The notes under the pieces were generated by a model that ran no database searches, was not told where the DNA came from, and saw nothing but the letters and a program-made list of their open reading frames with translations. Source: Candidatus Caldarchaeum sp. (GTDB taxonomy: Archaea > Thermoproteota > Nitrososphaeria_A > Caldarchaeales > Caldarchaeaceae). Taken from it: a stretch of DNA of 64,000 nt. Positions 1 to 64,000 of the stretch are shown in pieces (position 1 is the stretch's first letter; every line of letters starts with the position of its first letter). The stretch covers positions 74,709 to 138,708 of the forward strand of contig JAWAFZ010000001.1 in assembly GCA_038890155.1 (NCBI GenBank). The letters are read 5' to 3'. Made by a program: the position numbers and the translations under genes.

Positions 1-306
1 TTGCGACTGGCGTCGGTTGCATGTTGACTACTTGGACGTCCTCGACCGTCTTCCTCTTGACGAAAAGCCCGCACCTGCCGTCGGGCAGAAGCTTCATCTG
101 GTTGCACTGGGCGTAGGGACACTGGTATCCTATGCAGGGAGCGTCAACCCAGTTGCACCACGGCGGGTCTCTCCTGTAGTCGAGGACTTTTTTAGCGCAC
201 CTGAAAAACCTGCAAAGCGGGTTGCATATCGGTGTCGGGTCTTTGCTCAAGGTCCAGTTAGCCAATTCTGAACCCCACTTTACCACTTGTCCAGCGTGGT
301 TTTATA

Positions 307-2004
307 TTAACGTTGCCTAGCTAGCCGCAGCCTGTAAACCAACGCCAGAGACAAGGCAGCGAGGACGGCCGTCAATAAGGCAGAGACAACGACGTCCACA
401 GCAACCAACCCCCCTCCTACGTAGACATAAGCCAAAAGCCTAACGTCCACACTCCCGGAGCCAGCCGCCAAAACCCTTTCCCTCGCCAGGAGCTCCGCAC
501 CCCTGTAAACGTCGACCGTCAGCGTCGACGGTTTCTCGACCACCAGGCTTATGGGCTGGCTCGTCGTCAGTCTGTCGACGACGATGTCGTCGTCGAGCTT
601 AACCACAACCCTAAGGCCTTCGGCGTATCCTCCTAGGGCGTCGACTACTCTCACAGACATGGGGAAGTTGACGTTGGGCAGCCTGATGGTGAAAGGTTCT
701 CCGGACAGTTCAACGGCTCGTTTGAAGACTTCTCTCTGCAGGTATGTTATCTGGATTTCGTTGGAGCCTGGGAAGATGTTTAGAAAGCTTGCTCCGTTGG
801 CTGTTGTTGCGTTCGCTGACCGGCCTGTCTGCGGGTCTGTGATCGTCACAACGGCTCCTGACAACGGTCTTCCTCCGGCGTCGTAGACGTTTACAGCGAT
901 TTGTTGAAACCTCAGATAAACCTCTTTAACGGTTTCACGCTGGTCAACCACAACACTTTCGACCTGAATCCTTGTCCTCCCCCTGAAAAGAGACAAGTTG
1001 TACTCGCCCGTCCTTGATGAAAGCGGAAGGAAGCCAAAGTCGTACAGACCGTTTTCGTTAGTGACGCCGCTCGTGAAGTTTCCAAGCTCCTTAGTGCCGA
1101 TGAGCATGCCAACGCCTCTCACAGGTTTTCCCTCAGGGTCGAGAACCTTGACTGTAAGCTTGCCTACGTCGGCGTTGAGAAATATGCTGGCGTCAGACTG
1201 GAGCGTGAGGAAGGATGAATGGACGACTACGTTTCTAGCCCCAAGCCTGATAGACAAAGAGGCGTTGTATGCTCCTACTTCCGTGGAGGTCGGCAGCTGT
1301 CTGACAGAAGCAACACCACGCGATACCGACAGGGATTGGCTGAAGTTTCCAGCGCGTAGAACAAGCTCAGCGTCGACCGGCGCCTCCTGCCCGTCTCGAA
1401 ACACGACCGTGAAGTTAACGTTAACTAGACCCGCTATTACTTCGCGAAACACTCTTCCAGCCGAAACCTCGACACTGCTCCGCGCAACGACTGCTCCCTC
1501 TTTCGAAACTCGGAGAGAATATGCTCCCCCGATCCGGCTGAGAGTGGAATAGGGGACGTCGGAGAAGAAAGCGTGCCCGGTTGCGTTTGTTCGCTGAGAT
1601 ACGGAGACTGCGCCGGTGGGGGCGTTCAGCGTGACGAAGACGTTCTCCACGGCTCTGCCAGCTAAATCAGATACTTTAACGGATAGACGGCTGACGGGGG
1701 CCTGCAGCTCCATGAACGTAGTTTCGGGATACCTTATACTCGTCCTCAAAAGCTCGATGTTCTGCAGCAGTAGAACAAGCTCGTAAGAGCCTGGGACAAT
1801 TTGCCGGAATACAGCGATCCCGGAGGCGTTGGTTGAAGAAGTCTCCCTAAAGCCAGGGCCCTCCACGACAACTGTGAGGCCTGGCTTGGGTAGTCCGTCT
1901 GGGTCCACGACTCGGACGGTTAGTGTCTGAGTCTGTTCCTGAGCATGCGCCGCCTGGATGAACGCCAGCATCAGTATAGTTAGTGTTAAAGCCGTCGCCT
2001 TCAT
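307..2004 (-). CDS. Secreted cell-surface protein with repeated carboxypeptidase-regulatory-like (CarboxypepD_reg/Ig-like) beta-sandwich domains and C-terminal TM anchor
   Basis: N-terminal signal peptide (MKATALTLTILMLAFIQAAHA). At least three repeats of the type VRVVDPDGLPKPG / VKVLDPEGKPVRG / VNVYDAGGRPLSGAVVTI. Ser/Thr/Asn-rich. Hydrophobic C-terminal helix followed by RLRLARQR. Confidence 0.6.
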   Translation of the reverse strand: MKATALTLTILMLAFIQAAHAQEQTQTLTVRVVDPDGLPKPGLTVVVEGPGFRETSSTNASGIAVFRQIVPGSYELVLLLQNIELLRTSIRYPETTFMELQAPVSRLSVKVSDLAGRAVENVFVTLNAPTGAVSVSQRTNATGHAFFSDVPYSTLSRIGGAYSLRVSKEGAVVARSSVEVSAGRVFREVIAGLVNVNFTVVFRDGQEAPVDAELVLRAGNFSQSLSVSRGVASVRQLPTSTEVGAYNASLSIRLGARNVVVHSSFLTLQSDASIFLNADVGKLTVKVLDPEGKPVRGVGMLIGTKELGNFTSGVTNENGLYDFGFLPLSSRTGEYNLSLFRGRTRIQVESVVVDQRETVKEVYLRFQQIAVNVYDAGGRPLSGAVVTITDPQTGRSANATTANGASFLNIFPGSNEIQITYLQREVFKRAVELSGEPFTIRLPNVNFPMSVRVVDALGGYAEGLRVVVKLDDDIVVDRLTTSQPISLVVEKPSTLTVDVYRGAELLARERVLAAGSGSVDVRLLAYVYVGGGLVAVDVVVSALLTAVLAALSLALVYRLRLARQR

Positions 2005-2031
2005 CTTTATACCCGCTAAGCTCGCTGCGTT

Positions 2032-2472
2032 TTAAATATGTATGTGCGTCTGGCTCCTTAGGAAAGAGTCGGCTTGAAGCAGCGTGTCCTTGGCTGTTTT
2101 GAAAGTAAGCCTCTCGACCGCCTTGCCGACCGGAAGCCATGTGAAGTCTAGGTGTTCGGGTGAAAGGACGATGGCTTTTGTGAAGGCTCTGCCCAGGTAG
2201 AAGACGACCTCTTTCCTTACGAGCCTCCCCTCCTTCATGAACATGTAGTTGATTGTTTTCCTGAAGCCTTGGATTATCTCGATCCGGTCGAGGCCCGTCT
2301 CCTCCCTCACCTCTCTCAGCACGGCGTCCATCTCCAACTCGTCCTTCTCTATGTGTCCCTTGGGAAAATCCCAGTGCCCCGCCCCGTACTTGAGCAGCAG
2401 GTACTCCACCCCTGCGTCCTCCGCGTAGAAGACCACGGCCCCCGCCGACCTCTCGTCGACTCTTCTCTTCAA
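2032..2472 (-). CDS. NUDIX hydrolase
   Basis: Nudix box GHIEKDELEMDAVLREVREETGL (GX5EX7REUXEEXGU), about 146 aa. Confidence 0.8.
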   Translation of the reverse strand: MKRRVDERSAGAVVFYAEDAGVEYLLLKYGAGHWDFPKGHIEKDELEMDAVLREVREETGLDRIEIIQGFRKTINYMFMKEGRLVRKEVVFYLGRAFTKAIVLSPEHLDFTWLPVGKAVERLTFKTAKDTLLQADSFLRSQTHIHI

Positions 2473-2501
2473 CCCGTCATTTTTTTAACCTACGTAGATA
2501 T

Positions 2502-3410
2502 ATGCTTAAATTTTATATTGACACGACTTGGCCGATGCAGACCCTCCAGAAACCCTCATGGGTCAAGACTACGATACCCGGGCACGGACAGTATTCAGAG
2601 GTCAAGAAGGTCTTGAGGAGGCATATGCTACATACTGTCTGCGAAGAGGCCCTATGCCCCAACCTCGGCGAATGCTGGGGCGGCGGAACGGCTACCGTGA
2701 TGATACTCGGAGACATCTGCAGCAGGAGCTGCAGGTTTTGCGCAGTAAAGTCCGGCAACCCATACGGTTTTGTCGACACGAACGAGCCTTACAACGTTGC
2801 TAGGGCTGTCGACGAGCTCGGGCTGAAGTATGTTGTGCTTACCTCGGTCTGCCGGGACGACCTCCCAGACGGTGGCGCGTCGGTCTATGCTGAAACCGTG
2901 AGGGCGATTAAGAAAGTCAACAGCAAGATACTGGTCGAAGTTCTTATACCCGACTTCCGAGCGGACCGACGCTGTATCGAGATGGTTGTGGAGTCGAGAC
3001 CCGACGTGGTGGCTCACAACGTCGAGACAGTGAGAAGGCTAAGCCCCTTCGTCAGAGACGCCAGGGCTTCTTTTGACCAGTCTCTCCAAGTGCTCAAGAC
3101 CGTCAAGCAGGTTGATGGGAGCATGTATACGAAATCCTCGATAATGGTGGGTCTTGGCGAGACCGTCGATGAGGTTTTGGAAGCCATGAGGGAGCTGCGT
3201 GCGGCGGGAGTTGATTTTATCACGGTGGGACAGTACCTACGCCCTACCATGAAACACCTGCCTGTGAAGGAATACGTGCATCCATCTGTCTTCGACCACT
3301 ACAGAACCGAGGCGTTGAAGATGGGGTTCAAGTATGCTGCGTGCGGGCCTCTGGTCCGCAGCTCGTACAGGGCCGGTGAATTCTACATAAGCTCCATGCT
3401 GGAGAGGTGA
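2502..3410 (+). CDS. lipA: Lipoyl synthase LipA
   Basis: Auxiliary-cluster motif [12 protein letters not shown] (CX4CX5C) and radical-SAM motif CSRSCRFC (CX3CX2C). N-terminal KPSWVK. Alternative ATG at 2535, about 20 nt downstream of the TATA-like tttatat at 2511-2518. Confidence 0.9.
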
Positions 3411-3414
3411 TGTC

Positions 3415-4389
3415 GTGCCTCTGCTTAACATGGCTCAGGCTCTAAACATGGCTTTGAGGGAGGAGATGCAGAGGGATGAGAGGGTTGTCGTGTTGGGGGA
3501 GGATGTTGGAAGACGGGGCGGCGTCTTCCTGATAACGGATGGGCTTTACGAGTTGTTCGGGCCTGAAAGAGTCATCGACACACCTCTGTCGGAGGCCGCC
3601 ATAATCGGCGTGGCGGCTGGACTAGCCATGAACGGGTTAAGGCCAGTCGCCGAGATCCAGTTTGCAGACTTTATCTTCGGAGGGTTCGACCAGATCGTTT
3701 CGAACGTTGCCAAGATCAGGTACAGGACAGGGGGGCAGTTCTCGGTTCCGATGGTTGTAAGGGCGCCCGTCGGAGGAGGCGTCAAAGGAGGTATGTTCCA
3801 CAGCCAGAGCCCCGAAGCCTACTTCGTCCACACACCCGGGCTGAAGGTAGTTGTGCCTTCAACTCCGTACGATGCGAAAGGATTGCTGTTGTCCTCGATA
3901 AGAGACGAAGACCCGGTTATCTTCTTCGAGCCTAAGAAAATATACAGAACTTTCAGGGAGGAGGTTCCCGAGGGTGATTACACGGTTCCGTTGGGCAAGG
4001 CTAGAGTGGCTAAAGAGGGCCATGACGTCTCCCTGATAACTTACGCAGCACCCGTGCACGACTGCTTGAGCGTGGCTGAGAAGGCGAAAAAGGAGGGGAT
4101 TGACTGCGAAGTCGTTGACCTGCGGACTCTCCTGCCTTTCGACAAGGACGCTGTCGAACAGACCGTCAAAAAGACTGGAAGACCCGTCATAGTACACGAG
4201 GCCCCCAAGACAGGCGGGTTCGGGGCAGAGATAGCCGCCTTCATAGCCGAGAGGCTTCTGCTCGACCTCGAAGCTCCGGTCCTGAGGGTGGCCGGTTTCG
4301 ACACACCATTCCCGTTCGCCAACGAGCATTACTACCTTCCGAACGAGGACAGAATACTCAGGGCTGTCAGGAGGTCGGCTTCTTTCTAG
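3415..4389 (+). CDS. 2-oxoacid (pyruvate/branched-chain) dehydrogenase E1 component beta subunit
   Basis: Transketolase-like pyrimidine-binding and C-terminal domains; typical E1-beta N-terminus ([12 protein letters not shown]) and length (324 aa). Confidence 0.85.
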
Positions 4390-4394
4390 GGTGG

Positions 4395-5756
4395 TTGTGG
4401 ATGAAGCTTGACGCAGTCGTGGTCGGAGGCGGTCCAGGCGGCTACGTCTCAGCTATTAGGCTGTCGCAGCTCGGGTTGAGGGCTGCGTTGGTTGAGAAGG
4501 AGGAGCTTGGAGGCGAGTGCACCAACTACGGATGCATACCCAGCAAGCACCTAATTACCCTCGCGAAGAAGCTCTGGGCCGTCCGTGAGCTGTCGGGTAA
4601 GAAACTGGTCGAGGCCAGCTACTCAGTGGACATGGCCGCCGTTGTCCAAGAGACAAGGTCCGTGGTCTCGAGGCTCAGGCAGGGGATTGGCTTTCTGCTC
4701 AAGTCGTACGGCGTCAGCGTCTACAAGGGAGTTGCCGAGGTCCCGGAGCCGGGCCTCGTCAAAGTCTCGACGAGCGAGGGTGAAAAGCTTCTGGAGACCA
4801 GAAACGTAGTCGTCGCTGCTGGAACCGAGCCGGCGTCCCTGTCCTCCATTCCTTTCGACGGCCGTCGAATCATCGACTACAAGAGGGCCTTGTTTCTCGG
4901 GGAGGTTCCGAGGAGGCTTCTCGTCGTCGGCGGAGGGGCTGTGGGGCTTGAGCTGGGGACGGTCTACGCTCATCTAGGCTCAGAGGTTGTGGTTGCGGAG
5001 TTCACGGACCAGCTTTTGCCGGGCTTCGACGCTGACGCAGCCAGAGCACTCAGGAGAAGCCTCGAGAGGATGGGTGTGAGGGTTTTGCTCAAGACGACGG
5101 TGGATTCTTACAGGTACGTCGACCGCGGTGTGGAAGTTTCTCTAACCAACGGAGAAGCCGAGACCTATGACTACGTGCTCGTGGCTGTGGGTAAGAAGCC
5201 TACAGAATGGGCGAGGCGTTTGAAAGAGGTGGGGGTCGAGCATGACGGCAAGGGGTACGTGAAAACGGACGACCGGATGAGGACGAGCGTCGAAGGCATC
5301 TACGCGGTTGGCGACGTTGCAGGCCCTCCCTTCCTAGCTCATAAGGCTCAGCGGCAGGGAATAGTGGCGGCAGAATCGATCGCAGGACTGGATACATGCT
5401 TTGACAACGTAATTCCGTTCGGAGTCTTCACAACCCCCGAAGTGGCCTCAGTCGGACTAACTGACCAAGGGCTGAGAAGCGCCCGCTTCCCGTACAGCGC
5501 TCTGGGAAGAGCAGTGGCCGACGGAGAGGACGGGTTCGTAAAGCTGTTCGAAGACGGCGAGGGATGTTTGGCGGGAGCCGTAGTGGTGGGGCCTCATGCA
5601 ACAGACGTGGTGTCTGCGATAACGCCTTACGTGGCCATGCACGCCAAGGTAGAGCAGGCCGCTGAAGCCGTCCAGATTCATCCAACCTACTCCGAGGCCG
5701 TAGGAGAAGCGCTGCACATCCTCCTCAGGAAGCCGGTCCACTATGTCGTCAAATAA
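4395..5756 (+). CDS. lpdA: Dihydrolipoamide dehydrogenase (E3)
   Basis: FAD fingerprint VVVGGGPGGY, redox-active disulfide CTNYGCIPSK, NAD-binding GGGAVGLE, 453 aa. Confidence 0.9.
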   Translation: MWMKLDAVVVGGGPGGYVSAIRLSQLGLRAALVEKEELGGECTNYGCIPSKHLITLAKKLWAVRELSGKKLVEASYSVDMAAVVQETRSVVSRLRQGIGFLLKSYGVSVYKGVAEVPEPGLVKVSTSEGEKLLETRNVVVAAGTEPASLSSIPFDGRRIIDYKRALFLGEVPRRLLVVGGGAVGLELGTVYAHLGSEVVVAEFTDQLLPGFDADAARALRRSLERMGVRVLLKTTVDSYRYVDRGVEVSLTNGEAETYDYVLVAVGKKPTEWARRLKEVGVEHDGKGYVKTDDRMRTSVEGIYAVGDVAGPPFLAHKAQRQGIVAAESIAGLDTCFDNVIPFGVFTTPEVASVGLTDQGLRSARFPYSALGRAVADGEDGFVKLFEDGEGCLAGAVVVGPHATDVVSAITPYVAMHAKVEQAAEAVQIHPTYSEAVGEALHILLRKPVHYVVK

Positions 5757-6405
5757 GCTGGTTTTCATAGACCTCGGTCTAGCCGATTATCTGGAGACGC
5801 ACAAGCTTATGCTGCGCCTCGTCGAGAGAAGGTCGGCGGGCGAGATACCCGACACCGTTCTCCTTCTCGAGCATCACGACGTCTACACTCTTGGCAGGAG
5901 AGGGCTTGAGGAAAACGTGCTCGACAGGTCTCTACCGGTCTACAGGGTTGAGAGAGGGGGGGACGCAACCTACCACGGCCCCGGCCAGCTCGTCGTCTAC
6001 CCTATAATCAGCCTTCATGAAAACCGTCTTGGAGTGGGCGACCTCGTTAAGCTGCTAGAGGAAGCAGTCATCATGCTGCTGAAGGAGTACGGCGTGTCAG
6101 CTGGGAGGGTTCAAGGCAAGCCGGGCGTATGGGTCGGGGGCAGGAAGATAGCATCCATAGGTATGGCGCTGAAGAACTGGGTCGCGTACCACGGACTAGC
6201 CCTCAACATAAACACCGACCTAGCCAAGTTCAGGGGAATAAGGCCCTGCGGGATGGACAGCGAGACGATGACTTCGCTCCAAGCACTAACAGGCCGGAGC
6301 GTCGACATGGCTGAGGCCAAGCGGAAGTTTATACGGGCCTTCTCAACCCTGGCCGCCAAGACTCCGCTGGTTGTTGAGGACTTGGGCGGTCTCGTGGGTA
6401 TTTAA
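5743..6405 (+). CDS. lipB: Octanoyltransferase LipB (lipoyl(octanoyl) transferase)
   Basis: LipB signature RGGDATYHGPGQLVVYPII and a conserved catalytic Cys/Lys region; 220 aa; overlaps the lpd stop. Confidence 0.8.
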   Translation: MSSNKLVFIDLGLADYLETHKLMLRLVERRSAGEIPDTVLLLEHHDVYTLGRRGLEENVLDRSLPVYRVERGGDATYHGPGQLVVYPIISLHENRLGVGDLVKLLEEAVIMLLKEYGVSAGRVQGKPGVWVGGRKIASIGMALKNWVAYHGLALNINTDLAKFRGIRPCGMDSETMTSLQALTGRSVDMAEAKRKFIRAFSTLAAKTPLVVEDLGGLVGI

Positions 6406-6438
6406 ATCCTTATAAAGTATTTAAACAGCATAAAACCC

Positions 6439-7002
6439 GTGGCGAAAGGCCCCCCACCAAAGGTCGAGATACAGAATGTTGTGTCGAGCGTCACGCTCTT
6501 CCAGAGGCTGGACCTTGCGCAGGTTCAAAGAACCTTCCCCGACGTCGAGTACAAGCCTGCTCAGTTCCCAGGGCTCGTCTTCAGGCTTGCCAAGCCCAAG
6601 ACCGCTACTCTCATCTTCAGCAGCGGCAAGATGGTCTGCACGGGTGCGAAAAGCGAGGAGGAGTCGATAAGGGCTGTCAAGACAGTCGTGAAGGCTTTGA
6701 AGAAGGAGGGTTTCCTCATCAAGGAGGAGCCTCAGATCGAGATCCAGAACATAGTCGCCTCCATCGACCTCCACGGGAGGATCGACTTGGAGAAGGCTGC
6801 CGAGACTCTGGAGAACGTTATGTATGAGCCGGAGCAGTTTCCGGGCCTGATATACAGGATGGTTAGCCCGAAGGTAGTGATTTTGATGTTTGCAAGCGGT
6901 AAGCTTGTTTGCACCGGGGCTAAGTACGAGAAAGATGTCTACGATGCTGTGAGCAGGCTTCAGGAGCTTCTAGAGGAGAAGCAGCTTATAACCTACAGCT
7001 AG
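6439..7002 (+). CDS. tbp: TATA-box binding protein
   Basis: Two TBP repeats (IQNVVSSV..., IQNIVASIDL..., FPGLIYRM, KLVCTGAK). GTG start immediately downstream of AT-rich TATA elements at 6400-6436. Confidence 0.9.
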   Translation: MAKGPPPKVEIQNVVSSVTLFQRLDLAQVQRTFPDVEYKPAQFPGLVFRLAKPKTATLIFSSGKMVCTGAKSEEESIRAVKTVVKALKKEGFLIKEEPQIEIQNIVASIDLHGRIDLEKAAETLENVMYEPEQFPGLIYRMVSPKVVILMFASGKLVCTGAKYEKDVYDAVSRLQELLEEKQLITYS

Positions 7003-7796
7003 ACAGGGAAATATCTTCCGAGAAACGGCATCATCTTCACGGGCTCAAGCCCGAACAACTTGACCGACACGGCGGTCGTGAATAATGCTGCGACAACGAG
7101 CAGGAAGAAGGCGTCAGCCCGCTTCATCTTCAGCACACGGAGGCTTGTCCTCTTCTTGGCGGCGCCGAAACACTTAACCTCCATCGCCTCCGCCAAGTCG
7201 TAGGACCTTCTTATCACGTTGACAAGAAGCGGCACCAATATGGGTATCATGTTTCTTATCCTCTTCATGAAAGGTCCTTTGTCGATCTCCAGCCCCCTAG
7301 CCCTCTGAGCGTCCATGACGTTCCGGAGCTCCTCAGCCATCACCGGCGTGAACCTTATGGCGGAGACGAAGGCGAAAGTATACTCGTAAGGCATCCTCAT
7401 CTTCTGCAGCGTGAGCGCCATCTCGTCGGGGGTAGTTGTTAGGAAGAACAGGGAGAATGAGGAGAGGAAGACGACGAGCCTGAACGAGTAGGCTAGGGCG
7501 AACCCGGTGGAAACTAGGAGCGACGGCTCTCGTGAGTACTGGCTGATGAAAGAGATTATGAAGACGATGGCCGCCAGTGGTACTGCTCCCCTGAGTGTCT
7601 TCAGCCAGAGCCGGTGAACACGAGCCGAATGTATGAGCATAGCCTCGGCTCCGAGCAACGCAGCCACCAAAAAGATGTCTATGTGGATTACGGCGGTCGT
7701 CAGTATCATCAGCGATGTAAGCAGCTTCACCCTCGGGTCGAGCTTGTGGATGAAACTATCGCCCGGCCTGAACCTAAGCCCTTCAAAGATGCTCAT
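6999..7796 (-). CDS. ecfT: ECF transporter transmembrane (T) component EcfT/CbiQ family
   Basis: Polytopic membrane protein, about 265 aa, with the conserved ARG motif region (RARGLEIDKG); immediately downstream of two EcfA ATPases. Confidence 0.8.
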   Translation of the reverse strand: MSIFEGLRFRPGDSFIHKLDPRVKLLTSLMILTTAVIHIDIFLVAALLGAEAMLIHSARVHRLWLKTLRGAVPLAAIVFIISFISQYSREPSLLVSTGFALAYSFRLVVFLSSFSLFFLTTTPDEMALTLQKMRMPYEYTFAFVSAIRFTPVMAEELRNVMDAQRARGLEIDKGPFMKRIRNMIPILVPLLVNVIRRSYDLAEAMEVKCFGAAKKRTSLRVLKMKRADAFFLLVVAALFTTAVSVKLFGLEPVKMMPFLGRYFPV

Positions 7797-8632
7797 CTCC
7801 TAAACACCCTCAGAATGCTCTCGACAGCGTCCTCCACGTCCAGCACCCGGTAGTCAACGCCGAGGTCCTCCAGCCTCTTCAGCACCGCCACAACTTGTGG
7901 GGCTGTGAGCGATGCCTTCTCGATGAGGGAAAAGTCTGTGAGCACTTCGTCGCATGGCCCGTCGGCCAGAACCATTCCACGGGACAGAAGGACTACTCGA
8001 GGCTTCAGCTCGGCTACAAACTCTACGTCGTGGCTAGCCAAAACAACCGTCCTCCCCTGAGAGTTGAGCATCCTAATCATATGCATCATCTTCTCCTTCT
8101 GGAGGCTGTCCTGCCCGATCGTCGGTTCATCCAAGCACACCACCGGAGGGCCCCAGGCCATTATTATCGCCATGGCGAGGCGTTTCTTCTCCCCGCCGCT
8201 GAGGAGGAACGGCGACCTGTTCTCATAGTCTTCGAGCTCGAAAAACTTCAGCGCCCACTCGACTCTCCGCCTGATCTTCTCCTCGCTGAAACCGAAGTTC
8301 TTCAGGGCGAACGCCATCTCGTCGTAGACTGAGGATTCGAAGAACATGTCTTCAGCGTTTTGGAAAACAAGGCCGACCTTCATAGAGATCTGGGCGACTG
8401 AGGCTTTTGAAGTATCTACTCCCTCGACTAACACTCTGCCCTTGGATGGCTTGAGTAGGCCGTTCATGTGTTTGAGGAGAGTGGTTTTGCCGGAGCCGTT
8501 CTCACCCATCAAGGCTATCAGCTCCCCCTTCCTGAACTCGAGGTCTACGCCTCTCAACGCCTCGACCCCCGACGGATAAGTGTAGTGAACGCCCTCAAAA
8601 ACCACGGCCAATCCTACGCACCTCTTGTTCAA
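7793..8632 (-). CDS. ecfA: ECF transporter ATPase EcfA (A' component)
   Basis: Walker A GENGSGKTT, ABC signature LSGGEKKRLA, Walker B/D-loop VVCLDEPT; ATGA-type overlap with ecfT. Confidence 0.85.
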   Translation of the reverse strand: MNKRCVGLAVVFEGVHYTYPSGVEALRGVDLEFRKGELIALMGENGSGKTTLLKHMNGLLKPSKGRVLVEGVDTSKASVAQISMKVGLVFQNAEDMFFESSVYDEMAFALKNFGFSEEKIRRRVEWALKFFELEDYENRSPFLLSGGEKKRLAMAIIMAWGPPVVCLDEPTIGQDSLQKEKMMHMIRMLNSQGRTVVLASHDVEFVAELKPRVVLLSRGMVLADGPCDEVLTDFSLIEKASLTAPQVVAVLKRLEDLGVDYRVLDVEDAVESILRVFRR

Positions 8633-9443
8633 ACTCCTCAGGGCTGACGCAGACCTTGCTCCATTCAGTCAACGCCTTCTTCATCCCAGCGCTCAGCTTC
8701 ACAACCTTCGGGAAAGAAACGCCGTAGAGATGAGGGTTGTGCTGCATGAAGAATTGTCTAGGGGGGCCGTTGTACACAACCTGCCCGTTTGAGACAACCA
8801 GGATCCTGCTGGCCCTCGCCACAGCTAGGTCAACTCTGTGTTCTACCAGCAAAACAGTCAGCCCAAGCTTCTCACGGACGTAGTCAATCATTTTGAACAA
8901 ATTCGTCGCGGACAAGGGGTCGAGGTAAGACGTAGGCTCATCCATGACGATTATCTTGGGCTGCATCGCCAGCACCGAGGCGATGGCGACCCTTTGCTGC
9001 TGGCCGCCGGAGAGCTCGAACGGAGACCTATCCCTCAGGTCTTCTATCTTCATGATTTGGAGGACTTCGTCTACACGTTTTTTGATCTCGTCTCTTGGAA
9101 TCCCTAGGTTTTCGAGGGGGAAAGCTATGTCTGATTCGACGGATAGGGAGAAGAGCTGGTTGTGGGGGTTTTGGAAGACCATGCCGACGTGCTGAGAAAG
9201 GATGTGTATGGGGGTCTTGTCAGCCTCCAAGCCGTCGACGACCACCCTCCCCCGGTAATCACCTTCGTAAAACTGCGGCACAAGCCCGTTGAGGCAGCGG
9301 CACAGAGTGGACTTGCCTCCCCCGCTAGGCCCCGCAATCAGCACAAACTCGCCGGCCTCCACCTGCAGGCTTACGTCAGTTAACGCCGGCTTGGCTGCGC
9401 CCGCATAGGTGAATGAAAGGTTTTCCACTTCAACAACCTTCAT
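8595..9443 (-). CDS. ecfA: ECF transporter ATPase EcfA (A component)
   Basis: Walker A GPSGGGKST, signature LSGGQQQRVA, Walker B IIVMDEPT. Confidence 0.85.
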   Translation of the reverse strand: MKVVEVENLSFTYAGAAKPALTDVSLQVEAGEFVLIAGPSGGGKSTLCRCLNGLVPQFYEGDYRGRVVVDGLEADKTPIHILSQHVGMVFQNPHNQLFSLSVESDIAFPLENLGIPRDEIKKRVDEVLQIMKIEDLRDRSPFELSGGQQQRVAIASVLAMQPKIIVMDEPTSYLDPLSATNLFKMIDYVREKLGLTVLLVEHRVDLAVARASRILVVSNGQVVYNGPPRQFFMQHNPHLYGVSFPKVVKLSAGMKKALTEWSKVCVSPEEFEQEVRRIGRGF

Positions 9444-9446
9444 CTC

Positions 9447-10454
9447 TCAATCGGCCAGCTCAACAGCGTTCACTCCCAGTAGCTTCGACAGAGCCTTGAC
9501 AACCTCATTAACCGCCTCTTCGGGGGTTGTCCTTAGATTTATCCTAGCTGCTCCGGCATGGCCTCCGCCATGGCCCTCGAACCGTCTAAGTAGATGCTTG
9601 ACCAAGTCCTCGCCAAGGCTCACGTTTGTATATTTCTGGAAGTCGTAGGATGAGCGCATCGAAAGCACGCAGACACCGTTCTGGTAGGAGGCGACGACTG
9701 CCACGTGCGCCCCTGAGTTTATCAACACACGTGCTACTGGTGAGAGATAGGCGCTGACGCTCGACGCGGCCAAGTACCATTCTCCAAGCCTGTAAACCAC
9801 CGTTCTCCGCAAAGCCTTGAGCCTGGCTATCCTCTCAGCTTCCTCCATGCTAGGCTCGAGCAGGCCTATGAGCCTGCCCGGGTCGACGACTTTCAGTAGC
9901 TTGGCTGCCTTGCCCGACAACTCTCTGTCTGCCACGCTTAGCCTTACGGTGTCGTAGTAGATACCCAGGAATAGTGCCTCCGCTTCCTTGCCCGAAACAT
10001 TCATGCCCAAGTACTCCATGAGGTCGTAGACAATCTCAGCCGTCGCTAAATAATTTGGAGAAGTGAAGCAGGTGTCCTGCTTTTCCGCCCCGTCTGGAAG
10101 GTGGTGGTCTATCGTGATTATCTTACTCCCCGACGACAACACATCGTCCTTCAGCGAGCCTAGCTGGTTGAGAGAGCCGACGTCGACGAGCAGATAGACG
10201 TCCGGACGGGAGAGATAGCTCTCTCCAAACCCTAGATGGTTCATGATGGCCTCGACGTGCGAAGACTTCTCCTCGGGTATCATGAAACCCGTCTCAAGCG
10301 ATTCGTAGTTATTTGTCAGCAGACGAGAAAGAACGTAGGATGAGCCGACGGAGTCGGCGTCCCCGCCCCAGTGGGAAAGTATTTGAACACGTTTCGACCT
10401 GGTTAGGTCGACTAACGCTCTGTGGAGCTTCTTCATCATCAGCAGGTCTCTCAT
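9447..10454 (-). CDS. DHH/DHHA1 family phosphoesterase (NrnA-like nanoRNase/pAp phosphatase)
   Basis: DHH motif region (ILSHWGGDADSVGS, ITIDHH) and DHHA1 motif GHGGGHAGAAR near the C-terminus; 335 aa. Confidence 0.7.
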   Translation of the reverse strand: MRDLLMMKKLHRALVDLTRSKRVQILSHWGGDADSVGSSYVLSRLLTNNYESLETGFMIPEEKSSHVEAIMNHLGFGESYLSRPDVYLLVDVGSLNQLGSLKDDVLSSGSKIITIDHHLPDGAEKQDTCFTSPNYLATAEIVYDLMEYLGMNVSGKEAEALFLGIYYDTVRLSVADRELSGKAAKLLKVVDPGRLIGLLEPSMEEAERIARLKALRRTVVYRLGEWYLAASSVSAYLSPVARVLINSGAHVAVVASYQNGVCVLSMRSSYDFQKYTNVSLGEDLVKHLLRRFEGHGGGHAGAARINLRTTPEEAVNEVVKALSKLLGVNAVELAD

Positions 10455-10500
10455 CGCTCAGATTCAACAGTAAACAGCAGCTTTAAACCCTATTCAACGA

Positions 10501-10860
10501 CTACTGAACCTGGCCTCCGGAGATGAGCTTCTGAATTTCCTTCTGAAGCGTGTCTATCTGGCTCCTTGCCCGAGCCTCCTGCCTCTCCAGAACCTTGAGA
10601 CGTGTGTCCGCAAGCTCCTTCCGTTCGTTGAGCTCCGCAAGCATCTTCTCCTTGCTCGTCTGAATCAGGACAGGTCCTACGGCCTTGTAAAGCACCGCCC
10701 CGTCAGCCATCTTACCGACCTCTTCGAGAGCCGTGCTAACCTCGGCCAGCTCGGCCTCCAGCCTCTGCTTCTCGTTCAACAGTACAGCTAGGCTTTGCTG
10801 GAGCTGTTGAAGCCTCAAAAGCTGCTGCTGCACGTTAGGGGGAAGCTCTCTACTCGACAT
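10501..10860 (-). CDS. pfdB: Prefoldin beta subunit
   Basis: About 119-aa coiled-coil protein with a central beta-hairpin (VLYKAVGPVLIQ); sits at the canonical end of the archaeal exosome superoperon. Confidence 0.75.
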   Translation of the reverse strand: MSSRELPPNVQQQLLRLQQLQQSLAVLLNEKQRLEAELAEVSTALEEVGKMADGAVLYKAVGPVLIQTSKEKMLAELNERKELADTRLKVLERQEARARSQIDTLQKEIQKLISGGQVQ

Positions 10861-11104
10861 CGCTCACCGCCTCAAGCGTTTCGTAGGATGCTTTGAGAAG
10901 CCTGACAACCGTGTTCGACGCAGCCCTCGCAGCCACTAGATCTTGGGACTTTAGTACGACGCTGATGCAGTCGCCTCCTGAATCTAACTCAACCAAGGAC
11001 CTTCGTGTCCTCATGGAGGATTTTTCGGGCTTGACGCTCCTAGCCATTATGTCCGCAGCGTTTTCGTCCACGTAGACTTTCATCTCCAACTCCACCTCAG
11101 TCAT
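10850..11104 (-). CDS. Pcc1-like KEOPS subunit (Pcc1/Pcc2 family)
   Basis: About 84-aa protein with the Pcc1-like pattern (..ARSVKPE.....R..V.L...GD.ISVVLKSQDLVAARAASNTVVRLL). Canonical position between L37ae and prefoldin-beta. Confidence 0.5.
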   Translation of the reverse strand: MTEVELEMKVYVDENAADIMARSVKPEKSSMRTRRSLVELDSGGDCISVVLKSQDLVAARAASNTVVRLLKASYETLEAVSDVE

Positions 11105-11105
11105 C

Positions 11106-11318
11106 TCACTTCACGACCTTAGGCGTATAGGCCTGCCCGGCGAACTTGAACCCGCATCCCCTACACTGCCAGACCCCAACGGAAACCCTCCTAACCTTCC
11201 TGGCTCCGCACCGCTCGCAGACGTAAGCCGACCTAGCTGACCTCACTACCTCAGCCCATCTCTTCCGCACAGTCGAACCATACCTAGCTCCAAGACCCTT
11301 AGCTACGCTACCCGCCAC
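11106..11318 (-). CDS. rpl37ae: Ribosomal protein L37ae
   Basis: C4 zinc ribbon (CERCG...CRGCG), 70 aa, RYGSTVRKR motif. Confidence 0.9.
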   Translation of the reverse strand: MAGSVAKGLGARYGSTVRKRWAEVVRSARSAYVCERCGARKVRRVSVGVWQCRGCGFKFAGQAYTPKVVK

Positions 11319-12135
11319 GGCTCACCGCCTCCTCAAGCTTCTTCCTGACCTCAGCCGACTTCACCATACCCAGCCTAACCATCTCCCTGAACATACTGAC
11401 GGGTAATAAACCTGGCGAGCTCTTTTGAATCGCAGAAATAACTCCGTCAGAGTCGTACCCTATGGTGACTAAAGTATCCGCGATCTCTTCCTCTGTTGGC
11501 AGAGGGTCGACGATTATCTTGTCTTTGATGAGCGCCATCGAGACGCTTACGGGAATAGTGCGTAGTGGGAGTTTCGTTCTCTCGGCTGTGGGCTCGACAC
11601 GTCCGTCGACAACCTTGTAGACGGGGATGGTGCATGTCATCAGAGCGGCGACTGCGGAGAGAACGGCTGCGTCGAAGTAGTTTCCGTCGTAGTCAAGCAC
11701 GTAGCAGTCTATGTAAATCATGTAGACCTTCTGCCCCTCAATCAACACGAGCTTCTCAACATCTATCGCACGGCTCTCCCTTATGCATCGGTCGACTATT
11801 CGGGACAGCTCGATGGCTCTCTCATCGGGCGGGCCTGCTTCGAACGTCTTCGAGGCTAACGGCAGAAGCTCTGCGTTGACCGTGAAAACTCCCTCGTTCG
11901 GCCTGTCCGGGTAGGGGGTTCCAACTTCCACCTTTATTCCCGTGAGTATCTTCGTCTTGCCGAGCGATACTATGGCGGAGCCGTCCGCCTTGTCGACGAC
12001 GTGATGTGTTATCTTTATCTCCCTAAGCTGGTCGAGCGCTCTCTCGTCAATCCTCTTGCCTGTTTTGAGCAGGTCGTAGACCTTGTTCTTCATTATCTTT
12101 ATGGCGTAGCCACGCTTCTCCACACCTAGGCTCAT
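11308..12135 (-). CDS. rrp42: Exosome complex component Rrp42 (RNase PH-like, inactive)
   Basis: RNase PH fold and 275 aa length; follows rrp41 in the conserved operon order. Confidence 0.85.
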
Positions 12136-12872
12136 GCTTCAAGCCCCTCCGGCTCAACCCTGTACCTCCGCTTCAAAGCCTCCACTTGCATCTCTCTCAA
12201 CTTTTTAATCGCTGAATGGGCCATCTCAAACCCTCTGTCAACCTCGTCGGCCGTCATCCTTCCGTTCAGCTGGAGCAGTACGATGGAGTTGAGCTGAGTC
12301 GCCATGGCTATGGGCATGTCTGCCTCCCCATACTTGTCCTCTATCTCGTTGATGTCTAGGACAAGAGTGCCCTCCACCTTCCCCACAGCCGTGGCTGAGA
12401 TGATGTCAGTCATGGGTATCCCCGCATCCGCGAGAGCGAGCGAAGCCGCCGTAATTCCGGCAGTCCTCGTACCGCCGTCAGCCTGGATCACCTCGACGAA
12501 GATGTCAACCATCATCCTAGGGAACTCTTCCAGCAGGACGACTGTCTCCAAAGCCTCCCTTATGATCTTCGACAGCTCTATCTCCCTCCTAGTCATGCCG
12601 AGAGGCTTCCTCTCGTCAACGCTGAAAGAAGCCATGTGATACCTGCAGTTGAGAACACCTCTGTCAGGCAGTTCGAGATGCTTGGGATGAACCTCCTTGG
12701 GTCCAATCACTCCAGCGTATATCCTGGTCCCCCCGACCTCTACGTAGGCCGAGCCGTCTGTCTTTTCAAGGACACCCACCTCCATCTTCACGGGACGCAA
12801 CTCGTCAGGCCTACGACCGTCGACTCTTAAGCCGTTCTCGTCTATAAGCCTAGGTTTGTTCAACTGAACCAC
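12132..12872 (-). CDS. rrp41: Exosome complex exonuclease Rrp41 (RNase PH)
   Basis: RNase PH domain ([20 protein letters not shown]), 246 aa. Confidence 0.9.
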
Positions 12873-13515
12873 CCTTCAGCCCACGAAGCAGGTTAATAAC
12901 CTTCTCCGTCAGGCCCGGCATGTGAGCCTCTCGCTCAACAAGGTTTATAGCCGAAACGGCGGCGAACTCGCTCTCCGGGTTGGGGCCGCTCACAACAACC
13001 AACCCGTTCCTCCCTACCCAGAAATCGCATCCAGACTCTTTCCTTAGAATTTGAACCATAGACCCTTTCCTGCCGATGAGCCTAGGAATCTTGGCGGGGT
13101 TGATCTTGACGAGGATGCCCGCGGGGATCTTCTGCAGTCCTTCCAAAGACAGCATAGTGCCCTTTATCCCCGCGGACTTGACTTCCGCATATATGCAGTC
13201 GCCCACGTCGATCTTCAAAGGTGTTGTCTCCCTCTCGGGAGGTTTTATGACCGCTATAAGCTCGCCGCTTATGTCAACCTCGATGATGTTCGGCTTCACG
13301 TCCGAGACTATTCCGACAACTCTGTCTCCTTTCTGGGGCTTGTATCTTCCGCTCAGCGGAATTATCCTCACCACGTCGTTGAAAACCCTCACCAGCCCAG
13401 TCAGGCAGGCGTAGACCTTGCCGTCTCTCGTATAAGTCCCGTAACCGCTTCGCCGCCCGTTGTCGGCGAGAAGCTGACCCGGAACAACCAAGTCATTCTC
13501 GTTGAAGTACTGCAT
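12850..13515 (-). CDS. rrp4: Exosome complex RNA-binding protein Rrp4 (S1+KH)
   Basis: N-terminal domain + S1 + KH architecture ([12 protein letters not shown]-like), 221 aa, operon position. Confidence 0.85.
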
Positions 13516-14214
13516 TCAGCTCACCGGCCTTACCTCAACCCTTCCGCCGCAGAGTTTGTTGAGACGGTCTATCAAGTCGGCGTGAAGACCCGTAGGTATC
13601 TCCGCCAAGCATCTCCAGCTCCCGTCGCCGAGCCAGCCCTCCTCTATGATCGAGCCCGAGTTCTTCACCAACCCGTAGACCTTGCCCATGAACTCTCCCG
13701 CAACCCTAACCTCCACTTTCATGTTTCCTATCTTCAAAGGCAGGATCCTCCGGAGCTTCTCGACAGCCTTCATGGCCTCCTGCTTAGCATCGGCGAACGG
13801 GTCAACCGTCAACCCCACCTGCTCGAGGGCGAGCTCAATCCTTTGAGGCGGGTGGGGAGTGTTTGTGCGAGGGTCTATGGCGTTCCTGGAGATAAAATCG
13901 ATGATCTGCCTCTTCTTCTCCTCAATAAGCCTTCGACGCTGGTCGGCGGTGATCAAAACCTCTCCCTCGGAGACTATCCTCTCAGCTATCTGTTTCACGT
14001 CAACGCCTCCGAACGCCTTCCTGAGGTCTGACTCGGATGCCCGAATGCCCTTCCTCCAGTCTTTGAAGACCTCCTCGTAAACAAGCATCTTGGACACAGG
14101 GATCTTCTCACCCATTTTGTAGCGTAGAGCTAGGTCTGGGTCTACGAGGATCTCGAAAGTGGTCTCCCCTCTTCCAAGCCTAGCGATGGTGTATGTTTCC
14201 TTTTGCTTAGGCAT
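13516..14214 (-). CDS. SBDS/Sdo1 ribosome maturation protein
   Basis: SBDS family N-terminal FYSH domain (TIARLGRGETTFEILVDPD), 232 aa; conserved neighbour of psmA and rrp4. Confidence 0.85.
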   Translation of the reverse strand: MPKQKETYTIARLGRGETTFEILVDPDLALRYKMGEKIPVSKMLVYEEVFKDWRKGIRASESDLRKAFGGVDVKQIAERIVSEGEVLITADQRRRLIEEKKRQIIDFISRNAIDPRTNTPHPPQRIELALEQVGLTVDPFADAKQEAMKAVEKLRRILPLKIGNMKVEVRVAGEFMGKVYGLVKNSGSIIEEGWLGDGSWRCLAEIPTGLHADLIDRLNKLCGGRVEVRPVS

Positions 14215-14226
14215 CGTCTAGCCCGT

Positions 14227-14961
14227 CTACTGCTTCTTTGACTTTAGCATCTCCGAGAGCATGGGCTGGAGCTTATCCTGCGGCGTCATCGTGTACTTCT
14301 TGGTCGATGAAGGTATCGTAACTAGACGGACAGTCCAGCCCTCCTCGATTTTGTCAACAGACTCGACGAGGGCTTTCAAAGCCGTTTCAACACCTTCCTG
14401 AAGAGACATGCTCCGCCGATAGTTGTTCTCGAAGATCTCCCGGACCTTCTCAGCACCTCTACCGATGGCCCATGCGTTGTACTCGAGGACAAGGCCGCTG
14501 GGCTCGACGTAGAATAGTTTAGGGCCTGTCTTGTCCACTCCTCCTATCAGTAGGGCTGTGCCGAAAGGCCTGACGCCTGCATGCTGCGTGTAGATCTGCA
14601 TTATATCGCCGACTCTCCTCGCCACCGCCTCAACCAACGGCTCCTCGTCGTACGAAAGCCTTAGAGTCTGTGAGTAGACCCTTGCGTTGTCGACCAAGAC
14701 CCGTGCGTCGGAGTTAAGCCCGGCCGTGGCCGCGCCTATGTGTTCGTCGATCTGGAATATCTTCCACGAAAAATCGGGGCTTTGGAGCTTAGTGTGCATA
14801 CGCTCCTCCACCGCGAGGACCACTCCCTCGTCTAGGATGAGCGACAGCGCCGTAGAACCTGACCTTACAGTCTCTAGAGCGTACTCGACTTGGTAGAGTC
14901 TTCCCTGCGGCGAGAAGACGGTGATGGCTCTGTCGTAAGCTCCCGTCATACCTAAAGCCAT
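14227..14961 (-). CDS. psmA: Proteasome alpha subunit
   Basis: N-terminal YDRAITVFSPQGRLYQVEYA alpha-subunit signature, 244 aa. Confidence 0.9.
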   Translation of the reverse strand: MALGMTGAYDRAITVFSPQGRLYQVEYALETVRSGSTALSLILDEGVVLAVEERMHTKLQSPDFSWKIFQIDEHIGAATAGLNSDARVLVDNARVYSQTLRLSYDEEPLVEAVARRVGDIMQIYTQHAGVRPFGTALLIGGVDKTGPKLFYVEPSGLVLEYNAWAIGRGAEKVREIFENNYRRSMSLQEGVETALKALVESVDKIEEGWTVRLVTIPSSTKKYTMTPQDKLQPMLSEMLKSKKQ

Positions 14962-15074
14962 GCTTCAACGCACCTATGGTTTCAGTCCACGAGGGGATTA
15001 AATAAAGTTAGCGGAGGTTATGGCTCGTCGTACAAACCTATATACGGCTTCGGATGGGTTGAGGGGGAAAGAAG

Positions 15075-15278
15075 TTGCCCTACTGCTTCGAGTGCGGCGG
15101 CAGGCTTGTCTTCGACAGGGACACCAAGACCTACGTCTGCGAGGCTTGCGGCGGTACTTACACGTCTCAGGAGCTTTTGGTCGAGAGGGAGAAGAGGTTC
15201 AACAGCAAGTTTGAGTCGGACAAGCGTAAGAAGAAGCATCAAGAATATCTGGAGTGGTGGCTTAGCTCTAAGAGCTGA
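15075..15278 (+). CDS. Small zinc-ribbon protein (uncharacterised)
   Basis: CxxC-x14-CxxC (CFECGG...CEACGG) with a basic C-terminal tail. TTG start preceded by the SD-like GAGGGGGAAAG. Divergent from psmA. Confidence 0.4.
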   Translation: MPYCFECGGRLVFDRDTKTYVCEACGGTYTSQELLVEREKRFNSKFESDKRKKKHQEYLEWWLSSKS

Positions 15279-16590
15279 GAAGTTTCTGCAGAGATAGTCC
15301 CAGCCTCAAAACCCTCACGTCGTCCAAAAAGTCTCCCACAATCTGGAGCCCTGTGGGAAGCCCGTTGCCGGTGAAGCCGGATGGAATGCTCAGGGCTGGT
15401 GTTCCGTAGAGGTTGAAAAGCTCAGTGTTCCTTAATACAGCGGTCCTGACGTCGAAAGATTCCCCCTCGAGCTCGACTACTTCGTCCTCGATTCTGTGGG
15501 CTGGAATTATGGTCGTGGGGAGGATTAGGAAGTCGCATTCTTTGAAGATTTTCCGAAACATCGAGGCTAGTTTCTTCCTTGCCCGGAGTGCTGTAAGATA
15601 TGCTGATGCGGGTATGGCAAGGCCGGCGGCTATGCGTTGCTTGACGTCCTCGCTGTAAAGGCTCATCTGGGCTTTGGAGATCTTCAGGTGGTAGGCAGCC
15701 GCCTCCGAATGAACTATGATGAACCTGCAACGAGCTGCTGCCTCAGGCTCTTCGACAAAAACCTTCACAACCCTGCATCCCTCCGACTGGGCTCGTGAGA
15801 CGGCTGCCTCGAAGTTTCTCTCGACGTCTTCGTGCAGGTAGTCGAGGAAATAGTTTCGTGGGATTCCCAGCCTTATCTTTTCAAGCCTGAGCGGTTTGAT
15901 GTCGAGAGGTTCTGCGAAACGGTCTGACATCAACGATGTGAGCAGAGCTGCATCCCAGACGTTTTTCGTCAGCACCCCTACGTGGTCGAGGGACCAGCTC
16001 AAAGGGATCAGCCCTTTGGTGCTAAGCAGTCCTCTAGAAGGCTTGAACCCGACCACCCCGCAGAACGACGCCGGTATTCTCACCGAGCCTGCAGTGTCCG
16101 TGCCTAAAGCTGCGTCGCACATCCCTAGGCTGACAGCGACTGCTGAACCTCCGCTGGAGCCTCCCGAAACCCTGGCCGTGTCGTAGGGGTTTAAACAGTC
16201 TCCGTAGTGTGGGTTTCTGTTCGAGACCCCGAACGCAAACTCGTGGAGGTTGGTTTTACCGTTGACTACTCCCCCCTGCGCCATCAGCCTCTCAACCACG
16301 TGTGCCGTCGATTCTGAATCGTTTCGGCTCAGCAGCTTTGAGCCAGCTGTTGTCGGAAATCCCTTGACGTGGAAAACATCCTTGACCGCTATGGTCGCAC
16401 CACGTAGAATCTTCCCCCGGAACCCGCTTGACGCAAAGGGTTTCTCGAAGACAGTGATGTAGGCCTTGTAGCGGTCGTTGAGCTTTCTGATTACATCGTA
16501 CTGCCTCTCCCACCTTCTTCTGTAGTCATCACCCTTCACGACTATAGGTTTGAGGCCGATGCTAGAAGGGGGTTTCGTCATCCTCCACAA
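15268..16590 (-). CDS. Amidase-signature enzyme, GatA-like (possible Glu/Asp-tRNA amidotransferase subunit A)
   Basis: AS signature GGSSGGSAVAVS, KTNLHEFAFG and the catalytic Ser-cisSer-Lys region; 440 aa, which is short for GatA. Confidence 0.75.
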   Translation of the reverse strand: MWRMTKPPSSIGLKPIVVKGDDYRRRWERQYDVIRKLNDRYKAYITVFEKPFASSGFRGKILRGATIAVKDVFHVKGFPTTAGSKLLSRNDSESTAHVVERLMAQGGVVNGKTNLHEFAFGVSNRNPHYGDCLNPYDTARVSGGSSGGSAVAVSLGMCDAALGTDTAGSVRIPASFCGVVGFKPSRGLLSTKGLIPLSWSLDHVGVLTKNVWDAALLTSLMSDRFAEPLDIKPLRLEKIRLGIPRNYFLDYLHEDVERNFEAAVSRAQSEGCRVVKVFVEEPEAAARCRFIIVHSEAAAYHLKISKAQMSLYSEDVKQRIAAGLAIPASAYLTALRARKKLASMFRKIFKECDFLILPTTIIPAHRIEDEVVELEGESFDVRTAVLRNTELFNLYGTPALSIPSGFTGNGLPTGLQIVGDFLDDVRVLRLGLSLQKLLSS

Positions 16591-16705
16591 CCTCCAGCAG
16601 CTTCTTCAGCTCCTCAACAGTCCTCGCTGCAGCCTCCTCCAGCATGGTTGTATATTTATCACTGAGACCGACGAGCTCGGAAAGCCTTCTGAGGTAACTA
16701 GCCAT
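16562..16705 (-). CDS. Small ORF upstream of and overlapping the amidase start (hypothetical; weak GatC-like character)
   Basis: 47-aa ATG-initiated ORF (MASYLRRLSELVGLSDKYTTMLEEAAARTVEELKKLLEVVEDDETPF) overlapping the amidase start by 29 nt. No convincing GatC motifs. Confidence 0.25.
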   Translation of the reverse strand: MASYLRRLSELVGLSDKYTTMLEEAAARTVEELKKLLEVVEDDETPF

Positions 16706-16798
16706 GGAGGATGTGTGGATGCGGCGGAATATTTGTACTATGTGGCGGCAAAGTCTAAATACCGTCTTAATCGAGATGTCGGTGGAGTTCTGACGTAA

Positions 16799-17572
16799 GT
16801 GATGAGCGGGATGCATGTGGCTTTCGTGGTTGGCACTGCGGGCTCGGGGAAGTCCTCGCTCACCGGAGCATTCGCCGAGTGGCTGAGAGACCAGGAGCAG
16901 ATTACGGCAACCGTCAACTTGGACCCTGCTGCGCTTTCTCTTCCATACGACCCCGATGTCGACGTGAGGGAGTACGTCGACTACGAGAGGGTGATGGCCT
17001 CCAGAAACCTGGGACCTAACGGTGCGTTGATAGCGTCTGTTAGGGAGGCTGCGAGAAACATAGAAGACCTTGCGGCGGCTGTAGAGGAGACTAAGGCTGA
17101 CTGGCTGATGGTTGACACTCCTGGCCAGCTTGAGTTGTTCGCTTTCAGGAAGGAGGGGAGGATAATCTCGCGAAAGCTATGCGATGGTAAGAAGATGCTG
17201 CTCTTCTTGATGGACGCAGCGATATGCTTCCATCCTAGGAACTACGCTGCATCACTCTTCCTCTCCGCCTCTACCGTAGTGTCGCTCGCCCTGCCGGCGA
17301 TAAACGTGCTCAGCAAATGCGACGCAATACCTGCTAGGTACTTGGCCCGAATTCTGAGATGGCACGAGTCTCCCGAGGCCTTCGACGCCCATGCATCCGG
17401 CTCCATGAACGAGCTTCAGACAACTCTCTCCCGTGAAATCATCACGAGTGTCTGGGAGATTTCTAACAGCGTTCCTCTGATAGCTGTTTCTTCGAAGACT
17501 CTAGAGGGGTTCAACGACTTGTTCGGAACCCTGACTAGAGTTTACGGCGAGGGGGAGATGGAGCTGAGATGA
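16799..17572 (+). CDS. GPN-loop GTPase
   Basis: P-loop GTAGSGKSS and the diagnostic GPN motif (LGPNGAL); 257 aa. Confidence 0.85.
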   Translation: MMSGMHVAFVVGTAGSGKSSLTGAFAEWLRDQEQITATVNLDPAALSLPYDPDVDVREYVDYERVMASRNLGPNGALIASVREAARNIEDLAAAVEETKADWLMVDTPGQLELFAFRKEGRIISRKLCDGKKMLLFLMDAAICFHPRNYAASLFLSASTVVSLALPAINVLSKCDAIPARYLARILRWHESPEAFDAHASGSMNELQTTLSREIITSVWEISNSVPLIAVSSKTLEGFNDLFGTLTRVYGEGEMELR

Positions 17573-18471
17573 CCGAAGATTATGTGTCGGCCGTTGAGGA
17601 GGAGATCTTCCAGATTAGGTCGAGGCTGGTAGACCTTCGGAGGAAGAAAGCTGAGTACGAGGAGGAGGCCAGCAGGAACCTCGAGAAGAGGGATAAGATA
17701 CACGAGCGGATCAAGGAAATTAAGGAGAAGAACGCCGCATACCTCGAGAGAGTATCCAGCCTCAGGAACGAGATCGCTGAGTTGAGAGCTAAGCTTGACG
17801 AGGTCGTTGCCAAGATAAAAGAGATGAGAGCTGAGAAGGAGAAGCTTTTCTCTCAACAGGTCGCTGATAATGCCAAGGGCTACACGGCTCATGAGGTGAT
17901 GAGAAGGATGAGGGAGCTGGAAGACCGGATTGAGACCGACATCCTCCGGCCTGAGGAGGAGAGAAGGCTTTACGAGGAGCTTAGAAGCTTGTCGAACATT
18001 CTTGCGGAGGTGCAGAAAAGGGAGGGGGTTGCGGAGAAGCTGCGTGAGATAAACAGCCAGATGGGGCCTTTGGCTGAGCAGTCGAAGAGCCTGAAGGAGC
18101 TTATCAGGATGAGGAGGGAGGAGCTTCAGACGGCTAGGGAGGCTATTCAGTCTGTTCGTGAGATGATTCAGGAGCTTAAGCCGGAGGCTGACTCCTACCA
18201 TCAAGCTTATCTCGAAGCCAAGAAAAAGGCTCAGATGGCTGATGCTGAGGAGATTCTGCTCATCTCACGGCTTGTGGAGCTTCAGGAATACGCCAAGAAA
18301 CACAGGGAGCTTGCGCTGAGGACAAGGGAGTATGCGTTGAAGGAGAAGGTAAAGAGTAAGGCTTTGGAGAAGCTGTCTCAGGGCGAAAAGCTCTCCTTCG
18401 AGGAGATGAAAGTATTGATGGAGGACGAAAGTGCTTGGGAGACCTTGACCACGAAGAAGCCCAAGTCCTAA
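17569..18471 (+). CDS. Archaeal coiled-coil protein (COG1340-like, function unknown)
   Basis: 300 aa almost entirely heptad-repeat Glu/Lys/Arg-rich coiled coil; ATGA overlap with the GPN GTPase suggests translational coupling. Confidence 0.6.
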   Translation: MTEDYVSAVEEEIFQIRSRLVDLRRKKAEYEEEASRNLEKRDKIHERIKEIKEKNAAYLERVSSLRNEIAELRAKLDEVVAKIKEMRAEKEKLFSQQVADNAKGYTAHEVMRRMRELEDRIETDILRPEEERRLYEELRSLSNILAEVQKREGVAEKLREINSQMGPLAEQSKSLKELIRMRREELQTAREAIQSVREMIQELKPEADSYHQAYLEAKKKAQMADAEEILLISRLVELQEYAKKHRELALRTREYALKEKVKSKALEKLSQGEKLSFEEMKVLMEDESAWETLTTKKPKS

Positions 18472-18472
18472 A

Positions 18473-20662
18473 CTACTCCTCCTCAACGAACTGAGCGATC
18501 GTAGGAACCTCCAGCGGCATCCCTTTCCTCTTCCTAATCTCCTGAATTACCTTGTCTCTTAGCGACGATGGAACAGGCTTCCACTGGCTGAATTCGGTGG
18601 CCCAGAAGGCTTTGCCCATAGTGGCGCTGCGCATAGCCTCGCTGAGGTCAAAGGTCTCGGACGCGGGTATTTCGCCCACCACCACGGTCACGTATTCTGC
18701 CTGTTTGACGTCGATTACTCTTCCACGCTTACTTGTTATGGTTGAGGTGACTGCGCCCATGAACTCGGGAGCAATCTTTGCCTCAATCTTGAGAACCGGC
18801 TCCAGAAGAACAGGCGAGGCAGAAAGAACGCTTGCGTATAGGCTTCTCCACGTAGCAGGAGCTATCTGAGCGTAGCCTCTGTGCACAGGGTCCTCGTGGA
18901 GCTCCACCTGTGTGAGGACAGCCTTAACGCCCCTCATGTTTTCAGCAGCCAGCGGGCCTTCCTGTATCACACGCTGGAACCCTCCAACTATCATCATCCT
19001 AGATTCCTGAAGGTACTGAGCGCCTTTGGTTGCGTCGACGAGCATGTTTCCACGGCCGTCTATCACCCATACGTTCCTAGCCTCCTCGGCATCCCATCCA
19101 TGTTCTCTCAAAAGCTTCGCCACTTGCTTCCTATCCATCTCGTCGAAGAGCTCACCTTTCCTGATGAGCTCGACCACCTCAGGCTCCAAAGGCTCGACCC
19201 TCGTGTATATCCTGTTGTGGCGGTTGGGAGACTTGCCTTCAAACTCTCTTCCCTTAGACTGGACCGCTTCCCTGTATAGTATGATGGGCTTGCCCGATAC
19301 AACCTCCAGCCCTGCCTTCTGAATCCACGTAAGAGCTATCTCAAGGTGGAGCGTGCCCATACCGCTTATCAGATACTCGCCCGTCTCCGGCCTTACTACG
19401 GTGACGAGAGTCGGGTCTTCGATGGTCAGCTTGTTAAGGAACTCGACGAGCTTGGGCAGGTCTCTGCTGTATTTCGGCTCGACCGAGATCGTCACGACTG
19501 GTTCGGAGACGTACTTTAGCGACTCGAACGGTATTGTTTCGACGGAGCCTATCGTATCGCCGGCACGGACGTCGTTCAGCCCCAGCACCGCGGGTATGTT
19601 CCCTGCGGGAATGCTGCCGACTATCTCCCTTGACGGACCCATGTAAACACCGACCTGCTGAACTCTTCCCGAAATGTTCCGCCCGACTATGATGACGGAG
19701 TCGCCTTCGTTGACTGTTCCGCTGAAGAGCCTGCCCGTGGCAACGACGCCCGCCTGCGGGTCAACCCGAACGTCCGTTACAGCCATGACGGTGGGGCCGT
19801 TTTCGTCGCAGTTCAGCATAGCCTGCCCGACCTCGCTCTCGAGGTCTCCCTTCCATATCTTGGATATCCTGTATTTCTGGGCAACATGCGGCGGCGGATG
19901 CTTCGATATAACCATCTCCAGCAGAGCTTCGTGAAGGGGTGTCTTCTGCCTAAGCCACTCCACATCTCCTCTGGAGAAGGCGTCTATGACGTCGGCGAAT
20001 TTGATCCCCTTCTCCTGAGCCTGCTTAACGGTGAAGCCCCACCTGTCCTTCGAGCTGCCGATCGCAACGGTGTTTTCGGCGAAGTTAATCTTCCATTTCT
20101 CACGCTGCTCAGGCTCGCCGTACATCTCGATTAAGGCGTTGACGTCCCTCACGATCCTGGTTAGGGTCTCCTGAATCCGTTCTGGAGGTAGACGGAGCTC
20201 CTTGACGAGCCGGTCTATCTTGTTGATGTACAGGACGGGCTTAACCCTCTCGCTCAAAGCTTGACGGATGACAGTCTCCGTCTGAGTCATAACCCCCTCG
20301 ACAGCGTCGACCACAACTATGGCGCCGTCTATGGCACGCAGAGCCCTCGTAACCCTTCCTGAAAAGTCGACGTGTCCAGGGGTGTCGATTAGGTTGACGA
20401 TGTACTGCTTGCCGTTCGTCTCATAGTACAGCGAGACGTTGGCGGCTTTGATGGTCATCTGCCTCTGCTGCTCCTCCTCCAAGTAGTCTAGGGCGAGGGC
20501 CTTGCCGGCAAGCGAGGGCGAAAGAAGCCCGGCTGCGGCTAGCAGGGAGTCGGAGGTGGTTGTTTTGCCGTGGTCGACATGTGCTATGATGCCGATGTTC
20601 CTTATGTTCTCCTTGCTCCTTAGGATGTCGACTACTTCCGATATCTTCTTAACTCTTGGCAT
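18473..20662 (-). CDS. fusA: Translation elongation factor 2 (aEF-2)
   Basis: G domain AHVDHGKTT, DTPGHVDF, and the diphthamide-site motif HEDPVHRG; 729 aa. Confidence 0.95.
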   Translation of the reverse strand: MPRVKKISEVVDILRSKENIRNIGIIAHVDHGKTTTSDSLLAAAGLLSPSLAGKALALDYLEEEQQRQMTIKAANVSLYYETNGKQYIVNLIDTPGHVDFSGRVTRALRAIDGAIVVVDAVEGVMTQTETVIRQALSERVKPVLYINKIDRLVKELRLPPERIQETLTRIVRDVNALIEMYGEPEQREKWKINFAENTVAIGSSKDRWGFTVKQAQEKGIKFADVIDAFSRGDVEWLRQKTPLHEALLEMVISKHPPPHVAQKYRISKIWKGDLESEVGQAMLNCDENGPTVMAVTDVRVDPQAGVVATGRLFSGTVNEGDSVIIVGRNISGRVQQVGVYMGPSREIVGSIPAGNIPAVLGLNDVRAGDTIGSVETIPFESLKYVSEPVVTISVEPKYSRDLPKLVEFLNKLTIEDPTLVTVVRPETGEYLISGMGTLHLEIALTWIQKAGLEVVSGKPIILYREAVQSKGREFEGKSPNRHNRIYTRVEPLEPEVVELIRKGELFDEMDRKQVAKLLREHGWDAEEARNVWVIDGRGNMLVDATKGAQYLQESRMMIVGGFQRVIQEGPLAAENMRGVKAVLTQVELHEDPVHRGYAQIAPATWRSLYASVLSASPVLLEPVLKIEAKIAPEFMGAVTSTITSKRGRVIDVKQAEYVTVVVGEIPASETFDLSEAMRSATMGKAFWATEFSQWKPVPSSLRDKVIQEIRKRKGMPLEVPTIAQFVEEE

Positions 20663-20717
20663 CGAGTCTCCACGGTTATCCCGAAAACCTCGGTTTTAAA
20701 TGTATGCGGAGTAAGGT

Positions 20718-21173
20718 TTATTTCTTCTTCTTAGCAGGCTTCTCAAGCTCCTTCTTCAGGCCTTCGACAAGCTCCTTGACCTTCGCCTTCGTAGTCGACT
20801 CCATGAGCCTGCTACCGACGCTGGCCACGAGACCTCCTACAATCATGTCGGCTGACCAAGAAACCTCGGTGCCTCCCTCAACGGGGTTGAGCTGTAGCTG
20901 GAGGCTGAGGTCAGCCGTGCTCTGCATCCCCGAGCCCTTTCCCGAGATCCTCAGGCTCGTCGGCGGGCTCAGCTCTTCGTACTTGAAAGCCATGTTCAGG
21001 CTGCCCTTAATCATTCCAAGACCGATTTTGAACACGGTCTTGAAGCTCGTGGCATCAACTTTCTCATACTTCTGAAGGTCGGGGATCAGCTTGACGAAGT
21101 TATCCGGCTCCGTGATGAACTTCCAAACAGTATCCCTGTCTGCTGCGACAACGAACTTGTCAGCCATCTTCAT
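20718..21173 (-). CDS. coxG: CoxG-like SRPBCC family protein
   Basis: About 151-aa SRPBCC/CoxG fold protein with a Lys-rich tail, immediately downstream of coxS. Confidence 0.7.
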   Translation of the reverse strand: MKMADKFVVAADRDTVWKFITEPDNFVKLIPDLQKYEKVDATSFKTVFKIGLGMIKGSLNMAFKYEELSPPTSLRISGKGSGMQSTADLSLQLQLNPVEGGTEVSWSADMIVGGLVASVGSRLMESTTKAKVKELVEGLKKELEKPAKKKK

Positions 21174-21177
21174 CTAG

Positions 21178-21723
21178 CTAGACCTCTACTACAGGCTTAC
21201 CCGAGCTCCTTATCTCTTCAGCAGCAGCCAGAATGGCCTTGACTATGTTGACGTATCCAGTGCAGCGGCACAGGTTTCCCGAGATGCCGTGCCTAACCTC
21301 CTCCTCAGTCGGGTTAGGGTTAATCATCAGATACCCTGCGGAAGCCATTATCATGCCAGGTGTACAGTAGCCGCACTGGAGGCCATGATGCTCCCAGAAT
21401 GCTTTCTGCAACGGATGGAGCTCATCACCCTTCGCCATTCCCTCTATAGTCAGGATCTTCTTCCCGTTAGCCTGTACGGCGAAGTAAGTGCACGACTTGA
21501 CCGCCTTCCATTTTCCGTCAAACTGCATCAAAACAGTGCAGGCTCCGCAGTTGGTGGTGTCGCATCCTATGTGAGTTCCCGTAAGCCCTGCATTCTCCCT
21601 TATGAAGTGCACGAGTAGAAGCCTCGGCTCGACCTCGTAGCTGTAGTCGACGCCGTTGATGTTAACCGTGACCAATTTCTTCGAAGGCTCAGCTTGCTTC
21701 AAACCTTTCTTGGCGGCCATCAT
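21178..21723 (-). CDS. coxS: Mo-hydroxylase small subunit, [2Fe-2S]-binding (CoxS/CutS-like)
   Basis: Plant-type ferredoxin motif [11 protein letters not shown] and a second cluster motif [10 protein letters not shown] ... CRCTGY. Confidence 0.9.
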
Positions 21724-21730
21724 TCATCAC

Positions 21731-22603
21731 CTAAACCGCAACACCAGCCCTCTCAAAGGCTTTATTTAAAGCCCTCCTCGTGAAAACCTTAGCCATCTCA
21801 CGCTTGTACTCAGCTGACCCTCTAAGGTCAGAGGAGGGGTCTGACATGTCGGCGGCCGCCTGCGCAGCCTTCTCCACCAAATCCCTCGTGGGTTTCTGGC
21901 CGACCAAAATCTCCTCAGCTTCCGTCGCCCTGAAAGGCGCCGGAGCAACCGCCGTCAAACCTATGCCAACCTTATCAACGACGTTATTGGCGTCGAGAGC
22001 GGCAGAAGCCGCCACGCCGACAGTCGCGTAGTCGCCGGCCTTCCTCTCAAACTTAAGGTATGCCTGGCCTACCTTCGCACCCATCGGAACAGGCATCACA
22101 GCCTCCACAAGTATCTCGGTTGGTTTGAGTGCTGTCTCGAACGGGCCTTTGAAGAACTTTACAGCTTTGATCCTTCTCTTAGCGGTACCTTGAGCAACGA
22201 GCTCGGCGTCCAAGGCTAGGACTGCCGCTGGCCAGTCGGCGGCCGGGTCTGCGTGGGCGAGGGATCCCAGGAAGGTTCCTAGGTTTCTAACCTGCATGTC
22301 GGCTATCTGGGGAGCGGCCTCCGCTAATAGCGGGAGCTTCTTCTTGATTATCGGGGAGTGCTCGATGTCTGCGTGCCGTGCTAGAGCACCTATCCGGACA
22401 ACTTTCCCACCGTCCTTGATGTAGTTGAGCCCTTTGATGTTGTTAATGTCAACGATGTACTGGGGTGAGACGAGCCTGAGCTTCATCATCGGTATGAGGC
22501 TCATTCCTCCGCTGAGGACCTTAGCGTCCTTGTGCTTACGGAGGTACGAAACAGCTTGGGCGAGAGTCGTCGGAGCCAAGTACTCAAATTTCCTCGGTAT
22601 CAT
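21731..22603 (-). CDS. coxM: Mo-hydroxylase medium subunit, FAD-binding (CoxM/CutM-like)
   Basis: FAD-binding PCMH-type domain (AKVLSGGMSLIP), CO-dehydrogenase flavoprotein C-terminal domain; 290 aa. Confidence 0.85.
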   Translation of the reverse strand: MIPRKFEYLAPTTLAQAVSYLRKHKDAKVLSGGMSLIPMMKLRLVSPQYIVDINNIKGLNYIKDGGKVVRIGALARHADIEHSPIIKKKLPLLAEAAPQIADMQVRNLGTFLGSLAHADPAADWPAAVLALDAELVAQGTAKRRIKAVKFFKGPFETALKPTEILVEAVMPVPMGAKVGQAYLKFERKAGDYATVGVAASAALDANNVVDKVGIGLTAVAPAPFRATEAEEILVGQKPTRDLVEKAAQAAADMSDPSSDLRGSAEYKREMAKVFTRRALNKAFERAGVAV

Positions 22604-22706
22604 CGGTTTTGTTGAAGTTGCGGCTTACTTAAAAACGTTTCGAGGTTTTTGAACAGGCGAAAAATGCAAAACATAAATTAACAGATGAGAACGGAATTCA
22701 CCGGAG

Positions 22707-23573
22707 TTGTTAAAGGATCTAACGCCTGAAAGCCTGGTCCAAGCTATGGAGAGGGAGTTGTACGTTGCCGACAGACCCCTTGCTCTGTCCGTTTACTTGG
22801 CGCTCAAGCTCGAAAAACCTCTCCTCATCGAAGGGGAGCCTGGATGCGGGAAGACGGAGGTGGCGAAGGTCCTAGCCAAGCTGCTGGACACGGACCTCAT
22901 ACGCCTCCAGTGCTACGAGGGCATCACGGCTTCACAAGCTCTCTACGAATGGGATTATCCACGCCAGCTGATTAACATACGACTGCTCGAAGACAAGAAA
23001 ACACCCGAGGAGATATCGGCCGAGATATTCAGCGAGAAGTATCTTCTTCGGAGGCCTTTGCTTGCGACGCTTCTCCACGAGGGGCCCAACCCTCCTGTCC
23101 TACTCATCGACGAGATAGACAGGAGCGACGAAGAGTTCGAGGGGTTTCTGCTGGAGTTTCTGGCAGAGTTCCAAGTAACAATTCCTGAGCTCGGCACAAT
23201 ATCTTCAAAGAAGAAGCCGGTCGTCATAATTACTTCCAACAGGACGAGGGAGGTCGGCGACGGGCTGCGAAGGCGTTGCCTGTACCTCTACGTGACCTAT
23301 CCCTCTCCCGAGAAGGAGAGGAGGATCTTGTCGCTCAAAGTGCCCCAGCTCTCGCCTAAGATGGCGGACGAGGTCGTGGCCTTCGTCCAAAAGATACGCC
23401 AGATAAACGAGCTCAACAAGAAGCCCGGCATATCGGAGACGATAGACTGGGCTAATGCTTTGAACGTGCTCGGAGCTTCAGACCTCAGCCCTTCTATGAT
23501 AGAGTCGACTCTAAGCTGCTTGATAAAGAACGAGGACGACCTGAGGGTCATCAGAGATTCAGGGATCTTCTAG
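22707..23573 (+). CDS. coxD: MoxR-family AAA+ ATPase (CoxD-like)
   Basis: Walker A GEPGCGKTE, Walker B LLIDEIDR, MoxR sensor regions; 288 aa. TTG at 22707, or ATG at 22746. Confidence 0.85.
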   Translation: MLKDLTPESLVQAMERELYVADRPLALSVYLALKLEKPLLIEGEPGCGKTEVAKVLAKLLDTDLIRLQCYEGITASQALYEWDYPRQLINIRLLEDKKTPEEISAEIFSEKYLLRRPLLATLLHEGPNPPVLLIDEIDRSDEEFEGFLLEFLAEFQVTIPELGTISSKKKPVVIITSNRTREVGDGLRRRCLYLYVTYPSPEKERRILSLKVPQLSPKMADEVVAFVQKIRQINELNKKPGISETIDWANALNVLGASDLSPSMIESTLSCLIKNEDDLRVIRDSGIF

Positions 23574-23575
23574 AG

Positions 23576-24736
23576 ATGTTTGAAGATGATGTTCTATTCT
23601 TAGTGACTGACGTCGCAGAGCGTCTCCGAGGATACGGCGTGAAGTGCGGCAGTTCTGAGACGATAGACGCCTACAGGGCGTTAGGCTTGGTTAAGCTGGG
23701 TAGCGTTGAAGAACTCAAGAACGTGATGAAGCTATGCATGGTCAAAAGGCTTGAGGACTACGAGGTGTTTGACAGGGTTTTTGAGGAGATGATGTCGTTG
23801 AAGAAAAAGCCGGCCGAGCGTAGGCAGTCTGAGGCCGGGGGAGAGAGTGGGAGCGGGCAGAAGACTCTTGAAAGGAGCAGGGACGGCGGCAGGGACTCTC
23901 GCCAGGCTATGATGGCTTACTACAGCCCTGTTGAGATCCTTACGAGGAAGGAGCTGCCCATCCCGACAATCGAGTTCATCCGTGAAAGCAAGAGGGTGAT
24001 GAAGAGACTACGGCGCAGGCTGGCGCTGATGCCCGGCCGTAGGTACGAGAAGAGCAGCAAAGGCGTCGTGGATTTCGGCGCGACGATGAGGCAGAGCCTG
24101 AGAAACTACGGCGAGGTCATGAAGGTTTTGAGGATGAGGAGAAAGCTTACGAGATGCAAGCTAGTTGCGATATTTGACGTAAGCGGCTCGATGGACACCT
24201 ACACGGAGTTTCTGATGCAGTCTATGTATTCGCTGGCACGTCAGAGCGTGGCCGTGGAGGTCTTCGTCTTCAGCACGAAGCTTCTTCGAGTAAGCAGCCT
24301 CCTCAAGTACTTTGGGCCTAAGAAGGCTTCCGACCTCATCTCGAGAGATGTAAACATTTGGGGTAGCGGTACCAGAATCGGCAGCTGTCTGCTAAACTTC
24401 ATCGAGAAGTACCGCGGGATTGTGAGCAGGGGTACGGTTTTGATAATCGTCAGCGACGGCTGGGACACGGGCGAGCCCGAGCTGCTGGACAGGGCTATGA
24501 GGAGCTTGAAGGCCATGGTCGGGCGATTGATCTGGGTGAACCCTCATGCCGACAAACCTGGCTTCAAGCCTAGAACCATAGGCATGGAGACCGCCCTGCC
24601 TTACGTGGACATTCTAGCCGGTATGAACGCTTTGAAGAACGTCCGAGGATTCACAAAGTACTTCGGCCCATCCCTCCAGCCCATGACCCGGAGGACGCAA
24701 GCCGTCAGCAGACGGGGCCTACACGCTCACCCGTAG
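23576..24736 (+). CDS. coxE: VWA-domain protein (CoxE-like)
   Basis: C-terminal vWA domain with MIDAS-like region (IFDVSGSMD); cognate partner of the MoxR ATPase; 386 aa. Confidence 0.8.
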   Translation: MFEDDVLFLVTDVAERLRGYGVKCGSSETIDAYRALGLVKLGSVEELKNVMKLCMVKRLEDYEVFDRVFEEMMSLKKKPAERRQSEAGGESGSGQKTLERSRDGGRDSRQAMMAYYSPVEILTRKELPIPTIEFIRESKRVMKRLRRRLALMPGRRYEKSSKGVVDFGATMRQSLRNYGEVMKVLRMRRKLTRCKLVAIFDVSGSMDTYTEFLMQSMYSLARQSVAVEVFVFSTKLLRVSSLLKYFGPKKASDLISRDVNIWGSGTRIGSCLLNFIEKYRGIVSRGTVLIIVSDGWDTGEPELLDRAMRSLKAMVGRLIWVNPHADKPGFKPRTIGMETALPYVDILAGMNALKNVRGFTKYFGPSLQPMTRRTQAVSRRGLHAHP

Positions 24737-25562
24737 CCTCCCGCAGTATCTCCTCTGTCTCGACCTTCTTAACTTCCTGAAGACGTCTTGCAGTACCGCC
24801 AGTCTCGAGCATGAGGACTTCAGCCATTATGCTCAGGGCAATCTCCTCGGGCTTCTCCGCACCTATGTCGATGCCGCAGGGTGAAGAGATCTTGCTGAGG
24901 TGTTTGGAGTCGAGCCCCATCCTAAGAAGCGTTTCTATTACGATGCCGGCCCTCTTCTTGCTGGCTATGAGACCGACGTACCACGCCCCGCCGTCCAAGG
25001 CTTTCTTGATGTACTTGTGGTCTAGCTTGTGCATCGTCGACACCACGGCTGCCGTGCGTTCGTCAACCCTTACATCCGTCAAGTCCGGGTCTACGCTGTA
25101 CTGGTCTACCTTGTCGGCCCGCTTGAACATGTTCTCAGGGTCTGCGACCACGACTCTGTAGTCGAGCATCTTGCCTAGCTTCGCTAGGCTCTCGACTATC
25201 TCGCCGTGCCCCACGAGAAGCAGCTGCTTCTTAGGCAGGACCGGTTCGAGGTAAACCTCCATCGAGCCTCCGCATGGCACTCCCGTTCCACGGAGCTCGT
25301 CCTCCATCTCCAAATAGATCGTCCTGCCTTTGGCCTCCTTCAAGGTCTTTAGGGCTTCCTGCATCACGGTGGTCTCGACGCAGCCTCCTCCAACCCATCC
25401 GAACAAGCCTTTTCCGTCTTCTAGGATGATTGCCTTCGAGCCGACTTTCCCCGAGGTGTGTCCGAATGTTTTGACGACCGTGGCTATGCAGAACTTCTTG
25501 CCCTCGGCCAAAAGCTCGGAGACCTTAGTGTAGAACGTTAAGTTGTCCAACCCGGGATGCAA
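24705..25562 (-). CDS. xdhC: XdhC/CoxI-family molybdoenzyme maturation protein
   Basis: XdhC_CoxI N-terminal domain plus XdhC Rossmann domain (LLLVGHGEIV); 285 aa. Confidence 0.75.
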   Translation of the reverse strand: MHPGLDNLTFYTKVSELLAEGKKFCIATVVKTFGHTSGKVGSKAIILEDGKGLFGWVGGGCVETTVMQEALKTLKEAKGRTIYLEMEDELRGTGVPCGGSMEVYLEPVLPKKQLLLVGHGEIVESLAKLGKMLDYRVVVADPENMFKRADKVDQYSVDPDLTDVRVDERTAAVVSTMHKLDHKYIKKALDGGAWYVGLIASKKRAGIVIETLLRMGLDSKHLSKISSPCGIDIGAEKPEEIALSIMAEVLMLETGGTARRLQEVKKVETEEILREATGERVGPVC

Positions 25563-25603
25563 AAGGTTCGCTAAAATATAAGCTATTCGATCATGTTTGA
25601 GGT

Positions 25604-26842
25604 ATGTACAGAAGAGTCGAAAAGTTCACGGACGTTTGGGAGGCTCAGCGAACACTCCTCAGCTACGTAAAGCCTGTGCAGGAGGTTGAAGAAGTCAACG
25701 TCTTCGAGGCCTTCGGAAGGGTGGCTGCAGAATCCGTAAGGTCTCCACGAGACCTCCCAGCCCACCACTCGTCCCACATGGACGGCTTCGCTGTAAGCTC
25801 GTCCTCTGTCGAGAAAGCATCCGCAGACAATCCCGTAAGGCTCAAAGTAGTCGGCGAATGCAGGCCTGGCAGACCTCCATCCATAAAGCTCGGGCCAGGT
25901 GATGCCGCTAGGATACTGACGGGTGGGTTTCTGCCTGAAGGCGCTGACGCCGTTGTTCCTCAGGAGGATGTTGCGATGGAGGATGACGTTATAGTTGTGA
26001 GGAGCCCTGTGGATAAGATGCAGTACGTCGACCGTAGAGGTTTTGACGTCGAGGCTGGGCAGGAGCTTTTCGGGAAAGGGCGTGTTCTCAAGGCTTCTGA
26101 CCTAGTTTTGATGGCCTCGCTCGGGCTGAGAGCTGTCAGAGTAGTTAGGAGGCCGAGATTGGGGATAATGGCTGTCGGAGACGAGCTTACAGACAGCTTC
26201 GACGAGGCCTCTTCGGGCAAGATACTGAACACGCACTCCTACGTGGTGAGCAAGCTTGCCGAAGCATCTGGAGCACACGTCGTAAACCTGGGAATCGTGC
26301 CGGACAACCCCGCAGCTATTCACGGAAAAATAATCGAGTACTCGGGTAAGCTAGACATTCTAGTCTCGATAGCAGGATCTTCGATAAGCGAGAGAGACGT
26401 CTCATCCCTCACCGCCCGCAGTTTTGAGGTCTTCGTCCACGGGTTGACGCTTCAGCCCGGAAGGGTCGGAGGCTTCGCCGTTGTCAACGGTACACCTCTT
26501 GTGATGCTCCCGGGATTGATAATGTCCACGCTCAACGTCTTCATGTTCCTCGCCTACCCCTGTCTTAGACGGCTTCAGGGACAGGAGCCTAGGTTCTACC
26601 ACCGGAGGGTTGGTGCAAGGCTGACTGAGAGGGTCAGCTTCAGGAAGTTCATCGACTTCGTCAAGGTCGTCTGGGTCAGGTTGGAGGAGCTTGAAGACAG
26701 CCTTACATGCAAGCCGATCCTAGGCGAGTCAAGCGGAATGAGCATACCCTCGAGGGCTGACGGCTTCATAACAGCTCCGCCCGGCGTCTCCAACATACCT
26801 AAAGACATGGACGTCATGGTTCACCTACCTCCCAGCCTCTGA
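25604..26842 (+). CDS. moeA: Molybdopterin molybdotransferase MoeA
   Basis: MoeA N-terminal/linker domain, MoCF-biosynthesis domain (GGFLPEGADAVV, ILVSIAGSS), C-terminal domain; 412 aa. Confidence 0.85.
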   Translation: MYRRVEKFTDVWEAQRTLLSYVKPVQEVEEVNVFEAFGRVAAESVRSPRDLPAHHSSHMDGFAVSSSSVEKASADNPVRLKVVGECRPGRPPSIKLGPGDAARILTGGFLPEGADAVVPQEDVAMEDDVIVVRSPVDKMQYVDRRGFDVEAGQELFGKGRVLKASDLVLMASLGLRAVRVVRRPRLGIMAVGDELTDSFDEASSGKILNTHSYVVSKLAEASGAHVVNLGIVPDNPAAIHGKIIEYSGKLDILVSIAGSSISERDVSSLTARSFEVFVHGLTLQPGRVGGFAVVNGTPLVMLPGLIMSTLNVFMFLAYPCLRRLQGQEPRFYHRRVGARLTERVSFRKFIDFVKVVWVRLEELEDSLTCKPILGESSGMSIPSRADGFITAPPGVSNIPKDMDVMVHLPPSL

Positions 26843-26997
26843 TGCTTGGGGTCGGCATGGCTCTTCCTGCATCACGGCTCAGTCTGGGGCAGCAGCCTCA
26901 TCCCCCATGGAGACACATTAGAGTCATCTAATATCTGTTGCATCGATGCCCAAAACCTTAAAACCAAGCGGCTCGGCTATTTCGAACCGTGATTGAA

Positions 26998-27105
26998 ATG
27001 AAAGGACACCTATACAAGCATGCAGAGGAAGAGGAGTTCGAAGAAGAGTTCGAAGAAGAAGACTTCGAGGAGGAGGAATGGGAAGAAGAGGAAGAGGATT
27101 TCTAG
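26998..27105 (+). CDS. Candidate 35-aa hyper-acidic peptide (unannotated small ORF)
   Basis: ATG ORF encoding MKGHLYKHAEEEEFEEEFEEEDFEEEEWEEEEEDF. The SD-like GTGAT sits 5 nt upstream. Below the ORF-track size cutoff. Confidence 0.3.
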   Translation: MKGHLYKHAEEEEFEEEFEEEDFEEEEWEEEEEDF

Positions 27106-27384
27106 CTACTCGCCTGTTTCCTCTCCTTCCTTTTTATGAGTGTAGAGCACGATCGACGTTACTGCGCTCTTGACGCCGTGAACCGACAAAATCTTCTCCT
27201 TGAGGAAATCCCTGAAGCTAGCTATGTCTCTGGCCACGACCAGAACAATAAGGTCGAACTCTCCCGTCACCTCGTAGACGTCAATTACCTCTGGAAGCTT
27301 GCTGATATTCTTCGCAACCTTCTCTATCAAGTTAGACTCGGCGAAGATGTGGATTATGGCCCTGACTCCCGGAGCGGACATCAC
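27106..27384 (-). CDS. Stand-alone RAM (Lrp/AsnC C-terminal ligand-binding) domain protein
   Basis: 92 aa matching only the AsnC_trans_reg/RAM domain (no HTH). 4-nt overlap with the upstream APC transporter gene. Confidence 0.7.
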   Translation of the reverse strand: MMSAPGVRAIIHIFAESNLIEKVAKNISKLPEVIDVYEVTGEFDLIVLVVARDIASFRDFLKEKILSVHGVKSAVTSIVLYTHKKEGEETGE

Positions 27385-29258
27385 TCACCAACCCTCTTTA
27401 GCGATAGAATCCTCCCCGGGTATCGGGTTATAAGGTTGTGGATGTTCTTCTCGTGGCCTTTCTCGAAGGTTGACTTTTCAGGCCGACGCTGTATGTAGGC
27501 GGCCAGGTCAAAAATTCCCTCGTCAATCATGGCTGAGACTGCTTTCTCGAACTCTCCCACCTCGACCAAGCATTCGGCGTTGTAGCCGCTGCGTCTAAGC
27601 TGTCTGCAGAGATTCTCCAACTCCCTCTCCACATCTTCCTTAACATGCTCAACACCCACTTGGTCGCCCGTCAAGGTTTCAACTATGCTTACAAGCTTCA
27701 AGTCAAATCTCTTGTCGAAGGCGTGGACAACCGAGCTGAGGACGGTTTGGCTGTTCTCGTAAGGCCTGACGAGAACACCGACCTTCATCCGGTAGGCTAG
27801 AGGCTCAACCAAGCGTCCTTCACTCGTGCTGAACACACCCGCCCCTATCTTCCTTCGGTAGGCGAAGTAGAACGTCAGCCCTGCAGCCACCCAGACAAGA
27901 GCCAGAACCCTGCCTGTGGCGTGGAAAACAACCATCAGAACAAACACAACAGTCAACCCGACCATTCCAAACAAGCCTATCAGAGGGACGACAACCCTTC
28001 CACACCTTATACATAATGGCTGGCTCCAAGGAAAGTAGACGTGTTTGTCGACGTTCTTGAGCTTGATGAAGGTGGGCGCTATTGTCAAGTAGCTGAGGAC
28101 GGCTGCGAAGGCGTAGACGCTCGCCAGAAACGGGACGTCGCCGAGAACCGAAAGAACAACGCCGACGGCTCCGAAGATTACGATTGAGCGGACTGGTGTC
28201 CTGAACCTTGGATGTATCACCCTCAGCCACGACGGTAGGAGGTTGAACTTAGCCATGCTCGCAGTCAGCCTAGAAACACCTACGACCCCCGTGTTTGAGC
28301 TCGAGTAGCAGAGGACGAATGCCGCTACGCCCACCAAAGGAGTGAGGACGGGAGCTACGTACGGAAAACCGCTCACCAAGACGTAGACGGGGCTTTCGTA
28401 AGACTCGGCCAGCTCTGTCCATTCCATCGAGCCTACAGCCAGAACGGGGAAAAGAACAGCCGACGACACGACCACCAGCACAACAAGCTTAGTCGCCTTC
28501 GGTATGGAGAAGTGCGGCCTCCTAGTCTCCTCAGCCGCCTGAGCAATCGACTCTATCCCCACGAAAGAGGCCATGGCTAGAGTTATGGAGTACAGGAAGT
28601 TGTTCATCTCGACAGATAGAGCTGGGTAGTAGGCGACGTCTCGATGAAGCATCGGCGACCCTAAGACGAAAAGCTGGCGTAGCAGCAGCTGGGCGTCGAA
28701 TTTGAGGAGAAAACCAGTGGACAGTACGAGGGCTTCTATGAAGAGCCCTAGGAAAACAAGGGCTGTCACCATCAGCGACGAGTATTTTATGCCGATGATG
28801 TTCAGCACCACGAGCAGTGATGCGAGAAGCCCTGCCAACAACCCTAGGGAGGGGATTTGAAGACCCAGAAAATGGATCTCCGGGGTATGGAGAGCCGGGA
28901 TTAGTTGACGGAGGTAGCCCGCAGCCGCTACGGAGAAAAGGGAGATGCAGAGGACGTAGGCTAGTAGCATCGCCCAGCCGGACAGGAAGCCTACGAAGCT
29001 GTTGAAAGCCCGCATGGAGTAGACTTGCACTCCTCCGGCGTAGGGATAGGCCGGGGCTAGCTCGGCGTATATCAGCCCGACGGCTGAGTAGAGGAGGGCT
29101 GCGACGGCGAAGGATAGTGGAGAGGCTCCTCCGGCGAAGAGGGTGATGGCGCCGAGGGCTATGAAGATGTTGGGGCCGACGTCGCCGTAGCCGAGGGCGA
29201 AGGACCCGAGCCAGCCCACCTCCCTTTTGTACCCAAGCTCACGACGGCCACGGCTCAA
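27381..29258 (-). CDS. APC-family amino-acid transporter fused to a C-terminal universal stress protein (UspA) domain
   Basis: About 12 TM helices of the amino-acid permease type, followed by an about 150-aa cytoplasmic Usp-like alpha/beta domain; 625 aa. Confidence 0.8.
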   Translation of the reverse strand: MSRGRRELGYKREVGWLGSFALGYGDVGPNIFIALGAITLFAGGASPLSFAVAALLYSAVGLIYAELAPAYPYAGGVQVYSMRAFNSFVGFLSGWAMLLAYVLCISLFSVAAAGYLRQLIPALHTPEIHFLGLQIPSLGLLAGLLASLLVVLNIIGIKYSSLMVTALVFLGLFIEALVLSTGFLLKFDAQLLLRQLFVLGSPMLHRDVAYYPALSVEMNNFLYSITLAMASFVGIESIAQAAEETRRPHFSIPKATKLVVLVVVSSAVLFPVLAVGSMEWTELAESYESPVYVLVSGFPYVAPVLTPLVGVAAFVLCYSSSNTGVVGVSRLTASMAKFNLLPSWLRVIHPRFRTPVRSIVIFGAVGVVLSVLGDVPFLASVYAFAAVLSYLTIAPTFIKLKNVDKHVYFPWSQPLCIRCGRVVVPLIGLFGMVGLTVVFVLMVVFHATGRVLALVWVAAGLTFYFAYRRKIGAGVFSTSEGRLVEPLAYRMKVGVLVRPYENSQTVLSSVVHAFDKRFDLKLVSIVETLTGDQVGVEHVKEDVERELENLCRQLRRSGYNAECLVEVGEFEKAVSAMIDEGIFDLAAYIQRRPEKSTFEKGHEKNIHNLITRYPGRILSLKRVGE

Positions 29259-29280
29259 GCAAGCAACACTTTCAAGCCGC

Positions 29281-29826
29281 TCAACCGTGCAGCCTCAATA
29301 TAAAACAGTACAACCTTTCGAAGAAAAGACTATATTCCACCCTCTTCACGAGCCTGAACCCCAACCCCTCAGCATAGTTCAACAGCTTGTCGACGCCCGA
29401 CAGGTTCGACGCCAACAGAACAGCTGTACCACCAGCCTTCAGACAAACCCTAGCGGCCTTCAAGACCTCTGCGGCCGTCTCCCAGCCCTCCGGGCCTCCG
29501 TGGACAGCTGGGTCGTGGAACTCCGGCTCCTCGGGCAGGTAGGGAGGATTGGCTACGACAACGTCGAAAGCGTTGGGGCGAAAGGGGAGGATGCTCGCGT
29601 TGACAAAGTGCACGCATCCCTGTAGGTTCTTAAGCCTTTCAACAGCCTGCTTCAGGGCCGCTGAGTCGATGTCGGTGCCGACGGCTTCGAACCCTTCCTC
29701 AGCCAGCACCCTGAGGATGTAGCCCGTGGAGCAGCCGACCTCCGCCGCCAGCCCTCCCCCACCCAAACCTCTTACAACGTCCTCCAGCAGAAAGCTGTCC
29801 TCAGCCGGCTCGTAGGGCTCGTTCAT
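29281..29826 (-). CDS. Class I SAM-dependent methyltransferase, Mtq2/PrmC-like (release-factor glutamine N5-MTase family)
   Basis: SAM-binding VGTDID and the NPPY motif (VVANPPY). Probable ATG at 29826, forming an ATGA overlap with the aspS stop. Confidence 0.7.
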   Translation of the reverse strand: MNEPYEPAEDSFLLEDVVRGLGGGGLAAEVGCSTGYILRVLAEEGFEAVGTDIDSAALKQAVERLKNLQGCVHFVNASILPFRPNAFDVVVANPPYLPEEPEFHDPAVHGGPEGWETAAEVLKAARVCLKAGGTAVLLASNLSGVDKLLNYAEGLGFRLVKRVEYSLFFERLYCFILRLHG

Positions 29827-31112
29827 GGATAGACTCTCGTGGGCGTCCGGGGAAACATCGCGGCAGACCTGATGTTCTTGAGCCCCAGAAGCCACTGGAC
29901 AAGCCTCTCCAAGCCAAGGCCAAACCCGCTGTGCGGCACGCTCCCATACTTCCTCAAATCTAGGTACCAGGAGTAGTCGGACGCGTCAAGCCCCTCCTCC
30001 TCAATCCTCGACAGCAGCTCGTCGTAGTCGTGGATACGCTGACCGCCGCCCACGACCTCGCCGTAGCCTGATGGGGCGAGGAGGTCGGCTGAAAGGGTGA
30101 GCTCCTTGTTAGACGGGTCGGGCTTGTGGTAGAAAGCCTTCGCCTTCTTGGGAAAGTGGGTGAGGAAGAATGGTTTGTCGAACTCCATCGTAAGAACCCT
30201 CTCCTCGTCAGCCCCCAAGTCTGACCCCCAGATCACCGAAACACCCTTCCTCTCCAAAAGGTCGAGAGCCTCCGAATACTTGACCCTTTCGAAAGGAGGC
30301 TCCAGCATCGAGTAGTCGACCTTCCTGTCGAGAAGCCTGAGCTCGTTGACAGAGTCCTGGAGAGCAGCTGTGGATGCTTCCGAGACAAGCCGCTCAACAA
30401 CCCAGGTGAGGTCTTCAATCCCCGAAAAAGCCATCTCCCCCTCGACGTGCCAGAACTCCGTCAAGTGCCGGCGGGTCTTGCTCCTCTCAGCCCTGAAGCT
30501 GGGCTGGACGCTGTAGACCTTCTCCAGCGAGTATATAGCCGCCTCCTGGTAGAACTGGACGCTCTGAGTGAGGTAGACGGGCTTGCCGAAGTAGTCGACT
30601 TGGAAAAGCGTCGCCCCGCCCTCGACGGCGGCCGTTATGAAGGTCGGGCAGTGGACTTCGACGAAGCCCTCTCTCTCGAACCAGCTTCTCAAGTGGTGTA
30701 TGAGCTTGGACCGGAAACGTAGGACGGCGGCTGTCTTCGGCCCTCTTATTGCAAGATGCCTGTTCTGGCTCACGACCCTGGGGCCTACTCCTTTCTTTAG
30801 GGGATACTCTCCGAGAGACTGCGAAATGACCTCGACGCTTGTGCAGCTTACTTCGACCCCGCCCGGAGCCCTCGGGTCGTGCCTAACGATTCCAGAAACC
30901 TTTAACGCCGACTCCCTGCCAGCCGCCGCAACCCTGCTGAAGGTCTCTTCGGAGACGTTGGGTGTTCTTACCGTGGCCTGAACCAACCCCGTCGAGTCTC
31001 GGAGGTCTATGAAAATCAGCCTTCCGTGCAGCCTTTTAGACCTAAGCCATCCAAGAAGCTCGACAGACGTCCCGTCGGCCAGCTTGCCAACCTCAGCCGA
31101 TTGAACCCTCAT
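29823..31112 (-). CDS. aspS: Aspartyl-tRNA synthetase (archaeal type)
   Basis: N-terminal OB anticodon-binding domain; class II motifs (FRAE.....HLTEFWHVEGE; GGGQRIHD; GSVPHSGFGLGLER); 429 aa. Confidence 0.9.
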   Translation of the reverse strand: MRVQSAEVGKLADGTSVELLGWLRSKRLHGRLIFIDLRDSTGLVQATVRTPNVSEETFSRVAAAGRESALKVSGIVRHDPRAPGGVEVSCTSVEVISQSLGEYPLKKGVGPRVVSQNRHLAIRGPKTAAVLRFRSKLIHHLRSWFEREGFVEVHCPTFITAAVEGGATLFQVDYFGKPVYLTQSVQFYQEAAIYSLEKVYSVQPSFRAERSKTRRHLTEFWHVEGEMAFSGIEDLTWVVERLVSEASTAALQDSVNELRLLDRKVDYSMLEPPFERVKYSEALDLLERKGVSVIWGSDLGADEERVLTMEFDKPFFLTHFPKKAKAFYHKPDPSNKELTLSADLLAPSGYGEVVGGGQRIHDYDELLSRIEEEGLDASDYSWYLDLRKYGSVPHSGFGLGLERLVQWLLGLKNIRSAAMFPRTPTRVYP

Positions 31113-31146
31113 CCAGCCTAATAGCCGAACTCCGGCATATATAGAG

Positions 31147-31482
31147 CTACATCACGGCGGTTCCTTCTTTGACTTCCCTCTCAGGGACCAGGGGAACTAC
31201 TTTGTCTTCGTCCTCGACTGCTGTCAGGAGCATGGCTTCCGACACCTCCCCCCTTATCTTCCTAGACTCCAGGTTTGTTGCGAAGGCGAACAACCTGCCC
31301 TCAAAGTGCTGGGGCGGGTAGAGCTGAGCCAGGCCTGTGATAACCCGTTTACGTGTGTCGCCGAAGTCGACCTCAAGCCTGAGGAGCTTGTCGGAGTTGG
31401 GAACCCTATCAGCCTTGACAACTCTCCCGACCCTCATCTCAATTCTCTTGAACTCGGCCATCGATACCATGGCCGAAAACAC
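31147..31482 (-). CDS. tRNA-binding domain protein (Trbp111/CsaA/EMAP-II OB-fold)
   Basis: MAEFKRIEMRVGRVVKA...KL..L.VDFG tRNA-binding OB-fold signature. Likely ATG start at 31470 or 31461 (the track start is GTG). Confidence 0.75.
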   Translation of the reverse strand: MFSAMVSMAEFKRIEMRVGRVVKADRVPNSDKLLRLEVDFGDTRKRVITGLAQLYPPQHFEGRLFAFATNLESRKIRGEVSEAMLLTAVEDEDKVVPLVPEREVKEGTAVM

Positions 31483-31538
31483 GCAGTTTCCTCTAAAAAA
31501 AGTTATGCACGTGCTTTTTCTGCAATTTTTTCAGAAAG

Positions 31539-31546
31539 TTTTTTAT
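31539..31546 (+). promoter_or_regulatory. TATA box upstream of the basic mini-ORF
   Basis: TTTTTTAT about 31-38 nt upstream of the ATG at 31577, consistent with a short-leader archaeal promoter. Confidence 0.4.
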
Positions 31547-31576
31547 CCCTCGAAACCTACATTATTGTGAAGAAAT

Positions 31577-31690
31577 ATGGCGAGGAAGGCAAAGAAAGCA
31601 GCGAAGAAGAAGACCGCCAAGAAGGCCAAGAGGGCTAAGAAACCAGCCGCTCCCAGCCCTGCTGAAGCACCGTCGGCTTCACCGGGATAA
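31577..31690 (+). CDS. Candidate 37-aa Lys/Ala-rich basic peptide (unannotated small ORF)
   Basis: ATG ORF encoding MARKAKKAAKKKTAKKAKRAKKPAAPSPAEAPSASPG. Own TATA element; intergenic between two minus-strand genes. Confidence 0.35.
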   Translation: MARKAKKAAKKKTAKKAKRAKKPAAPSPAEAPSASPG

Positions 31691-31715
31691 GCCTCTAAGC
31701 CAATCCTCTTTCTTT

Positions 31716-32285
31716 TTATTCCTCCTCAACCCACTCCCAAAACCTTCTCCTAGGCTGCGGGGGAGCTGGCCTGGGTGTCATCAGCTCCTTGACTCCAGCC
31801 GTCACCAGGGAGGAGGCTGCGGGCGTTAGGAAGATTAGGACGAAGTCGAGAGGGCCTTCGAGGAGGATGGTGGACGAGACCCATGACAGGTAGTGCACCC
31901 AGTTCACCGCCCCGGGCAGGCGTGGCAGGACGTACATCGACAACCCTATGAGGGCTAGGTAGACTAGCGACGATGTTATTAAGGCTGGCGGGATGGATGT
32001 TTTGGCCCTCCTTGAAAGTAGGCCCATCACCACGCCTGCGGCAGCCCACGACAGGAGCGGGGCTGGACCAAGCTTCACCGCGTTCCCGCTGGGAGCTAGG
32101 GTCGACTCCAAGCCGAGGGCTGAGGAAAGGGGTGTTAGGAGGGTTGAAACGCTTGACAGCACGACTGCCAGCACCGACACCTGGAAGCTTGACGGCGGGA
32201 TTGTCTGACCGGCTAGGCTTGATAAGACGAGGCCGGCCAGCACCAGCGTAGACAAGCCTGCTGCAGAGGCTGTTAGGGTGTTCAC
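31716..32285 (-). CDS. Integral membrane protein of unknown function
   Basis: About 5-6 predicted TM helices, Ala/Leu/Ser-rich, Pro/Arg-rich C-terminus; no recognisable motifs. Confidence 0.5.
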   Translation of the reverse strand: MNTLTASAAGLSTLVLAGLVLSSLAGQTIPPSSFQVSVLAVVLSSVSTLLTPLSSALGLESTLAPSGNAVKLGPAPLLSWAAAGVVMGLLSRRAKTSIPPALITSSLVYLALIGLSMYVLPRLPGAVNWVHYLSWVSSTILLEGPLDFVLIFLTPAASSLVTAGVKELMTPRPAPPQPRRRFWEWVEEE

Positions 32286-32378
32286 AGCCGTCGTCCTTCG
32301 ACGTCTTCTTAAAAGGTTTCCACGCTATTCAGGAGCTATAGTTCCGCGGATAATACCCGTGTGTTGCGTGGTTTATAT

Positions 32379-32831
32379 TTATTCGACCCTTACCTTCACA
32401 CCCTTGGGCGTTGCGATGGATGCTTTGACGAGAAGCACTCCCGCCTCGTAGCGGGCCTCTACCTTCGAGGGTTCGACAGGTCTCGGAAGCCTTACGACTC
32501 GGCGGAAACCCCTACCGTGCGTGAAGGGGTAGAGTCTCGAGAAGGCTGGAGGAGGAGTCATGTATTCGCCGACGATGGTGATAGTCGAGTCGTCGACGCT
32601 GATGTCTATCTTCTGTTTATCGCAGCCTGGCATCTCGACGGCGACGTACAGTTCTTGTCCTGAGACGGTGTAGTCGATTTTCGGGGTCCTGTAGTCCCCG
32701 ACCGGTGTTTCGAGAAAGGTTGTAGAAGATTCGAAAGCCTCCCTCATCCTGTCCTCGATATCCTTGGCCAGCCGGCGGAAGAATTCATCCCACTTGGAGT
32801 CGCTCACGGATGTAGATATGTTAAGCAACAT
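32379..32831 (-). CDS. Small heat-shock protein Hsp20/alpha-crystallin family
   Basis: Alpha-crystallin domain (ELYVAVEMPG..., GVLLVKA) and 150 aa length. Confidence 0.85.
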   Translation of the reverse strand: MLLNISTSVSDSKWDEFFRRLAKDIEDRMREAFESSTTFLETPVGDYRTPKIDYTVSGQELYVAVEMPGCDKQKIDISVDDSTITIVGEYMTPPPAFSRLYPFTHGRGFRRVVRLPRPVEPSKVEARYEAGVLLVKASIATPKGVKVRVE

Positions 32832-32845
32832 ATAAAAATAAAACC
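32832..32845. promoter_or_regulatory. Shared AT-rich TATA element in a 26-bp divergent intergenic region (hsp20 <-> AN1-S2P)
   Basis: TATAAAAATAAAA lies between start codons that are only 26 nt apart. Confidence 0.45.
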
Positions 32846-32857
32846 CGCCTAACCAAG

Positions 32858-33613
32858 GTGTTGACTCGTTGCTACGTATGCGGGGTGGAGGAGCTTCTAC
32901 CGTTTCGCTGCAGCTACTGCTCGGGATTGTTCTGCCCAGAGCACCGCCTTCCGGAGAAGCATGGATGCGGGGGAGGACGGCTGGCGAGAAACCCTGCGGA
33001 GCTTACCTCAAGGAGTTATGAGGCTCCTCGGATGGTAAGTGGTAAAGGCTATCGAGCCCCACTCTCCAACGAGCTGTTCAGCATGGTTGTGGCCTGTTTA
33101 ACGGTCTGCTTGTCGGGCCTCAGCCTCCTCGGATGGCCGCCGCTTCAGTCTCCTCCGATGCTATTCTTGATATCCGGCTTCGCAGCCTCCTTCATAGGAC
33201 ATGAGCTGGCCCACAAAATCACAGCCGTCCGGAGAGGGCTTTCGGCTTCTTTCAGGCTCTTTATACCCGGCTTGTTCGCCACGCTGCTCACGGCCGTCCT
33301 GCCCGTTCCATTCAAGGTGATAATGCCTGGAGCCGTAGTCGTAGCCGGTCGCCAGACCTTCCGAGACTTGGGCTTGATCGCTTTGGCAGGCCCAGCTTTC
33401 AACATGGCCTCAGCGGCGTTGTTCATAGTTCTATCCCGGATTTTGGGGTCGTGGCTGCTAGACGCCTTGGCCGCCGTCAACAGCTTCATGGCTTTCTTCA
33501 ACCTGCTTCCGATCTTCCCGCTGGACGGTGAGAAGGTGTTGAGATGGAGCAGAGTACTATGGGCCGTGTCTTTCGCCCTGTCCACGGCGTTGTTTCTGTT
33601 GATGAGGCTGTAA
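32858..33613 (+). CDS. AN1-type zinc finger fused to a site-2 protease (M50 family) intramembrane metalloprotease
   Basis: N-terminus C-X2-C-X9-C-X2-C-X4-C-X2-H-X5-H-X-C matches the AN1 finger exactly. HELAHKITAV (HExxH) and NLLPIFPLDGE (LDG) in TM helices. GTG/TTG start. Confidence 0.8.
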   Translation: MLTRCYVCGVEELLPFRCSYCSGLFCPEHRLPEKHGCGGGRLARNPAELTSRSYEAPRMVSGKGYRAPLSNELFSMVVACLTVCLSGLSLLGWPPLQSPPMLFLISGFAASFIGHELAHKITAVRRGLSASFRLFIPGLFATLLTAVLPVPFKVIMPGAVVVAGRQTFRDLGLIALAGPAFNMASAALFIVLSRILGSWLLDALAAVNSFMAFFNLLPIFPLDGEKVLRWSRVLWAVSFALSTALFLLMRL

Positions 33614-33660
33614 TCGCCATGCTGCCCGGAAACTTATATCATACCTATGGTTTTTCCAAC

Positions 33661-33993
33661 ATGACTGTGATGAAGGCAAAACAAGCTCCTAAAACTCGTT
33701 CCGAGAGGACGAGGATTTATAAGTATAGGGTCACGGTGCTGGAGGAGCCTCCCGAGACTCTTGACGGGTTCAAGATCTTCGGGCTTGAGGTGAAGCTGGG
33801 GAAAGGGAGGCACGTCGACTTTGCTCCCAACCTTCGGGTGCTTGATGTGGAGGCCACTCAAGAGCCTCTGCCCATGGACGTGGAGGTCAACGCAAAGTAC
33901 CACAAGGTTGAGAACAAAACGGTAATAGTAAAGAGGCGTTCGCTTCTCTTCTCTATCGTGAAAGTTGAGAACACTACTTCCCAGCTTCTTTGA
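33661..33993 (+). CDS. Hypothetical protein (about 110 aa)
   Basis: ATG-initiated portion of ORF 33544..33993; coding-like codon usage, unlike the overlapping antisense ORF. Convergent with aIF2-alpha, 20-nt overlap. No recognisable family. Confidence 0.35.
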   Translation: MTVMKAKQAPKTRSERTRIYKYRVTVLEEPPETLDGFKIFGLEVKLGKGRHVDFAPNLRVLDVEATQEPLPMDVEVNAKYHKVENKTVIVKRRSLLFSIVKVENTTSQLL

Positions 33994-34801
33994 GCTGTGC
34001 ACAACCTCCGTACCCAGCCATGATGGCCGAGCATGCTTGGAAAGCCTTGGCCATCAGATCCGAGGCCCTCTCTCTAGAAGGAGCTTTGACCAGCATCGAG
34101 TAAACCGGAGCGCCTTTCGTAGTTATCTCAACAACCTCTGAGGGCCCGGCTGTTTTTTCAGCCTCGGCAGCAGCAGCCCTTATCGCCTCAACCCCTTTAG
34201 GGCCATCGCATCGGAGTACGAGGTCAACCCTCATCTCGACTTCATGAACCTTGATCTCCTGCTCGACGGCTCTCCTCAGGTGTTCGAGCTCCGTCTCGGA
34301 AATCGCTGGGAAAAGTTTTTGAACCGGCTCTCCCGCGGCGAATTTTTCAAGAATGTCGTACAGGGTTGTCAGGTTGGGGTAAGCCATTAAAAGCTGCTCG
34401 GCTACGGCCTTGTACCCTGCAGCCTCCAAAAGTTTTAGAACCTTCAAAACCTTTGTCTTCTTCTTGACTTCAAGAAGTTTGTCAAACCTCTCTTTCTGAG
34501 AGACACGTCTCAAAGACAGGTCTATCTGAAGGGTGTCTGGGTTGACTCGGATGACTTTGAAGACTGTTTTCTGCCCTTCCTTCAGATGTTCCCTGATGTT
34601 GCGAACCCACTTCAGCGACACCTCGGAGACGTGGATGAAGCCCTCGTAGCCCTTGTAGTCCTCCACTTCAACATAGGCGCCGTAGTCTTTCACGCTGAGG
34701 ATGCGCCCCAGAACCAGCTCTCCTACTTCCGGAGTCTTACTCAAGAACTTTCTCCTTCTTCCCGTATATTCTTGCTTTTCCGCCGACCGGCTCAGCCACA
34801 A
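33974..34801 (-). CDS. eif2a: Translation initiation factor 2 alpha subunit (aIF2-alpha)
   Basis: N-terminal S1 domain (GELVLGRILSVKDYGAYVEV..GFIHVSEVS), helical and alpha/beta C-terminal domains; 275 aa. Confidence 0.9.
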   Translation of the reverse strand: MWLSRSAEKQEYTGRRRKFLSKTPEVGELVLGRILSVKDYGAYVEVEDYKGYEGFIHVSEVSLKWVRNIREHLKEGQKTVFKVIRVNPDTLQIDLSLRRVSQKERFDKLLEVKKKTKVLKVLKLLEAAGYKAVAEQLLMAYPNLTTLYDILEKFAAGEPVQKLFPAISETELEHLRRAVEQEIKVHEVEMRVDLVLRCDGPKGVEAIRAAAAEAEKTAGPSEVVEITTKGAPVYSMLVKAPSRERASDLMAKAFQACSAIMAGYGGCAQLKEAGK

Positions 34802-34937
34802 CGGCTCCGCAGACCCCGCATCTCACGGTTGTTTTGGCCGAGTCGAAGACCGTGAGCCTGTTGCCGCATTCGTTGCATACCACTACTAGGAACTTTGAGG
34901 TGGGCGCGGGTATGAAATTCTCAACCGGCTCCGACAA
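34737..34937 (-). CDS. rps27e: Ribosomal protein S27e
   Basis: C4 zinc ribbon CNECG...CGVCG, 66 aa, conserved L44e-S27e-aIF2alpha order. Confidence 0.85.
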   Translation of the reverse strand: MSEPVENFIPAPTSKFLVVVCNECGNRLTVFDSAKTTVRCGVCGAVVAEPVGGKARIYGKKEKVLE

Positions 34938-34939
34938 AG

Positions 34940-35218
34940 CTACCTCACCAGCTCAAGCTTCTTAAGCCTTATGCCCTGCCTCATCACAGACCGGCCGCAG
35001 TTGACACACTTCAGGACCAGCGTCTTCTTTTCCGTCGTCTTAGACTTCTTCTTCTGGATAGGGTACTTCTGGCCTCCGTAGCCCTTCAGCTCACGTGAGT
35101 GTCTTCTCGCGCCTAGGGCCAACGAACGCTCCTTCCCCTTCTTGTACAGGGAGACGCTGTGGTTGGTGTGGCTGTTGCATTTGGGGCAGTAGGTCTGTAT
35201 TGTCGACGGAACCTTCAT
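34940..35218 (-). CDS. rpl44e: Ribosomal protein L44e
   Basis: CPKC...CVNCG zinc ribbon with the Lys-rich L44e core; 92 aa. Confidence 0.9.
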   Translation of the reverse strand: MKVPSTIQTYCPKCNSHTNHSVSLYKKGKERSLALGARRHSRELKGYGGQKYPIQKKKSKTTEKKTLVLKCVNCGRSVMRQGIRLKKLELVR

Positions 35219-35293
35219 TCCACGGCTGAGAAGGTACAGCAGGATTTAAACCGTTTGAAAGCCCTTTTTAACGGCTTTTGACGGTGGAAATGC

Positions 35294-35710
35294 ATGGGCC
35301 TAGTTGTTGGCGACGTGATGACGGCAAACGTTCTCACAGCATCCCCCGACGACACCGTTTACAGGGTTGCTTCTCTGATGTCTTCGAGGGGAGTCGGGTC
35401 TTGCGTGGTCGTGAGGGACGATAAGCCTGTCGGCATCGTCACCGAGAGGGACATCGTGAGGAGGCTCGTTGCCGCCGGCCTGTCGCCTAAGCGTGTTAAG
35501 GTGGGCGAGATTATGTCGAGCCCCGTCATCGTAGTCGGTGAGAAGACAAACTTGGATGAAGCGGCTGCGGTGATGGCTAGGAACAGGATACGCCGGCTTG
35601 TCGTGGTGAGGGGGGAGGAAGTGGTCGGCATAGTGAGCGTGACCGACTTGATAAGGTCTGCAGAAGCTGGTCAAGCAGGCGTCTTCTTTAGAGCAATCCT
35701 TAGAGGTTAG
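35294..35710 (+). CDS. CBS-domain pair protein
   Basis: Two CBS motifs (VMT..V.T...DDTV...; IRRLVVV..EEVVGIVS.TDL); 138 aa. Confidence 0.8.
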   Translation: MGLVVGDVMTANVLTASPDDTVYRVASLMSSRGVGSCVVVRDDKPVGIVTERDIVRRLVAAGLSPKRVKVGEIMSSPVIVVGEKTNLDEAAAVMARNRIRRLVVVRGEEVVGIVSVTDLIRSAEAGQAGVFFRAILRG

Positions 35711-37092
35711 TCGGCCACAAGGACTCTCAAGTCCTCAACCCATTTGCCGAACTCTTTCCTAAACCTATCGACGAGGTTGTCGACCATCATCCTCATCCTG
35801 CCGACGACCACGAAGTCGGCGTCGCCGTAGACCTCGTCCACCGACTCAACGTCCTCCCATCCACGCAGCTGGTTGAGGATGGGCTGCGGGTCGAGCTGCG
35901 GGTTTAGCTTGGCCAGCAGGTAGACCTTCTCCCCCCTTAGATACTTTTCAACGGCGTGGGGGTCTACCTCGACCCCTAGGCTTTCTCGCAGGACTTCTCT
36001 AAGCTCGGCCAGGGTTAAGCCCCCGTTCTTCTCCCTCGACTTCTTGGCGAGGGCTTCGGTCGCAGCCCGGACACGTGGGTCGTTGAAATCCATGCCTGTA
36101 ATCGTGGCCACGAGGCGGTGGCTCGTGTACATGCCCACGTGGAAGATGGGGGTGCCGAAGTCGTGCTCCAGCTTTTTTGAGGGGATGTATCCCTCCGGCT
36201 TAGCCACAGCCATGGCTTGATGAACTCCCGCCCTCAGCGTCTTGGCTTCCTCCGACAAAGGATGCCGCCAAGGAATCCTAACACCCGTCGCCCTGCTGAA
36301 ATAGCTGTACAGGGGGGCTAGCTCACTTCTGTCAACGCCCAAGCTCAGGCCATGGATGTCCTCAAGCGTGGCCACCACCTCGTAGAGGTCGGCTATGCCG
36401 TTCCTGTCGCCCACGCCCATTATCGTGGTGTGGGCTTCCGCGACTCCTTCGAGTATCGATTGGACTGTGTTGGACGAGGCCATGCCGTAGTCGTTGTGGA
36501 AGTGGGCTGCGAGGGGTGTTTCGACGGATTTTTGGAGGCTGCGAATGAACTCGGCTGCTTTTCGGGGGGATAAGAGCCCTGAAGTGTCAGGCACGCTGAC
36601 GAGGCTCGCCCCAGCCCTGCCGAGGTTGTTCACGGCGTTGACGAGCATCTCAAACTCGCCCTCGACGTAGAACCTCGAAGCATCCTCGACGGTCGCCCTC
36701 ACGTAGCGGAAGCCATGCCTCCTCGCAGCTCTCACAGATTCCGCCAGCCTTTCCAGAGCCTCCTCGTAGGTTATGCCGTGAAGCTTGTGAACCCGGTGGA
36801 TCTTCGTTGGAGATATGTAGAGGGCCACGCCGAAAGCATCGTACTTTGCAGCCGCCTCCACATCCTGCTCGACAGCCCTTCCGTGCATCACGACTTCAAC
36901 GCCTCTGTCGCCCAGCACTTCGACCACAGGCTGGATGTCCTCACGGGTTGTTCGTGGAGGATAGTCGACGGGAAGCTCAACCCTCTTGACTCCGGCATCG
37001 GCGAGCCTTCTGGCCAGCTCGACCTTCAAATCCGTCTTGAGGGGTTGGAACAGCTCCCCCTCCCTAAACGTCGAGTCAAGCAACGTTGTCAA
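35707..37092 (-). CDS. DRE-TIM metallolyase family protein (2-isopropylmalate/homocitrate/citramalate synthase-like)
   Basis: HMGL-like pyruvate-carboxyltransferase TIM barrel (TFREGE.., HFHNDYGMA, metal-binding His pair) with an about 150-aa C-terminal extension. TTG start; TATA at 37120-37130. Confidence 0.65.
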   Translation of the reverse strand: MTTLLDSTFREGELFQPLKTDLKVELARRLADAGVKRVELPVDYPPRTTREDIQPVVEVLGDRGVEVVMHGRAVEQDVEAAAKYDAFGVALYISPTKIHRVHKLHGITYEEALERLAESVRAARRHGFRYVRATVEDASRFYVEGEFEMLVNAVNNLGRAGASLVSVPDTSGLLSPRKAAEFIRSLQKSVETPLAAHFHNDYGMASSNTVQSILEGVAEAHTTIMGVGDRNGIADLYEVVATLEDIHGLSLGVDRSELAPLYSYFSRATGVRIPWRHPLSEEAKTLRAGVHQAMAVAKPEGYIPSKKLEHDFGTPIFHVGMYTSHRLVATITGMDFNDPRVRAATEALAKKSREKNGGLTLAELREVLRESLGVEVDPHAVEKYLRGEKVYLLAKLNPQLDPQPILNQLRGWEDVESVDEVYGDADFVVVGRMRMMVDNLVDRFRKEFGKWVEDLRVLVAD

Positions 37093-37119
37093 CTGAACTC
37101 GCCACGATACGCCTCACTT

Positions 37120-37130
37120 TCGTATTTATA
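37120..37130 (-). promoter_or_regulatory. TATA box for the DRE-TIM gene
   Basis: Minus-strand CTATAAATACG about 30 nt upstream of the TTG start at 37092. Confidence 0.4.
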
Positions 37131-37431
37131 GATGAGCCCATGTTATTGTTTCAGTAATTTTACTACGTTTTTCGCAGGAACTGTTGAATTTTTCGCCGAG
37201 GTTGAGCTCCATCTTTTCAGCTCCAGCATCTAATCCATTCCGAGAACCTAGAAAAGCTTCGAAACAGTGTCGACGGAGGTTTAACTTCCTGATTTCAGAC
37301 AAACCTTATCCAGTTGGGCTCAGACACCAAATTCCCCATAGCCGTCAGTTTTATGGCACCTCGCTCACGTTTGTGAGCTTTTCTAAATCCCTCCATCCGT
37401 GAGAAGGTCTCCCAACCCGGTTTTACAGTTG

Positions 37432-37791
37432 TCAGTGAGTTAACAGGCTTGTTGTCAATACTGCGAAAACGAACAACGTTATGAGAAGGAACTTGATGTT
37501 TCTTTCTGCAGCGAAGTATACGATGGACGTCAAAACCCGGCTGTACGGCGTGAAAATTAGAATGACCAAACCGGCGGTCATTAAACCTTCTGGGCCCAAA
37601 CCCTTCGAGCCGAGGTTCATGACGTAGTCAAAAAAAGTCGGCGAGCTCACCCTGAAGGACTCAGATAACTCGACTTCGCTTCCCAACGCCACGGCGTAGA
37701 AAAATATAGCTAAAGTTAGTACTGCTAGGCTTGTCAAAACCTCTGCAAGCAATAAATTTCCGAGAAATTTTTCAAGCCGACCGACTTTCAT
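37432..37791 (-). CDS. Small membrane protein (DUF1634-like), partner of the TauE/SafE gene
   Basis: 119 aa, 3-4 TM helices; overlaps the upstream TSUP gene by 4 nt. Confidence 0.5.
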   Translation of the reverse strand: MKVGRLEKFLGNLLLAEVLTSLAVLTLAIFFYAVALGSEVELSESFRVSSPTFFDYVMNLGSKGLGPEGLMTAGLVILIFTPYSRVLTSIVYFAAERNIKFLLITLFVFAVLTTSLLTH

Positions 37792-38612
37792 CCGAATAAC
37801 CCCTTCAAAAGCATCTGAACCATTATGTACAGAACAACTAATAGAAACAAAACCCGGGTGGTCCGGTTGCTTAATTTTCTTAGCACAATTGAACCGACCA
37901 TAGCGCCTAATGTTGTTCCCACAGCCATCGGAGCTGCTAAATCCAAGTAAAGCAAGCCGGAGTTGAAGTAGACACTTACCCCAGCTAAAGCTGTCATCCC
38001 GATGATTAAGTTGCTCGTTGCCGACGAAACTTTTGACGGCATTTTTAGCACTAGTTCGTGAACAGATACTTTGAAGGCCCCGGCGCCTATTCCGAGCATC
38101 CCCGCAGCGATTCCCGCCACGAGCATGCCCGCGCCCCCGAGTAAAGAGTTAGTCAGCCGGTAATGGACTTCCCTGCCGAGATGCTCGTCGAAGTACGAGT
38201 CTGAAAGGCCCAGCCATTTCGATATTCTGTCTTGCGAAACCTCTCTTGGCAACTCCTCTGCGAAGCGGCGCATGCCTATGAATGATGTTAGGAGAAAGCC
38301 TGCGAAAAATAAGTACAGCAGTCTCGGGGCTATAAATGTCGTTACAGTTGCACCGATTATTGCTCCCGTAATCGTGAACATCTCGAGAAACATCGCCGCC
38401 CTGATGTTCGATAGGCCTTTTTTCACGTACGAGGCTGACGAACCGCTTGAGGTAGCGATTATGGCGACCATACCGGCTGCTATCGCGTTCTTGATTGGGA
38501 CTCCGAGTAATGTGAGCAGAGGGGTCGTTATACTGGCTCCACCCAATCCAGTGATGGCACCTAAAAACCCCGCAAAAACAGAGAAGACGACAACTTCTTC
38601 AAGACTAACCAT
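37788..38612 (-). CDS. TauE/SafE (TSUP, DUF81) family membrane transporter
   Basis: 274 aa, an internally duplicated 4+4 TM topology with Gly-rich helices typical of the TSUP family. Confidence 0.75.
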   Translation of the reverse strand: MVSLEEVVVFSVFAGFLGAITGLGGASITTPLLTLLGVPIKNAIAAGMVAIIATSSGSSASYVKKGLSNIRAAMFLEMFTITGAIIGATVTTFIAPRLLYLFFAGFLLTSFIGMRRFAEELPREVSQDRISKWLGLSDSYFDEHLGREVHYRLTNSLLGGAGMLVAGIAAGMLGIGAGAFKVSVHELVLKMPSKVSSATSNLIIGMTALAGVSVYFNSGLLYLDLAAPMAVGTTLGAMVGSIVLRKLSNRTTRVLFLLVVLYIMVQMLLKGLFG

Positions 38613-38651
38613 TGATTGTTCGCTTTTTCGCCGGTATTTGTGTGTAGTCTT

Positions 38652-38738
38652 CGCCGGGGGTGGGATTTGAACCCACGCGGCCCGTGAAAGGCCACAGGCT
38701 CTCCAGGCCTGCCCTATACCAGGCTTAGGGACCCCGGC
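38652..38738 (-). tRNA. tRNA-Ser (anticodon GGA), type II with long variable arm
   Basis: Hand-folded cloverleaf: acceptor GCCGGGG/CCCCGGC; D-stem CCTA/TAGG; anticodon stem CAGGC/GCCTG with loop CUGGAGA; 18-nt variable arm; T-arm GTGGG-TTCAAAT-CCCAC; discriminator G. No encoded CCA. Confidence 0.85.
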
Positions 38739-38765
38739 TCTGTAGAGGATTTCTGCGGCTCGTGT

Positions 38766-39550
38766 TTATGAGGTTTTCCGCCTCAGCCCGCCCCTCCAAA
38801 CCGGGGCGTAGGTTGAGCGTGGCATGACGACTCTTACGGTGTCGACCGCAGGGCCCTCCACGGCTTCGAGCATCTCTGCGCCCGTCATCAGCGCTGTTCC
38901 GAAAGCCACAAGCTCGCTCTTCAGCGTCATGACCGCCACAAAGTCTCCCTTCCTGATCTCTGGGTCCAGCTTGCTCACGCCAACCGCCATCAAGTCAGCT
39001 CCGTGGCAAACAGCGTCTACAGCCGTGTCGAGAATGTAGACCTTCGGAAGCAGCTGGACACAGTCCTCCACGGGTCTCACCATCTTCAGAAGGGCTTCGG
39101 ATTCTCCCGACTGCTTGTACGAGGTCCAGGCCTCGTACAGGTCGAGAACAGTGTACGATTTGTTCTCCGTGAAAGGACCCGCCCTAACCCTCCTCAGCTC
39201 CTGCATGTGGGCTCCTACGCCAAGGTACTCCCCTATGTCGTGGCAGAGCTTCCTGATGTAAGTTCCGCCTGAGCAGCCCACCTTGAACAAAGCCAGCCTC
39301 CCGTCCCTTTCCAGCAGCTCGTTGTAGTAGACTGTCCTCACCCTCGGCCTCCTAGCCACAGCGGCCCTCACTGGAGGAACTTGGTAGATGTCGCCGGTGA
39401 AGAGCTCGAAAGCCTTCAGCAGCTCGTCGTCGGAGACGTCGCCGTGAAGCTCGAGCAAACCCACATACTCCTTACCGCTGTACATCAGCGCAGGAGCCGC
39501 CTTCGTCCCCTCGCCAAGCATCAGCGGAAGAACACCCGAGACAGCGGGAT
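38766..39550 (-). CDS. cbf5: tRNA/rRNA pseudouridine synthase Cbf5 (H/ACA RNP), exon 2 (TruB catalytic C-terminal part + PUA domain)
   Basis: Frame continues ...DPAVSGVLPLMLGEGTK...KEYVGLLELHGDV...; PUA domain at the C-terminus. Joins to exon 1 after removal of the 14-nt intron. Confidence 0.8.
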
Positions 39551-39564
39551 CTCCCCGAAAGACT
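39551..39564 (-). other. 14-nt bulge-helix-bulge (BHB) pre-mRNA intron in cbf5
   Basis: mRNA sense: ...GCGGGA-CCCU-AG|AGUCUUUCGGGGAG|A-UCCCGC... Outer helix GCGGGA/UCCCGC (6 bp, extendable to 9). Central 4-bp helix CCCU/GGGG. Two 3-nt AGA bulges hold both splice sites. Removal restores the GHGGTLDPAVSGVLP frame. Confidence 0.7.
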
Positions 39565-39823
39565 CTAGGGTCCCGCCGTGCCCGGCCTGAGCAAGCCCGA
39601 GCATTTTCTTGACCATGTAGGCTACTTCGTGGCTCGTCGGCCCACGGGGCTTGTCGAGGTTTACAACCCCAAGCCCGAGAAGCTCTTCAACGGACCGCTG
39701 CTCCGGGTTCTTTCCACGGCTGTAGTCGGTCTCTGCCTCACGCTTAACCTCGAGCCTTTGAGGCCTCGTCCAAGGAGGGTCAAGCCTCATACCGCTCAAC
39801 CATGTACCGCTCCAACCCAGCAT
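39565..39823 (-). CDS. cbf5: Cbf5, exon 1 (N-terminal TruB catalytic region)
   Basis: VVNLDKPRGPTSHEV...KAGHGGTL then the frame breaks; the catalytic Asp codon GA|T is split across the intron. The start may be the internal Met at 39790. Confidence 0.8.
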
Positions 39824-40058
39824 CCCTTATTGCTTTAAGGACTTCCTCGTCCGAAGCATCCCTCGGTATCTCCAGCTTCTTCGGCGTGGGAGCTAGATGC
39901 TTTACGTTGACTTTCCTCCTCCTCAGCCCAGTGAGAGGCTTGGGTCCTGTTAGAACGACGTAGCCGTCGTCAAGCACGGAGACGACAACACCTTTCGAAC
40001 CAGCATCCCTGCCCGAAAGCTTTACGCAAACCCTTCCAAGAAGATCCTCCGCAGTCAT
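39780..40058 (-). CDS. rpl14e: Ribosomal protein L14e
   Basis: KOW-like motif GRVCVKLSGRDAGSKGVVVSV; ATG at 40058 chosen over the GTG/TTG track start; 92 aa. Confidence 0.8.
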   Translation of the reverse strand: MTAEDLLGRVCVKLSGRDAGSKGVVVSVLDDGYVVLTGPKPLTGLRRRKVNVKHLAPTPKKLEIPRDASDEEVLKAIRDAGLERYMVERYEA

Positions 40059-40121
40059 GCCGCTGAAAAATAGCTCTCCGACAGCTTTTATACATAAATT
40101 AAGCAATTAGAGGCTCTGTCT

Positions 40122-40766
40122 ATGGCTGTCAAACAGGTCGTCTGCCTCTCCGGCTTCGCTGCCGTCGGCAAGTCAACAGTAGGCAGGATGCTGGCTAAGC
40201 GGATGGGGCTCCGTTATGTGTCGGGAGGCGACGCCCTCAAGGAGGTTGCGAAGATGCATGGGTTCAACCCAACTGGGCCCGGATGGTGGGAGACGCCGAA
40301 GGGCTTGGAGTTCCTAAGGCTGCGCAGCAAAGACCCCAGCTTCGACAAGAAGGTGGACAGTATGCTGCTGCGGATGTGCAGGGCTGGGGGAGTCGTCGTT
40401 GACTCGTGGGTGATGCCCTGGCTTTACGAGGGCAGGTCCTTCAACGTCTGGCTTACCGCTGACAAGAAAATCAGAGCCGTGAGGATGGCTGAGAGGAGCG
40501 GGATATCCAGGGCGAAGGCTCTGAGGCTGCTGGCTGAAAGAGACCGAAACAGCGCCAGAATATACCGGAATCTGTACGGCATAAGGATGGGAACGGACCT
40601 AGAACCCTTCCACCTCGTAGTCGACACCACGAGGCTTGAGCCCGAGAGGGTCGTCGAGATAATCGAGACAGTCGCCCGACACTACTTCACAATTTCCACT
40701 CGGCGGCGACGCCGGTCAACAACCGGTTCCTCGAGCAGGATGCGCACAAGGACCCGCCGGGCCTAG
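40122..40766 (+). CDS. cmk: Cytidylate kinase (archaeal type)
   Basis: P-loop GFAAVGKST and archaeal Cmk core. Arg-rich about 25-aa C-terminal tail produced by read-through antisense to rpl34e. Confidence 0.85.
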   Translation: MAVKQVVCLSGFAAVGKSTVGRMLAKRMGLRYVSGGDALKEVAKMHGFNPTGPGWWETPKGLEFLRLRSKDPSFDKKVDSMLLRMCRAGGVVVDSWVMPWLYEGRSFNVWLTADKKIRAVRMAERSGISRAKALRLLAERDRNSARIYRNLYGIRMGTDLEPFHLVVDTTRLEPERVVEIIETVARHYFTISTRRRRRSTTGSSSRMRTRTRRA

Positions 40767-40956
40767 AAACCCTCTTTGACGATGCACCCCGGCCGCCCCT
40801 GACTGAGACGCCGTGGACGGGTTTTCCGCAGTAGGGGCAGTGCCTCGTGGCGGAATAAGGCCTTCGGAGGTGAAGGCGTATGTTTCCGCCCGGAGTTCTA
40901 ACTTTTATCCTTACGCTGGTCCTTGTCCTGAGGCTTCTCCTCACCAACCGATACAC
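40687..40956 (-). CDS. rpl34e: Ribosomal protein L34e
   Basis: MYRLVRRSLRTRTSVRIKVRTPGG N-terminus and CPYCG zinc motif; 89 aa. Confidence 0.85.
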   Translation of the reverse strand: MYRLVRRSLRTRTSVRIKVRTPGGNIRLHLRRPYSATRHCPYCGKPVHGVSVRGGRGASSKRVSRPGGSLCASCSRNRLLTGVAAEWKL

Positions 40957-41410
40957 CCATCCCTGTGAGGCTTAGACCCATGACCTTGGAGATCGGGGAG
41001 CCTACGCCGAAGAACGAGAGGATGAACCAGCCGTAAAACCTTATCTCACCCCCGTCGGTTATGAAGGGAATGTTTAGGCCTTGAGGCGCATAGCCTACGA
41101 CGGCGTCTCCGAAGAAAGACGCCAGGAACGGGTAGACGGTGAAGAATATCATCATGCTGGCGAACATCGTCATCAGGTTCTTCTTGCTTACCTCCGCGTT
41201 GAGCTTCTGGATGTACTCCTTCCTCTTCTGAAGCTTCTGAATAGTCTTCTGGTCCTTCTTCCTCGTCGCAGCCATCAGCTCCTTGTTGAAGGCTTGGATC
41301 TCGGCCATCTTGGCGAAATCCTCTTTCTTGAAGATTATCTTCCTCAAGCCAGTCGTTGTCGCCGAAATGGCTGCAGCCATGCCTGAGATGATCATCATCT
41401 CAACTATCAC
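40898..41410 (-). CDS. DUF106 family membrane protein (archaeal YidC/Oxa1/EMC3-like insertase homologue)
   Basis: 3 TM helices with a cytoplasmic coiled-coil (KELMAATRKKDQKTIQKLQKRKEYIQKL); conserved position immediately downstream of secY. Confidence 0.7.
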   Translation of the reverse strand: MIVEMMIISGMAAAISATTTGLRKIIFKKEDFAKMAEIQAFNKELMAATRKKDQKTIQKLQKRKEYIQKLNAEVSKKNLMTMFASMMIFFTVYPFLASFFGDAVVGYAPQGLNIPFITDGGEIRFYGWFILSFFGVGSPISKVMGLSLTGMGVSVGEEKPQDKDQRKDKS

Positions 41411-41413
41411 GCG

Positions 41414-42847
41414 CTACTCGCCTCCTAGGAACCTGCCCAGAGCCGGATACATCTCTGAAAGCCTCTCCCTCATCAGGATGTTGTAGTACTGGTGAAGGAT
41501 GCCTATCATGAGCAGCAGGCCTATGCCTGTTCCGAAGACGTTAAGATAGTCGGCGACGCTGGCGACCACGCCTATCACCAACCCTCCGATTATCGTGACG
41601 GTTGAGATGTATTTACCTATGATGCTGGCGATGATGGTGGGAGACCTTCTGAAGCCAGGCACTTGCATGCCTGCGCTGATGAGCTGCTCGGCGACCTTCT
41701 CGGGCCCGAGCCCGCCGACTTGGACCCAGAACTTGGCGAACAATACTGCGAAGATTATCAGCAAACCCGCATGTACAGCGGCTCGCACAGGGTCTTCGAC
41801 GACACTCGCGAGCCCACGCGGGCCTATGACGTAGTAGGCAAGCCCGCCTGTCGGAACTAAGGTTCCTATTTCTTGGTTGTAAACATAGGTGCCTAATAGG
41901 TTGAGGAAGAAGTTCTCGTTGTTGGGGTTGAACCTGCTCCAGACTAGAGACCCCATGTAGAATATGTTGCTGAAGACCGTTGTGGCGAAGATTATCGGGA
42001 CGTTCGACACGTACAGCAGTTTGACGGGATACTTAGCACGATAGCCCTGAAACTTGGCGTACGAGATGGGGATCTCGACTCTGATGGCCTCTATGTAGAT
42101 GAGAACCAGAACTAGGAATATTGTGGAGATTAGGCCAACTATGTCAGGGTAGCCTCCCTGCCTGACCAACAGGCTTGGGAAGTTTCCGGCTAGAAGTGTC
42201 TGGAAGATCGCTAGGATGACCCCCTGGTATACGCCGTCAGCCAATATTATCGGGGAGATAAGGGAGACAAAGATCTCCTCAGCCACGCCTGCGACTATGA
42301 ACAGGCTTATCCCGCTTCCGAGCCCCCAGCCTTTCTGGACAAGCTCATCCAGCAGGATTATCAAAATCGTTGCAGCAACGAGCTGTATGAATATCAGGAC
42401 GTTCTGGGTGGTTGTTGTGGGTCCGAAAAACCCTGCGTAGACGTATGCAGCGCCTTGGAAGAGCGTGATCACGATGGCCAGCAGCTTGCTGGTCGATGTG
42501 AATAAAGCCCTGTCCTCGCTCTTCTTCAAGTCCAGCTTTATCAGCTCAGCTCCAACGAGGAGCTGGAGTATCAGCCCAGCCGTCACTATCGGCCCTATTC
42601 CTAATGTGATCAGCGTTCCCTGCTTCTGTGCGAAAACTATGTTCAGGAGCACGGGGCTCTGGCCCGTCTGCTGAGCCTGGGGCAGGCCGTAGAGGAAGGT
42701 ATGCCCCATCCAGACATAAACCACGAGCGCCAGAGCCGTCCAGGCAAGCTTCTCAGTAAGCCCTACCTTTCGGCCGGGCTTCTTTATCTCGGGTAGAATT
42801 TTAGAAGCTTTCTCGAAGAATGTTCGGACAGCGGATTGTTCACTCAT
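41414..42847 (-). CDS. secY: Preprotein translocase subunit SecY
   Basis: 10-TM SecY/Sec61-alpha signature, 477 aa; downstream of rpl15. Confidence 0.95.
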   Translation of the reverse strand: MSEQSAVRTFFEKASKILPEIKKPGRKVGLTEKLAWTALALVVYVWMGHTFLYGLPQAQQTGQSPVLLNIVFAQKQGTLITLGIGPIVTAGLILQLLVGAELIKLDLKKSEDRALFTSTSKLLAIVITLFQGAAYVYAGFFGPTTTTQNVLIFIQLVAATILIILLDELVQKGWGLGSGISLFIVAGVAEEIFVSLISPIILADGVYQGVILAIFQTLLAGNFPSLLVRQGGYPDIVGLISTIFLVLVLIYIEAIRVEIPISYAKFQGYRAKYPVKLLYVSNVPIIFATTVFSNIFYMGSLVWSRFNPNNENFFLNLLGTYVYNQEIGTLVPTGGLAYYVIGPRGLASVVEDPVRAAVHAGLLIIFAVLFAKFWVQVGGLGPEKVAEQLISAGMQVPGFRRSPTIIASIIGKYISTVTIIGGLVIGVVASVADYLNVFGTGIGLLLMIGILHQYYNILMRERLSEMYPALGRFLGGE

Positions 42848-43254
42848 GCCGTTGCCTCTCCGGGTTTGACCAGACGGCCCCCAGACTTTTCAACGATCTC
42901 GGCGGCTTTCTTGCTCCATTCTTTCACGACTATCGTTAGGGGTTTGTAGAGTTTTCCGCCTCCGATGAGTTTGTCGTAGCCCATGTTGTCCAAGTCTATC
43001 GTCCCAGCTGCCGACGACTCGGCGATTTGAGAAACCTTCAATAGGCTAACTGCTCTCTTCTCACTCTTCTCCACCGGCGTAAACCCGTCCTTGCCGAAAT
43101 AGTCCTCCGACAGCAGCTTGGTCCACTTGTGCTTGTGGCCGCCCGCCATTCCCCTGCCTCCTTTGGCTCCTGTTTTCCTGTGCTGGCCTATCTGCCCCCA
43201 TCCATGGGTTCTCGAGCCCCTGAGCTTCCTAACCTTCCTCAACCTTGTTGGCAT
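42844..43254 (-). CDS. rpl15: Ribosomal protein L15 (uL15)
   Basis: MPTRLRKVRKLRGSRTHGWG...GGRGMAGGHKHKW. Confidence 0.9.
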   Translation of the reverse strand: MPTRLRKVRKLRGSRTHGWGQIGQHRKTGAKGGRGMAGGHKHKWTKLLSEDYFGKDGFTPVEKSEKRAVSLLKVSQIAESSAAGTIDLDNMGYDKLIGGGKLYKPLTIVVKEWSKKAAEIVEKSGGRLVKPGEATA

Positions 43255-43320
43255 AGTACCACCAACACTCGTGAGCGTCTGAGTTAACGTGTCGATAGTT
43301 TGTTAATAAGTGTTTTCCAG

Positions 43321-43737
43321 CTAAATCATCCGCCTGAACAACTCGTTGATCTCTCCGCCCCTGTCCCCGTACTCGCCACCGGACTTGAAATCCCTCTTGA
43401 CAGAGCGTTTAAACCCTCCGCTCGGCGGCCTCAGCCTGAGAAGCACAGGCTTTTCCAGGCTCGACTCGCCTTTCTCAAGCTTCTCGGCCAGCTTTTCCAG
43501 CCCGCCTTCCGCCACGTACCCGGCCTTTTTCAAGAACGTGAAGATCGTCTGCTTGTTGGGCTCTCCCCACGTGAGGTATCTCTGCGCTATCCCGAGCATT
43601 CCTATAAGGGTTGGCGACGAGGGGTAAAGCCCGGCCTTGAACGCTCTGTCGAGACGCAGCGACTCGAGAGTCTTCGCGACCTCCGGGTCCAAGCCGACGT
43701 TCCCCTTAATCCTCAAAACCATCAAAACGCTGGTCAT
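43321..43737 (-). CDS. rpl30: Ribosomal protein L30 (uL30)
   Basis: ATG-initiated core (MTSVLMVLRIKGNVGLDPEVAKTLESLRL...) within the longer track ORF; 138 aa. Confidence 0.85.
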   Translation of the reverse strand: MTSVLMVLRIKGNVGLDPEVAKTLESLRLDRAFKAGLYPSSPTLIGMLGIAQRYLTWGEPNKQTIFTFLKKAGYVAEGGLEKLAEKLEKGESSLEKPVLLRLRPPSGGFKRSVKRDFKSGGEYGDRGGEINELFRRMI

Positions 43738-43739
43738 CT

Positions 43740-44396
43740 TCAAGCCATGCTCCACATGTCCTGCAAGACGATCTTGCTGGTCTGCCTGAGAGCCATGTAA
43801 GTAGCTCCTATGACCGAGAGCGAGGTTCTCGTCTCGCCGAAGCTCTTGGTCCAGCAGTCTTTTACACCGGCAAGAGACAGTATGACTTTCTGGCTCTCGC
43901 CGGCCACAAGCCCGAGGCCTCTCGGGGCTGGAAGTATCTGTACCCTCACGCTTCCATACTTTCCGTCGGTCTTGACGAGCAGGCTGTGAGGCTCGCCGCA
44001 AGCGCACTCCCAGCTTCCGCATCCCCGCCGGACTGGGATTATGTTGAGCTTAGCGTTCCTTATCGCCTTCTCGATAGCCAGCACCACTTGGGAAGACTTG
44101 CCCGTTCCAACGCCGACGTAGCCGTCCCTGTTGCCGACGACTACTAGGGCCTTGAACCGGGTTTTCTCGCCGGCGTCCGTCTGACGCTGGACGAGCTTGA
44201 CGTCAATCACCTCCTGCTCTAGGTTTGGAAGAAGCCTGTCGACTATCTCTGGCTCGAGGATCCGTGCGTGGTTCTCGAAGACCTGCTCTATCGAGGTAAT
44301 CCTTCCCTCTTCCACATACCTTCCCAGCGTCGTCCTAGGCTTCCACTCAGACACTCCCAGCTCCCCCCATGATCTTGTCCCTGACCGTCTGAACAT
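43740..44396 (-). CDS. rps5: Ribosomal protein S5 (uS5)
   Basis: dsRBD-like and S5 C-terminal domains (VVVGNRDGYVGVGTGKS). Confidence 0.95.
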   Translation of the reverse strand: MFRRSGTRSWGELGVSEWKPRTTLGRYVEEGRITSIEQVFENHARILEPEIVDRLLPNLEQEVIDVKLVQRQTDAGEKTRFKALVVVGNRDGYVGVGTGKSSQVVLAIEKAIRNAKLNIIPVRRGCGSWECACGEPHSLLVKTDGKYGSVRVQILPAPRGLGLVAGESQKVILSLAGVKDCWTKSFGETRTSLSVIGATYMALRQTSKIVLQDMWSMA

Positions 44397-44922
44397 TCTT
44401 GTCTAGGTTTTGAATATATTCTCCGTCCACCTTGGAAAACTGCCGCCCTGCCGGGTTCTGCCTCGACGTCTGGTAGTAGGTGGTTATGTGCCTCCCTAGG
44501 AGGCGGTCTTCTTCGGGCAGCACCTCCTCCGACGAAGGTACTTCAAGCCCTGCGTCCAGAGCCCCCTTCAACACAGCGTACAGCCTGCTGCCCTTCACCG
44601 ACCTGTAAACACCCGTGTCGAGGATTGCTCTTTCAACTTCTTTCTCCAAGGCTTTCTTCCCAAGGAGAAGGCCTGTCAGGTAGGCCGCCGGCGTCGACTT
44701 GAACGAGGCTTTCCAGCCGTAAGAGGCAAGCATGTCAGAGGAAACAGTTATCAGGGTAAGGTCGCCGCCTGCCTTCGACTTGACCAGCTGGGCGATGATT
44801 CTTCTGTTAGTCCTCCTAACAACAAGCCTTTCGACGCCCGACTTCACCAGCCTAAGCCTCTTACGGTAGTCAGTCCTCCCATCCCTCCTTCTCCTAGGCT
44901 TGGTCCTGACGAAGTAGGTCAT
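44347..44922 (-). CDS. rpl18: Ribosomal protein L18 (uL18)
   Basis: RRRRDGRTDYRKRLRLVKSG...RLVVRRTNRRIIAQLV. Confidence 0.9.
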   Translation of the reverse strand: MTYFVRTKPRRRRDGRTDYRKRLRLVKSGVERLVVRRTNRRIIAQLVKSKAGGDLTLITVSSDMLASYGWKASFKSTPAAYLTGLLLGKKALEKEVERAILDTGVYRSVKGSRLYAVLKGALDAGLEVPSSEEVLPEEDRLLGRHITTYYQTSRQNPAGRQFSKVDGEYIQNLDKNVQTVRDKIMGGAGSV

Positions 44923-45356
44923 CTCGATGCCTCACCCATCATCTTCCTCGCTTTGATGAACTCCTTGAGTGACGCCACGGATTTAAAGTTCCCGGCCTTG
45001 ACGAAGCCGTACAGGATGCGGTAGTTGTCCTTCCCGATGAGTCCCTGGTCCCGGAGTTTCTTGAGGTAAGCCCTCTGGGCCCTCACCCGGCTTATCCAAA
45101 GCCGTTTCCGGGGAACTATTGAGTGCTTGGCTCCCTCCTTGCTTCCCGGGCCACGCCTCCTCCTCGGCTCAACCCTTGCCCGGCTGACTCCACTTTTGGG
45201 GAGCTTGACGATGGCTCCGTCCTGTATAAGCCTGCGTAATTCGGCCCTGGTGATGGCTGACTCTATGTCCTCGAGACGCTCCGGGTCGAACTTTACGCGC
45301 GATACTCCGCATTTGAGGAGGTCGGCGGCCACTCGTTTCTGAAAATCCAGCTTCAT
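44919..45356 (-). CDS. rpl19e: Ribosomal protein L19e
   Basis: L19e family (LQKRVAADLL.., SRARV..RR.RGPGSKEG..HSI..), 145 aa. Confidence 0.9.
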   Translation of the reverse strand: MKLDFQKRVAADLLKCGVSRVKFDPERLEDIESAITRAELRRLIQDGAIVKLPKSGVSRARVEPRRRRGPGSKEGAKHSIVPRKRLWISRVRAQRAYLKKLRDQGLIGKDNYRILYGFVKAGNFKSVASLKEFIKARKMMGEASR

Positions 45357-45742
45357 GCCTTGCTCTCCTCCGTCTTGACCGGCGGGTTCAGAACTTTAAA
45401 CCCTTTCTCGACAGCCGCCTCGTAAATCTGGGTCCTTAGCCTTCCTCCCAGCCCGCCCGAAAGCCTCACAGCGTCCCTGTCGGGCGATAGGTTGTTGAGC
45501 TGGGACAGGCTCGAGACAACCACGTCCCTGTAGCCTGAAGGATGCAGGCCTCTGAATGTCTCCGGCGAGCCGTAGCCGATTCTGACGACCGGCGGAGCGC
45601 CTCTCTTCTGAAGCCTCATCCTGCTGTCCTTTCCTCTAGGCCTCCTGTACCCTGTCCTGAGCCTGACGTACCTCCAGCTCTCCTGTCTGACGAACTCCGG
45701 CGTTGTCCTCCTCTTCTTCAGTACTCTGCGCGGAAGCTTCAT
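45353..45742 (-). CDS. rpl32e: Ribosomal protein L32e
   Basis: L32e family (W.RPRG.DS..R....G....IGYGSP), 129 aa. Confidence 0.9.
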   Translation of the reverse strand: MKLPRRVLKKRRTTPEFVRQESWRYVRLRTGYRRPRGKDSRMRLQKRGAPPVVRIGYGSPETFRGLHPSGYRDVVVSSLSQLNNLSPDRDAVRLSGGLGGRLRTQIYEAAVEKGFKVLNPPVKTEESKA

Positions 45743-46281
45743 GCACCAGCCACCCTCTCAGCTAGGTAGACGCCGTCCAAGAACTTCCTCGGGTCCTTCC
45801 TGCCTATTCGTGTGGCGTTCTCGATGTTGGCGGCTGTCTGGCCGACGGCTTCCTTGTCAACCCCCGTGATTATTACGTCTTCGCCCTTCACGGAGACCTT
45901 AACGTCGCCCACTATCTTGGCCTTGCGGTCGTACCGTTCTCCGAGAAAGTTGGATATGACGACTTCGCTCCCAACAACCTTGACGGTGATGGGGAAGTGG
46001 GAGGAGACAACCTTCATCTTGTATGTGTAGCCCTTCGTAACCCCCTCGACGGCGTTCTTGATAATCGAGACCACCGTGCCGACCATGGCCCTCGCCTTCC
46101 TAGACGTTCCAGGCATCCTCACCATCACGCCGCCCGCCTGAATTCTTATCTCAGCAGGTATGTGGCTCAAGTCCTTGACGACTCTTCCTTTAGGACCTTC
46201 CACGTTCAGCAGGCCATTCTCGTACTTTACGGCCGTCTTCTCGGGTAGGGCGATGAACCTCTCGAGATACTCAGTAGACAT
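45739..46281 (-). CDS. rpl6: Ribosomal protein L6 (uL6)
   Basis: Two L6 alpha/beta repeats, 180 aa. Confidence 0.9.
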   Translation of the reverse strand: MSTEYLERFIALPEKTAVKYENGLLNVEGPKGRVVKDLSHIPAEIRIQAGGVMVRMPGTSRKARAMVGTVVSIIKNAVEGVTKGYTYKMKVVSSHFPITVKVVGSEVVISNFLGERYDRKAKIVGDVKVSVKGEDVIITGVDKEAVGQTAANIENATRIGRKDPRKFLDGVYLAERVAGA

Positions 46282-46654
46282 AGCCCAGCAACCTCCCTCC
46301 TGTGTTGAGCTTCTTCGCCTCGTCGTGGGACATCACACCCTTCGGCGTGGTGACGACGATGACGCCCACGCCTCTGCCAGGCAGGTATTGTTGTTCGAAG
46401 AACTCGTACATGTCGGCTTTGACGTTAAGCCTGGGTCTTATGGGCCGCGACCTGTTTACCCTACCGAGCAGCTGTACCTTGAACAACCCTCCCCTACCGT
46501 TCTCGATGTACTCGAAAGCCCCTACGTAGCCCTTTCGCTGCAGAACCTTCAATATCTCTCCCACCAGCCTAGAGGCCTTGATAACGCATTCATGGTTGTG
46601 CACCATCTCGTTGTTATGAATCGTTGTGAACAGAGCGGAAACCAGGTCAGTCAT
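46271..46654 (-). CDS. rps8: Ribosomal protein S8 (uS8)
   Basis: MTDLVSALFTTIHNNEMV...; 127 aa. Confidence 0.9.
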   Translation of the reverse strand: MTDLVSALFTTIHNNEMVHNHECVIKASRLVGEILKVLQRKGYVGAFEYIENGRGGLFKVQLLGRVNRSRPIRPRLNVKADMYEFFEQQYLPGRGVGVIVVTTPKGVMSHDEAKKLNTGGRLLGYVY

Positions 46655-46664
46655 TCTTCACACC

Positions 46665-46823
46665 CTAATCATAAACCTTGAAGCCGAGCTTCGGCCCAAC
46701 CTCGTTTATGCAGCGCCTGCATATCAGCAAGCCGTACTTCCTGATGACGCCCACGCTGGTCCCGCACCGACGGCATACATGAACTCCCTTCCCGAACTTC
46801 CTCGGCTTCTGCGTCTGCTTCAT
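46665..46823 (-). CDS. rps14: Ribosomal protein S14 (uS14, zinc-binding type Z)
   Basis: Hand-translated 52-aa [55 protein letters not shown]; C4 motif; ATGA overlap with rpl5. Missing from the ORF track (<60 aa). Confidence 0.85.
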
Positions 46824-47341
46824 TCCTCAACCACCCTAGCTCCCAGAGACTTCATAAACTCTACAGCCTCCCCCCTGTTTACAGTCTGCCTACGGCCCGG
46901 CCTGGCTCTGCGGTAAGCCCTCTTGACAACCCTGTATCCGGGCTTTACAAGATGAACCGAGACGTCCATGCCGACGATCCCCAGCTCAGGGTTATACCTC
47001 GTTCCAGGTATGTCGAGATGTTCATGGATCCCGAAAGATACGTTGCCGTGGTCGTCGAAGCTCGAGGCCTTGAGCGTGTTGTTCACAGCTGCGAGAGCCT
47101 TCCTCAAAAACTCGTGGGCAGCTTGCTTGCGTAGCGTGACCCTGACCGCTATCGGCTCCCCCTTGTGTATGCCGAAGCCTCGGACGGTTTTCTTCGCATT
47201 CCTAACCTCGGGCTTCTGTCCGACCAGCTGCTCGATTATCTTCTGAGCCTTCTCAAGCTTTACACCGCCCTCGCCGACGCTGCAGTTTATGACGACCTTC
47301 TCTATGCGCGGGGTTGTGATTGTTAAGGCAGCATTATCCAC
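46820..47341 (-). CDS. rpl5: Ribosomal protein L5 (uL5)
   Basis: L5 family, 173 aa. Confidence 0.9.
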
Positions 47342-48039
47342 GGTTTTTCCACCCCTACAGGCATTATGTTCTTCAGAAGGGTTGTGACGGGGCCTTGGCT
47401 TGTCTCGACGGTTGCCGTCGGCTTGTCGGGATAAACCACGTCCTTCCTCACCTTGGAGACGACGCCGTGAAGCCCTGCCCTCGAACCTCTCACGATGAAT
47501 CCATAAACTCCCGGCTCGAGCGATGCTCTGTCGAGGATATCCTGACTCGGAACCGATATCTTCAGGCCGTCGAGTGTCATGAAAGACCTGCCTCTTTCAA
47601 CCTCCTCCCCCTTGAACAGTATTGTCCTGCCGTCGTGCAATCCTATCGAGAGCCCTCCACCTCTTACGTGGTTTTTCCTCACTACCTGGCATACCTTAAT
47701 TCCGGCCTCGTCGCCGCCCACCTTGAAAACGCCCAAGCCCTTACGCGGCCTCACCAAAACCCTGTAATTCTCAGCTAGTTCAGCGACTTGAAGCAGGTCC
47801 ATCAGCCCTAGGGGGAACCTAGGGTCTCGAACCACTCGCCCGTCTACTTGAAACTTTCCTTGGTTTATGAGCTTCCTAGCTGTACGCCCGTCCTCTGCGT
47901 AGCCTAGAATGTCTCTAACGACAACTATCAGCGGGATGGAGTTTTGACGTGGATGCCCTCCCGGCCGTGGCGAGGCTGTGAAAACTGTCGGTTTTTTCGG
48001 GTAGTGGCGAGGAGCCGCCAGCGACTTCAGATGCGTCAT
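47323..48039 (-). CDS. rps4e: Ribosomal protein S4e
   Basis: MTHLKSLAAPRHYPKKPTVF... S4e N-terminus, KOW; 238 aa. Confidence 0.9.
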   Translation of the reverse strand: MTHLKSLAAPRHYPKKPTVFTASPRPGGHPRQNSIPLIVVVRDILGYAEDGRTARKLINQGKFQVDGRVVRDPRFPLGLMDLLQVAELAENYRVLVRPRKGLGVFKVGGDEAGIKVCQVVRKNHVRGGGLSIGLHDGRTILFKGEEVERGRSFMTLDGLKISVPSQDILDRASLEPGVYGFIVRGSRAGLHGVVSKVRKDVVYPDKPTATVETSQGPVTTLLKNIMPVGVEKPWIMLP

Positions 48040-48404
48040 GATGTCTTCGCCTCCAGCTTCTGCTTGCGATATTCGTCGTCTAGGTTGAGCTGGGTCAGCA
48101 TGATGTTCGAAACCCTTATGGGCAAGTCGACGGAGCTGCCGTCTGCCTTCTTCCTGCTGACGTTCTCCATGTAAACCATCTGCCTCTTGATGTCCACCCT
48201 CTTCACCTTACCCTCAACACCCTTAAACACACCCTTCATCACCTTGACCGTGTCCCCAATCCTTACCCCCAAAGACCTTCGGCCGTACTTACTTCTAAGC
48301 TCAGGCGATAGATGAGCCCTCATGAACTTCACCAAAACATGGCGGGGCGAGTTGAACTGCCTGAGCCGTTGTTTCCGAGGTTTACTCGAACTCATACACA
48401 ACAC
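48036..48404 (-). CDS. rpl24: Ribosomal protein L24 (uL24)
   Basis: KOW motif IRIGDTVKVMKGVFKGVEGKV. Confidence 0.85.
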   Translation of the reverse strand: MLCMSSSKPRKQRLRQFNSPRHVLVKFMRAHLSPELRSKYGRRSLGVRIGDTVKVMKGVFKGVEGKVKRVDIKRQMVYMENVSRKKADGSSVDLPIRVSNIMLTQLNLDDEYRKQKLEAKTS

Positions 48405-48839
48405 CTATATTATCATAGTCGCTGCGTTGGCTATTCTAGGCCATCTCTCAGCCGCCTCTCTTGCTACAGGGCCCTTGATCTCGGTTCCCTTCAAGTCGCC
48501 CTCAGGCGTGATGATCACGGCAGCCGTGTCCTCGAAGCTTATCCACGTACCATCCCGCCTCCTGTAAGGCTTCCGCTGCCTGACCAAGACTGCGTGCATA
48601 GGCTTCTTGCGCAAGTCGATGGGCCCCTTCTTGACCGTCACGCTGAGCATGTCGCCCACGCACGCCGCTGGAACACGTCTAAGCCTAGCCGTAAGCCCGT
48701 GCACTTGAACAATCTTCAAAACCTGGGCCCCGGAGTTGTCGGCGCAGTTTACCAGCGAGCCGAGCACGACTGTTCGCGGCAGGTTGGGCCTCCTCTCGAG
48801 AACGCCTACAGCTGCAACAGCCCTCGACCGCTTAGCCAT
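48405..48839 (-). CDS. rpl14: Ribosomal protein L14 (uL14)
   Basis: ATG-initiated core MAKRSRAVAAVGV...NCADNSGAQ; 144 aa (the track ORF is extended upstream). Confidence 0.9.
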   Translation of the reverse strand: MAKRSRAVAAVGVLERRPNLPRTVVLGSLVNCADNSGAQVLKIVQVHGLTARLRRVPAACVGDMLSVTVKKGPIDLRKKPMHAVLVRQRKPYRRRDGTWISFEDTAAVIITPEGDLKGTEIKGPVAREAAERWPRIANAATMII

Positions 48840-48841
48840 CC

Positions 48842-49171
48842 CTACATCACCTTCTCGAGCACGACGAAGCTTACCTCCTTGCTGAGAGGCCTGCACTCGC
48901 CGATGCGGACCCTGTCCCCAACCTCGACGTCCAAGCACGGTGGAAGATGAGCCGAGATACGAGACCTCCTCCTCTCGAACCTCTTGTACTTCCTGACGTA
49001 AACCTGATACTTCTTCTCAACCACCACGGTCTTGTTCATCTTCTTCTTGACAACGACGCCCGTCTGGAGTATTCCCCTTACTGGTAGACGCCCGTGATAT
49101 GGACAGTCCTTGTCGTCGCAGGTTCTTGAAACCGGCTTGACCAGTATCCCTATGTTTCTGGCCTCGCTCAT
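48842..49171 (-). CDS. rps17: Ribosomal protein S17 (uS17)
   Basis: OB fold, GRLPVRGILQTGVVVKKKMNKTVVV. Confidence 0.9.
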   Translation of the reverse strand: MSEARNIGILVKPVSRTCDDKDCPYHGRLPVRGILQTGVVVKKKMNKTVVVEKKYQVYVRKYKRFERRRSRISAHLPPCLDVEVGDRVRIGECRPLSKEVSFVVLEKVM

Positions 49172-49431
49172 CTCCGCCTCTCCCTCAACAACCTCTCGAT
49201 AGGCCTTCCAACTAGAAGAGAGCCGTCGATTTTAACCTCATGAGGCTCGCCGGGGTTGAACCGGAAGACGGCCTCCTTCTTGGGCAAAGTCTTCACCCCC
49301 CTATCCGTTCGGATGGCTACGGTGTTCCGCGTCTCCTCGACAACGACTCCGCAGAAAAGCACGCCGTTGTAGGATGTCTCAACCCTCCGGCCGTGTATGA
49401 GCTGGTATTCGACCGCCCTGCTACTTGACAT
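49168..49431 (-). CDS. rnp1: RNase P protein component 1 (Rpp29/Pop4)
   Basis: Sm-like Rpp29 fold (LIHGRRVETSYNGVLFCGVVVEETRNTVAI), conserved L29-Rpp29-S17 order. Confidence 0.8.
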   Translation of the reverse strand: MSSSRAVEYQLIHGRRVETSYNGVLFCGVVVEETRNTVAIRTDRGVKTLPKKEAVFRFNPGEPHEVKIDGSLLVGRPIERLLRERRR

Positions 49432-49630
49432 TCTTCTTCATCCTCCTCTCAGCTAGGATTGTGTAAGCCCTAGCTATGCTTCTACGCAGCAGGCGTGCTC
49501 TGGCGGGGTTCTGGACCGAGCCGCCGGCACCTATCTCTGTCTTGACTCTTCTGAGCTCGGTCTTGAACTCGTCGACCCTAGCCCTCAGGTCTTCGTCGCT
49601 CAGTTCCCTAAGCTCCTTGACCTCCTTCAA
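49421..49630 (-). CDS. rpl29: Ribosomal protein L29 (uL29)
   Basis: MKEVKELRELSDEDLRARVDEFKTELRRVK; 69 aa. Confidence 0.85.
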   Translation of the reverse strand: MKEVKELRELSDEDLRARVDEFKTELRRVKTEIGAGGSVQNPARARLLRRSIARAYTILAERRMKKNVK

Positions 49631-50222
49631 CGCTCTTCACCCTTATCTCCTCCGGAAGAGGCGCGTCGGGCGGGTAGATCAGAACCCTCACACCGAAGAC
49701 GCCTGTCTTGAGCTTGACGGACGACTTGCCCTCCAAAACGTAGTCCATAGCAAGTTCGCCTGACTTGGGCATGAAGCCTTCGCTGAACTTTTCCGTCCTA
49801 GACCTTGCGGAGGTCAGCTTGCCGCTGATGTGGACTTCAACGCCCTTGGCTCCCGCCTCCATAATTCTCCTGACGGCCCAAAACCCAACCCTTCGGTACC
49901 TAACACCTCTCTCAAGGTCCTGCGCAATCCTCTCAGCCATCACGTAGGGGTTCAGCTCAGGCACCTCAACCTCAACAACCGTGACTACGGGGTTCTCAAC
50001 CTTGAACTGCTTCTCCAAAGCCTCGGTTATCTCCTTGATGACCTTCCCCTTCGGACCAATCACTCTGCTCGGCCTCATGGCGTAGATGGTTACTCTCGTG
50101 CCGACAGGGGTGAGGCTGATGCTTACGCCTCCGAATAAAGCCGAACGGAGCTTTTCGCGGAGATACTCCTCTATGTCCGCTTTCTTTATTCGTGTCTGGA
50201 GTATCTGCCTCACGATCGTCAC
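49608..50222 (-). CDS. rps3: Ribosomal protein S3 (uS3)
   Basis: KH domain plus S3 C-terminal domain, 204 aa. Confidence 0.9.
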   Translation of the reverse strand: MTIVRQILQTRIKKADIEEYLREKLRSALFGGVSISLTPVGTRVTIYAMRPSRVIGPKGKVIKEITEALEKQFKVENPVVTVVEVEVPELNPYVMAERIAQDLERGVRYRRVGFWAVRRIMEAGAKGVEVHISGKLTSARSRTEKFSEGFMPKSGELAMDYVLEGKSSVKLKTGVFGVRVLIYPPDAPLPEEIRVKSVEGGQGA

Positions 50223-50677
50223 GCCCTGCTCACCCCCGCAAGCTCGATGTGAACGTATGTCTTGTTGTACGGGCTTGACCTTCCGAAAGCCCTCTCGATG
50301 TTCTTCCTAGTCACTCTACCTTTATGAGAGGCTGCGTGTACGATGTAGGTTTTCTCAGGGTCGAGGCCTTTGAACTCGGCGTTGGCCTCGAGGGTATCGA
50401 CCAGCTTAAGCATGTATTTTGAAACCTTCACGGGATATCCTCCGGGGCCCCTCGTCTCTGCGTGGTGAGCCCTCTTCTTCCTGTACCGTCCGTACCTTAT
50501 CATCGCCCTCCCTTCAACAACATCCGCCAGCAGCTTCCTCGCCTCTGTTATCGTAAGCCCCTTGACGGCTTCGCAAACCTCCCGAGCCCATTTCGGGGAC
50601 ACGTCCACCTCTCTGAGGCTAGCCCTAACCTCGTTCTCCTTCTCACCCAACTTCGACGAGTAACCCCACGTAGGCAT
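50219..50677 (-). CDS. rpl22: Ribosomal protein L22 (uL22)
   Basis: L22 family, 152 aa; first gene of this operon segment. Confidence 0.9.
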   Translation of the reverse strand: MPTWGYSSKLGEKENEVRASLREVDVSPKWAREVCEAVKGLTITEARKLLADVVEGRAMIRYGRYRKKRAHHAETRGPGGYPVKVSKYMLKLVDTLEANAEFKGLDPEKTYIVHAASHKGRVTRKNIERAFGRSSPYNKTYVHIELAGVSRA

Positions 50678-50784
50678 GCTGTTGTCTAAACCAATCCTTC
50701 GACAGAGTCAAGTTATAAACATATCTAGCCAGGTTGGCGTGAGGTGTCGCAAGGCTTAAACTAGACCAGTCCGCTGGAGCGGTT

Positions 50785-51765
50785 GTGGAGGTTAGGAGAA
50801 CGGTACAGTTTACGGGAGGAAGCTCCTACTCCATCACTCTCCCGAAGGAATGGGTCAGGAGGATGGGGATTAGGAAGGGGTCTTTGGTGGTTTTGAAGCC
50901 GGTTGAAGACGGCTCCTTGGCTGTGTACTCTGAGAGGGAGCTTGAGCCGGAGGAGCACGAGGTGGAGATAAACCTCAGGCCCAACGTCGGCCAGCTGGTC
51001 GTTGGAGCCTACCTGTACGGCTACAACCTCATAAGAATTACTTCAGCTAATCCGATGAAGGACAACGAGCTGGCTGAGATCAAGAAAGTAGTCAGAGGGT
51101 TGGCTGGTGCGGAAATAGTTGACGAGACTCCTACGAAGATAGAGATACAGGTTGTCCTCGACAGACAGCTTGTTGCGCCCGAGAAGCTTCTGCGACGCCA
51201 GCAGACGCTTGTCCTAGGCATGGTTGAGAACGCCGTCGACTCGTACGTGAAGAGGAACAACTCGCTTGGACGGCTCGTGGTGCAGAGGGATGAAGAGGTT
51301 GACAGGCTTTACTTCACGCTTGTGCGCATCGTGAGGTCAGCGATCATAGACCCGACGCTCGCCCGAAAGCTGGAGACCTCGCCCCTCGTCCTGATGGACC
51401 TAAGGGTTGCTGCGAAGTTCATGGAGGATGCAGGGGACCAAGCATCCGAGATAGCGAGAGAGGCTGTCAAGAACTCTAAGGAGGTTGACGAGGAGACGCT
51501 GGAAGAGTTAAAGTCTCTCTCAAGCCTGATACTCTCGATGGGCTCCGGCCCGCTAGACGCCTTATTCAGCCAAGACCTCGACAGGATAGAAAAGATAACG
51601 AGCACGAGGGCTGAGTTCATCAAGAGAGGAGAGTCCTTCATCAAGAAAGCATCACAGTCAACAAACTCAGCCAGAGTCTTCAAAGTCTACTACCATCTTT
51701 CGAAGGTTTGTGAAGACTTCGCTGACACGGCTGAGCTGGGCCTTCCATTCAAGCCCTCCCGCTAG
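50785..51765 (+). CDS. PhoU-domain regulator with N-terminal SpoVT/AbrB-like domain
   Basis: N-terminal swapped-hairpin AbrB-like domain (VQFTGGSSYSITLPKEWVRRMGIRKGSLVVL) followed by two PhoU repeats; 326 aa. Confidence 0.75.
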   Translation: MEVRRTVQFTGGSSYSITLPKEWVRRMGIRKGSLVVLKPVEDGSLAVYSERELEPEEHEVEINLRPNVGQLVVGAYLYGYNLIRITSANPMKDNELAEIKKVVRGLAGAEIVDETPTKIEIQVVLDRQLVAPEKLLRRQQTLVLGMVENAVDSYVKRNNSLGRLVVQRDEEVDRLYFTLVRIVRSAIIDPTLARKLETSPLVLMDLRVAAKFMEDAGDQASEIAREAVKNSKEVDEETLEELKSLSSLILSMGSGPLDALFSQDLDRIEKITSTRAEFIKRGESFIKKASQSTNSARVFKVYYHLSKVCEDFADTAELGLPFKPSR

Positions 51766-51803
51766 CTTTCATGTTTAAAGCTTGCAAAAAAAGAGATTAA
51801 CAC

Positions 51804-52808
51804 GTGAGCGATAAATCCATCGAACTGTACGACATCACGATAATCGGTGCAGGCCCTACAGGCCTGTTCGCTGCTTTCTACGCAGCGGGGATGAGGAACA
51901 TGAAAACGAAGGTCATAGAGGCGTTGGATGTTTACGGAGGCCAGCTCACCGTTCTCTACCCTGATAAATTCATCTACGACGTCGCAGGGTTTCCCAAGAT
52001 TCTAGCGAAAGACCTCGCTAACCAGCTTTACATGCAGGCTACTGCCTACAAGCCGGTGATTCTGTTCTCCGAGAAGGTGTTAAACCTTTCTAGGCTCGCC
52101 GACGGAGTGATTGAGCTTACAACCGACAAGGGTGTTCACTTCAGCAGAACCGTTTTGATAGCCGCGGGGCACGGAGCCTTCACTCCTAGGAAGCTCGGCA
52201 ACCCCATGGTCGAGAAGTTCGACGACAGGGGAGTCTACTACTTCGTCAAGGACAAGTGGATGTTCAGGGGGAAGAGAGTAGTCATCGTCGGCGGAGGAGA
52301 CTCGGCTGTAGACTGGGCTCTCAACCTCAAGGAAGTGGCTGAGGAAACTTACCTAGTCCACAGAAGAACCGAGTTCAGGGCTCATGAGGGGAGTGTGATA
52401 GAGCTTTTCCATTCACCGGTCAAGGTTCTGGTCCCGTACGAGGTCAAGGAGGCCTACGGAGATGACAGGCTGGAGGCCGTTAAGGTGGTTAACAACAAAA
52501 CAGGCGAGGAGCAGTTGATCGAGTGCGACGCCTTGATTCTGCAGCTTGGACACCTCGTCGACGTCTCGCTCTTCAAGAAATGGGGCCTCGAGATGGAGGG
52601 AAATGCTATCAAGATAAACGGGCGTTGTGAGACCAACATCCCCGGCGTCTACGCCGCTGGAGACATAGCTGCTCCAACAGACTCGGTCAAGCTAGCTCTG
52701 CTGGCCATAGGGTTTGCCCAAGCAGCCGTCGCCGTCAACGTAGCCAAGAACTACATAGACCCCAAGGCTAGCTACTTCCCAGGCCACAGCTCTGAGAGGA
52801 GAATGTAG
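51804..52808 (+). CDS. FAD/NAD(P)-binding oxidoreductase, thioredoxin-reductase-like / ferredoxin-NADP reductase type 2 (no CXXC)
   Basis: GxGxxG (IIGAGPTG), second Rossmann motif VVIVGGGDSA, GD motif AAGDIA; lacks the redox CXXC of TrxB; 334 aa. Confidence 0.75.
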   Translation: MSDKSIELYDITIIGAGPTGLFAAFYAAGMRNMKTKVIEALDVYGGQLTVLYPDKFIYDVAGFPKILAKDLANQLYMQATAYKPVILFSEKVLNLSRLADGVIELTTDKGVHFSRTVLIAAGHGAFTPRKLGNPMVEKFDDRGVYYFVKDKWMFRGKRVVIVGGGDSAVDWALNLKEVAEETYLVHRRTEFRAHEGSVIELFHSPVKVLVPYEVKEAYGDDRLEAVKVVNNKTGEEQLIECDALILQLGHLVDVSLFKKWGLEMEGNAIKINGRCETNIPGVYAAGDIAAPTDSVKLALLAIGFAQAAVAVNVAKNYIDPKASYFPGHSSERRM

Positions 52809-52810
52809 GC

Positions 52811-53758
52811 GTGGCTCTCAGAGGATATTTGGTCGGGTCTTTCCCGAGGCCGGCTAAGCTGATCAAGCTTCTCAGAGACTATTCGAAGGGGAAGACGGGG
52901 AGAGAGCAGGTAGAGAGTGAAGTCGACAAGACTGTCGAGATGATCGTGAGGATTCAGGTTGAGAACAAGCTGGCATACGTTTCTGACGGCATGCTCCTCT
53001 GGGACGACCTCTTCAGGCCCTTCTCTACAATCGTCGACGGCGTTGAGGTTGACGGGCTGTCAAGATGGTTTGACAACAACGTCTTCTACAAGAAGCTGGT
53101 GGTCAAGGACAGACTCGTTCTGAAAAAGCCGCTGGGTGAGATGTTCTACAAGCCTGCAGGAAATCATCCGTCTAAACTCATCCTCCCCGACCCCTACACG
53201 GCTGCAACCCTCTCGGAGAACAACTACTACAAAAGCTTCGAAGAACACGCCTACGACTGGGCCGAGGTAATAGGTCAGACGGCTGCGTCGGTGAAGGACG
53301 TTCAACAGCTTCAGCTTACCGCTCCCAGCCTCGTCTTCGAAAAAACCTCAAAAGAGCATCTCGAGACGGCGAAGGAATGCGTGAGAATCGTCAGGAACAA
53401 GGCAAGGTGCGAGCTTCTCATTCACACGCCCTTCGGGTCTTTATCGAACGCTCTTCCCGACATCCTAGATTTTCCCGTCGACGTCGTCGGAGTAGACCTT
53501 TTGAAGACAAGGATGAGCCAGCTTTCGGAGTACAACATCGATAAACATCTCTACCTCGGGGTGCTGGACGGCAGGAACACGCTGGCGGAGAATGTTGAAA
53601 CGGTTGTCAGCACCATCGAAAACCTGTTCAGCAAGACGGGGCTGAAGAACGCCGACGTAGGGCCTACGTGCGAGCTAGAGTTCCTCCCCTTCGAGCCCGC
53701 CGTTGACAAGGTTAAAAAACTCGGCGAGGTTCTTGAGAGGGCTGCGGAGAAGATATGA
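52811..53758 (+). CDS. Cobalamin-independent methionine synthase, N-terminal-domain-like half (split MetE)
   Basis: MetE/UROD (beta-alpha)8 barrel without Zn ligands; N-terminal-domain motif LSRWFDNNVFYKKLVV (cf. MTKWFDTNYHY). Confidence 0.7.
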   Translation: MALRGYLVGSFPRPAKLIKLLRDYSKGKTGREQVESEVDKTVEMIVRIQVENKLAYVSDGMLLWDDLFRPFSTIVDGVEVDGLSRWFDNNVFYKKLVVKDRLVLKKPLGEMFYKPAGNHPSKLILPDPYTAATLSENNYYKSFEEHAYDWAEVIGQTAASVKDVQQLQLTAPSLVFEKTSKEHLETAKECVRIVRNKARCELLIHTPFGSLSNALPDILDFPVDVVGVDLLKTRMSQLSEYNIDKHLYLGVLDGRNTLAENVETVVSTIENLFSKTGLKNADVGPTCELEFLPFEPAVDKVKKLGEVLERAAEKI

Positions 53759-54876
53759 AGCCGTTTGAGACGATGGAGGTTGGCAGCCTCAACAAGGCGC
53801 CGTTCATCTCGAAGGATGTTGAGCGGGCGGCGTCCGAGGCTGAGAGATGGGGAAGACGGCTCGAGGTCGAGAACTATGTTGGTCTAGTCGGGAAGATAAA
53901 AAGGAACGAGCTTACTGCTGAAGAGCTTGCTGACTGGGCTTGTCTTTACGGCTTGAGGTTCTTCGAGAAGGCTGGGCTCGACGTGGTTTACGACGGCGAG
54001 CAGAGGAGGATGGAGATGTACGAGTATCCCCTTCAGTTCGTTCAAGGCTTCGAGTTCAGAGGCGTGGTAAGGGTGTGGGACAACGAATACTACAGGAAGG
54101 CCGCGGTGGTAGACAGTCCACGGCTTTTGAAGCCCTACCACTTGGATGAGCTGAGGTTCAACAAGAGAAACGCTCGAAAACGCCTGAAGGTGCCCGTGAC
54201 TGCGGCTTACACCCTAGCAGACTGGTCTTTCGACGAACATTACATCAAGAAAGCTGTCGGCGAAGACTTCTATGAGAGACAGCAGAGGGCTAGGCACAGC
54301 TTCGTCCTAGACCTCGTCTCAAACGTCGTGAGGCCCGTCGTGCAGGCTTTAGACAGAGAGGGAGTGGATTACATCCAGCTCGACGAGCCGGCGGCAGCCA
54401 CCAAGCCCTACGAGGCAAGCCTCGTGGTGGAGAGCCTGAACGAGACCATCAAAGGCCTCCGCTCCAAGATAGCTGTCCACATCTGCTACACAAACTACGA
54501 GGCCCTGTTCCCGGCTCTCCTAGAGCTGAAGGCCGACGTCCTCTCGGTCTCATGCTCGAACGCCGACACGACGAGGCTGGGCGTTGACGATGATTCCAGG
54601 AGAGGCTTCAGAGTGCTGGAGAAGTTCAGCCAGTACTCCCTGCCTTTCAGAATCGCGCCGGGCGTCGTGGACGTGCACACAGACTTCGTCGAGAGCCCTG
54701 AGCTCGTCCGAGACAGGCTTCTCTATGCGGCTAGAGTTATGAAGGACCCGGGGCTGGTCGTTGCGTGCAACGACTGCGGCCTGAGGACGAGAAGGTGGGA
54801 CGTGGCTTTCGAGAAGCAGGTCAGCTTGGCGAAAGGCGCTCAGCTAGCACGCAGTAAGATAGAGCAGGGACGTTAG
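53755..54876 (+). CDS. metE: Cobalamin-independent methionine synthase, catalytic C-terminal-domain-like half (split MetE)
   Basis: Zn ligands H-x-C (AVHICYTNYE), Glu, and Cys in ACNDCGLRTRRW (cf. PDCGLKTR); ATGA overlap with the upstream half. Confidence 0.8.
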   Translation: MKPFETMEVGSLNKAPFISKDVERAASEAERWGRRLEVENYVGLVGKIKRNELTAEELADWACLYGLRFFEKAGLDVVYDGEQRRMEMYEYPLQFVQGFEFRGVVRVWDNEYYRKAAVVDSPRLLKPYHLDELRFNKRNARKRLKVPVTAAYTLADWSFDEHYIKKAVGEDFYERQQRARHSFVLDLVSNVVRPVVQALDREGVDYIQLDEPAAATKPYEASLVVESLNETIKGLRSKIAVHICYTNYEALFPALLELKADVLSVSCSNADTTRLGVDDDSRRGFRVLEKFSQYSLPFRIAPGVVDVHTDFVESPELVRDRLLYAARVMKDPGLVVACNDCGLRTRRWDVAFEKQVSLAKGAQLARSKIEQGR

Positions 54877-55358
54877 GAGGTTTTCTCCTCCGGCTTAGCC
54901 TGTGCCTGAGCAGCCGCCTTCCTCGAAACTCCTACAGTCATGCCGCTCCGGCCTGTCGTCCTCGTCCTCTGCCCCCTCACCTTGAGACCGAGAGAATGCC
55001 TAATCCCCTTCCAGCTCTTAGTCCTCATCATCGTCTGAATGTCCTCCTTGACAGCCAGGTCTAGGTCGGCTCCTATGAGATGTAGGTTCCTACCCGTGGA
55101 AGGGTCTCGGCTTCTGTTGAGCATCCAGCCCGGGATTCCATGGGCTTCGGGGTTCCTAGCTATTTGCTCCAGCTTCTCTATCTGCCTGTCGGTAAGCTGG
55201 CCTATGCGTGAGTCGGGGTCGATGCCCGAAACCCTGGCTATCGCGTACCCGAGGTTTACACCGATTCCCTTGACCCGTGCCAGGGCGTAGGGTATCTTCA
55301 GCGTGCCGTCTAAGTCTGTGTTCAGCACTCGAACAATGTACTTGAGCTCCGTCGACAT
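54873..55358 (-). CDS. rps13: Ribosomal protein S13 (uS13)
   Basis: RVLNTDLDG..KIPYALARVKGIGVNLGYAI; 161 aa. Confidence 0.85.
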   Translation of the reverse strand: MSTELKYIVRVLNTDLDGTLKIPYALARVKGIGVNLGYAIARVSGIDPDSRIGQLTDRQIEKLEQIARNPEAHGIPGWMLNRSRDPSTGRNLHLIGADLDLAVKEDIQTMMRTKSWKGIRHSLGLKVRGQRTRTTGRSGMTVGVSRKAAAQAQAKPEEKTS

Positions 55359-55412
55359 CCATCAGAAAAGCCCTCGACGTCTATATAAGCATGCAAACAA
55401 CCCTGTACCCCC

Positions 55413-56180
55413 ATGGGCCTGATGGAAGGCAAGAAAGTCCTAGTTTCGGGGGCCTCGGGAGGAATCGGCAAGGCTGTTGTCTTGGAGTTTCTACGGGAAG
55501 GAGCTTACGTCGCAGCCGGAGCCCGCCGTGTGGACGTTCTCAAAAACCTGATGGAAGAGGCGGGGGAGGAGGGTCGGAAACGTCTGGCCGTCGGATATCT
55601 CGACGTCTCGGACGAAAGCTCTGTCGCCGATTTTGTCGACGCAGCGGTGGGGAGGTTCGGCGGCGTGGACGCTCTGCTTAACGTGGCTGGCTACGTTATC
55701 GAGGGGAGTCTCTGGGGCAAAAGGCTCGTCGACCACACCGTCGAGGACTTGATGAAGGTCATGAGGGTAGACCTACTCGGCTCCTTCCTGATGGTCAAGC
55801 ACGTAATCCCGTCGATGGCTAGGAACTGGTCGGGCGTGATTGTCAACTTCGCCTCCACACCCCCTCTGACAGGCTACGACAAAGGTCTGGCCTACAGCTT
55901 GGCGAAAGCAGCTGTGATTGCGCTGACTAAGCACGTGGCCAGAGAGTACGGAGGCCGTGGAGTGAGAGCCTACACGCTTGCCCTCGGGAATATAGAGACG
56001 GAGGCCACGGTCTCGGCGACGTCGGTGGAGGAGTACTTGGAGCTGGCTAGGGAATGCCCCATGCAGCGCTGGGGAAGGCCTGAAGAGGTGGCTTCAGCTG
56101 CCTGCCTGCTGTGCTCCGACAAAGCCTCCTTCATCAACGGCCAGACGATAGTAGTGGACGGCGGCGCCGTGATGCTCTAA
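55413..56180 (+). CDS. Short-chain dehydrogenase/reductase (SDR)
   Basis: TGxxxGIG (SGASGGIGKAV), NAG (NVAG), catalytic YxxxK (YSLAKAA). Confidence 0.85.
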   Translation: MGLMEGKKVLVSGASGGIGKAVVLEFLREGAYVAAGARRVDVLKNLMEEAGEEGRKRLAVGYLDVSDESSVADFVDAAVGRFGGVDALLNVAGYVIEGSLWGKRLVDHTVEDLMKVMRVDLLGSFLMVKHVIPSMARNWSGVIVNFASTPPLTGYDKGLAYSLAKAAVIALTKHVAREYGGRGVRAYTLALGNIETEATVSATSVEEYLELARECPMQRWGRPEEVASAACLLCSDKASFINGQTIVVDGGAVML

Positions 56181-56234
56181 TCACTTCGGGAAAGCTTAAT
56201 AAACAGAAGGTGCGATGGATATTCTAGGGGTTCC

Positions 56235-56537
56235 ATGGCGATTCAGGGAATCGAGTGGATTGTAGTAGCGGTGGTAGTCCTTCTCCTTTTCCTCTGGGGG
56301 CCTGAGAAGCTTCCCAAGATAGCCCGTTCGATAGGACAGGCGAAGAAAGAGTTTGAGAAAGCTTCGAAGGGGTTTGAGGAGGAGATCAGCAAGGCTGCCT
56401 CCCTCCAGGCGTCGACCTCGTCTCCTCCCGACGACAAGCTGCTTGAAGTGGCTAGGGCTTTGAACATCCAGACCGAAGGGCTTACAAGGGACGAGATAGC
56501 CAAAGCCATCGTCGAGAAATCTCAGAAGACCGCATAA
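56235..56537 (+). CDS. tatA: Sec-independent translocase TatA/E
   Basis: N-terminal TM helix plus amphipathic helix (GPEKLPKIARSIGQAKKEF), 100 aa, upstream of tatC. Confidence 0.75.
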   Translation: MAIQGIEWIVVAVVVLLLFLWGPEKLPKIARSIGQAKKEFEKASKGFEEEISKAASLQASTSSPPDDKLLEVARALNIQTEGLTRDEIAKAIVEKSQKTA

Positions 56538-56569
56538 CATTATATTCCGTAAGCTTAGAGGATGGGGCG

Positions 56570-57433
56570 TTGAGCAGAGACAAGGAGATGCCCCTCATCG
56601 AGCATATCAGAGAGCTTAAAGACCGTGTAAAAGTAATAATAGTCTCGTTCATAATCGCCCTCATCTTCTGGCTGGCTTTTCCAGCCGACCTGTCGGCAGC
56701 CTCCATAAACCCAGAGTTCTACGAGCCGATGGTCTCGCTCGTACTGAAGCGAATAGTCAGCGACATAGGAGGCGGGAGGCTGACAATCATAGGCTGCAGC
56801 GTAACCTCCCCCTTCGAGATAATCTTCTTGGCGGCGGCTTTCCTAGCCATAGCCTCCGTCATGCCAGTCATAGGCTACGAGACCTACGCATACGTCGACC
56901 CAGCCCTGTACCCGCATGAAAGGAGGACGATTTACGGGTTCACGGCAGGCTTCTTCGGGCTGTTCTCAGCCGGCGCCTTGTTCGGCTACTTCGTGGCCGC
57001 CCCGCTGCTCATGAGGGCGATGGTCTTCTTCTTCGAGCTGGCGGGCATAAACCCAACCGTCTGCGCCATGGACTTCTACAGCCTCGTCTTCACAACGGTC
57101 TTACTCATAGGCGTTGTCTTCACCTCTCCCGCCGTACTAGTTGTCTTGGTTAGGTTCGGGCTTGTTAGAACCGAGTCGATAACCAAAAACAGGCTGTACA
57201 TCTACGGCCTGCTGTACATAGCCGTAGCCTTCATAACCCCTGACGGGTGGCTAGTCGGAAACGCGATACTATTCCTCCCGCTGGTTGCACTGATAGAGTC
57301 CTCAATCATCGTGGCTAGAAGGGTTGAAAGAAGCAGGGAGAATAGCGTGGACGTCGTGCGATGCAAGTTCTGCAGCTCAGCCATGAAGGAGGGGCAGGTC
57401 TTCTGCGCCAACTGCGGCAGGGCTCAGGAATGA
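56570..57433 (+). CDS. tatC: Sec-independent translocase TatC with C-terminal zinc ribbon
   Basis: 6-TM TatC core; C-terminal CKFC...CANCG zinc ribbon. Confidence 0.85.
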   Translation: MSRDKEMPLIEHIRELKDRVKVIIVSFIIALIFWLAFPADLSAASINPEFYEPMVSLVLKRIVSDIGGGRLTIIGCSVTSPFEIIFLAAAFLAIASVMPVIGYETYAYVDPALYPHERRTIYGFTAGFFGLFSAGALFGYFVAAPLLMRAMVFFFELAGINPTVCAMDFYSLVFTTVLLIGVVFTSPAVLVVLVRFGLVRTESITKNRLYIYGLLYIAVAFITPDGWLVGNAILFLPLVALIESSIIVARRVERSRENSVDVVRCKFCSSAMKEGQVFCANCGRAQE

Positions 57434-58023
57434 TACGCCCAGTAGGCGTAGATGTAGTAGGCCGAGTTGTTGACCGCGTGAACGATTATGGGCGGGGTCA
57501 GCGACTTCGACTTGTCCAAGCTGTAGGCGGTGAACAGGCCGATGAACAGCGTTGGGAGAAGCCTGTAAACATCTAGGTGAGCTACCGCGAATATCGTCGA
57601 GGAGGCGATTAGAGCCGTGGGTTGTCCCAGTGCGTTCCTGAGCTTTACGTGGATGAAGCCTCTAAACAAGATCTCCTCAGCCGGAGCGGTCAGCATGAAA
57701 GACAACAGGACGAATGCGGCTAGCTCCTCTAAGTTTTTCGGGGATAGACTTACCACGAGCTCAACATACCTCCTGTCAGGCGTGAAAGCAAGGGAGACCG
57801 CCAGAGAGGATGTGAAAGCTGCGGCGACAGCAGCGGGAGCTGTCTTGAAAGCTGTTCCGAGACCGGCCGGCCTGAGAAGAGACCTGTCGACCTTTCCGAG
57901 CAGCACGTAGACGGACGAGAGGAGGAGTAGAGAAAGCTGCGGTACCCAGACTCCCGTCAGGCCTACAAAGCTAGAGGCAGCTGAGGAGGTCTGGACAACG
58001 ACCACCGCTAGGCTGGCCGTCAT
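57424..58023 (-). CDS. CPBP (CAAX protease/bacteriocin-processing) family intramembrane metalloprotease
   Basis: EExxxR motif (AEEILFRGF) and FxxxH (FAVAHL) in TM helices; 199 aa. Confidence 0.7.
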   Translation of the reverse strand: MTASLAVVVVQTSSAASSFVGLTGVWVPQLSLLLLSSVYVLLGKVDRSLLRPAGLGTAFKTAPAAVAAAFTSSLAVSLAFTPDRRYVELVVSLSPKNLEELAAFVLLSFMLTAPAEEILFRGFIHVKLRNALGQPTALIASSTIFAVAHLDVYRLLPTLFIGLFTAYSLDKSKSLTPPIIVHAVNNSAYYIYAYWAYHS

Positions 58024-58051
58024 CAGCGCCGAGAGTAGAGCTTCATCCCTG

Positions 58052-58366
58052 CTAGACAGAGCTCCTCAGCCCTTTCAAAGTTCCGGAGACTTTGACGGTT
58101 CTAACAACTGTCTCTACCCCTCTAACCCTTCGCACGAGCGATGCAGCCAAAACCGCTCCGGGAACCCATTCGTTGTAGCATGAAACAATCAGTCGGCCGC
58201 CTACGGTCATGGTTTTGAAGCCCGACTCAGCCAGCCCTATCCTTCCATGGAGATTCTCGAAAACATCTTGGACGGCTTCAGCTACTGAGTCGATGCCAAC
58301 CTGCCCCGAATGCCTCACCAAGACGTAGCGTCTCTTCAACCTCAGAAGCTTCTCCGTCAAACACAC
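58052..58366 (-). CDS. rnp2: RNase P protein component 2 (Pop5)
   Basis: LRLKRRYVLVR...GLAESGFK...VSGTLKGLR parallels the Pop5 pattern (LRDKKRYIAFK...GVSGTIKRLK); 104 aa. Confidence 0.75.
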   Translation of the reverse strand: MCLTEKLLRLKRRYVLVRHSGQVGIDSVAEAVQDVFENLHGRIGLAESGFKTMTVGGRLIVSCYNEWVPGAVLAASLVRRVRGVETVVRTVKVSGTLKGLRSSV

Positions 58367-58974
58367 ATATCCTCCAACAACTTCAAAGGAATGGTTGAAA
58401 CCGAGTCGAGAACAGGGCTATCTACACCCTTCAGCGCCGCAAGAATGTAGCCCAGCTGTCGAGGTGGAAGCAGCTCTTCCTCGCGGGAGGCTCCGCTCGA
58501 GATGATTGTGGGAATTCCCACAGCGTCGGCGGCCTTGACAATCCTCATCAGGCTCCTCCACTTCCTGCCGTCGTTAAAGCACTCGATTATTTCGGCTACA
58601 GTTATCTCGAGGATGTTTTTAAAAACTTGGGCTACGTGCCTGTCGACATCGGCCATGCCGCCGTAAACCATCACCGTCCCAACACGCCCGTCCCTCGCAG
58701 CTACCATCAAAGCCTCACGAGTAAGCGGCTTGACGCAGACCAAAACATTCCTCTCTAGCCGACGAAGACGGCTGAGAAGATCCGTCCTCGACTCAACCTC
58801 CAAATACTCCTTCCTGTGGACGGTGATCCCCAGACTTGAAGCATCGTACACCCCTTCTCCAACCACGCATACGTGGCCGTAGCCCATTCCAGCCATGGTT
58901 GAAGCCATGCTCCTATCCATCCTCAACACATGCAAGTCTACGTATTTTCTAGGCATCTGTACATCTCTCTCCAA
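58357..58974 (-). CDS. rnp3: RNase P protein component 3 (Rpp30, PHP-like TIM barrel)
   Basis: About 205-aa Rpp30-like barrel (YVDLHV..., VGIPTIISSGA), adjacent to pop5. Confidence 0.75.
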   Translation of the reverse strand: MERDVQMPRKYVDLHVLRMDRSMASTMAGMGYGHVCVVGEGVYDASSLGITVHRKEYLEVESRTDLLSRLRRLERNVLVCVKPLTREALMVAARDGRVGTVMVYGGMADVDRHVAQVFKNILEITVAEIIECFNDGRKWRSLMRIVKAADAVGIPTIISSGASREEELLPPRQLGYILAALKGVDSPVLDSVSTIPLKLLEDMCV

Positions 58975-59339
58975 TCACCCACGTACGAGAACTCGAGCTT
59001 GACCGGGTCAACATCCGAGTCAGCTAGACTACCTTGGTAGGCTTTCTGCTTGTCGACCCGTAGATGAAGCCTACCCCCGCCGCCCGGCTTAGCCTCGACT
59101 CCCACCGCCCCGTAGCCTACATGCTTGACGACATTCCTGAAAACCTTCAACACATCGCCTTCATCGGCGACCGAGCACTCGACCACCGTGATAGGGTCGC
59201 CGTAGTGTCCCTCCACCACGTTCTTCTCGACGTTGAAGCCTACGCCTCCAAGCACGTTTTCAACGGCTTTCATCACCTTGTCCAAATCCTCCGTGGCGTA
59301 GCTGTGAACCCTGACTCTCAGCCGCATCAGCTTGAGCAT
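58938..59339 (-). CDS. COG1325/UPF0201-family predicted RNA-binding (exosome-associated) protein
   Basis: 133 aa; conserved archaeal neighbour of L15e and the RNase P subunits in the exosome superoperon. Confidence 0.55.
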   Translation of the reverse strand: MLKLMRLRVRVHSYATEDLDKVMKAVENVLGGVGFNVEKNVVEGHYGDPITVVECSVADEGDVLKVFRNVVKHVGYGAVGVEAKPGGGGRLHLRVDKQKAYQGSLADSDVDPVKLEFSYVGDWREMYRCLENT

Positions 59340-59412
59340 CCTGACCAGCTTCTCTCCGGGTCGCCATATAGGTTTTCAACTTTAAGAATAACCCCGAAAG
59401 CTGAATGTCAAG

Positions 59413-59847
59413 TTGACGTCGGTATACAGGCTGATTAACAAAGCTTGGAGAGAGAGGCCTGCGACGCTGGTGTCGTCCATCCGGTCTAGGATGGTCTCGT
59501 GGAGAAAGGAGAAGAGCGTCGTGCGTGCTGACAAGCCTCTCAGAATCGACAGGGCTAGGAGTTTAGGCTACCGCGCCAAGCCGGGCTACGTTGTGCTTAG
59601 GGTGAGGGTCAGGCGTGGAGGGTTCAGCAAGCCGAGGCCTAGGGCTGGAAGAAGGCCGAAAGCCATAGGCGTCGTCAGACACAAGGTAAACCTTTCGCTT
59701 GAGGAGGAAGCCATCCGCAGAGGTTTGAAGAAGTATCCCAACCTCAGGGCGTTGGGCGCCTATCCTCTCGCCGCAGACTCGCTCTACAAATGGTTTGAAG
59801 TCGTTGCTGTAGACCCCAGCCATCCAGCAGTCAAACTCAATAAATAA
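59413..59847 (+). CDS. rpl15e: Ribosomal protein L15e
   Basis: RIDRARSLGYRAKPGYVVLRVRVRRGG...FPNLRAL...EVVAVDPSHPA matches the L15e signature. Confidence 0.85.
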   Translation: MTSVYRLINKAWRERPATLVSSIRSRMVSWRKEKSVVRADKPLRIDRARSLGYRAKPGYVVLRVRVRRGGFSKPRPRAGRRPKAIGVVRHKVNLSLEEEAIRRGLKKYPNLRALGAYPLAADSLYKWFEVVAVDPSHPAVKLNK

Positions 59848-59872
59848 GGCGCGGCTGTGGGCCTGGTTCAGG

Positions 59873-61081
59873 ATGGAGCTGGCGGGCATAGTCGGGAAGC
59901 CTAACGTAGGCAAGAGCACGCTCTTCTCAGCTCTTAGCATGACGGAGGTCGAGATAGCCAACTATCCGTTCACAACCAAGAAGCCCAACGTCGGAATCAC
60001 ATACGTAAGGCTTGATTGCGTCTGCAAAAAACTCGGAGTCAAAGACAACCCACGAAACTCACTCTGCGTCGACGGCGTACGCCTCGCTCCCATCCAGATA
60101 ATAGACTGCCCGGGAATAATACACGAAGCTCACAAGGGAAAAGGCCTCGGCCTACAGTTCCTAGACGACATAAGGCAAGCCTCAGCCCTCATCGTGGTTG
60201 CTGATGCTTCAGGCGGAACCCTACTCGACGGAACTCCTGCCGAGCCCGGCTCCCACGACCCCGTTGAGGACGTCAAGCTCGTGCTGAACGAGTTCGACAT
60301 ATGGCTGCGAGACATCCTGGCAAGGCACTGGGCCCGGGTTTCGAGGGCGGCTGAGGCTAGGCAGGCGAGCTTCACGGCTGAGATAAGCAAGGCTCTTTCA
60401 GGACTGGGGATCGATGAGAAGAGTGTGATGGAGGCTGTCGCCCATCTGGGGCTTGACCTGCGCAAGCCGACGGGCTGGAGCTCGGCCGACTTGCTGAGGC
60501 TGTCCACGGAGCTGAGGGTTAGGACCAAGCCCGTTGTAGTGGCGGCTAACAAATGCGACGTCCCCGGGTCTGAGGCGAATGTGGAGAGGCTTCGGCAAGC
60601 AGGGTTCGACGTCGTCCCCTGCTCGGCCGAGGCCGAGAGAACTCTGAGGCTGGCTGCCTCGAGGGGTCTGGTCAGGTACATGCCCGGCGACAGCATCTTC
60701 ACAGTGTTGAAGGATGCGCAGCTTACCGAGGCGCAAAAAAGAGCCTTGGACAAGATTAGGGAGATAGTCTTCTCGAGGTGGGGCGGGACGGGGGTTCAGC
60801 AGCTTGTCAACAAAGCCTACTTGGAGAAGCTCGGCTACATACCGGTCTACCCGGTCGAGGACCCCAACAACCTGACCGACCACGACGGCAACGTCCTCCC
60901 GGACGTCTACTTGATGCCATCAGGGTCCACACCCAGAGACCTAGCCTACAAAATACACTCCGAGCTGGGCGAAGGCTACCTGTACGCAGTAGACGCCCTC
61001 ACAGGCTTGAGGCTGGCCGACGACAACCCCCTCAAGCCCGACCAAGTAGTCTCAATAGTATCTGCCGGAAGACGTGGCTAG
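59873..61081 (+). CDS. Obg-like P-loop GTPase with C-terminal TGS domain (YchF/DRG family)
   Basis: G1 GKPNVGKST, G2 YPFTT, G3 DCPG, G4 NKCD; Cys-containing insertion in the G domain; C-terminal TGS-like beta-grasp (AYKIHSELGEGYLYAVD). Confidence 0.75.
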   Translation: MELAGIVGKPNVGKSTLFSALSMTEVEIANYPFTTKKPNVGITYVRLDCVCKKLGVKDNPRNSLCVDGVRLAPIQIIDCPGIIHEAHKGKGLGLQFLDDIRQASALIVVADASGGTLLDGTPAEPGSHDPVEDVKLVLNEFDIWLRDILARHWARVSRAAEARQASFTAEISKALSGLGIDEKSVMEAVAHLGLDLRKPTGWSSADLLRLSTELRVRTKPVVVAANKCDVPGSEANVERLRQAGFDVVPCSAEAERTLRLAASRGLVRYMPGDSIFTVLKDAQLTEAQKRALDKIREIVFSRWGGTGVQQLVNKAYLEKLGYIPVYPVEDPNNLTDHDGNVLPDVYLMPSGSTPRDLAYKIHSELGEGYLYAVDALTGLRLADDNPLKPDQVVSIVSAGRRG

Positions 61082-61416
61082 AACCCCTCCCGGAAGTAGT
61101 GTCCAAGCTCCTTCCTCGAGCCGAAGCTCCTTATACCCTTCTCCTTCAGCTGGCTGAGAAGGATTTCAGCGTAATCCTTGGACAGCTCTCCACGAGAGAG
61201 CAGATATTCTACAACCTCCCTTCCCTGCTCGTCCGTGTCGCATCTCCGCAAATAGTCGATAACTGTCGGAGTCCTTGCCGAGGCCTCCTTCTCAGCCTCC
61301 GCCGAGCTCGTCCGCACACCTCCAACTCCAACCGAAGACTTCCCTCCACTAAGCTCCCGGTAGAGAGCTGGAAACCTTTTCTTAAACTCCTCGACGTCTA
61401 TCTCCATCCCGGTCAA
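61078..61416 (-). CDS. Hypothetical protein (112 aa, helical, charged)
   Basis: Coding-like composition and ATGA-type packing with rps3ae; no motif recognised. Confidence 0.4.
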   Translation of the reverse strand: MTGMEIDVEEFKKRFPALYRELSGGKSSVGVGGVRTSSAEAEKEASARTPTVIDYLRRCDTDEQGREVVEYLLSRGELSKDYAEILLSQLKEKGIRSFGSRKELGHYFREGF

Positions 61417-62018
61417 TCTGCCTGAGGCTGAGCTAGGTACTGTATCTTGCCGACTTTGATCACCTTGCTCTTGACGACGCCCACGTGTCTAGGAAGAACT
61501 ATTTTCTTCACTTGGTTATATATGTCTGAGGCTGTTTTACCGAGGACAAGCTCCTGCGCCAGCTGGTCGTGGGTGAGCTTCGAAGCAACATCTTCAACAA
61601 CCTTCATCATCAAAGCCCTCACGGCTTTTCTCTTGCTAGACGATGTGTGGGATGAAGTGAAAACAGTCGGGTAGACTCTCAGCCTGAACCCGTCCACTGT
61701 AGAGACGTCGAAGATGTACTCGATCTTGTTCGTGCCTCTCTTTATTAGGCTACGCAGGTACTCCCTGCCGTACTGATGGCCGTAGAATACGGTTTGGCAT
61801 GCGCTGTCCTTGACGTCCACGACTTTGAAGTTTAGAAGTATGTACTGCTTGGTGAAGTCGTCAGTTATGGCGTATAGGCTTGTCTTGAGAACTCTCCCAA
61901 CCACTTTGGAGGCGTCCTCAGCCATGGTGCTTCCAAGCCACTTGCCTCCGAAGTAGGGTGGAGCGTAGATGTCGAACTGCTTCTTAGGCTTCTTCGGCTC
62001 TGAAGTTTTCTTTGACAA
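61413..62018 (-). CDS. rps3ae: Ribosomal protein S3Ae (eS1)
   Basis: KKKQFDIYAPPYFGG... S3Ae N-terminus; 201 aa. Confidence 0.9.
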   Translation of the reverse strand: MSKKTSEPKKPKKQFDIYAPPYFGGKWLGSTMAEDASKVVGRVLKTSLYAITDDFTKQYILLNFKVVDVKDSACQTVFYGHQYGREYLRSLIKRGTNKIEYIFDVSTVDGFRLRVYPTVFTSSHTSSSKRKAVRALMMKVVEDVASKLTHDQLAQELVLGKTASDIYNQVKKIVLPRHVGVVKSKVIKVGKIQYLAQPQAD

Positions 62019-62033
62019 CCCTCCCTTACGCCC

Positions 62034-62318
62034 TCAACGGGTCTCTATATATTTGTCGCCCACCGTTCTATAGACCCTCTCCGACAGGCTGGCGCTGCCG
62101 AGGACGTCGTCTAGGGTGGCTAGGAAGGATGCGAACCCCCTCGTGCATTCAACCTCGACGACAACAGCTCTCCCCTCAAGCTTAGTGTCGACCGAGAGGC
62201 CTGTTGGAAGAGGTTTGTCGTCGGGCTTGAGGGACTGGTAGACGGTTGAAGCTGTCTCCTCGTCTTCGAAAACCATTCTAACCACTGATTTTATCAACGG
62301 TTTTTTCAAGCTGTTCAC
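62034..62318 (-). CDS. Pcc1-like KEOPS subunit (Pcc1/Pcc2 family), second copy
   Basis: 94 aa with the Pcc1 pattern (A.TVYQSLKPDDK......SVDTKLEGRAVVVEVECTRGFASFLATLDDVL); conserved position between the RecJ/GAN-like gene and S3Ae. Confidence 0.5.
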   Translation of the reverse strand: MNSLKKPLIKSVVRMVFEDEETASTVYQSLKPDDKPLPTGLSVDTKLEGRAVVVEVECTRGFASFLATLDDVLGSASLSERVYRTVGDKYIETR

Positions 62319-63729
62319 CCACAGCCCTGTCGAGGTCGGCCAAGAACCTGATTATCCTGTCGGACGGTATCTCAGCCCCCGCTGCAACGTCGTGGCCTCC
62401 GCCCCTGCCTCCGTAGGCATCCGCAAGCCTGTGCAGCAGCTCGCCCAAGTTTACACCCCTGTCCACCAGATGTTTAGAAGCCCTTGAGGAGATCTTAACC
62501 ATGTGCCCAGCAGTCGCGAACGCGACGAGGGCCTTCCCTGCAGGAAGGAGGCCTGAAGACGAGATTATCGAAGCAACCGAGCTTACCTGTTTGTCGTCGA
62601 TCATGTCTCCACCCTTCAGCACAACTATGTGGTTGAGCTCCTCCATAACACCCGGCCTAGCAGCATAGTCCATAGCCCGGGCCAAGCTCGCACGATACTC
62701 CTCCAGCACTCGTTGAGCGTCTTCAAGGACCTCGGCACGAGCACCCGTCGCCACGACTATTCCCAGCCAAGCCCTTCCCGTCTTACCGCAGGAGTTGAGC
62801 AGGGTGGCGTACTCCCTGGCGTCCCTCAAGTAGGTCCACGACTCCTCTCTCACAAGGTCGTAGGCCTCGCCCACCAATTCCTCGGCCAACCTCGTCGGAA
62901 TGTTCTTGGCGACCAAGTATTCCAGAAGCCCGTTGTAGAGAGTCTTCTTTTCTTCGTCCGTCAAATCTGAAAGCGTCCTCCACTGGTCTCCTTCCTTTAG
63001 GCCTATTCCGAGCTTCGTTAGGAAGCTGTAGCAGGCGTCCTCCCTTCCGCTCAGCCCCGGTATGTAGGGGCTTGTGGTGGAGGCTAGAGCCATGTGCAGG
63101 GGTCTGAAGGTTCTTCCGTAGAGTATTAGGTCCTCCTTCGCCTCGAGCATTCCAGCCTTGACGGCGTCTTCGACAACCATCCTGTTCAAGCCGTGGAGCC
63201 TCCGTCTGCTGTTCTTGTCTTGGAGGTCGCCCAAAGCACCTACTACGGCAACGGCCGAGTACTCGACGTTGGCGGGGTTTAGTTTTTTGCAGACAAAGTA
63301 GGAAACACCCGAAGCGCTCAGCTCGCTGGCTCCGTCGAAGCCGTGGTCGTGCGGGTTGACTTGAACCCAGTCATGCGGAAGGTCTGCCTGCCTCGGCCTG
63401 TGATGGTCTAGGATCACAACCTCTCTGCCATGTAGAAGCTGGGTAAGCTCGTCCAAGTAGCCGCTGCCTATGTCTGTGAAGATCAGGCTCTTGGAGTCGA
63501 CAAACCCTTCTCGGAGGAGTGAGATGAACTCCTCTATGCGGTTGAGAGACCTCACACGGTACCTTGCGTCCTCCCTCCTGAGGGATCCGGCGACAACCCC
63601 CGCTGAAGACAAGGCGTCTGCGTCGTTGTGGGTGTAGACGTCGATGAACTCGCCTGAAGACAGCCATCTTCTTATCTTCTCAGCCGCTTCCTCCGCTGCT
63701 TTGAGGAAGCTTTGAAAGTCTCCCGTCAA
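62278..63729 (-). CDS. DHH-family RecJ-like nuclease (archaeal GAN/Cdc45-RecJ homologue)
   Basis: DHH motifs (THNDADALSSAG, VVILDHHRP), DHHA1 motif GGGHDVAAGAE; 483 aa; TTG start. Confidence 0.8.
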   Translation of the reverse strand: MTGDFQSFLKAAEEAAEKIRRWLSSGEFIDVYTHNDADALSSAGVVAGSLRREDARYRVRSLNRIEEFISLLREGFVDSKSLIFTDIGSGYLDELTQLLHGREVVILDHHRPRQADLPHDWVQVNPHDHGFDGASELSASGVSYFVCKKLNPANVEYSAVAVVGALGDLQDKNSRRRLHGLNRMVVEDAVKAGMLEAKEDLILYGRTFRPLHMALASTTSPYIPGLSGREDACYSFLTKLGIGLKEGDQWRTLSDLTDEEKKTLYNGLLEYLVAKNIPTRLAEELVGEAYDLVREESWTYLRDAREYATLLNSCGKTGRAWLGIVVATGARAEVLEDAQRVLEEYRASLARAMDYAARPGVMEELNHIVVLKGGDMIDDKQVSSVASIISSSGLLPAGKALVAFATAGHMVKISSRASKHLVDRGVNLGELLHRLADAYGGRGGGHDVAAGAEIPSDRIIRFLADLDRAVGEQLEKTVDKISG

Positions 63730-63735
63730 GGCTTG

Positions 63736-64000
63736 TCAAGCCTTAAGAGGCTCGTAGTCGGGTGGAAGAAGGCCTCGGCGTTTGTAGTACTTGGTGAGCC
63801 GACGGACCTTCGACTCTACCAGCTGGAGCCTGTGGATGTTGTATCCGTCGGACTTGTGCTTCTGCAGATGGAGCCTCATCCTCCTTATCATCTCGAGCAG
63901 GTGGGAGAGGTCTTCCGGAACAGGGGTTCGGAGGTTGTTTTCGTCAAGTATCTGGGTGATTGTTTTTCCTGTTATCGATTTGACGAGGGGGACTGCGTAC
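63736..64000 (-). CDS. rps15: Ribosomal protein S15 (uS15), C-terminal part; gene continues beyond the window
   Basis: Hand translation of the minus strand gives ...HLLEMIRRMRLHLQKHKSDGYNIHRLQLVESKVRRLTKYYKRRGLLPPDYEPLKA*, the typical archaeal S15 C-terminus. Confidence 0.8.
   Translation of the reverse strand, partial: YAVPLVKSITGKTITQILDENNLRTPVPEDLSHLLEMIRRMRLHLQKHKSDGYNIHRLQLVESKVRRLTKYYKRRGLLPPDYEPLKA

Follow-up and report, generated by a model that had tools for sequence, protein, structure and literature searches.

Does a 37-codon open reading frame (ORF) in the spacer between two minus-strand genes of Candidatus Caldarchaeum encode a protein, and what could so small and basic a product do in the cell? 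The sequence stems from an uncultured hot-spring archaeon (Aigarchaeota/Caldarchaeales) represented by a metagenome-assembled genome (MAG). The term window is used here for the whole stretch of DNA that was analysed, 64 kb in length.

Position, annotation and signals of the micro-ORF

The first-pass annotation had described a plus-strand ATG ORF of 37 aa situated between two minus-strand genes. Its coordinates and translation were found exactly as quoted, and the ORF does lie in a spacer of 245 nt with a minus-strand gene on either side (Table 1). The spacer is relatively AT-rich, with a GC content of 0.43-0.48 versus ~0.58 in the flanks. Because the window holds 799 six-frame ORFs of at least 20 aa, a length of 37 codons is by itself not beyond chance. 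The composition of the micro-ORF is rare among the ORFs of the window, where only one other frame (27020..27139) was comparably Lys-rich from its start. That frame was considered as a paralogue and rejected, since it arises as a by-product of a GAR repeat, in which it is the acidic frame that is conserved. The contrast drawn earlier with a hyper-acidic peptide 4.5 kb upstream proved to be real, and the acidic peptide is conserved as well. What raises the micro-ORF above chance are 12 distinct syntenic orthologues which keep start, stop, frame, promoter and terminator.

The description of the ORF as unannotated held for only a part of the records. No gene was called at the site in four near-identical NCBI MAGs (1.2 kb compared, identical or with one base different), but the identical 37-aa product was called in two Logan assemblies, and orthologues of more distant relatives were called as CDS of 40-41 aa in three other NCBI assemblies and one Logan assembly. 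Individual records thus lack the annotation, but the micro-protein family as a whole does not.

A BRE-like hexamer directly precedes a TATA box, TTTTTTAT, at positions -38 to -31 relative to the first base of the start codon, which agrees with the short-leader geometry initially claimed for this element. The arrangement cAGAAAr/cCGAAAa followed by TTTTTTA(t/a) was kept in 12/12 orthologues; its T-run begins 38-43 nt before the ATG, and the bases next to the element vary. From the geometry of archaeal BRE/TATA elements we infer that this block is the promoter of the micro-gene, with a predicted transcription start site (TSS) at ~31568-31571. Purine-rich tetramers (GAAG, GAGG, GAGC or GAGA) were present at about -6 to -13 in all 12 orthologues; the purine box may represent a short 5' UTR or a weak Shine-Dalgarno-like element. 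On the other side of the ORF, a run of at least four T starts 8-24 nt past the stop codon in every orthologue. Archaeal RNA polymerase terminates at oligo-T, and because this is a known termination signal of the enzyme, the tract is likely the transcription terminator of the micro-gene.

The tRNA_bind gene has a TATA box of its own on the minus strand, TAAAAAAA, at a distance of 24-31 nt from the ATG (31470), a spacing typical of leaderless geometry. The micro-ORF starts 75 nt beyond this box. With this TATA element so close to the start of tRNA_bind, the micro-ORF is more than a promoter or 5' UTR belonging to that gene; the opposite outcome had been named at the outset as one that would speak against the ORF. 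The divergent-promoter block between the two genes was better conserved than the synonymous sites of the ORF in seven aligned loci and is possibly a shared regulatory site. The micro-gene itself is predicted to be transcribed independently, from its own putative promoter.

Table 1 Features of the micro-ORF locus, with positions in the window, and the orthologous peptides
Feature	Position	Strand	Sequence	Remarks
Micro-protein CDS	31577..31690	+	MARKAKKAAKKKTAKKAKRAKKPAAPSPAEAPSASPG	37 aa, 3.76 kDa, pI 11.4, net charge +12; ATG start, TAA stop included; 12 syntenic orthologues; from sequence and ORF list
Residues 1-22	31577..31642	+	MARKAKKAAKKKTAKKAKRAKK	Polycationic Lys/Ala segment, 13 K/R, predicted alpha-helix; AlphaFold2 and alignment
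Residues 23-37	31643..31687	+	PAAPSPAEAPSASPG	Pro/Ala-rich non-helical tail, invariant Glu30 (codon 31664-31666); alignment and model
BRE-like element and TATA box	31533..31546	+	AGAAAG, TTTTTTAT	AGAAAG at 31533-31538, TATA box at 31539-31546; read from sequence
Purine-rich box	31567..31576	+	GTGAAGAAAT	Just 5' of ATG; candidate short 5' UTR or weak Shine-Dalgarno-like element
T-rich tract	31707..31720	+	TCTTTCTTTTTATT	T5 at 31713-31717; likely oligo-T terminator; overlaps stop codon of convergent membrane-protein gene
Conserved divergent-promoter block	31494..31532	.	TAAAAAAA, GTTATGCAC, TTTTC..CAATTTTTT	Context; TAAAAAAA at 31494-31501, followed by the other two elements
Antisense frame	31543..31629	-	MAFLAVFFFAAFFAFLAIFLHNNVGFEG	TTG start
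tRNA_bind gene	31147..31470	-		Stand-alone Trbp111-like OB-fold protein, 107 aa, PF01588; context; divergent from micro-gene
AsnRS-like gene	29823..31112			Class IIb synthetase, after tRNA_bind; context
Membrane-protein gene	31716..32285	-		Hydrophobic protein, 189 aa, no Pfam family; convergent; stop 25 nt past micro-protein stop
Orthologue 1 (window)			MARKAKKAAKKKTAKKAKRAKKPAAPSPAEAPSASPG	37 aa
Orthologue 2			MARKAKKAGKKKTAKKAKRAKKPAAPSPAEAPPASPG	37 aa
Orthologue 3			MAKKGKKAAKKKPAKKAKRAKKPAAPSPAEAPTAPSG	37 aa
Orthologue 4			MAKKAKKAGKKKAAKKAKKPKKPTAPAPAEGAPATA	36 aa
Orthologue 5			MAKKKAAKKKAAKKAKKAKKPAAPPAPAEAGAQPSA	36 aa
Orthologue 6			MAKKKTAKKAAKKKTAKKAKKAKKEPAPPATEAPPAGAA	39 aa
Orthologue 7			MAKKAAKKKTAAKKKRAKAKRAKKVAPPAPPAPAEGAEAAG	41 aa
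Orthologue 8			MARKKAKARKGGKKKARKAARPAKKAPAPAPAEEAGTGAA	40 aa
Orthologue 9			MAKKKAKAKKAGKKTRKTAKPKKAKPAGAAPAEAAGLGAA	40 aa
Orthologue 10			MAKAKKKAARKGGKKKKTTRRKRAKAAKPAAAAAGEAVAASG	42 aa
Orthologue 11				40 aa; letters not shown
Orthologue 12 (L097)				40 aa; letters not shown; read from L012, one residue different (AAPAAG for ASPAAG)

Purifying selection and the coding strand

Orthologues were collected by anchoring on the AsnRS gene and then on the tRNA_bind protein; AsnRS-anchored synteny beyond the genus was broken in L013-L015. The 12 distinct orthologues measure 36-42 aa and share the same orientation between the tRNA_bind and membrane-protein genes, in genomes whose tRNA_bind proteins are down to 65% identical and whose membrane proteins are down to 38-42% identical. 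Conservation of the frame in relatives had been set beforehand as a test of the ORF. An ATG, a stop codon (TAA, TAG or TGA) and an intact frame were found in all 12 orthologues, with dN/dS values of about 0.1-0.25, and the ORF thus passed. In a seven-locus nucleotide alignment made without codon guidance, the gaps inside the ORF measured 3, 6 and 12 nt, and gaps of 1-2 nt occurred only outside of it.

For pairs with unsaturated dS the method of Nei and Gojobori yielded a dN/dS of about 0.10-0.24, values which are approximate as the alignment is of low complexity and rich in indels. The excess of changes at third codon positions was strong, with e.g. 4/2/12 and 7/6/22 changes at positions 1/2/3. 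Pooled over seven pairs, pN/pS amounted to 0.27 in the proposed frame, to 1.3-1.9 in four of the other five frames and to 0.33 in the antisense frame that shares its third positions. These substitution patterns show purifying selection on the micro-ORF across the Caldarchaeum clade. The conserved frame, ATG, stop and BRE/TATA element in 12 orthologues support the original view of a plus-strand coding gene with a predicted archaeal-type promoter of its own, and we hold with high confidence that the micro-ORF is a real coding gene.

The low pN/pS of the antisense frame could be taken to mean that the real product is encoded on the minus strand. It would be an Ala/Phe/Leu-rich hydrophobic peptide, membrane-bound or toxin-like, mirrored in the Lys/Ala frame. 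The antisense frame is mostly open over the Lys-rich part in 7/7 orthologues examined, and one Logan gene caller read through it, producing the 170-aa protein P0013, an artefactual upstream extension of tRNA_bind. However, the frame has neither an ATG nor a conserved start, and stops interrupt it in the tail region in 4/7 orthologues examined; its pN/pS is low because the third codon positions are shared with the sense frame. The decisive evidence comes from the AAN codons, all 95 of which end in A or G (and thus encode Lys) in the eight orthologues analysed. Read in the antisense frame, the third base of a sense Lys codon is the wobble base of the next codon; at 43 of the 95 sites this antisense wobble is four-fold free and pyrimidines would be allowed, but every one of the 43 ends in a purine. 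The ORF's own four-fold sites are 44% pyrimidine. The antisense frame is excluded on these grounds, and a type I toxin-like small hydrophobic peptide was rejected along with it, given the missing conserved start, the tail stops and the purine-only wobble. The conserved ATG, stop, TATA box and T-run are moreover all oriented along the plus strand, and the Pro/Ala tail with its invariant Glu is kept in the sense reading only. The probability that we leave to an antisense product is close to nil.

It may also be asked whether a functional protein is made at all. The frame could be open by chance in DNA that is conserved as promoter/5' UTR or for a small RNA, or it could be a Lys-codon-rich regulatory leader ORF that acts through being translated and not through its product. 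The 60 nt upstream are highly conserved regulatory DNA, short ORFs are as common in the window as stated above, and several NCBI annotations omit the micro-ORF. Chance is difficult to reconcile with frame-preserving indels, with purifying selection at the amino-acid level that includes the non-Lys tail, and with an ATG and a stop kept in 12 lineages whose synonymous sites are saturated. A leader would find no plus-strand gene to regulate, as there is a T-run just beyond the stop codon of the micro-ORF and its downstream neighbour is in convergent orientation; tRNA_bind for its part has a TATA box of its own, 24-31 nt from the ATG. A functional RNA is opposed by the absence of a family match in Rfam 15, at the gathering threshold in the window and at E <= 1 in 31440-31760, and by the lack of a stable structure, the predicted transcript folding no better than shuffled sequences (z = -0.8). 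A chance, leader or RNA origin of the frame is therefore very improbable, and the sense-strand gene is the reading followed below.

Distribution of the micro-gene and its visibility to sequence searches

No Lys-rich ORF was present between the membrane-protein gene and tRNA_bind in two outgroup lineages, in which both flanking genes are kept and linked to each other. In the Calditenuaceae archaeon HR02 (L087) the spacer measures 89 nt. In a Nitrososphaerota MAG (L089/L090) it measures 643 nt and holds only an unrelated acidic ORF of 59 aa. When the two flanking proteins were used for a neighbour-joining tree with midpoint rooting, the 12 ORF-bearing genomes grouped into one clade, with the two ORF-less genomes as outgroup. 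The parsimonious reading is a gain of the micro-gene at the base of the Caldarchaeum clade, to which it appears restricted within the Caldarchaeales as far as sampled. Loss or relocation in the outgroups may instead account for the pattern, since sequence searches cannot see the peptide. Because it occurs in a single clade and is missing from the syntenic slot in two outgroups, the peptide is not a core component of the chromatin or the ribosome of Caldarchaeales.

Synteny alone was successful in finding orthologues; standard homology searches are blind to this low-complexity peptide. Searches of Pfam (hmmscan, E <= 10), NCBIfam and PDB sequences returned nothing significant, the best match being Stm1_N with E = 2.5. 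A protein homologue search with the XXX-padded peptide gave 39 word candidates, none of them scoring, and an exhaustive phmmer search against 1.84 billion representatives gave 0 matches. The exact look-up of eight orthologue sequences found none of them in the protein collection, and peptides this short seem to be absent from it. Peptide-pattern scans of metagenome and viral contigs yielded 600 stretches each, none of which was confirmed. A metagenome scan with the promoter motif TTTTTCAGAAARTTTTTTA hit at least 120 unrelated AT-rich loci, and none among the matches listed carried a Lys-rich ORF. In control searches, tblastn with default SEG or composition-based statistics missed even a 95%-identical orthologue, and phmmer at that database size reached E < 1e-3 only for orthologues that were at least 84% identical. 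Because such close orthologues are missed, the empty searches are uninformative on a wider distribution. No precedent was found in the literature on Lys/Ala-rich small archaeal proteins. The archaeal ARC hibernation complex (bioRxiv 10.64898/2026.01.19.700304) was considered and set aside as unrelated, being made of CBS-domain proteins.

If real and expressed, the micro-protein would be present throughout a clade of thermophilic Aigarchaeota and yet overlooked by current resources: it is shorter than 50 aa and of low complexity, several NCBI MAG annotations omit it, BLAST or HMMER with SEG or composition correction cannot detect it, and the large protein collections queried do not contain it. 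The locus may also exemplify how a micro-gene originates within one lineage, possibly de novo, in an intergenic spacer. Small basic proteins are a familiar category; a minimal polycationic archaeal peptide of 3.8 kDa that can be synthesised makes a cleanly testable case.

The peptide, its proposed action and related systems

Lys and Ala together make up 65% of all residues in the 12 orthologues. The residues used are A (154), K (146), P (53), G, R, T, E, S, V and the initiator Met, with one Q and one L; aromatic residues, Cys, His, Asn, Asp and Ile do not occur, and Leu was seen this once only. Net charges range from +11 to +15, pI values from 10.6 to 12.0 and masses from 3.6 to 4.2 kDa. Eight positions were invariant in the alignment of 12 sequences (M1, A2, K7, K11, K12, K21, A25 and E30). 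AlphaFold2, run on the single sequence, predicted a helix for residues 2-21 with a pLDDT of about 85 over the block, and a coil for the tail with a pLDDT of about 70. The peptide cannot fold as a globular domain because it has no hydrophobic core.

This absence of a core and the 13 positive charges within 22 residues favour an electrostatic binding of polyanions. Judging from its composition and from the behaviour of H1 tails and bacterial Lys/Ala-rich proteins, the peptide would act by non-specific binding of polyanions such as nucleic acids, a reading to which we assign a probability of roughly 0.55. The BRE/TATA element 31-38 nt upstream would drive an mRNA with a very short leader, ending at the oligo-T tract. 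Its product would consist of a helix-prone Lys/Ala segment of 22-27 residues, with charge on every face, and a flexible Pro/Ala tail with the invariant Glu. The Lys/Ala segment would bind DNA or structured RNA (rRNA/tRNA) electrostatically and without sequence specificity, the helix probably forming on binding. In a thermophile, neutralisation of the backbone charge could then stabilise duplex or tertiary structure and make the nucleic acid more compact, an action much like that of the C-terminal tails of histone H1 and of Lys/Ala-rich proteins in bacteria. Low-complexity Lys/Ala sequences can also serve in polyphosphate binding, protein-protein interaction and binding to membrane surfaces.

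The neighbourhood of the micro-gene suggests a more specialised role on the RNA side, in which the peptide would be a trans-acting tRNA-binding helper for the Trbp111-like OB protein and the AsnRS-like enzyme, or else a ribosome-associated micro-protein. The highly conserved divergent promoter region is common to the micro-gene and the Trbp111-like gene in 12/12 genomes, and the gene for the AsnRS-like class IIb synthetase comes after the OB gene. Adjacency alone is weak evidence, however, as the OB and membrane-protein genes stay linked in the two outgroups without the peptide, their linkage being older than the peptide or at least able to persist in its absence, and the spacer may simply be the place where the micro-gene arose or was lost. 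The best Pfam match, Stm1_N, is a Lys/Ala-rich ribosome-binding segment, but the match is non-significant and far below threshold. In yeast Arc1p, a Lys-rich middle domain beside the same OB fold is needed for tRNA binding; its deletion abolishes tRNA binding, and the domain binds RNA non-specifically (PMC11286949). The peptide is by contrast encoded on the opposite strand and unfused to the OB protein. Such a specialised function is in our judgement rather unlikely.

The Pro/Ala tail and the invariant Glu are explained neither by simple charge neutralisation nor by the RNA-side model. A bolder proposal holds that the micro-gene was born de novo in this spacer, at the root of the Caldarchaeum clade, and that its product is a minimal 'histone-tail-like' factor standing on its own. 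The peptide would be either the first archaeal linker-histone-like partner in condensing a histone-based chromatin, or an equivalent in trans of the Arc1p Lys domain that hands tRNA to the OB protein and AsnRS, and it might be buffered by the hyper-acidic micro-protein 4.5 kb away, which is conserved to the same degree. We regard this proposal as speculative and distinctly improbable. Non-specific polyanion binding is the action assumed in the comparisons that follow.

The locus resembles yeast Arc1p and metazoan AIMP1 in that a Lys-rich segment occurs beside a Trbp111/EMAPII-type OB fold and an aminoacyl-tRNA synthetase, here by juxtaposition of genes (PMC11286949). Unlike in Arc1p/AIMP1, the peptide has a gene to itself, located on the opposite strand, the OB protein of 107 aa has no basic extension, and a GST-like domain is missing, so that the analogy is a lead only. 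The combination of a Trbp111-type and an AsnRS-like neighbour nevertheless raises the question whether basic and OB modules were at first split and only later fused as in Arc1p/AIMP1.

Small size and basic character are shared with Sul7d/Sac7d, Cren7, CC1, Alba and eL41, which bind nucleic acids, are abundant in thermophilic archaea and are often missed or lineage-restricted. Sul7d/Sac7d, Cren7, CC1 and Alba are folded globular domains (SH3-like, OB-like or Alba fold), and eL41 is a helix of about 25 aa rich in Arg, Lys, Trp and Met. The peptide differs from Sul7d, Cren7, Alba and the histone fold in being a predicted single helix without hydrophobic core residues. The Pfam models of archaeal chromatin proteins and of eL41 gave no match at E <= 10, and no PDB sequence matched. 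For Ribosomal_L41, Pfam and NCBIfam were both negative at E <= 10, and the peptide is rich in Lys/Ala rather than in Arg/Lys/Met/Trp.

The resemblance to H1/HC1-type tails proposed in the first-pass annotation was borne out in composition. It did not extend to homology, as none of the defining domains of those families was detected in Pfam, NCBIfam or PDB. Like the H1 C-terminal domain, chlamydial Hc1/Hc2, the tail of mycobacterial HupB and Pseudomonas AlgP, the peptide is a low-complexity Lys/Ala(/Pro) sequence, very positive and without a hydrophobic core. It shares with H1/Hc1-type proteins a predicted disorder or helix formation on binding, and a non-specific charge neutralisation of polyanions would be expected of both. 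Linker_histone (PF00538) did not match the 37-aa peptide (hmmscan vs Pfam, E <= 10), for which AlphaFold2 predicted one helix plus coil, and the chlamydial Hc1 and HC2 Pfam models did not match the four orthologues checked (E <= 10). In contrast to these proteins, the peptide lacks detectable homology and a winged-helix or HU globular domain. It also has no S/TPKK or KPAA repeat units, and the S/TPKK motif was found in 0/12 orthologues, the similar Lys/Ala composition being a resemblance and not homology. It is further set apart by its length of 36-42 aa, its free-standing and archaeal nature and a distinct Pro/Ala tail with an invariant Glu. By analogy, the peptide would thus resemble an H1-tail/Hc1-type polycation in its proposed action, but it belongs to no family tested, and we rate it as a putative free-standing, minimal, archaeal and clade-restricted version of such a polycation.

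The tRNA-binding-protein gene and its neighbourhood

The Lys/Ala ORF, a 37-aa basic micro-protein gene, is flanked by two minus-strand genes (see table). The gene divergent from it encodes a stand-alone Trbp111-like OB protein (107-111 aa in the window and in homologues P0004, P0009, P0014, P0016 and P0017). The protein lacks a catalytic domain, yet several public records label it 'methionine--tRNA ligase' or 'MetRS beta chain'. An AsnRS-like gene lies directly downstream in the Caldarchaeum clade, whereas in the two outgroups the OB gene precedes DnaJ. The linkage of the OB gene to the hydrophobic-protein gene on the other side of the Lys/Ala ORF is kept across Caldarchaeales, outgroups included. 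The hydrophobic protein is fast-evolving, with identities down to 29-42% compared to 61-70% for the tRNA_bind protein.

One 170-aa 'tRNA_bind' protein in a public collection (P0013, a Logan gene call) is over-extended, its frame continuing across the antisense strand of the Lys/Ala ORF (LAFFFAVLPLAFFFAG...). It is an example of how an artefactual N-terminal extension can hide the Lys/Ala micro-gene. In one outgroup (L089/L090), the syntenic spacer is enlarged to 643 nt and holds a predicted acidic ORF unrelated to the Lys/Ala ORF.

Features discussed in this section and the following ones (window coordinates unless stated otherwise)
Feature	Position	Strand	Remarks
Trbp111-like OB gene	31147..31470	-	
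P0013 extension, equivalent region	31471..31660	-	
Divergent promoter block	31494..31546		~50 nt; TAAAAAAA-GTTATGCAC-...-TTTTC..CAATTTTTTCAGAAAG-TTTTTTAT
Third T-run	31526-31531		
Hydrophobic-protein gene	31716..32285	-	189 aa; no Pfam family
Hyper-acidic micro-ORF	26989..27105	+	M(K)GHLYKHAEEEEFEEEFEEEDFEEEEWEEEEEDF-stop; probable ATG at 26998; between MoeA-like and AsnC-type genes
Rejected basic frame	27020..27139		MQRKRSSKK...
Acidic outgroup ORF	L089/L090 2388..2567	-	59 aa, Cys-containing (MVLEELKESCPDADTFLPYVEGF...); called as gene by NCBI

The divergent promoter block

Across the clade, the promoter block is more conserved than the synonymous sites of the Lys/Ala ORF. A third T-run is located between its two TATA boxes, and the block may represent a shared transcription-factor site.

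A hyper-acidic micro-ORF

The hyper-acidic micro-ORF retained its frame and ATG in loci L007-L012, with the consensus AEEEE(E)FEEE[F/W]EEEDFEEEEWEEEEE(E)F-stop. A basic frame overlapping it was rejected as a by-product of the GAR repeat; its start is lost in several relatives. Since the acidic micro-ORF is also conserved, the clade possesses two conserved micro-proteins encoded 4.5 kb apart, one polycationic and the other polyanionic.

Follow-up and report, generated by a model that had tools for sequence, protein, structure and literature searches.

The window (the whole stretch of 64,000 nt of Candidatus Caldarchaeum DNA that was analysed) contains a gene in which an AN1 zinc finger is fused to a site-2 protease (S2P; M50) and which is transcribed divergently from a gene for a small heat-shock protein (Hsp20). 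Both the fusion and the divergent pair had been described in an earlier note on this DNA, and both were confirmed. The reading that we favour, with a probability of roughly 60%, is that of a minimal S2P carrying a tethered cytoplasmic AN1 binding finger, the gene of which shares a generic bidirectional promoter with hsp20. The protease belongs, as an unremarkable member, to an archaeal family that has been catalogued before. Indeed, the fusion is not new, as it is named already in NCBI and UniRef records: protein P0001 of Candidatus Caldarchaeum, which is 100% identical to the protease, carries the NCBI name "AN1-type zinc finger domain-containing protein". The features of the locus are compiled in Table 1.

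Table 1. Features of the Hsp20/AN1-S2P locus, with positions given in the coordinates of the window.
Feature	Position	Strand	Remarks and basis
Hsp20/alpha-crystallin small heat-shock protein	32379..32807	-	142 aa from revised GTG start; Pfam
Divergent spacer, putative bidirectional core promoter region	32808..32860	.	53 nt; alignment, geometry
Putative BRE-like purine-rich stretch AAGCAACA	32823..32830	+	directly upstream of TATA box, protease side
AT-rich TATA element TATAAAAATAAAA	32831..32843	.	direct reading
AN1-zinc-finger::S2P (M50) intramembrane metalloprotease gene	32861..33613	+	250 aa from TTG; Pfam, start conservation
AN1 zinc finger, residues 5-37	32870..32968	+	eight zinc ligands C5, C8, C18, C21, C26, H29, H35, C37
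Basic disordered linker, ~30 residues, from finger to first transmembrane helix	32969..33061	+	pLDDT <50 for residues 47-65 (AlphaFold)
Minimal S2P membrane core, residues 69-251, without PDZ or CBS domain	33062..33610	+	AlphaFold model
HELAH (HExxH) zinc-binding/catalytic motif, residues 115-119	33200..33214	+	near cytoplasmic end of second transmembrane helix; direct reading
NLLPIFPLDG (NxxPxxxxDG), residues 215-224	33500..33529	+	carries third zinc ligand Asp223; direct reading

An AN1 finger is linked to a minimal S2P core

Both domains of the protein scored above their Pfam cut-offs: zf-AN1 (PF01428) matched residues 5-39 with 43.2 bits (cut-off 27.9), and Peptidase_M50 matched in two stretches with 36.7 bits (cut-off 27.2). 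The profile found is that of AN1 and not of a generic treble clef, which the earlier note had named as the result that would speak against its assignment. The exact AN1 spacing that it had claimed can be read directly as C5-X2-C8-X9-C18-X2-C21-X4-C26-X2-H29-X5-H35-X-C37 and agrees with the pattern by which we defined AN1 fingers, C-X2-C-X9-12-C-X1-2-C-X4-C-X2-H-X5-H-X-C. In an alignment of the family, the eight zinc ligands are invariant or nearly so. AlphaFold modelled the finger with a pLDDT of ~90, and the model could be superimposed on the AN1 domain of Cuz1 (5ij4) with a TM-score of 0.72 and an rmsd of 2.3 A, and on 1x4v with an rmsd of 1.3 A. As judged from this model, the finger is predicted to have the AN1 fold.

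When compared with the sequences in the PDB, the finger matched best ZFAND1 (E-values of 4.7e-7, for 1wys, and 1.3e-5; also 7yab) and Cuz1 (5ij4; E 5.7e-5), and ZFAND5 in proteasome complexes was also among the matches. These eukaryotic proteins share the AN1 finger with identical ligand spacing and act in proteotoxic stress. They combine it with UBL or A20 domains in soluble adaptors for p97 or the 19S particle of the proteasome, whereas the archaeal finger is tethered to a membrane protease. In light of these matches, the finger might serve as a docking site that connects the protease with the 20S proteasome and its AAA+ unfoldase, PAN or Cdc48, so that intramembrane cleavage would be coupled to extraction and degradation, and the limitation of the AN1-S2P family to TACK and Asgard archaea would suit this idea. 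However, the likeness to ZFAND1 and Cuz1 is confined to the generic AN1 core, and neither a PAN, a Cdc48 nor a proteasome gene is a neighbour at any AN1-S2P locus examined, and we regard such docking as very unlikely. We likewise give very little credence to a more far-reaching version, according to which the finger of TACK and Asgard S2Ps would be a forerunner of eukaryotic ZFAND-type adaptors, coupling the protease to the Cdc48/PAN unfoldase and the proteasome for an ERAD-like clearance of damaged membrane proteins, with Hsp20 recruited in Caldarchaeales. That the closest relatives of the finger are eukaryotic proteasome/p97 adaptors and that AN1-S2P proteins are found in both Asgard and TACK archaea nonetheless gives it a modest bearing on the origin of eukaryotic AN1 proteins.

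The linker that connects the finger to the membrane varies in length and sequence across the family. The S2P core, in contrast to the poorly modelled linker, was predicted with a pLDDT of ~90 or more and consists of helices and two beta hairpins. The HExxH and LDG motifs noted earlier are both present, i.e. as HELAH and as N-x2-P-x4-D-G (including the LDG). Across 28 family members, H115, E116 and H119 as well as N215, P218, D223 and G224 are invariant, and in the model both motifs fall within membrane helices or at their ends. The top fold match in the PDB was 3b4r, the S2P of Methanocaldococcus jannaschii (MJ0392), with a probability of 1.00 and an E-value of 3.7e-3 but a weak TM-score of 0.38/0.43; by sequence, the two are matched with an E-value of 0.015. 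Both proteins are minimal archaeal S2Ps whose transmembrane helices bear the HExxH and NxxPxxxxDG motifs, but they share only ~20% identity, their folds agree modestly, and the M. jannaschii enzyme has no AN1 finger.

The HExxH motif is followed by K/R residues. The cytoplasm is predicted to contain the N-terminus and the basic linker as well as that end of the second transmembrane helix at which HExxH is located; the finger would then be on the side from which the active site is entered. Considering architecture and topology, the finger, on its flexible and basic tether, most likely serves to bind peptides or proteins. It may catch a partner protein or the tail of a substrate and hand it to the protease; alternatively, it could hold the protease near a partner protein. 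Such a role would parallel that of the PDZ or CBS domains of other S2Ps: in RseP (PDZ) and SpoIVFB (CBS), too, a domain outside the membrane selects substrates for the S2P core or controls access to its active site, but the accessory domain differs, being a cytoplasmic zinc finger in the archaeal protease.

The association of AN1 and S2P recurs in three arrangements

The finger-protease architecture is present in Caldarchaeum, Bathyarchaeia and Thor-, Hel- and Heimdallarchaeota. In the Hodarchaeales protein P0085, AN1 is located at the C-terminus, and in two closed Heimdall genomes an S2P gene, the product of which belongs to the same subfamily with 36% identity, is followed by a separate, neighbouring AN1 gene. 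Since N-terminal fusion, C-terminal fusion and adjacent separate genes all recur, the association between AN1 and S2P is robust. The standalone AN1 genes of Nitrosarchaeum and Halobaculum have no protease neighbour, indicating that archaeal AN1 fingers are not exclusively partners of proteases. For one partial AN1 protein, the annotation is that of a rhomboid protease.

These arrangements bear on the possibility that the finger regulates or gates the protease. It could plug the enzyme in an autoinhibitory manner, or it could be a switch that is labile to redox conditions, zinc or heat and that, on unfolding, would open the cytoplasmic entrance of the protease; zinc-containing anti-sigma domains and the Hsp33 switch would be analogous. 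A cysteine-rich finger with two predicted zinc ions and a tether on the active-site side would be suited for this purpose, PDZ or CBS domains outside the membrane are known to gate other S2Ps, and in Caldarchaeales the partner gene encodes a heat-shock protein. However, the placement of the finger relative to the protease is not confident in the AlphaFold model, which thus provides no confident docking. Moreover, the finger is found in trans as a separate Heimdall gene and at either terminus of the fusions, which is more easily reconciled with a binding partner than with a plug that must be positioned precisely. Gating is therefore considered improbable.

Burroughs, Iyer and Aravind (Mol Biosyst) reportedly associated prokaryotic AN1 fingers with membrane peptidases already in 2011 and proposed that the finger binds peptides rather than acting in ubiquitin signalling. 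The systems reported there resemble the present one in that an AN1 treble-clef finger is fused to, or encoded beside, an archaeal intramembrane peptidase, and nothing essential is different; the pairing with Hsp20 in Caldarchaeales and the three arrangements (N-terminal, C-terminal and split) are the local details here. Our literature search returned no paper on the AN1-S2P family. To our knowledge, neither a site-1 protease nor an anti-sigma factor exists for S2P in archaea, and we know of no substrate for any archaeal S2P. A built-in cytoplasmic binding finger would provide a practical handle for finding S2P substrates.

Revised start codons and a probable shared TATA box

According to the earlier note, the start codons of the two genes are only 26 nt apart. 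This is true only of the longest ORFs, which for hsp20 comprises 32379..32831 (- strand) with an ATG at 32829-32831 and for the protease gene 32858..33613 (+ strand; 251 aa) with a GTG one codon before TTG 32861. However, the Hsp20 orthologues at the related loci L003, L004, L005 and L043 start at a position corresponding to codon 9 of the longest hsp20 ORF (MSDWPRWDEFF, MESAPDWDEFF, etc.), L001 and L002 have an ATG at this codon, and the eight codons upstream are poorly conserved, save AGCAACAT beside the TATA box. On the other side of the spacer, the alignment revealed that the protease start conserved among relatives is TTG 32861 and not GTG 32858. Public gene calls agree with the shorter versions of both proteins (142 aa for Hsp20 and 250 aa for the protease). 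On these grounds, ATG 32829-32831 and GTG 32858 were rejected as starts of hsp20 and of the protease gene, respectively. Homologue N-termini and public gene calls thus argue that translation most likely starts at GTG 32807 and TTG 32861, i.e. 54 nt apart, leaving a spacer of 53 nt. For annotation, the case illustrates that longest-ORF starts can create impossibly short divergent spacers.

An AT-rich promoter shared by the two genes had also been proposed, and this part holds although the 26-bp geometry does not: one TATA box is very probably common to both genes. Counted from its centre, the octamer TATAAAAA (32831-32838) is 26.5 nt away from TTG 32861 and 27.5 nt from GTG 32807. Its exact sequence occurs once in the window compared with 0.55 occurrences expected and is therefore not significant by itself. 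However, when seven spacers from Caldarchaeales were aligned, both starts and the TATA box proved to be conserved, with TATAAAAA kept in six of the seven; this conservation and its distance of ~26-27 nt from either revised start allow the octamer to be regarded as a credible TATA box. AT-rich octamers in the Caldarchaeum genome usually start 29-36 nt upstream of start codons. On the protease side, the purine-rich stretch AAGCAACA, which corresponds to Hsp20 codons 1-3 in the longest-ORF call, is a candidate BRE: AG(C/G)AA(C/G)N directly precedes TATAAAAA in 6/7 relatives, while the remainder of the stretch varies. A BRE on the Hsp20 side is not evident.

Two possible operators or palindromes in the spacer were discarded as chance occurrences. 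The 7-nt inverted repeat ATATGTT/AACATAT (32816-32833) is not kept in L001 and L002, which are ~90% identical, and GTTAAGC...GCCTAAC, which was seen by eye, is not conserved. An Rfam scan detected no structured RNA near the locus.

Archaeal bidirectional promoters with one TATA box are known from Pyrococcus furiosus (PMC6640164) and Thermococcus kodakarensis (bioRxiv 10.1101/2020.01.31.928960), where the divergent TSSs are 49-52 bp apart. The present spacer resembles these BRE-TATA-BRE promoters in that a single TATA box is located midway, with starts 54 nt apart around TATAAAAA; the difference is that their distances refer to TSSs, whereas ours are derived from start codons on the assumption of leaderless mRNAs. 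Both genes would accordingly be transcribed into leaderless mRNAs initiated from a BRE-TATA-BRE bidirectional promoter, a layout that would permit, but does not imply, common regulation of the protease with Hsp20. A TTG or GTG start on a leaderless mRNA is unusual.

The promoter arrangement is not specific to the Hsp20/AN1-S2P pair. Similar divergent spacers of 53-54 nt with a single TATA box were found in the window at 25551-25603 (XdhC/MoeA) and at 55359-55412, the latter separating genes for a short-chain dehydrogenase and ribosomal protein S13, which are functionally unrelated. From these cases, the shared-TATA layout can be regarded as the likely default for close divergent genes in the Caldarchaeum genome. 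Since the layout is routine in the window and corresponds to a published generic promoter, sharing of the promoter is no evidence for a functional module, and a shared TATA box should not be taken as such when this genome is annotated.

Among the lineages examined, Hsp20 adjoins AN1-S2P only in Caldarchaeales

The earlier note had interpreted the gene pair as a co-regulated module for proteotoxic stress. Of this proposal, the divergent pair and the likely shared TATA box stand, whereas the promoter layout is generic and adjacency to hsp20 is restricted to Caldarchaeales. In its strict form, the proposal holds that Hsp20 and AN1-S2P form a dedicated, co-induced module, in which heat or misfolding would activate the promoter and the finger would recruit damaged proteins or regulators; such a module is possible but in our view unlikely. 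In its favour, eukaryotic AN1 proteins are linked to stress, and a single TATA box is located midway between both starts. However, one TATA box could hardly hold two pre-initiation complexes at once, and as these would exclude each other, sharing could equally cause interference. Furthermore, in the more distant relatives L004, L005 and L043 the spacer is 72-73 nt long, and in L004 and L005 each gene has an AT-rich box of its own.

Conservation of gene order was considered in the same context. Down to a protease identity of 44%, the two genes remain a divergent pair in each of the ten Caldarchaeales loci examined, and rearrangements directly flank the pair but never split it (a DNA ligase gene is present or absent upstream, and TauE or CRISPR-Cas genes are found downstream). 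However, the neighbouring genes are syntenic too, the region being kept as a block (AspRS-tRNA-binding-TM189-(ligase)-Hsp20-S2P), and conservation of the pair is therefore not above background. Adjacency wherever the fusion occurs, as a dedicated module would predict, was not observed: no hsp20 gene was detected within ~4 kb of AN1-S2P at the loci examined in Bathyarchaeia and in Thor-, Hel- and Heimdallarchaeota, nor within this distance of the AN1-less S2P homologues examined. The search for hsp20 relied on tblastn, on scanning 20 neighbouring ORFs with Pfam profiles and on an HMM derived from seven Hsp20 sequences of Caldarchaeales, with which all ORFs of 48 loci were compared. A role of the protease in heat or proteotoxic stress is accordingly treated as a hypothesis that is specific to Caldarchaeales, and the generic shared promoter is retained as the preferred explanation for the gene pair.

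Our literature search yielded nothing relevant on the small heat shock protein of Caldiarchaeum. The protein matched the HSP20 profile of Pfam with 40.6 bits (cut-off 20.8). An additional match to the ArsA_HSP20 profile (26.3 bits) overlaps this stronger one and reflects a related model rather than a separate feature. With the NCBIfam equivalog NF041800, "archaeal heat shock protein Hsp20", it scored 56.6 bits and thus below the cut-off of 140, which assigns it to the Hsp20 superfamily but outside that orthologous group.

An AN1 finger precedes a minimal site-2 protease

ORF calling in the region 32379-33613 returned two divergent ORFs, one encoding an Hsp20/alpha-crystallin protein and the other a site-2 protease with an N-terminal AN1 zinc finger (AN1-S2P; Table). 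The HMM search on which the earlier note had staked its AN1 assignment supported both domains: residues 5-39 matched Pfam zf-AN1 with 43.2 bits (cut-off 27.9) and the protein also matched Peptidase_M50 with 36.7 bits (cut-off 27.2). Direct reading of the finger as C5-X2-C8-X9-C18-X2-C21-X4-C26-X2-H29-X5-H35-X-C37 reproduced the AN1 spacing exactly. The identity and anatomy of AN1-S2P are established. The Hsp20 protein scored too low for the NCBIfam equivalog of the Sulfolobus-type "archaeal Hsp20".

The protease is 100% identical to a Candidatus Caldarchaeum sp. (Aigarchaeota) protein (P0001), which already bears the NCBI name "AN1-type zinc finger domain-containing protein". Both Pfam domains occur together in about 40 clusters of the protein collection, and genome matches came from Caldarchaeum, Bathyarchaeia, Thorarchaeota, Helarchaeota and Heimdallarchaeota. 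AN1-S2P is an ordinary member of a family already catalogued. The finger is missing from remoter S2P homologues of 200-240 aa in Thermoplasmata, Halobacteria, DPANN lineages, Pyrobaculum and other groups; therefore, AN1 is an addition to a widespread minimal archaeal S2P.

Table. Features of the Hsp20/AN1-S2P locus, comparison spacers of the window and loci in other genomes
Feature	Position	Strand	Length	Remarks
AN1-S2P, longest ORF	32858..33613	+	251 aa	
HELAH (HExxH) of AN1-S2P	33200-33214	+		sequence reading
NLLPIFPLDG of AN1-S2P	33500-33529	+		sequence reading
Hsp20/alpha-crystallin, longest ORF	32379..32831	-		Pfam 40.6 bits, cut-off 20.8
Hsp20/AN1-S2P divergent spacer	32808-32860		53 nt	starts at 32807 and 32861
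XdhC/MoeA divergent spacer	25551-25603		53 nt	central TAAAATATAA
Short-chain dehydrogenase/ribosomal protein S13 divergent spacer	55359-55412		54 nt	central TTATATA
ORF just downstream of protease	33670-33993	+	~107 aa	conserved, Caldarchaeales only; no Pfam match
Predicted membrane protein	31716-32285	-	189 aa	no Pfam/NCBIfam match; conserved in Caldarchaeales
Hodarchaeales/Heimdallarchaeota loci of recurrent gene order	L055 3001-3930; L053 3229-3831 and 4001-4237; L054 2127-2717 and 3001-3132			

The finger as a probable cytoplasmic binding module

An AlphaFold model of AN1-S2P built from a 28-sequence alignment reached a mean pLDDT of 88, with the finger at about 90, a well-defined membrane core and a disordered linker (residues 47-65, pLDDT below 50). 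The best fold matches in the PDB were the M. jannaschii S2P 3b4r (probability 1.00, E 3.7e-3, TM 0.38/0.43) and two AN1 fingers, Cuz1 5ij4 (TM 0.72) and 1x4v (rmsd 1.3 A). The positive-inside rule, applied to the basic linker and to the K/R residues that follow HExxH, predicts a cytoplasmic location for both the finger and the active-site end of the second helix. The finger most likely serves as a flexibly tethered cytoplasmic module for binding peptides or proteins, and would hand a substrate tail or partner protein over to the minimal S2P at its cytoplasm-facing active site. The zinc ligands, HRLPExHxC, H115/E116/H119 and N215/P218/D223/G224 are invariant or nearly so in the alignment. That the finger acts as a gating or redox switch appears improbable. 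By sequence, the closest solved chains are ZFAND1 (1wys, E 4.7e-7; 7yab) and Cuz1 (5ij4). A ZFAND-like adaptor role towards Cdc48, PAN or the proteasome is the least probable of the readings we weighed.

In the Hodarchaeales homologue P0085 the N-terminal finger is absent and a C-terminal AN1 lies behind extra hydrophobic segments. In two closed Heimdallarchaeota genomes the orthologous locus encodes an S2P from the same subfamily (36% identical to the window protein) with an AN1 gene of its own behind it. The link between AN1 and S2P is robust, and its occurrence as N-terminal fusion, C-terminal fusion and split neighbours argues for physical cooperation of finger and protease. This agrees with Burroughs, Iyer and Aravind (2011), who reportedly described AN1, B-box and LIM fingers in prokaryotes as partnering membrane peptidases. 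One partial AN1 protein carries a rhomboid protease annotation. Nitrosopumilales and Halobacteria commonly have standalone AN1 genes, and no protease neighbored them at the two loci examined (Nitrosarchaeum, L051 3141-4228; Halobaculum, L052 4001-5149). Each of these two adjoins a short-chain dehydrogenase gene, maybe by coincidence.

A 53-nt spacer of generic layout

The earlier note had the two start codons 26 nt apart, a distance that had to be revised to 53 nt on the basis of orthologue starts, start-codon conservation and public gene calls (Hsp20, 142 aa; protease, 250 aa). Hsp20 orthologues of remoter Caldarchaeales begin at window codon 9 (MSDWPRWDEFF, MESAPDWDEFF, MDRSSDWDEFF), which is GTG in the window and ATG in the two closest relatives; the eight upstream "codons" vary freely among relatives, save AGCAACAT adjoining the TATA box. 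The protease start kept in all seven relatives is TTG 32861 (ATG in HR01). With these starts, the distances from the centre of the octamer TATAAAAA (32831-32838) to the two start codons are 26.5 and 27.5 nt. Genome-wide, AT-rich octamers typically begin 29-36 nt before a called start, indicating mostly leaderless mRNAs; from the longest-ORF ATG of Hsp20 the box would begin just 12 nt upstream, outside this range. An inverted repeat abutting the box (ATATGTT/AACATAT, 7 nt, 32816-32833) is not kept in the closest relatives and is probably due to chance.

In this genome, TTG and GTG are frequent among called starts of seemingly leaderless genes (window 32861; L046, L049, L050), and six of the seven Caldarchaeales have TTG as protease start. 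Such usage is unusual, since leaderless translation in general favours AUG.

A single central TATA-like box within a 53-54-nt spacer also marks two further divergent pairs of the window (Table), which suggests that bidirectional promoters have a preferred minimal length in this genome. The same geometry has been described for Pyrococcus furiosus, where one BRE-flanked TATA box directs divergent start sites 49-50 bp apart in vitro, a divergence that the authors stress is mechanistic and implies no function (PMC6640164), and for Thermococcus kodakarensis, with divergent start sites predominantly 52 bp apart at a shared TATA box (bioRxiv 10.1101/2020.01.31.928960). Promoter sharing by Hsp20 and AN1-S2P is an instance of a property generic to this genome. 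In remoter Caldarchaeales (L004, L005, HR01) the spacer measures 72-73 nt, with two separate AT-rich boxes in L004 and L005; therefore, the single shared box is a recent compaction.

Adjacency to Hsp20 is confined to Caldarchaeales

The proposal of a co-regulated proteotoxic-stress module of Hsp20 and AN1-S2P is supported in part: the domains are real and the pair is kept in every Caldarchaeales locus examined (window, L001-L005, HR01, L046-L048), down to 44% protease identity, with rearrangements directly beside it (gain or loss of DNA ligase upstream, and downstream either TauE or CRISPR-Cas genes). The wider block AspRS-tRNA-binding protein-TM189-(ligase)-Hsp20-S2P is, however, syntenic as well, so retention of the pair does not exceed background, the promoter layout is generic, and no Hsp20 gene was found within ~4 kb of AN1-S2P or AN1-less homologues at the loci examined outside Caldarchaeales. 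Neighbors there are mixed (FAD oxidoreductase, topoisomerase VI B, Cbf5, glycosyltransferases, MFS transporters, RHH protein). A dedicated module is unlikely, and conceivable for Caldarchaeales only.

In HR01 (L043 5358-8756), CRISPR-Cas genes (Csa1, RAMP proteins) following AN1-S2P replace the aIF2-alpha cluster, so that synteny breaks off right behind the pair. The ~107-aa ORF behind the protease shares ~20 nt with the 3' end of the convergent aIF2-alpha gene; a 149-aa version starting at 33544 runs into the 3' end of the protease gene and is probably over-extended, given that the alignment with distant orthologues begins only at about residue 41. In the window, the predicted membrane protein gene directly follows Hsp20 on the same strand; in remoter relatives a DNA ligase gene lies between them. 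A single tRNA gene (38652-38738, minus strand) is the window's only Rfam match at gathering threshold.

Hodarchaeales and Heimdallarchaeota share the recurrent order Fibrillarin-Nop56/58, 60-aa RHH gene, S2P and AN1, glycosyltransferase, in which AN1 is either a C-terminal fusion to S2P or a separate gene directly downstream, and the small ribbon-helix-helix gene lies directly upstream on the same strand.

Follow-up and report, generated by a model that had tools for sequence, protein, structure and literature searches.

Protein-coding introns are extremely rare in Archaea. The intron in the pre-mRNA of cbf5 is said to have been described for the Crenarchaeota Aeropyrum pernix and Sulfolobus spp. 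by Watanabe in 2002 and Yoshinari in 2006. According to the published account of its range (Yokobori 2009, PMC2738675), it occurs only in Desulfurococcales and Sulfolobales, measures 16-44 bp, breaks the codon that specifies the catalytic residue and usually adopts an unconventional bulge-helix-bulge (BHB) fold, and no such intron is present in Thermoproteales, Cenarchaeum, Nitrosopumilus or Korarchaeum; the mention of Thermoproteales as carriers in the first-pass annotation of the present locus was therefore wrong. The crenarchaeal intron is cut by a heterotetrameric endonuclease between the second and third bulge nucleotides, its splicing is backed by cDNA in several species, and it has been traced back to the ancestor that Desulfurococcales share with Sulfolobales (PMC2738675). 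A paper from 2020 names it as the only additional BHB intron, "in crenarchaeota" (PMC7714728).

The present locus belongs to Candidatus Caldarchaeum, a lineage of the Nitrososphaerota (order Caldarchaeales, formerly 'Aigarchaeota'). The genome paper on Ca. C. subterraneum describes a heterotetrameric EndA as well as 13 tRNAs that bear introns, some of them at non-canonical positions, and contains no mention of cbf5 (PMC3082918). The (alpha-beta)2 form of EndA, which is conserved among Aigarchaeota, cuts motifs of the relaxed type (PMC5829648). Our literature search, outside which most subscription journals lay, returned no report of a cbf5 intron for Aigarchaeota/Caldarchaeales, Nitrososphaerota or Bathyarchaeota, or anywhere outside Desulfurococcales/Sulfolobales, and an earlier mention is possible. 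Here we describe a 14-nt insertion in cbf5 within a 64-kb stretch of Caldarchaeum DNA (64,000 nucleotides, hereafter the window), which is very probably a functional BHB-type intron, belonging to the class on which the tRNA splicing endonuclease acts.

This insertion shares with the crenarchaeal cbf5 intron the host gene, the position in the catalytic Asp codon with phase G|AY, the short length with no ORF, a relaxed BHB with a variable interior, predicted cuts after the second bulge nucleotide, and a host lineage with (alpha-beta)2 EndA. It differs in its Caldarchaeum (Nitrososphaerota) host, which lies outside the published range of Desulfurococcales and Sulfolobales (with Thaumarchaeota, Korarchaeum and Thermoproteales rated as free of the intron), in its length of 14 nt compared with the published 16-44 bp, and in an inner helix cut down to 0-2 bp; also, crenarchaeal cbf5 introns have been spliced experimentally, whereas we infer splicing in Caldarchaeum from sequence and comparison. 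The features held in common with archaeal pre-tRNA and pre-rRNA BHB introns, which take the canonical hBHBh' or the relaxed hBH, HBh' or BHL form, are two 3-nt bulges with a 4-bp helix between them, an exon-exon outer helix, a size inside the tRNA-intron range of 11-175 nt, and the same expected enzymes. In contrast to those introns, the cbf5 intron sits in the mRNA for a protein, where recognition is not aided by a tRNA body, and its exonic arms also encode GGTL/DPAV, which leaves synonymous sites frozen. The BHB intron of HVO_1309 in Haloferax volcanii (Schwarz 2020, PMC7714728) is likewise an mRNA substrate beyond tRNA and rRNA, but it is located in a 5' UTR rather than in coding sequence and involves an alpha2 EndA and an unrelated gene and lineage. 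The mechanism is known already; what is new is the extension of the cbf5 intron to another phylum and a minimum length of 14 nt instead of the published 16, and what is altered is the phylogenetic range and the origin story of this intron.

The interrupted cbf5 locus

On the minus strand, region 38766-39823 of the window holds a TruB/Cbf5-type pseudouridine synthase gene in two ORFs, with the break at GTL|DP. The locus comprises the following features:

39780..40106, minus strand: L14e-like (KOW) gene upstream of cbf5, overlapping the cbf5 start by 11 nt
39565..39790, minus strand: cbf5 exon 1, with DKCLD and the start of TruB_N, ending in ...GHGGTL plus the G of the Asp codon
39551..39564, minus strand: cbf5 intron, 14 nt (AGUCUUUCGGGGAG), whose removal restores the ORF
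38766..39550, minus strand: cbf5 exon 2, with the AU of the Asp codon, PAVSGVLP..., the rest of TruB_N, TruB_C_2, PUA and the stop codon
39521..39523, minus strand: UGA stop in the exon-1 frame on the unspliced mRNA, from the translated ORFs
39541..39579, minus strand: relaxed bulge-helix-bulge motif, from folding of the junction RNA and comparison of 20 distinct junctions
38652..38738, minus strand: tRNA-Ser(GGA) directly downstream of cbf5, the only tRNA in the window, with no intron detected in it

The first-pass annotation had recognized both the split at GTLDP and its repair by deletion of 39551-39564, and translation of the locus bears it out on both points. The upstream ORF (39823..39521, minus strand, 100 aa) ends in ...KAGHGGTL-ESFGEIPLSRVFFR and a stop codon, and the downstream ORF (39521..38766, minus strand, 251 aa), when extended upstream in its own frame, reads DPAVSGVLPLMLGEG. 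Deletion of the 14 nt in silico gives a single ORF reading GHGGTLDPAVSGVLP, in which DKCLD, TruB_N, TruB_C_2 and PUA each score above the Pfam cut-off. The insert lies within the catalytic Asp codon in phase G|AU, and the in-silico join of CUAG with AUCCC regenerates this codon as GAU (CUA G|AU CCC). The predicted junction on the mRNA level is ...GGGACCCUAG|AUCCCGCUGUC, and the predicted junction-spanning peptide of the spliced Cbf5 is GTLDPAVSGVLPLMLGEGTK. The alignment to archaeal Cbf5 that had been proposed as a check was run against the P. furiosus protein (2HVY_A); it covers residues 16-328 with E=7e-102, and AGHGGTLDPxVSGVLP aligns across the junction. Reading the unspliced mRNA instead would yield a 14-residue tail unrelated to the motif after GTL, and the catalytic Asp would be absent.

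Two details of the gene model deserve comment. Four adjacent 14-nt deletion registers lead to an identical mRNA because AGA is repeated at both intron borders, and the splice sites 39565|39564 and 39551|39550 are fixed only by the BHB rule, i.e. a cut after the second bulge nucleotide. The Met at 39790 is the start that is conserved among relatives and chosen by gene callers, which place it at the head of an 89-aa DKCLD ORF in seven assemblies with the identical sequence, and it gives a product of 336 aa; the length of 347 aa given in the first-pass annotation depends on an in-frame ATG further upstream, at 39823, which is an alternative start that is not conserved.

The gene occupies the last place in the conserved order SecY - EMC3-like - cmk - L14e - cbf5 at the end of a ribosomal-protein cluster, and the order from SecY to cbf5 is the same in all relatives that were fetched. 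The position is conserved, and it is where the single functional cbf5 would be expected to lie. The 73 ORFs of the 64-kb window include no EndA, no RtcB and no second TruB-family gene.

The identical 14 nt are present in seven independent assemblies (five separate MAG assemblies at NCBI, and two assemblies that Logan made from SRA runs), with 333-334 of 334 flanking bases identical. This agreement excludes a sequencing or assembly artefact, i.e. 14 nt that do not exist in the real genome, for which nothing speaks except the general possibility that attends metagenome-derived sequence; homologous inserts in ~25 loci from different projects argue against it as well, and the probability that we leave to it is close to nil.

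Public annotation of the NCBI MAGs lists an 89-aa DKCLD ORF and a 251-aa 'Cbf5' and leaves the intron unannotated. That gene finders call both ORFs, and that the 251-aa ORF carries the name Cbf5 in NCBI, could be taken in favor of a split gene whose 89/100-aa N-terminal and 251-aa C-terminal pieces would be separate products that come together as an active enzyme. However, the catalytic Asp is in neither piece, since the break falls within its codon and no start occurs in the exon-2 frame until downstream of it; exon 2 has no conserved start codon among relatives, where the called products range over 250-268 aa, and the out-of-frame tail of the N-terminal piece is not conserved. We reject the split-subunit reading, which is very improbable given a catalytic Asp outside both pieces and the lack of a conserved exon-2 start. 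The annotation that corresponds to it, an 89-aa 'hypothetical/DKCLD' protein and a 250-aa 'Cbf5' devoid of the catalytic residue, can distort marker-gene completeness estimates as well as phylogenomic alignments for these lineages.

Interrupted cbf5 genes among relatives

By protein similarity, and with the presence of an intron not being a criterion, we gathered 171 cbf5 loci. An insert at exactly this codon position was found in 25 of them, while the other 146 are uninterrupted. The inserts are 14 nt (18 loci), 20 nt (L089, L132, L138, L141), 23 nt (L086), 30 nt (L065) and 36 nt (L088) in length. Hardly any change is seen across them in the exonic arms, in the GGGG strand or in the bulges, and the interior varies freely, the longer inserts having unrelated inner stems (GCCCC/GGGGC, AGGCU/AGCCU, GGCU/AGCC and AAGGCCCU/GGGGCCUU). 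For each of the 18 distinct genes of the Caldarchaeum clade, in-silico splicing leaves one complete ORF of 331-337 codons, and the median dN/dS (0.16 in exon 1, 0.11 in exon 2) indicates purifying selection on both exons.

These observations bear on the possibility that a 14-nt insertion inactivated cbf5 and that the two ORFs are decaying remnants. A pseudogene would be in line with the different frames of the ORFs, the premature stop 30 nt past the break and the disrupted catalytic Asp codon, but the interruption is retained throughout a clade spanning ~60-97% protein identity in which splicing of any copy gives a complete ORF, the two halves have dN/dS values of 0.11-0.16, the freezing of synonymous sites coincides exactly with the needs of the RNA helix (see below), and the gene keeps its ribosomal-cluster position with no other TruB-family gene within the window. 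The pseudogene reading, contradicted by clade-wide retention, purifying selection and the frozen synonymous sites, is rejected as extremely improbable. The earlier preference for a functional intron over a pseudogene thus finds strong comparative support in the 25 of 171 loci, the dN/dS values, the frozen sites and the identity with a Sulfolobales-type intron described below, all of which point to an intron that would be spliced.

The longer inserts are also informative about translation. Ahead of the GGGG run, the inserts of L089 and L088 contain stops in the exon-1 frame (UAA and UAG, respectively), and the 30-nt in-frame insert of L065 contains three stops; therefore, neither translation through the insert nor slippage on GGGG can rescue these genes. 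This speaks against ribosomal recoding, in which a programmed frameshift (e.g. slippage on GGGG) or a translational bypass would give full-length Cbf5 without splicing. The conserved GGGG run and the stable local hairpin do look like recoding-stimulating elements. Yet a -1 slip in the window gene would add ~5 variable residues (ESFGG) just before the catalytic Asp of an invariant motif, the inserts of 14 to 36 nt share no conserved take-off/landing codon pair, and the conserved features are precisely those of a BHB. On account of the stops inside the L088, L089 and L065 inserts and the lack of conserved take-off and landing codons, frameshifting or bypass was rejected; we regard it as having a very low probability, as with the split gene.

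For a direct comparison with the crenarchaeal intron, a profile search with the A. pernix and S. solfataricus Cbf5 fragments across the junction returned intronless fragments only, and a search with an exon-2-only query returned one usable Sulfolobales-type contig (L171), which is the sole crenarchaeal-type DNA compared. Its exon-2 ORF shares 73% identity with the fragment of S. solfataricus shown in the alignment of PMC2738675. The junction reads GGGGGGACCCUAG|AGCCCCUUUAAUGGGGCGGGGAG|ACCCCAAG, with a 23-nt intron in identical phase (CUA G|AC CCC). The core, CCCUAG|A...GGGGAG|AC, has the same CCCU/GGGG helix and AGA bulges as the Caldarchaeum intron, the sole difference from the intron in the window being a 5-bp inner stem in L171. 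Given this identity of site, phase and core motif, the Caldarchaeum intron is an element of the same kind in the same position.

Taken together, the case for the intron rests on the exact restoration of the frame, seven identical assemblies, same-phase inserts in 25 of 171 loci and frozen synonymous sites.

RNA fold and selection on the helix

The helices named in the first-pass annotation were all recovered by folding of the junction RNA. The outer helix pairs 39579-39571 with 39549-39541 (9 bp with one G.U, core GCGGGA/UCCCGC), and the central helix pairs CCCU at 39570-39567 with GGGG at 39556-39553 (4 bp). The 5' bulge AG|A (39566-39564) and the 3' bulge AG|A (39552-39550) each hold a splice site after the second nucleotide, and 39563-39557 forms an inner loop or a 1-bp h'. 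From 5' to 3', the intron is thus made up of nucleotide three of the 5' bulge, the mini-hairpin or loop GUCUUUC (7 nt), the GGGG strand, and nucleotides one and two of the 3' bulge. The fold of the 51-nt junction has an energy of -29.5 kcal/mol (z=-3.47), and 0 of 200 shuffles are as stable.

The label of a near-perfect, canonical hBHBh' motif attached to this fold had to be revised. Two 3-nt bulges with a 4-bp helix between them are present in the constrained fold (AGA / CCCU:GGGG / AGA), and the exonic closing helix h has 9 bp with one G.U, compared with the required two or more Watson-Crick pairs. The intronic closing helix h', for which the hBHBh' definition demands at least two Watson-Crick pairs (PMC7714728), consists of one G-C pair followed by U.U. 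In the window sequence, the minimum free energy (MFE) structure partly closes the 5' bulge, and the strict two-bulge form lies ~1 kcal/mol higher. In view of the single h' pair and the partly closed bulge, the motif is a relaxed BHB (hBH/BHL-like). Among relatives, h' has 0-2 pairs in the 14-nt forms and at least two pairs in the longer-insert L132, L138, L171, L065 and L088, and the strict two-bulge BHB is the MFE itself in L065, L089, L127 and L171. Across 20 distinct junctions, the outer helix, the central helix and the 3' bulge are in the MFE every time, and the strict BHB is either the MFE or 0-3.5 kcal/mol above it.

A scan for BHB geometry, defined by 6 bp or more in the outer helix, 4 bp in the central helix, bulges of 3+3 nt and any interior of 3-50 nt, identified 106 motifs on both strands of the 64-kb window compared with a mean of 90 in dinucleotide shuffles, i.e. 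no enrichment. At such a chance frequency the fold by itself is no evidence for an intron, and the argument that the fold proves the intron was dropped. The chance that a BHB-like motif falls exactly at the frame-restoring site with the frame-restoring length is ~2e-5 to 7e-5. A scan at Rfam gathering thresholds gave no family at the intron region, the single match being the tRNA.

Selection on the helix was assessed in the 18 spliced genes of the Caldarchaeum clade, which have 104 amino-acid columns that are invariant yet codon-degenerate. Codon choice is uniform over the 18 genes at just three of these columns (GGC, GGG and GAU), each of which lies within the BHB arms. The mean codon entropy is 0.37 bits for the eight BHB codons against 1.39 bits for the other 96 columns, and none of 100,000 random eight-column sets reaches an entropy as low. 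The same codons vary freely in 111 distinct intronless relatives, with an entropy of 0.9-2.5 bits. These frozen synonymous sites are the strongest internal evidence for selection on the helix itself, and they provide a clean case of RNA-structure selection laid over a catalytic protein motif. Over the 20 distinct junctions, 93.9% of cells are paired versus 41-54% when the partners are slid. Covariation is weak, with double changes at only two pairs among these junctions, a level reached by 50 of 500 shuffles; weak classical covariation is expected because the helices are mostly coding and close to invariant. The clearest compensatory change, from CCCU/GGGG to CUCU/AGAG, is found in the central helix of L065.

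The splicing pathway suggested by these data would proceed as follows. In the pre-mRNA, GGCGGGA of exon 1 would pair with UCCCGCU of exon 2, and the last exon-1 bases CCCU would pair with the intronic GGGG, leaving two 3-nt AGA bulges that would sit 4 bp apart on opposite strands. A heterotetrameric (alpha-beta)2 EndA would cut after the second nucleotide of each bulge, and an RtcB-type ligase would join CCCUAG to AUCCCGC, creating GAU (Asp) and the motif GHGGTLDP. The mature mRNA would encode the 336-aa Cbf5, and the unspliced mRNA could yield only a truncated product without the Asp. EndA cleavage and ligation, together with any regulatory role of the intron, are steps that we infer. With an h' of 0-2 bp in the 14-nt forms and a 5' bulge that is partly closed in the MFE, the 14-nt form would represent a non-canonical substrate, and its cleavage would depend on a broad-specificity EndA.

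Distribution and origin of the intron

The presence of the intron had been taken earlier to place the organism in the Crenarchaeota. This assignment was mistaken: the nearest genomic loci are from Candidatus Caldarchaeum MAGs (97, 93 and 81% protein identity), and the exact 251-aa exon-2 ORF has been deposited many times as 'Cbf5 [Candidatus Caldarchaeum]'. The distribution of the intron was mapped on a midpoint-rooted neighbor-joining tree of Cbf5 with BLOSUM distances, which was used for clade content and not for deep branching order. In the main Caldarchaeum clade (18 tips) the intron is present in every tip, with no intronless member. The 20-nt group of L132, L138 and L141 branches, in this rough tree, at the base of an intronless sister clade that includes Geocrenenecus (Wolframiiraptoraceae) and Nitrososphaerales. 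L065 is a Bathyarchaeota MAG nested among ~60 intronless Bathyarchaeia, its nearest relatives (distance 0.13) being intronless. The intron, with the same nucleotide position, codon and core motif, is therefore found in the whole Caldarchaeum clade, in a second lineage and in one Bathyarchaeota MAG.

Two histories are compatible with this distribution, one in which the intron is old and was lost many times, and one in which it was gained or transferred repeatedly at a site predisposed to it. We tentatively propose, as a possibility to which we give somewhat less than even weight, that the cbf5 intron did not originate locally within Desulfurococcales and Sulfolobales, being instead: i) ancestral to a much larger part of TACK, comprising Thermoproteota, Nitrososphaerota and Bathyarchaeia, with many losses, or ii) repeatedly moved or re-arisen at a 'proto-splice' site created by the self-complementary GGT...DPA coding sequence. 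If either variant is true, the cbf5 intron would have the widest distribution of any protein-coding intron in Archaea, and the 14-nt Caldarchaeum form would be near the minimal substrate of the splicing endonuclease. In any case, the wider range of the intron reopens the question of when and how often it arose.

The sequence surrounding the insertion site has two further properties. The coding sequence for GGT...DPA can be made self-complementary (GCGGGA/UCCCGC), and the intronless Bathyarchaeia L032 and L020 already possess the exon-1 sequence GGCGGGACUCUAG.

Introns of other lineages in the catalytic Asp codon

Forms of the cbf5 intron also occur in two lineages outside the Caldarchaeum clade:

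L065:3245-3274, 30-nt insert in cbf5 (CAVVMH010000001.1, MAG Candidatus Bathyarchaeota MFD00709.bin.2.105)
L132, L138 and L141, about position 1700 of each locus, 20-nt cbf5 intron (metagenome contigs Ga0209394_1000003, Ga0071330_1105099 and Ga0080004_1135715, respectively)

The bathyarchaeal insert interrupts the Asp codon in the same phase as the window intron and folds into a canonical bulge-helix-bulge (BHB) motif, with the central helix CUCU/AGAG and the inner helix GGCU/AGCC. It contains three in-frame stops within its 30 nt, and splicing of the gene is predicted to yield a complete Cbf5. The nearest relatives of this locus, L040 and L028, are both intronless. In two other intronless Bathyarchaeia loci, L032 and L020, the GGTLDP codons read GGCGGGACUCUAG|AC, and the exon-1 arm is the same as in the intron-bearing L065. 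This arm could have been left behind when an intron was lost, or it could be a 'proto-splice' site that existed beforehand.

The 20-nt intron reads GAGGCUUWAAGCCUGGGGAC and forms an inner helix of 5 bp with bulges AGG/ACA, the outer helix of L138 and L141 containing a G.G mismatch. In the rough neighbour-joining Cbf5 tree, the lineage that carries it is placed at the base of the clade of Geocrenenecus and Nitrososphaerales, which is intronless.

Annotation and detection of the interrupted gene

The public NCBI MAG annotation splits the gene, both in the window and in L172-L178, the loci from independent assemblies with the same 14 nt, into an 89-aa DKCLD ORF and a 251-aa 'Cbf5' from which the catalytic Asp is absent. 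The same applies to some 20 clusters of 'Cbf5' proteins, 250-268 aa long, that come from Caldarchaeum-like genomes. Such splitting probably influences alignments and the completeness estimates derived from marker genes. On both strands of the window together, a BHB-like geometry of generic form, defined by an outer helix of 6 bp or more, a central helix of 4 bp and bulges 3+3, occurs 106 times, about equal to the mean of 90 in shuffled sequence; searches for mRNA introns by motif alone would drown in false positives.

Gene context of cbf5 and other genes in the window

38766-39790, minus strand, cbf5
39780-39790, 11-nt overlap between cbf5, at its conserved start codon, and the 3' end of the L14e-like gene that precedes it
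59413-59847, plus strand, ribosomal protein L15e ORF, 144 aa
18473-20662, elongation factor 2
20718-25562, CO-dehydrogenase-type gene cluster

The overlap suggests that cbf5 is co-transcribed with the ribosomal-protein cluster, and possibly translationally coupled to it. The L15e ORF aligns with positions 1-144 of a Pfam profile that is 191 positions long; an Obg-like GTPase gene begins 26 nt past it, leaving no room for the C-terminal part. The short form is either natural for the lineage or the result of a loss. No large molybdopterin subunit adjoins the CO-dehydrogenase-type cluster, which neighbours elongation factor 2 and comprises CoxG, the [2Fe-2S] and FAD subunits, an AAA ATPase, a CoxE-like VWA protein and XdhC.
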